Source: Candidatus Brocadiia bacterium
GTDB taxonomy: Bacteria; Planctomycetota; Brocadiia; SM23-32
Direction: 5' to 3'
DNA length: 14,746 nt
Assembly: GCA_046538485.1 (NCBI GenBank)
Contig: JBKHIT010000084.1
Span: forward strand, 1-14,746
Shown one piece after another: positions 1 to 14,746 of this stretch. The position numbers were made by a program, and so were the translations under genes. The notes under the pieces are model-generated. The model searched no databases. It saw only the letters and a program-made list of their open reading frames with translations, and was not told where the DNA came from. Every line of letters begins with the position of its first letter. Positions within the stretch are counted from its first letter, which is position 1.

Positions 1-100
1 CGAGATAGTGATAACGCTCGATCAGCTCGTTCCACAGCCCCGAGCCCTTGCCCGCACTCACCGGTTCGCACTGGAGCTCTCCCAGCTGACTGCGGGGGAT
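1..100 (-). pseudogene. Fragment of a DUF4338-domain (DruA-like / transposon-associated) protein; continues past the left edge and appears to lack its own 5' end
   Basis: The minus-strand frame reads ...PRSQLGELQCEPVSAGKGSGLWNELIERYHYL(G) to base 1. LWNxLIxRYHYLG is the motif I recognise from DUF4338 proteins. An in-frame TGA lies at 160-158 and there is no ATG between it and the motif. The boundary at ~100 is approximate. Not in the ORF track. Confidence 0.6.
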
Positions 101-375
101 TATTAGCGCCGTTTGGATAAGATTATCGCTGACATCTGCTACAATACATTTGTTACGTCACTTGTTTTGAAATAGCCGTAAAATCGAGGCTAGACGATGC
201 GACCTGACTTGCATAATTTTGGGGGGAGACGCTATATAAGCCATAGTGACCCTAAAAGCGATATCCTATCCTCACAGCGGGTGGTTGTCGCCACCCAGGC
301 ACCGGGATATATTGGTGACTTTCTCATGATGGTCGGAAGAACAGCAATCGAAATGGCTCTACTTGGAGAAGTTTC

Positions 376-2856
376 ATGCGCATCCCCATGCACGTCGAAC
401 AGTCGCTTGGTATCAGCCGTCCCGATGAACCGGTCCTCTGCGGGGTCCCCGTGCCACGAGGCGAGCTGACGGAGACCGGCTGGATGTTTCTGCATCATGC
501 GAATGGCGACCGTTGGCCGGTCCACACGTCCCCCGCCGCCTACTGGCCCGACGGCTCGGTCAAGTGGCTGCACGTATGTGGGCGGCTGTCGCTTGATGAA
601 GGGGCCAGTCACGATCTTTCGTTGGACACGGTGGGGATTGACCATGCGGATACGCCGTCCCTTAAGGTCGAGGAACGGGATGACGGGGTCGTCGTCACCG
701 GAGGGCCAATCGAGGTCACGCTTGGTCCGGAGATCGACGGCTGGCTGAACGCCCGTCCAGCGGCTGGTGCTCCGGGAGCCAGCGTGACGGGGCTTTCGCC
801 GGAGCTGGACTTCGTCGGACCGGAGCCGGAGACGCCTCCGCGAGCCGGCTGCTTCGTGATTGCCGACGGCCCGACGCGGGTCGTATCGCGGAGCCCCAAC
901 CGAGTGGTGCTTCGCAGCAACGGCCATTGGCTCGACGAGGCCGGCGAACCGATGGCGGAACTGCGGCTTTTCGTCGAGGTCCGCGCTGATATGGCAGAGG
1001 TCCGGTTGCAACCCGCTCTGATCTATCTCGGCCAAGCCCAAAGGGACTTGCTGCGCCGCTTTGAACTCGTGGTGCGAAGCGGCATGGGGGCGACGCTGTC
1101 TTCGATGGAGGACATCGCGCCACTCACGGATACGAAAACATACCTCACTGGCGACGGTCCGGCCGACCCGCGCCCCATTGACAGGATCACTTACGGCTTC
1201 GGTGCCGAACAGGGCCGCGGCTACTGGGACCGTGTGCGGCCGTATGTCCACCTGGCGCGTTTTCCACAGGCTCGGCAGGTGCAAATCGGCTCCAGCTTTT
1301 ACCGCACTGAGAAGCGCGTGTTGCCCGACGGCTGTAGCTGGGTGAAAGCCAATGAGGGACGACGCGCTCAGGGCTGGTGTCACCTCAATCAGGACGGTAC
1401 CGGGTTGACTGCCGCCATGCGCTACTACTGGCAGGAATACCCCAGTTCCCTGGCGGTGGACGCCGAGCAGGGCACGCTCACCTTCGGGTTTTGGCCCGCC
1501 GCCGCTGAGCCGCTGGACCTGCGTCGCTACTCGCCCATGCGCTACGGCCCGGACGCCTATGAGTATGGCACCGGTTTTTTCCCCGAGGAGACACATGGGG
1601 CCCACGGTGTGGCCAAAGCGCGGGAATTGGTCTTACAGTTTCACGATGGGCCGGCCGACTCCCGGGAACAACGCTGGGCGGTGGCCCGCCGGGCGTTGAG
1701 CTTCACGCGGCCATTGCGCCCGATGGCCACTGGCGCCCACTTCGCGGCTACCGAAGTCGTGGGCCAGGTGGGTGCCATTGACAGTCGGAGCGGCGAGGAC
1801 GTGGCGAAACGGATCAGCGAAGTCATACACCTGCTCGCCAGCGAACGGGACCGACGCGGCTGGTACGGTATGGTCGATTTCGGCGATATCCTGATGGGCT
1901 ACTATACCGCCCTCGAGCGTTGGGCCTTCGACGACGGCGGCTACGGATGGATCAACACCGAGCACCTCCCGGACTACGGATTGTGGCTGTGCGCTTTGGC
2001 TTCCAGGCGTGACGACTGGCTGAAACTGGCCATCGAGATGTCTCGGCACAACCGCGACCTGGACACCTACCACGCCGGCAATTTCATCGGCTCGGGCACG
2101 CGGCACAACGTCAACCACTGGGGCTGCGCCGACAAAGAATGGCGCGTATCCAACCCCATCTCCCGCCGGCTTCACTTCTACACCACCGCCGATCCATGGA
2201 CCGCCGAGGTCATCGGCACCACCGTGGAGATGTACCAATCCTACGAACGTACCTGCACGCTGGCGCCGTCCATGTCGGCGGCCCTTTCCGGTGTGCTCAC
2301 CAAGTGGGAAATGAGCGGTCGCGAGGAGGACGGCGAGGTGGTCCGCAAGATGGCCGACGTCTACGCCCGGGCGTTCATGGAAAGTGGCACTTTTCTTAAC
2401 GAGATGCACGTGAATATCGCCACCGGCGAGGGGCACCCCATCGAAGGCAAGGAGGCCGGGGCCTACTTCTTCTTCGAAACTTTCGGCGCCCAACACACGC
2501 TCTGCGAACTGGCATTGCTGCTCGAGCACAAGGAGCTGGCCGACGCTCTGACGCGCTATGCCCGTTTCCGGGCCGAGCCTGGTCGGGACGGCCGGCAGCC
2601 CGGCACTGGCCCCTTGCCAGCCTGCGCCCTCGCCTACCGGATCACCGGCGATCCGGAATTCCGCAAGCGCGTGCGAGGATCTCTTGAGGAGGCGGGCCAG
2701 GATCTGCACACCACCGGCGGCGATGGTTTGCAGGAGGAGCCTATCCACATGGCGCCCGTTGAGTGTGTTCGCCGCAATAAATTCGCCTGTAGACTGGCGC
2801 AAATCCTGCTCGTGGCGCCGGTGGCACTGGCGGCGCTGCAGGAAACCGACACTTGA
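376..2856 (+). CDS. YetA/PcRGLX-like protein, putative exo-rhamnogalacturonan lyase family (PL26-like), 826 aa
   Basis: Long ORF with GGAGA RBS at ~365-369. N-terminal GVPVPRGEL...YWPDGSVKW, and C-terminal GWYGMVDFGD...RWAFDDGGYGWINTE and GSGTRHNVNHWGCADKEWRVS segments that resemble the conserved YetA/PcRGLX motifs. No obvious signal peptide. Confidence 0.72.
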   Translation: MRIPMHVEQSLGISRPDEPVLCGVPVPRGELTETGWMFLHHANGDRWPVHTSPAAYWPDGSVKWLHVCGRLSLDEGASHDLSLDTVGIDHADTPSLKVEERDDGVVVTGGPIEVTLGPEIDGWLNARPAAGAPGASVTGLSPELDFVGPEPETPPRAGCFVIADGPTRVVSRSPNRVVLRSNGHWLDEAGEPMAELRLFVEVRADMAEVRLQPALIYLGQAQRDLLRRFELVVRSGMGATLSSMEDIAPLTDTKTYLTGDGPADPRPIDRITYGFGAEQGRGYWDRVRPYVHLARFPQARQVQIGSSFYRTEKRVLPDGCSWVKANEGRRAQGWCHLNQDGTGLTAAMRYYWQEYPSSLAVDAEQGTLTFGFWPAAAEPLDLRRYSPMRYGPDAYEYGTGFFPEETHGAHGVAKARELVLQFHDGPADSREQRWAVARRALSFTRPLRPMATGAHFAATEVVGQVGAIDSRSGEDVAKRISEVIHLLASERDRRGWYGMVDFGDILMGYYTALERWAFDDGGYGWINTEHLPDYGLWLCALASRRDDWLKLAIEMSRHNRDLDTYHAGNFIGSGTRHNVNHWGCADKEWRVSNPISRRLHFYTTADPWTAEVIGTTVEMYQSYERTCTLAPSMSAALSGVLTKWEMSGREEDGEVVRKMADVYARAFMESGTFLNEMHVNIATGEGHPIEGKEAGAYFFFETFGAQHTLCELALLLEHKELADALTRYARFRAEPGRDGRQPGTGPLPACALAYRITGDPEFRKRVRGSLEEAGQDLHTTGGDGLQEEPIHMAPVECVRRNKFACRLAQILLVAPVALAALQETDT

Positions 2857-2964
2857 CGGTCGCCGCCCGCGCGGAACGCGATCGGAACGTTCGCCCAACC
2901 TGTAGCGAGCAGACGTTTCCGGCAGAGCGAACTCTTCGCATCCCAAATGAGAGGAGACCGTTAC

Positions 2965-3060
2965 ATGCAATCACGTCAGACGTCCCACCGTCCGAACATT
3001 ATTTTTATTCTTGTGGACGACATGGGCTGGATGGACCTGTCCTGCCAGGGCGAGTTATAG
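2965..3060 (+). pseudogene. Sulfatase N-terminal stub (31 aa), truncated
   Basis: GAGGAG RBS, then MQSRQTSHRPNIIFILVDDMGWMDLSCQGEL*. PNIIFILVDDMGW.DL is the canonical start of formylglycine-dependent sulfatases. The frame ends at TAG 3058-3060, within the left end of the repeat element, before the CxPxR motif. Confidence 0.85.
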
Positions 3061-3390
3061 GGGTCGGACCATAACATATCGTTACTGATACTCACTTTGC
3101 AACTTTCCAGGGCCCGCTCAGAGGGCTTAGAAGCGCTCCCCTCAAAACTTGTCCGCCTCGGGCGTGATCAACTGTAAGAGGGCGGGGTTTTTCTGACGCG
3201 CCAGCTCTCCTCTCCTGGACCGTCCCTCGCCCGTCGTTCCGCCGTTATCCAGCAACCATCAACCAGCAACTTGAGTTCCGTTAGCGCCGTTTTTCAGGGG
3301 GTAAAAAACGCGTCTAACGCCATATACGATCCCATGTTTTGTCGTATCTAATTTCCAAAACTGCATTTGTTATGGTCCGACACCCTTTAG
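3054..3390. mobile_element. Non-coding inverted-repeat-bounded element, copy 1 (MITE-like or recombination-site module)
   Basis: Left GTCGGACCATAACA (3063-3076) is the exact reverse complement of TGTTATGGTCCGAC (3368-3381). No ORF inside. Both ends are homologous to the element at 4016-4493. Exact outer boundaries are uncertain by several bases. Confidence 0.7.
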
Positions 3391-3408
3391 CCTGTTGCCG
3401 CTTACCAC

Positions 3409-3876
3409 TTACGTTCGTATCTCACAACTATCCACTGGCTTTCCGTTCCTAAACCATCTCTCTTGGTGTTTCTCTTGGTCCGTCAACTCCAGCAACAATC
3501 CGTACTTATATTGATATTCTCGTGCGCCGTGGGGAGGCTTTGTATAATCCTTTGCTTTTTCCGCATCGCCACTCTCCTCCTTTTTCAGCTCAACTACAAG
3601 CAGGTTGTCCTCTGGTTGAGTCTTGCCGCGTTTATGCAAAATTATGTCGGGACGAATATTCTGTCCGTCAGAGTTAGGTTTTGATGTACCGTCTTTCCCC
3701 TGTCGATTGTACTCACAGTCCACATCCCAGCAGTCAGGAAATTGTTGCTCAAGATACACGGCTAAACGGTGTGCCATAGACCACTCGGCCGTGTCCCAGG
3801 TAAACAGCTCAGGGTCGCGTGCCCAAAATTCTTCGATGGCTTCCCTAACCAGTTGCTTTACTTCTTCAAATTCCAT
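3409..3876 (-). CDS. Hypothetical protein with PD-(D/E)XK nuclease-like motifs (~155 aa)
   Basis: AGGAGG RBS at 3888-3883 favours ATG 3876 over 3882. Motifs EWSMAHRLAVYL, VDCEYNR, RPDIILH and VVELKK fit the E...PD...ExK pattern. Visibly more AT-rich than the flanking genes. Confidence 0.75.
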   Translation of the reverse strand: MEFEEVKQLVREAIEEFWARDPELFTWDTAEWSMAHRLAVYLEQQFPDCWDVDCEYNRQGKDGTSKPNSDGQNIRPDIILHKRGKTQPEDNLLVVELKKEESGDAEKAKDYTKPPHGAREYQYKYGLLLELTDQEKHQERWFRNGKPVDSCEIRT

Positions 3877-4015
3877 TCTCATCCTCCTGATGAGTTGTCA
3901 AGAAACTTCCCAGCATTCGATCCAACATGATGGGTACTTGCGTCGAGCGGATTGAGCTCGATTTCAGAGACAAAAGATAGGGAGTATATAGGGATCGATC
4001 CCAAGCCTGGGGCCG

Positions 4016-4493
4016 CCTATAGGATGCGGACCATAACATATCGTTGATGACACTCATTTTACAACTTTTCAGGCGTCGCTCAGTCGGATTCAACTCGGTT
4101 CGTCCCTGCGAGATAGATATGTGCGGCAAGCTTCTTTCCTGCCGTTCTTAACTCGCAACTCCCTTGAACGCTTATTCCGGGATTTTATTGTTTCTCGGCT
4201 TTCTCCCCGCAGTCGCGTGTCCAGCAAGCTGGCGCCACGTTGTTTCCTTTCTCGTTCCTCGATTTTCTCGTTTCTCGACGATACTCAACTCGCTCCAGCG
4301 CCTCAATCAGTTCATCTCCATCTCGTATCCCGTATCACGCATCTCTATCGCGCCACTAACTCTCAACTGCCGTTCCCTTCCGCTTAGCCCCCCCATTTCC
4401 CCCACAAAATGCCCCGTCTAAGCCATATATGAGGGATCTTTTTGTCCTATCCCAAGCTCCACCAACAACTTCGGTTGGTCCGACCCGGATAAC
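4016..4493. mobile_element. Non-coding inverted-repeat-bounded element, copy 2 (same orientation as copy 1)
   Basis: 4018-4083 matches 3056-3121 at 54/66 by hand alignment, including the identical 19-mer CGGACCATAACATATCGTT. The right end shares CGTCTAA-GCCATATA-GA-N7-TTTTGTC-TATC-N24-TGGTCCGAC with copy 1. The interior is different, longer and pyrimidine-rich. Confidence 0.7.
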
Positions 4494-4500
4494 CAAACCC

Positions 4501-4770
4501 TCCTTCGACCCGGATGAAGGTTATTCAGGGCTTGTTACGGACAGAAAGGCCTTTATTGCCTACGCGCGGGGCGGGAACTACAGCGATGATGCTGCCATGC
4601 GAGAACTGGACCACCAGACCACCTATATGCCCCAGATTCTTGGATTCATGGGCATAACGGATGTGGAGAGTGTAACCGTAGAACCCACCCTCCACGAAGG
4701 CCAGGAAGTGGCCGAAGAGAAACGGGATTTGGCCATTGACAGGGCACGCACCATCGCGGAGAATTTCTAA
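4501..4770 (+). pseudogene. azoR: C-terminal fragment of an FMN-dependent NADH-azoreductase (AzoR/AcpD family), 5' half missing
   Basis: SFDPDEGYSGLVTDRKAFIAYARGGNY...DHQTTYMPQILGFMGITDVESVTVE matches the AzoR C-terminal half (GL..K....RGG.Y; D.Q..Y...LGF.GITDV). The N-terminal FMN-binding loop and PMWNF motif are absent. The ORF-track start at 4429 lies inside element copy 2. Confidence 0.8.
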
Positions 4771-4817
4771 CCCGCCGACATTAACGACTGACGGGAGCGA
4801 CAACCGGATCGGCTTTT

Positions 4818-4988
4818 ATCCACAGATTACGCAGATTTGCACAGATTTGTTTTTGGATCGACCGGAACCAGCTTTACAGGCCTTCGAGGGGCTGATTTCC
4901 CTGTGTACAGGCGTTTTCCTGGACACTCCATGTCTGTTTCTCGTTTTTTTGTTGCTCTAATCGGCGATAATCTATGTAATCTGTGGAT
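4818..4988. repeat. 171-bp element bounded by ~30-bp imperfect inverted repeats built from three ~9-nt (A/G)CAGATT units
   Basis: ATCCACAGATTACGCAGATTTGCACAGATT (4818-4847) versus AATCGGCGATAATCTATGTAATCTGTGGAT (4959-4988); the outer 13 bp pair perfectly. Confidence 0.8.
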
Positions 4989-5150
4989 CAACGGTGGTAT
5001 CTTGGAATCCAATTTTACCTCCCCCTCAGAGTGGGTAAGACGTTTCGCATCTGCGCCAACGTTCAAACGCCCGCTTCGCGGGCTCCAAGAAACAAAAACC
5101 GGAAGGTACTTATTTCTTGCCGCTTAGTTGGGGACCGTGGCCCGTGCCCA

Positions 5151-5918
5151 GAGGTATTTTCAAATGTTGTGGATGAGGGATTTGAGTTTGTCCTCTGGAA
5201 GATCATTTATGCCGCCTCTTTAAGTTCGATGCCGTCCTTGAATTTGACCCCGGAGATCACTTTCGGGATCAGTTTATAGCCGTTTATCCTGCGCCAGTGC
5301 TTCTCCCCCTCCCCCCCGAGCTTGAACACCATCGTGAGGGTGGCCTTCCGGTATCCGCAACCTTTGGTCTGACGGCTGCGGTGACGGACGGTCGCGAAGG
5401 TGGATTCGATGGGGTTGGTGGTGCGAATGTGAACCCAGTGCCTGGCCGGGAAATCGTAGAACCGGCAGCAGGGCCTCGATGCTGGGGGCCTTACGCATGT
5501 AGGGAGGTAGAATGCTGCTGCTGCTGAATTCCTCTCCCTCTCGCCGGTCCCTGGCACGGGGTTTTTGCACCTCTATATCTCCCAGTCCGGACTGAATGTT
5601 GCGCGGTGGTGCATAACCGTTTCTCACTACCAGGCGGTGGCCACTATCGGGACCTACCACGTGTTTGTGATTTTCCACATACGCGCTGACCTCCGCTTCC
5701 ACCGCGGCCTGAAGCATTTGCCTGGCTCCTTCTCGCAAAATGTTATCGAGTTCGCTACGTGAGTCTTCTTCGATTCGCTTTTCCAGATCTACAACGTTAT
5801 CATCTTGCATGAGCGTATCCTTTCTGTGCCCTCGCCTGAGGGCAAACTGGGAAAAAGTGAAATACTTCTCCAGAGGATACGCTCTTTCTTTCTCATCCAC
5901 AACATTTGATAATACCTC
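5151..5918 (-). mobile_element. IS256-family insertion sequence, internally deleted (768 bp), non-autonomous
   Basis: 27-bp terminal inverted repeats matching at 26/27: GAGGTATTTTCAAATGTTGTGGATGAG (5151-5177) and the reverse complement of 5892-5918. Encloses transposase fragments. The flanks (CGTGCCCA / GATGCGTG) are not a direct repeat. Confidence 0.92.
5207..5810 (-). pseudogene. IS256-family (Mutator-like) transposase with a large internal deletion and frameshift
   Basis: The N-terminal part from ATG 5810 (LREGARQMLQAAVEAEV...VVRNGY...PRARDR...SILPPY) is joined at ~5460 to the C-terminal part in another frame (FYDFPARHWVHIRTTNPIESTFATVR...KEAA*, stop 5209-5207). The central region carrying the two catalytic aspartates is missing. 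Confidence 0.92.
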
Positions 5919-5919
5919 G

Positions 5920-7005
5920 ATGCGTGAGATGAAACGCTCCATGGAGAAGATGGCCGATGAGCTATCCGAACTCAAGGAATGGCGGCGGGACAACATGGAT
6001 GTGCCTCCTGCCCCCGAAGATAAGGTTGAGGACTCCAGGGTTACTTCTCACACCATCAGCAGCGTCCGCAAGAAGTTCAGTTTAGACCAGCAAGAGCTCG
6101 CCGATCTGTTGGACGTATCACCGAGAACAGTGTCGGCCTGGGAGACCGGCAAGAGCAGGCCCCGGGGCGGGAACAAGGCCCGTATAATAACTCTCCGGGA
6201 AATGAACAGGTCCGAGGTGGAGGAAGCCCTGGGCCGGAAAAGCGCAGAAGAAAAGAGATTCGGGCAGAAGGATGTAAAGCAACTGCGGGATAAACTCGGG
6301 CTCACGCAGGAACAGATGGGCGAGCAGCTGGGAGTGTCCTCCGCCGCCGTGGGGCACTGGGAATCTGGAAAAACTAATCCCGGCCGAGCGGCGCAGAAGA
6401 CACTTCGGGACCTTGCCCGGCGGAAACCAGAGCAGCCGGAGGAAGCCGAGGAGGAGATCGGTTCTAAAACGGGGACGGACAAGCAGTTTGATGCCGAGAA
6501 TATAAGAGCAATGCGCAAGGAGGCGGGCCTGTCCCAGAAAGAGATGGCCGCGGAGCTTGAGATTTCATCGAGAACTGTATCGAACTGGGAGACCGGCAGC
6601 ACCAGCCCGACGGGAAAGGCGCTTGAGGCCCTGAGAGAGTGGAGCGAATCTTGCGAAGAAAAAACAGGTGAGGAGCTTACCGGCGACGATATACGGACCC
6701 TCCGGGATGAGATGGACCTGACCCAGAAACAGTTTGCCGAGAGACTGGGAGTCACCGCAACTACGGTTGGGAACTGGGAGACCGGAAACACAAGCCACAG
6801 AGGGGAGAACAGAGAAACACTGCTGGAGCTCAGAAGTGATCCAGCCACTGAAGACGCCACCAGTGAAGAGAACGCAGGGCCGGGAAATGGGTCGGAAGAG
6901 ACCAGCTCGCCGGATTCCCGGATATACTCCCTTCGTGGTTATATTTCTGAGGATCGATCTCCAGAAGATGCGGATAACCGGGGTGGTAAACCTGCTGGGG
7001 ACTGA
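5920..7005 (+). CDS. Protein with four tandem XRE/Cro-C1 helix-turn-helix domains (~361 aa); 5' end probably clipped by IS256
   Basis: Four repeats of (I/V)xxxRxxxxLxQxxxxxxLxVSxxxVxxWExGxxxP at roughly 6052-6200, 6271-6420, 6499-6640 and 6688-6835. The ORF-track start 5740 lies inside the IS. The first ATG outside the IS is 5920 and has no clear RBS; 5929 and 5941 are alternatives. Confidence 0.85.
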   Translation: MREMKRSMEKMADELSELKEWRRDNMDVPPAPEDKVEDSRVTSHTISSVRKKFSLDQQELADLLDVSPRTVSAWETGKSRPRGGNKARIITLREMNRSEVEEALGRKSAEEKRFGQKDVKQLRDKLGLTQEQMGEQLGVSSAAVGHWESGKTNPGRAAQKTLRDLARRKPEQPEEAEEEIGSKTGTDKQFDAENIRAMRKEAGLSQKEMAAELEISSRTVSNWETGSTSPTGKALEALREWSESCEEKTGEELTGDDIRTLRDEMDLTQKQFAERLGVTATTVGNWETGNTSHRGENRETLLELRSDPATEDATSEENAGPGNGSEETSSPDSRIYSLRGYISEDRSPEDADNRGGKPAGD

Positions 7006-7203
7006 ATCCCTCTCCCCCCGCGTTGAGGCTAAAGGTGCGAGATACCTCATAAGAAATGGGTGTTCTGCTTCAGACGGGATTGGGTATCCCTTATTGGGGA
7101 GTAAGAATCTGGTCTTGGAGATGAAAGTCCATTATGGCGAAGCCTTCGGATGTTTGACAAAAAGGCAGAAGCGGATATCCTACATATTCTTAAAGATGGA
7201 GTG

Positions 7204-7231
7204 TTGCCCTATCTGGATAGAGTCTTAAAAT
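7204..7231 (+). promoter_or_regulatory. Candidate sigma70-type promoter for the BREX operon with a palindrome in the spacer
   Basis: TTGCCC (7204-7209), 16 nt, TAAAAT (7226-7231), with CTATC-TG-GATAG at 7209-7220, in an AT-rich intergenic stretch. Pattern match only. Confidence 0.3.
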
Positions 7232-7300
7232 CGGGTATATTTTATATGCTTTGCTTGTGTGTAAATGGGGATCAGCAGCTTTTGGAGGAGTGAATTGACA

Positions 7301-7858
7301 ATGAACGGTGAACTGCTTCGTAATCTTTTCCAACTTCGTCTGGCCGTCGGACGTTTTGGCGAAATGGATAACATGAAGTGGTGGAATACCAATGGGATGC
7401 TGGGGCGTTATGGGGAGAAGGCGCTGAGCCGTGGTTTACCCCGAACCCATTTCTTCGCTCAGGCACGCACCGTCTTCAAGGTGGCCACTCACCGCAGCAA
7501 GCAGGTATTCACCCCTCCCAATGGGGTTACGCTGTGGGACATGCCGGCGGATATTGAACGGGATTTTGAGGAAAAGTGGCACCAGTGGATGGACGAGAAC
7601 GAACAGTGGGAGCCGTTCTTCCGCCAAATTAAACAGTGGGATGGGGACGATCTTGTCGGTTTTCTCACCCGGAACGATCTGCTCACGGACCAGCTGGCCA
7701 CTCAAGCCCAGAACCTGCGACGGTCTGCGCAGGGACAAGCCGTGCTTCTGTCGGATTATTCCAACGTGAATGATGAGTCCGTGGCTTTGCTGGCGGCCGG
7801 CTTTTGCCGGGGGGAACCCCAGAAACCGGCCATCCCCTATGTCCGCATGGAAGGGTAA
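7301..7858 (+). CDS. brxE: BrxE family protein (BREX accessory)
   Basis: LRLAVGRFGEMDNMKWWNTNGMLG...LSRGLPRTHFFAQAR...TLW...PY resembles the BrxE family, and the gene sits directly before brxA. GGAGGA at 7284-7289 favours a start at 7295 (TTG) or 7301 (ATG) over 7265. Confidence 0.75.
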   Translation: MNGELLRNLFQLRLAVGRFGEMDNMKWWNTNGMLGRYGEKALSRGLPRTHFFAQARTVFKVATHRSKQVFTPPNGVTLWDMPADIERDFEEKWHQWMDENEQWEPFFRQIKQWDGDDLVGFLTRNDLLTDQLATQAQNLRRSAQGQAVLLSDYSNVNDESVALLAAGFCRGEPQKPAIPYVRMEG

Positions 7859-7865
7859 CCCATTC

Positions 7866-8648
7866 ATGACAACCACACGGTCCCAGGAAGTCTCCTCCTT
7901 CACCATCGTCAAAGGTGGACTTATTGAGGAAACCTATCTGGCGTTCCAGAACTGGGATTTCGATCTGTCCAAACGCGAGAATCTGCAGAAGTTCCGTGAG
8001 GAAGATCCTATCGGTGCCACCAGTGCCAACATGCTGGATGAGGTGGCTATGGGCCTGAGCCGACGATTTGAACCCAACACGCGCGATCGCCCTCTGGTCG
8101 AGCTGGCCAAAGCCGGTTGTGAACGGGAAGTGTGGGAACCACTTCTGCTGTGGCATATGACCCGCGATGAGTTTCTGGTCCGCGATTTCCTGCTGAACTG
8201 GCTTTTCCCCCGATACGAGGACGGAGCGTTGGCCGTCCAGGCCAATGAGGTGATCCCGTATCTCAAAACACTGCCCGAGAAAGGCGTTACATCCACCGAT
8301 TCATGGGCGGACTCCACTCTCAAAAGGGTGGCTTCCGGGCTTCTCCGCATCGCCGTTGACTTCGGGCTCATGACCGGCCGGGTAAAACGGGAGTTTGCCT
8401 CCTATCACCTGCCCGATGACAGCTTCATGTATCTTCTGCACGCGCTTGCCGAACAACAGTCCAATGCCAATCATATTGTGCAGTCCGACGAGTGGCGAAT
8501 GTATCTTATCACGCCCCGACAGGTGGAACGCCGGGTTCTGCAGTTGCATCAGTACAACAAACTTGACTATCACGTGGCAGGGACGCTTGCGCAGCTTTCC
8601 CTGCCCGCTGAATCGACCCTGGAATATGCACGAGGAATGATATCGTGA
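7866..8648 (+). CDS. brxA: BrxA family protein (DUF1819)
   Basis: SSFTIVKGGLIEETY...LLLWHMTRDEFLVRDFL..WL...WADSTLKRVASGLLRIAVDFGL; canonical position before brxB/brxC. ATG 7866 follows the brxE stop by 7 nt. Confidence 0.82.
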   Translation: MTTTRSQEVSSFTIVKGGLIEETYLAFQNWDFDLSKRENLQKFREEDPIGATSANMLDEVAMGLSRRFEPNTRDRPLVELAKAGCEREVWEPLLLWHMTRDEFLVRDFLLNWLFPRYEDGALAVQANEVIPYLKTLPEKGVTSTDSWADSTLKRVASGLLRIAVDFGLMTGRVKREFASYHLPDDSFMYLLHALAEQQSNANHIVQSDEWRMYLITPRQVERRVLQLHQYNKLDYHVAGTLAQLSLPAESTLEYARGMIS

Positions 8649-9220
8649 ATGACTGGAGAGAAAGACTCAAACGTCTGGAACGCCTTCTGAAACAGACGGA
8701 CCCCCGCACCGATATCAGTGCGTATCACGATATGCCCTGTGCCATTTTCCGTTATAACCCGGAGGATGAGTTTCCGTTTCGGGAGGAGCTTTCCCTTCTT
8801 CAAACCCGCCTCAGTGCGGCCGGAAAGACGGTCACCCGCATTTCACTGGCCAAATGCCTCACCGAGGCTCTGGAGAGGGAAGGTATGTCGGCGGATCGGA
8901 TGGCGATGGCTGAACGCAGCGCGGGAGTCGGCAAGATTATTGACCAGATCCATAAAGTCCTCAGCGACTACTGTCCTCTGGATGAACTCGTGGCGGAGCA
9001 TTTCCCCTCCGACGGAGATCCCACCGAAGACCTTATTTTCATCACGCGGGCGGGGGCGCTTTTCCCCGCATACAGAACATCCGCTCTTCTGGAACAGCTT
9101 ATGGGGACGGTGGAGCTGCCGGCGGTGTTGTTCTATCCCGGGCGTCTGGAGGGTGCTGCTGGACTCAAGTTTATGGGCATCACCGACGCCGAACACAACT
9201 ATCGCCCCAAAATCTTCTAA
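8645..9220 (+). CDS. brxB: BrxB family protein (DUF1788)
   Basis: GTGA overlap with the brxA stop. AIFRYNPEDEF...GALFPAYRTSALL...VLFYPG...GLKFMG...NYRPKIF is typical of BrxB. Confidence 0.88.
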   Translation: MNDWRERLKRLERLLKQTDPRTDISAYHDMPCAIFRYNPEDEFPFREELSLLQTRLSAAGKTVTRISLAKCLTEALEREGMSADRMAMAERSAGVGKIIDQIHKVLSDYCPLDELVAEHFPSDGDPTEDLIFITRAGALFPAYRTSALLEQLMGTVELPAVLFYPGRLEGAAGLKFMGITDAEHNYRPKIF

Positions 9221-9238
9221 CACTCAGGATGTGAACCG

Positions 9239-12200
9239 ATGACAGAAAAACTGAACAGAGATCTCTTTGCCCGCGACATTGATCGGCGTATTGAAGAGGT
9301 TATCAAGGTCGATCAGACCGATGAGAAGATCATCCACGATGAAATTGAGGAATACGTCGTCACCGACGCCATCGGGGAGTATTATGTTGATATCCTGAAT
9401 CGATACCAGGAAACCCCCAACAACCCGCATGAAGGCGTGGGAGTCTGGGTGTCCGGTTTTTTCGGATCCGGTAAATCGAGCTTTGCGAAGATGCTGGGAT
9501 TGGCTCTGCAAAATCAGGAGGTGATGGGCGTCCCGGCCGCCGAACTGTTCAGTCAGCATATTGACAATGAACGCATGAAGGTCCACCTCAGTAACATTAC
9601 GGAGAACATCCCCACCCACTCGGTCATCTTTGATGTATCCAGTGAACGAGGAATACGGTCGGGCAATCAGACGATTTACGAGATAATGTACCGGATGTTT
9701 CTCGAAAGCCTGGGTTACGCCCGTGATCTCGACCTGGCGGAACTGGAGATTTCTCTTGAAGAGGCCGGCCGACTCAACGAGTTCAAGGAAACCTACGCCG
9801 ACATCTATGACAAAAGCTGGGACCGGGAGAAAGGGAAGGTTGCCTTCGCCATCGGGGAAGCAAGCCGCGTGATGCATGAGATGGACCCGGAGACATACGA
9901 AACCGCCGACAGCTGGTCCACGGGGGCACAGGACCGCGCGGATATCACGGCCGACAAACTGGCCACTCGGTGCCAGAAGCTGATGGAACGACGCAAACCG
10001 GATCACACGCTCATGTTTGTGATTGATGAGGTCGGCCAGTTCGTCTCGCGAAACGTACAGAAAATGCTCGATCTCCAGGGCGTCATCCAGAGCCTTGGAC
10101 GCGTGGGCCGGGGAAAGATGTGGCTGGTGGTCACATCCCAGGAGAAACTGACGGAACTGGTGGATGGTCTGGATGATAAACGGGTCGAGCTTGCCCGGCT
10201 CATGGACCGGTTCCCGCAGGAACTGCAGGTACATCTGGAACCCTCTGATATCTCCGAAGTCACCAGCAAACGAGTTCTGTCGAAAAATGCCGAGGCGGAG
10301 GAGCTGCTGCGAGATGTGTATTCACGCCACCGGGGGCGACTCAGTAAAAACACGCAGCTCAGCGCCGATATTCGCCTGCCCGAACTCAACGCCGACAGTT
10401 TTATCGATCTGTATCCGCTTATGCCCTACCAGGTGGACCTGATGATCAGCGTGGTGTCGGGATTGCGAACCCAGGGCGGCGCCAGCAAACACGTGGGCGG
10501 TGCCAACCGGACCATCATCAAACTCGCCCAGCAGCTGCTCATCCACCCCGACGTCAACCTGGCCGACGAGGAAGTGGGCACCCTGACCCGTATCGATCAG
10601 ATGTACGACCTGGTTTCGGGCAATATCCCGAGCGAAATACGTGGCAAGATCGACCGGATTGAGGAACAGGCCGACCATGAGATGGCCCAGCCGGTGGCCA
10701 AAGCCATCTGTCTGCTGCAATACGTCAAAAGCATTCATCGCACGGAAGACAACATTGCGGCAGCCCTTCACCCGGCCGTCGATGCCGATAGTGTCCTGCC
10801 CAAAGTCAAGGAGGCGTTGGCTGAGCTGGAAGACCGAACCCTCATCCGTCACGATGACGAGGGGTACCGAATACCCACACCAGCCGAAGACGACTGGGAT
10901 AAACAGCGGGATGCGGTGGACCCGACTCACGGAGACATGGTCCGCCTCTACCGGGAAGCATTGGAACAACTATGGCAGCCTCAACCGTCGCACAATTTTA
11001 TGAAGACCAAGAAATTCACGGCCGGATTGTATTTCAACGGTCGTCCCATCAAGGAGGGCGACATCCCGTTCGACATGACCCTGGCGGAAGTGGGCGAAGA
11101 ATACGATCAGCAGGTGTCCGACATGCGGAGCCGGAGTCAGACCGAAGATGATAAGGTCTTCTGGATCACTCCCGTCGGCGATGCCATTCGCCGGGAAACC
11201 GTGGAACTGTACCGGTCCAAAAAGATTATTCAGAAGAAAGAACGGGGATCCCACACCGAGGAGGAACGCGATCTCATCACCGAGGAGAAGAGCCGTCAGT
11301 CCCGCCATCAGAAAGAGCTGAAACGGCTGCTCAAACGGGCATGCCTGGGAGGAACGCTCTATTTTCGGGGTAACGACCGAAGCCCATCCGGTGGGAAGGA
11401 TGATGTGGGGAAAGTGGCCGAAGGGGTGCTGAAGGAGGCCCTGCCCGATGTGTATGACCGGTTCGAGGAAGCGGCCGCGAAAGTCAAAAAGAAGGACCTG
11501 AAGGCATTGCTCACGGCCGATAACCTGAAAGGACTGCCATCGGTGTTTACCGATCTTGGTTTGCTCCGTGACGAAAACGGCCGAGTGGTCTTCAGCACCG
11601 ATGAAGATCCTCTCAACGAGGTGTTCAATACCATCAAAAACAGAACTGATTACGGTGAGACGGCGAGTGGACGTTACCTGGCAAACCAGTTTGCCGATGA
11701 ACCGTTTGGGTGGGATTTCGACGTGGTGCGCCTGCTGGTGATCTCCCTTTTGCGAGCCGGACAGGTGGAAGCGGTCAGTAAGGGCAAGACGATTGACTCC
11801 GCCCTGTCGGTGGAGGCCCAGAACACGTTCCCCAACAACAACCGATTTCGCAGCGCGTCCTTCCGGCCGAAAGTGTCCGATATCGACTTTCCGGATGTCG
11901 TGGATGCGGCCGATGCGTTCGAGGAGATCTTTGGCCAGGAGGTGGCCGAACTGGAACAGACCGCGGTGGTGCGTGACATCCAGGAGCAGCTGGCACGGAA
12001 AGAGGATCAGATACGAGAAGCACAGCGTCTGCTCACCTCCCATTCGCTTCCCGGAGCCGAGGTCTTGGACGAGGCGATTGACCAGATCAGTTCCATCCGC
12101 ACCGGCGATGAGAGTAACGCCATCCTGACGTTCAACGGGGCATACCGGGAACTGGAGGCGGCCATTCAGCGGACCACGGAGATCCACAAAAATCTGACGG

Positions 12201-12787
12201 AACCACGGTTGCAGGAGCTGAAGCGGGCGAGGGACGTTCTGGACAATAAATGGCCCGTGTTGAAGAAAGAAGAGGATCTCGATGAGACGTATCGTGAACA
12301 TGCCGAGAAACTTCAGGACCTGATGCAGCGCGAATCTTTTTTTGACGATCTCGCCGCCATTGATCGGCATGCAAATGCTCTGAAAGAAGAATACGACCGG
12401 CGCCATCAGCAGGCCCTGGAGGACCGCACGGAGGCGTATGAGGAGGCACTGGAGGAGCTGCATGGCATGCCAGAGTGGACCAAACTGGAGGAGGAGAAAC
12501 GTGAAAGAGTGGCATCCAGGATCAAAGAACGGGCGACGGATTACAATGCGGAGGGGGAATCCCTTGCCCTCCTGCGGACGGAGCGTGACGCATGTGAGCG
12601 TGAACTGGCCCAGGCCCGAGAGAACGCCATGCGACTGATCGACGGGAAACGGGTGGAACGGGTGAGCGTGGGCAGTTACTTTCAGGGCGGCATCGAGACC
12701 GAGGAGCAGCTGGACGAGGCTCTGAAAGGCCTGCGGGAGAAATGTGAGAAGTTGATTGGCGCCGGTAAGAAGATACTTTTGCAGTAA
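9239..12787 (+). CDS. brxC: BREX P-loop ATPase BrxC, 1182 aa
   Basis: LFARDIDRRIEEVIKV, EYVVT, Walker A WVSGFFGSGKS, Walker B FVIDEVGQ, VVTSQE, DRF, LYP, and a coiled-coil C-terminus. Confidence 0.95.
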   Translation: MTEKLNRDLFARDIDRRIEEVIKVDQTDEKIIHDEIEEYVVTDAIGEYYVDILNRYQETPNNPHEGVGVWVSGFFGSGKSSFAKMLGLALQNQEVMGVPAAELFSQHIDNERMKVHLSNITENIPTHSVIFDVSSERGIRSGNQTIYEIMYRMFLESLGYARDLDLAELEISLEEAGRLNEFKETYADIYDKSWDREKGKVAFAIGEASRVMHEMDPETYETADSWSTGAQDRADITADKLATRCQKLMERRKPDHTLMFVIDEVGQFVSRNVQKMLDLQGVIQSLGRVGRGKMWLVVTSQEKLTELVDGLDDKRVELARLMDRFPQELQVHLEPSDISEVTSKRVLSKNAEAEELLRDVYSRHRGRLSKNTQLSADIRLPELNADSFIDLYPLMPYQVDLMISVVSGLRTQGGASKHVGGANRTIIKLAQQLLIHPDVNLADEEVGTLTRIDQMYDLVSGNIPSEIRGKIDRIEEQADHEMAQPVAKAICLLQYVKSIHRTEDNIAAALHPAVDADSVLPKVKEALAELEDRTLIRHDDEGYRIPTPAEDDWDKQRDAVDPTHGDMVRLYREALEQLWQPQPSHNFMKTKKFTAGLYFNGRPIKEGDIPFDMTLAEVGEEYDQQVSDMRSRSQTEDDKVFWITPVGDAIRRETVELYRSKKIIQKKERGSHTEEERDLITEEKSRQSRHQKELKRLLKRACLGGTLYFRGNDRSPSGGKDDVGKVAEGVLKEALPDVYDRFEEAAAKVKKKDLKALLTADNLKGLPSVFTDLGLLRDENGRVVFSTDEDPLNEVFNTIKNRTDYGETASGRYLANQFADEPFGWDFDVVRLLVISLLRAGQVEAVSKGKTIDSALSVEAQNTFPNNNRFRSASFRPKVSDIDFPDVVDAADAFEEIFGQEVAELEQTAVVRDIQEQLARKEDQIREAQRLLTSHSLPGAEVLDEAIDQISSIRTGDESNAILTFNGAYRELEAAIQRTTEIHKNLTEPRLQELKRARDVLDNKWPVLKKEEDLDETYREHAEKLQDLMQRESFFDDLAAIDRHANALKEEYDRRHQQALEDRTEAYEEALEELHGMPEWTKLEEEKRERVASRIKERATDYNAEGESLALLRTERDACERELAQARENAMRLIDGKRVERVSVGSYFQGGIETEEQLDEALKGLREKCEKLIGAGKKILLQ

Positions 12788-12794
12788 AGGGATC

Positions 12795-14702
12795 ATGGAC
12801 CAGGATACGCGGAACCAGATACAGAACGCCACGCAGGACGCCCGGGAGCTTCTGGAGGAAGAATACGCCGCCCAGCTTGAGGGCACCTACGACATACTGC
12901 CCGATGGCACCATTCCGGAGAAACCCGGCGAACATCTCGATGGTCGGGGACGCATCACGCGAGAGAAGCTGGTGGAGGCCATTGAGCATAAAATATCGGG
13001 GGGCATGGACGCCGATCAGGCCGTCGCTGCCTACCGACGCGAGGCGGCGTTCACCACCCTCAACCGGTTCGTGGCCCTCAAGATGCTGGAGTCCCGCGAT
13101 CTGGTTCAGGAATGCGTCTCCCGTGGCGAGCAGTCTGCAGGGTTCCGGGAATTCACCGGCCTGGCCGAGGGGCTGAACGAGCTCCCCGATCACGGCTACC
13201 GGCTCTACATCGAGAGTCTCTTTGATGAGATTGGCCGGGAGGTCGGCGTGCTCTTCGACCGACGCGACCCCGCCTCGTTGCTCTGGCCCCGGCGACAGGT
13301 CCTGGAGGACCTGCTGGACATCCTCAATGCCGATGAACTGGAAGGGGTCTGGGACGAGGACGAGACCATCGGGTGGGTCTACCAGTATTTCAACAGCGGC
13401 GATGAGCGCAGCCAGATGCGGTCGGAATCATCGGCTCCCCGGAACAGCCACGAGCTGGCGGTGCGCAACCAATTTTTCACGCCCCGCTATGTGGTGGAGT
13501 TTTTGACGGACAACACGCTGGGGAGGATCTGGTATGAGATGCGCCGGGGGGAGACCGACCTGACCGAACAGTGCGACTACATGGTGCGCCGTCCCAACGA
13601 AGTGTTTCTCGACGAGGGCGAGGAACCGCCCGAGGATGCTGATCAGGAAGATGAGGATCTCAGCCAGGAAGAACTTCTTCAGAAACCGGCCTACATTCCG
13701 TTCAGAGCCCTGAAGGATCCCCGCGACATCCGGGTTCTCGATCCCGCCTGCGGCTCAGGTCATTTCCTGCTCTACGCGTTTGTGCTTCTCCTGACGATTT
13801 ATCGGGAGGCCTGGGAATCCGGGAGTGGCCCGGAATCGGAGGCGACGGGGAGCTCCCTTCACGAAGATTATTCCACCTGGCAGGAACTGCAGAGAGATCT
13901 TCCGGGCCTCATCCTCCGTCACAACCTCCACGGCATCGAGATCGATCACCGGGCGGCCCAAATCGCCTCTCTGGCCCTCTGGATGCGGGCTCAGCGCGCC
14001 TATAACGAGCAGGAGATCCCACGAGCAGATCGCCCGCCCATCACACGGACGAACGTGGTGGTCGCCGAACCCATGCCGGGCGAAAAGGACATGTTGGAGG
14101 AGTTCCTCCGTGAGCTGCGTGAGGACCGGCTGGAGGGGCTCATGGAGCAGGTGTTCGACGTGCCGGAGGGCGGCCGATTGCGGGCCACTCGTGCCATGGC
14201 CGACAGCCTGTGCGAACTGGTGGAGACGGTGTGGGAGAAGATGGAGCTGGCCGGGGAGGCGGGGAGCCTGCTGAAGATCGAGGAGGAACTGGACGAGGCG
14301 ATTGCCGAAAGCCGCAACGAGTGGGAGCAGAAACTCCCGCTGTTTCGCGTGACGGAACTCAACATCGAAGGGGAGGAAAAGGAACACTATCCCCGTACGG
14401 CGCCGGGGGCGGAGGACGACTTCTGGTCAAAGGCCGAGATGTTGGTTTTGGCCGCACTGGAGCAGTATGCCGAGCGGGCAAGAAATGATCGATCCTACCG
14501 CCGCCGGTTGTTTGCGGAAGAAGCTGCGCATGCTTTCGCCTTCGTAGATGTCTGCCGACAAAATTATGACGTAGCGCTTATGAATCCCCCGTTCGGAGCA
14601 CCGACAACTGCAAGCAAGCCTCATGTGGCCAAATGCTACTCCAAATGTAAGGAGGACATCGACGCTGCTTTTGTTTCCCGAGGCGTAGACCTCCTAGCCT
14701 GA
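12795..14702 (+). CDS. pglX: BREX adenine DNA methyltransferase PglX (BrxX), apparently truncated at 635 aa
   Basis: AAGGGA RBS and ATG 12795. Motifs EAAFTTLNRFVALKMLE, ETIGWVYQYF, QFFTPRYVVEFLTDNTLG, SAM-binding DPACGSGHFL, NLHGIEID and catalytic NPPF. TGA at 14700-14702 comes ~35 codons after NPPF, whereas PglX is normally about twice this length. Confidence 0.9.
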   Translation: MDQDTRNQIQNATQDARELLEEEYAAQLEGTYDILPDGTIPEKPGEHLDGRGRITREKLVEAIEHKISGGMDADQAVAAYRREAAFTTLNRFVALKMLESRDLVQECVSRGEQSAGFREFTGLAEGLNELPDHGYRLYIESLFDEIGREVGVLFDRRDPASLLWPRRQVLEDLLDILNADELEGVWDEDETIGWVYQYFNSGDERSQMRSESSAPRNSHELAVRNQFFTPRYVVEFLTDNTLGRIWYEMRRGETDLTEQCDYMVRRPNEVFLDEGEEPPEDADQEDEDLSQEELLQKPAYIPFRALKDPRDIRVLDPACGSGHFLLYAFVLLLTIYREAWESGSGPESEATGSSLHEDYSTWQELQRDLPGLILRHNLHGIEIDHRAAQIASLALWMRAQRAYNEQEIPRADRPPITRTNVVVAEPMPGEKDMLEEFLRELREDRLEGLMEQVFDVPEGGRLRATRAMADSLCELVETVWEKMELAGEAGSLLKIEEELDEAIAESRNEWEQKLPLFRVTELNIEGEEKEHYPRTAPGAEDDFWSKAEMLVLAALEQYAERARNDRSYRRRLFAEEAAHAFAFVDVCRQNYDVALMNPPFGAPTTASKPHVAKCYSKCKEDIDAAFVSRGVDLLA

Positions 14703-14746
14703 ACTTTACGGATATCCTGCCGTTATCTGGCGTAAGCAATGCTTTA

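Follow-up and report, generated by a model that had tools for sequence, protein, structure and literature searches.

Two MITE-like elements around a predicted defence nuclease gene on the border of a BREX-bearing island

Two related non-coding elements enclose a single gene for a predicted nuclease in the window analysed here, which is a complete metagenome contig of 14,746 bases. We consider it probable, at roughly 60%, that these elements, E1 (3058-3387, plus strand, 330 nt) and E2 (4020-4489, plus strand, 470 nt), both delimited by repeat search and blastn, are two diverged members of one MITE-like family and that their junctions were rearranged at a later time. On this view, members of the family have imperfect inverted ends, each about 25 nt long and built around GTCGGACCATAAC, and carry a TA at every tip; inside the ends, a left and a right subterminal module, both conserved and distinct from one another, enclose a variable middle. 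Mobility would depend on a transposase from another locus that binds the conserved ends and inserts the element at TA, as enzymes of the IS630/Tc1 type do; the link of the family to these enzymes is a guess by analogy. Such insertion probably joined the element tips to a sulfatase gene and to an azoR gene. The later event would have been either recombination or deletion between family copies, or a collapse during assembly; alternatively, the interior may have been replaced through double recombination within the elements.

Genomic setting and architecture of the two elements

The left part of the contig carries a gene for a PcRGLX-like lyase (376-2856, plus strand) with a GC content of 64.7%, and from position 2965 onward the GC content lies between 47 and 57%. 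There follow the 5' stub of a sulfatase gene (2965-3057, plus strand), E1, the nuclease gene (3409-3876, minus strand), E2 and a 3' fragment of azoR (4492-4770, plus strand). Further downstream we found a small inverted-repeat pair (4815-4991), an internally deleted element of the IS256 family (5151-5918; repeat search, Pfam and NCBIfam), a gene encoding a protein with four helix-turn-helix domains (5740-7005; Pfam) and a BREX system comprising BrxE, BrxA, BrxB, BrxC and PglX (7265-14702; Pfam and NCBIfam). With the IS256 relic and the BREX system beside the nuclease gene, and with the drop in GC content, E1, the gene and E2 are thus placed at the left edge of a debris-littered defence island.

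The initial annotation of this DNA had described two homologous elements in the same orientation, which was confirmed both as a direct repeat and by comparison of alignment scores with those of shuffled sequences. A direct repeat of 73 nt with 79% identity comprises the left ends (3056-3128 and 4018-4090), and the left modules are 82% identical over 66 nt (blastn, E = 5.5e-14). Their local alignment score of 72 stands well above the 14.8 +/- 2.2 obtained from 300 shuffles. In addition, the right ends (3311-3381 and 4415-4484, about 72 nt) proved to be homologous, a feature absent from the initial annotation, with a score of 29 compared to 14.6 +/- 2.1 and a maximum of 23 among 300 shuffles. 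The middles, of 189 and 331 nt, are unrelated (score 16, shuffled 17.7 +/- 2.2). Accordingly, E1 can be divided into a left module extending to 3121, a middle (3122-3310) and a right module (3311-3381), and E2 into a left module extending to 4083, a middle (4084-4414) and a right module (4415-4484). Both elements have a GC content of 51-52%. No third copy was found elsewhere in the window, save for a left-end-like motif, TATAGGGATCGATCC, on the plus strand at 3987-4001, 17 nt outside E2. This motif contains the palindrome GGGATCGATCCC and differs from the E1 left tip at 3 positions; the window holds 4 such matches, where 0.34 would be expected.

E1 and E2 are without coding capacity. Among 22 six-frame stop-to-stop pieces there was no PADLOC match, and Pfam returned nothing above noise. 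For the open reading frame in E2 (4037-4387), the longest in that element, a protein search yielded no homologue at E<=1 among 22 candidates and did not recover the frame's own product either. Moreover, the left modules share 53% identity when translated and 82% as DNA, and an amino-acid identity below the DNA identity is as expected for non-coding DNA. In agreement with the initial annotation, no transposase or recombinase is encoded within 3054-4493 as judged by Pfam and the six-frame pieces. Nor is a transposase with matching ends present in the window, where the sole gene of recombinase type is the unrelated IS256 fragment. Rfam 15 gave no match at E<=1 across the entire window, and the RNA fold z-scores of -2.6, -3.3 and -2.3 are explained by the pairing of the inverted ends. 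A scan for promoters and terminators detected nothing inside E1 or E2 at its threshold; a weak promoter-like motif, facing outward, is kept in the left modules, and that of E2 points at the nuclease gene.

Element ends and dispersed copies of the family

The ends were described initially as carrying a CGGACCA core in inverted orientation on both sides of each element, and this holds for all 4 ends. These account for 4 of the 12 CGGACCA sites in the window, a number well above the expected 2.9 +/- 1.6 and reached in 0/200 shuffles. The inverted ends of E1 itself (3060-3079 and 3365-3384) match at 90% over 20 nt, and the E2 right inverted end is weak, being the most diverged of the four. At 4/4 element ends, the CGGACC core has a TA 7-8 nt to its outside (3056-3057 and 3388-3389 for the left and right tips of E1, 4018-4019 and 4490-4491 for those of E2), as opposed to 0/8 of the other CGGACCA sites; among dinucleotides, TA accounts for 2.7% across the window and 4.5% across the region. 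The borders of E1 and E2 given above were set by taking this TA as the border. The left tip reads TATAGG, which we take to resemble the tip of the Correia element. The sole candidate for a target duplication is the TA common to all four tips, and this TA could instead belong to the element. A 3-nt duplication, TTA, was rejected as it fits E1 and does not fit E2. A Tn3-type 38-nt end starting with GGGG and a dif-like XerC/XerD site, both compared by eye, were unconvincing.

The arrangement of the ends bears on a different proposal, namely that the whole is a composite non-autonomous transposon, moved in trans by way of the E1 left and E2 right ends, with the nuclease gene as cargo. In its favor, a pair of elements in the same orientation brackets one gene, the outer tips comprise one left and one right end, and both outer tips carry TA. 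The match between the outermost ends was the feature that the initial annotation had emphasized, and the pairing of the E1-left and E2-right 18-mers at 16/18 (89%) was indeed reproduced. It is however not a special pairing: over the first 26 nt inward from the TA, the E1 left end shares 23/27 columns with the E1 right end and 19/27 with the E2 right end, the values for the E2 left end being 22/27 with the E1 right end and 18/28 with the E2 right end. Since the outer ends match each other less well than the two ends of E1 do, the 16/18 match reflects mostly family resemblance. Likewise, TA does not mark a composite unit because the inner tips carry it too. The two elements have moreover diverged, with about 80% identity in their best-conserved parts and unrelated middles.

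We then looked at whether the family occurs elsewhere. A profile of 31 positions, built from the minus-strand translation of the left module, was searched against 1.84 billion representative proteins. At E<=0.001, four short proteins matched, with E values of 8.5e-12 to 1.7e-05. All four carry the left module followed by differing sequence past its tip and are spurious open reading frames laid over other copies of the element on other contigs; Pfam gave for them only DUF7543 at E = 0.0053, below the cutoff of that family. For one of the four (P0177), colinearity with E1 extends over about 3321-3057 and involves three reading frames, showing that the E1 middle is conserved in another copy. Another (P0178) reads across one whole element of about 250 nt, starting with its right inverted end and finishing with the left one; it matches the right module of E1 as well as that of E2, in the latter case over 4499-4359. 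As derived from the translated copies, this distant element must read CRTA at its left tip, the others reading TATA. The element thus exists in size variants of about 250, 330 and 470 nt which, together with four copies in differing flanks, a thin sample from so large a protein set, argues for a dispersed, uncatalogued MITE-like family. The features expected of a MITE are present: terminal inverted repeats, a small size without coding capacity and several copies at unrelated sites.

The absence of coding signal and the copies elsewhere support the initial view of E1 and E2 as non-autonomous elements of one family with inverted ends. The same annotation had held that two independent MITE insertions would be the better account if the ends matched a catalogued IS and copies occurred singly with no recurring cargo. 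Half of this picture was found, in that four proteins reveal copies at other sites with other flanks. None of these four copies shows a sign of the nuclease gene, which also speaks against the composite transposon. Other searches were uninformative: blastn in distant mode with 3040-4510 gave no match among plasmids and phages, and a literature text search with four 11-mers of the core returned only unrelated primer and k-mer matches. A scan of genome contigs with the 18-mer shared by the elements hit 2 loci, in a Piscinibacter MAG and a proteobacterial MAG, and both were put down to chance, the similarity stopping at 18-21 nt.

Integron cassette arrays come to mind as well, in that the ends are conserved, the middles are free to vary and one small gene stands between repeated non-coding units whose inverted cores are imperfect. 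The modules might accordingly be site-specific recombination sites, integron-like or similar to Xer/dif modules, or a regulatory RNA framing defence genes. A small imperfect palindrome lies within the 19-mer of highest conservation, and the outward orientation of the promoter-like motif in the left modules, towards the gene in the case of E2, would be compatible with such a role. We nevertheless regard this explanation as very improbable. Integron attC sites have the core sites RYYYAAC/GTTRRRY and a length of about 60-140 nt. E1 and E2, unlike attC, are several times longer, their ends do not fit the cores (consensus compared by eye) and no integrase accompanies them in the window, which argues against the cassette system that had been offered initially as one option. 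The units also occur alone at other flanks, one of them as a solo 250-nt element in a long spurious open reading frame, and the lack of an Rfam match and the origin of the fold z-scores in inverted-end pairing weigh against a regulatory RNA.

The enclosed nuclease gene

The gene between the elements was initially described as AT-richer and PD-(D/E)XK-like, and GC content, motifs and fold all bear this out. Its GC content is 47.4%, lower than the 51-52% of E1 and E2, a difference also consistent with cargo in a composite transposon. An alternative start is located at 3882, and the database form (P0002) is 155 aa long. Neither Pfam nor NCBIfam matched the protein, and PADLOC assigned it to PD-Lambda-3_A with E = 3.3e-18 over profile positions 18-148 of 159. 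Across 51 aligned family members, E31, E55, P76, D77, E96 and K98 are invariant. An AlphaFold2 model with a pLDDT of 91.6 had as best Foldseek neighbours DrdV, NucC and a protein with a "restriction endonuclease-like fold", with E of about 3e-03 and probabilities up to 0.98-0.99, the TM-scores being only 0.43-0.49. Taken together, the conserved motifs and the predicted fold indicate that the PD-(D/E)XK assignment is right.

PD-lambda-3 appears among the PD-(D/E)XK systems in one report (PMC10952713) and serves as an abortive-infection control in another (PMC13190303). Its two-gene make-up follows from adjacent genes matching the PADLOC A and B models, as on the E. coli plasmid NZ_ON934556.1, where A (2.3e-100) is directly followed by B (1.2e-179). 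The gene described here resembles the E. coli system in fitting the component A model with the residues and fold of PD-(D/E)XK nucleases. It differs in that component B was not detected beside it by PADLOC, in a search that included 22 pieces covering E1, E2 and the gene flanks, and in that its identity to plasmid homologues is about 28-38%. E1 starts 19 nt past the nuclease stop codon. Its nearest relatives are hypothetical proteins of about 150 aa with at most 55% identity. Judged by its sequence, the gene is therefore an orphan nuclease of the PD-lambda-3 component A type. A-like genes with no annotated B were also seen on Xanthomonas pXCV183 and Photobacterium pPHDD1, where the gene tables may be incomplete.

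Broken neighbours and origin of the arrangement

Both outer neighbours are interrupted at the element tips. The sulfatase gene begins with a start codon at 2965 and retains 31 codons, its stop codon TAG (3058-3060) falling within E1. Comparison with sulfatases in the PDB (phmmer, best E = 4.5e-05) shows homology up to residue 29-30 of the stub, corresponding to nt 3051-3054, in line with the initial description of a gene cut to 31 codons at the E1 tip. On the other side, azoR homology (Pfam Flavodoxin_2, NCBIfam azoreductase, PDB AzoR) begins at nt 4510, and the stop codon of the fragment is at 4768-4770. The fragment corresponds to residues 128-211 of the 211-aa AzoR and to Flavodoxin_2 positions 115-194 of 198, so that azoR is indeed cut at the E2 end, as had been noted, and what it retains is the last 40% rather than half. 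Since both neighbours break at the tips, transposition probably linked the tips to these two genes.

Neither simple scenario accounts for the present order. Two separate plain insertions do not fit because the rest of each gene is missing from the other side of its element, and this is what points to later events. A plain composite insertion does not fit either, as its removal would leave the start of a sulfatase gene fused to the tail of azoR. Every model consequently requires one or more additional events. For the composite transposon, the breaks of both outer neighbours at the tips would be the expected outcome, yet flanks from two unrelated genes mean that simple insertion is insufficient and an extra deletion would be required anyway. 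The initial proposal of an element-gene-element module that moves is thus unsupported: the outer ends are unremarkable, the flanks derive from two genes and the other copies lack the cargo. Such a block could in principle move as one piece, and we judge the composite transposon unlikely.

A chimeric contig would dispense with the deletion altogether. Here, collapsed copies of the repeat would have led the assembler through both E1 and E2. The sulfatase gene and the azoR gene would in fact each harbour a simple MITE insertion elsewhere, and the nuclease gene would lie between two further copies. This would explain why both genes stop at the tips with their other halves missing, and it is consistent with the multi-copy nature of the family, with the difference in GC content across E1 and with the window being the whole of a metagenome contig. 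On the other hand, assemblers break at repeats more often than they join across two in succession, and the known copies are diverged and not identical, so that an assembler can pass through them correctly. We therefore find a chimera improbable as well and favor two diverged family members with a later rearrangement of their junctions.

Several known repeats resemble E1 and E2. Inverted ends and terminal TA dinucleotides are typical of bacterial MITEs, and a transposase of the IS630 type (IS630-Spn1) that targets TA has been connected with RUP (PMC2229807). Like Correia/NEMIS in Neisseria and RUP in S. pneumoniae, the present family is non-coding and dispersed, with terminal inverted repeats, TA termini and size variants distinguished by an internal segment (PMC2229807). 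In contrast to these, which measure roughly 100-200 nt, E1 and E2 are 330 and 470 nt long and have subterminal modules that differ between left and right, a comparison made by description. Pairs of MITEs flanking foreign DNA have been reported as well: a 439-bp Acinetobacter MITE pair, its copies described as identical, flanks class 1 integrons, and a pair of the 502-bp MITE-297 flanks a 76-kb region (PMC6382973). What these cases share with E1 and E2 is the enclosure of foreign genes by a pair of similarly sized MITEs. These published pairs lend some plausibility to a composite transposon, and since cargo-flanking MITE pairs are already known, such a model would not be new in kind. Unlike the 439-bp pair, however, E1 and E2 are at best about 80% alike, have unrelated middles and are flanked on the outside by remnants of two genes.

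A more elaborate possibility, which we consider a long shot, is a shuttle of defence genes mobilized in trans. A TA-targeting transposase encoded elsewhere would move such blocks into and between islands, the upstream left module would act as a promoter for the cargo and the breaks in sulfatase and azoR would be scars. If the block did move as a unit, it would represent a cheap way to shuttle single defence genes. A literature search linking MITEs with phage defence, narrowly worded and using one spelling of defence, retrieved no such report. If E1 and E2 are simply two MITEs, the value of the finding is modest, adding a MITE family, so far uncatalogued, from a lineage with sparse sampling; the pair also exemplifies how the border of a defence island is marked and reshaped by MITE-like repeats. 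As to that lineage, the best relative of a flanking gene is 69% identical, and further relatives, at about 41-44%, come from Armatimonadota and Planctomycetota MAGs.

Motifs at and outside the element tips

The left ends of the two MITE-like non-coding elements, E1 (3058-3387) and E2 (4020-4489), share a module of about 66 nt, and both copies of this left module have kept a promoter-like motif on the minus strand: TTG(T/C)AA, a spacing of 18 nt and TATGTT (window 4064-4035 in E2 and 3102-3073 in E1). The motif shares 8 of 12 positions with the sigma-70 consensus and scores under the threshold of our promoter scan. It is directed outward across the left tip, and the E2 copy is aimed at the nuclease gene lying between the elements (3409-3876, minus strand), 140 nt away.

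Short palindromes were also found outside both left tips. A left-end-like motif at 3987-4001, 17 nt outside the left TA of E2, contains the perfect palindrome GGGATCGATCCC, and an imperfect palindrome, GGACCTGTCC, is located at 3033-3042, 14 nt outside the left TA of E1. Such motifs could reflect a target preference, be left over from a third end, or serve the nuclease gene as an operator.

The azoR fragment and repeats beyond it

At the other side of E2, an open reading frame of 113 codons (4429-4770) starts within the element and runs on into the 3' fragment of azoR, forming a chimeric frame. Shortly after this fragment, at 4815-4991, two inverted repeats of 33 nt (79% identity) are separated by 111 nt and may form a further small repeat element.

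Further to the right, perfect-looking inverted repeats (27 nt, 96%) delimit positions 5151-5918. Of the IS256/Mutator-family transposase between them, only the N-terminal part is present, and its open reading frame (5274-5996, minus strand) covers positions 8-106 of the 379 in the Pfam profile. This segment is an insertion sequence with an internal deletion, and its ends are unrelated to those of E1 and E2. Just upstream of the BREX genes, 5740-7005 encodes a protein with four HTH_3 domains, part of which is encoded by three diverged 75-nt DNA repeats.

Base composition and the contig end

GC content differs between positions 1-2964 and 2965-14746: it drops from 64.7% in the PcRGLX-like lyase gene of the left part to 47-57% from the sulfatase stub onward. 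Either all of the right part was acquired or two backgrounds are joined in this contig. At the far end (12756-14746), the pglX frame of the BREX system terminates at 14702, 44 nt short of the contig end. This stop falls in the middle of the methyltransferase domain, at position 124 of 171 in the Eco57I profile, and may mark an interruption of the gene, perhaps by another repeat that also terminated the contig.
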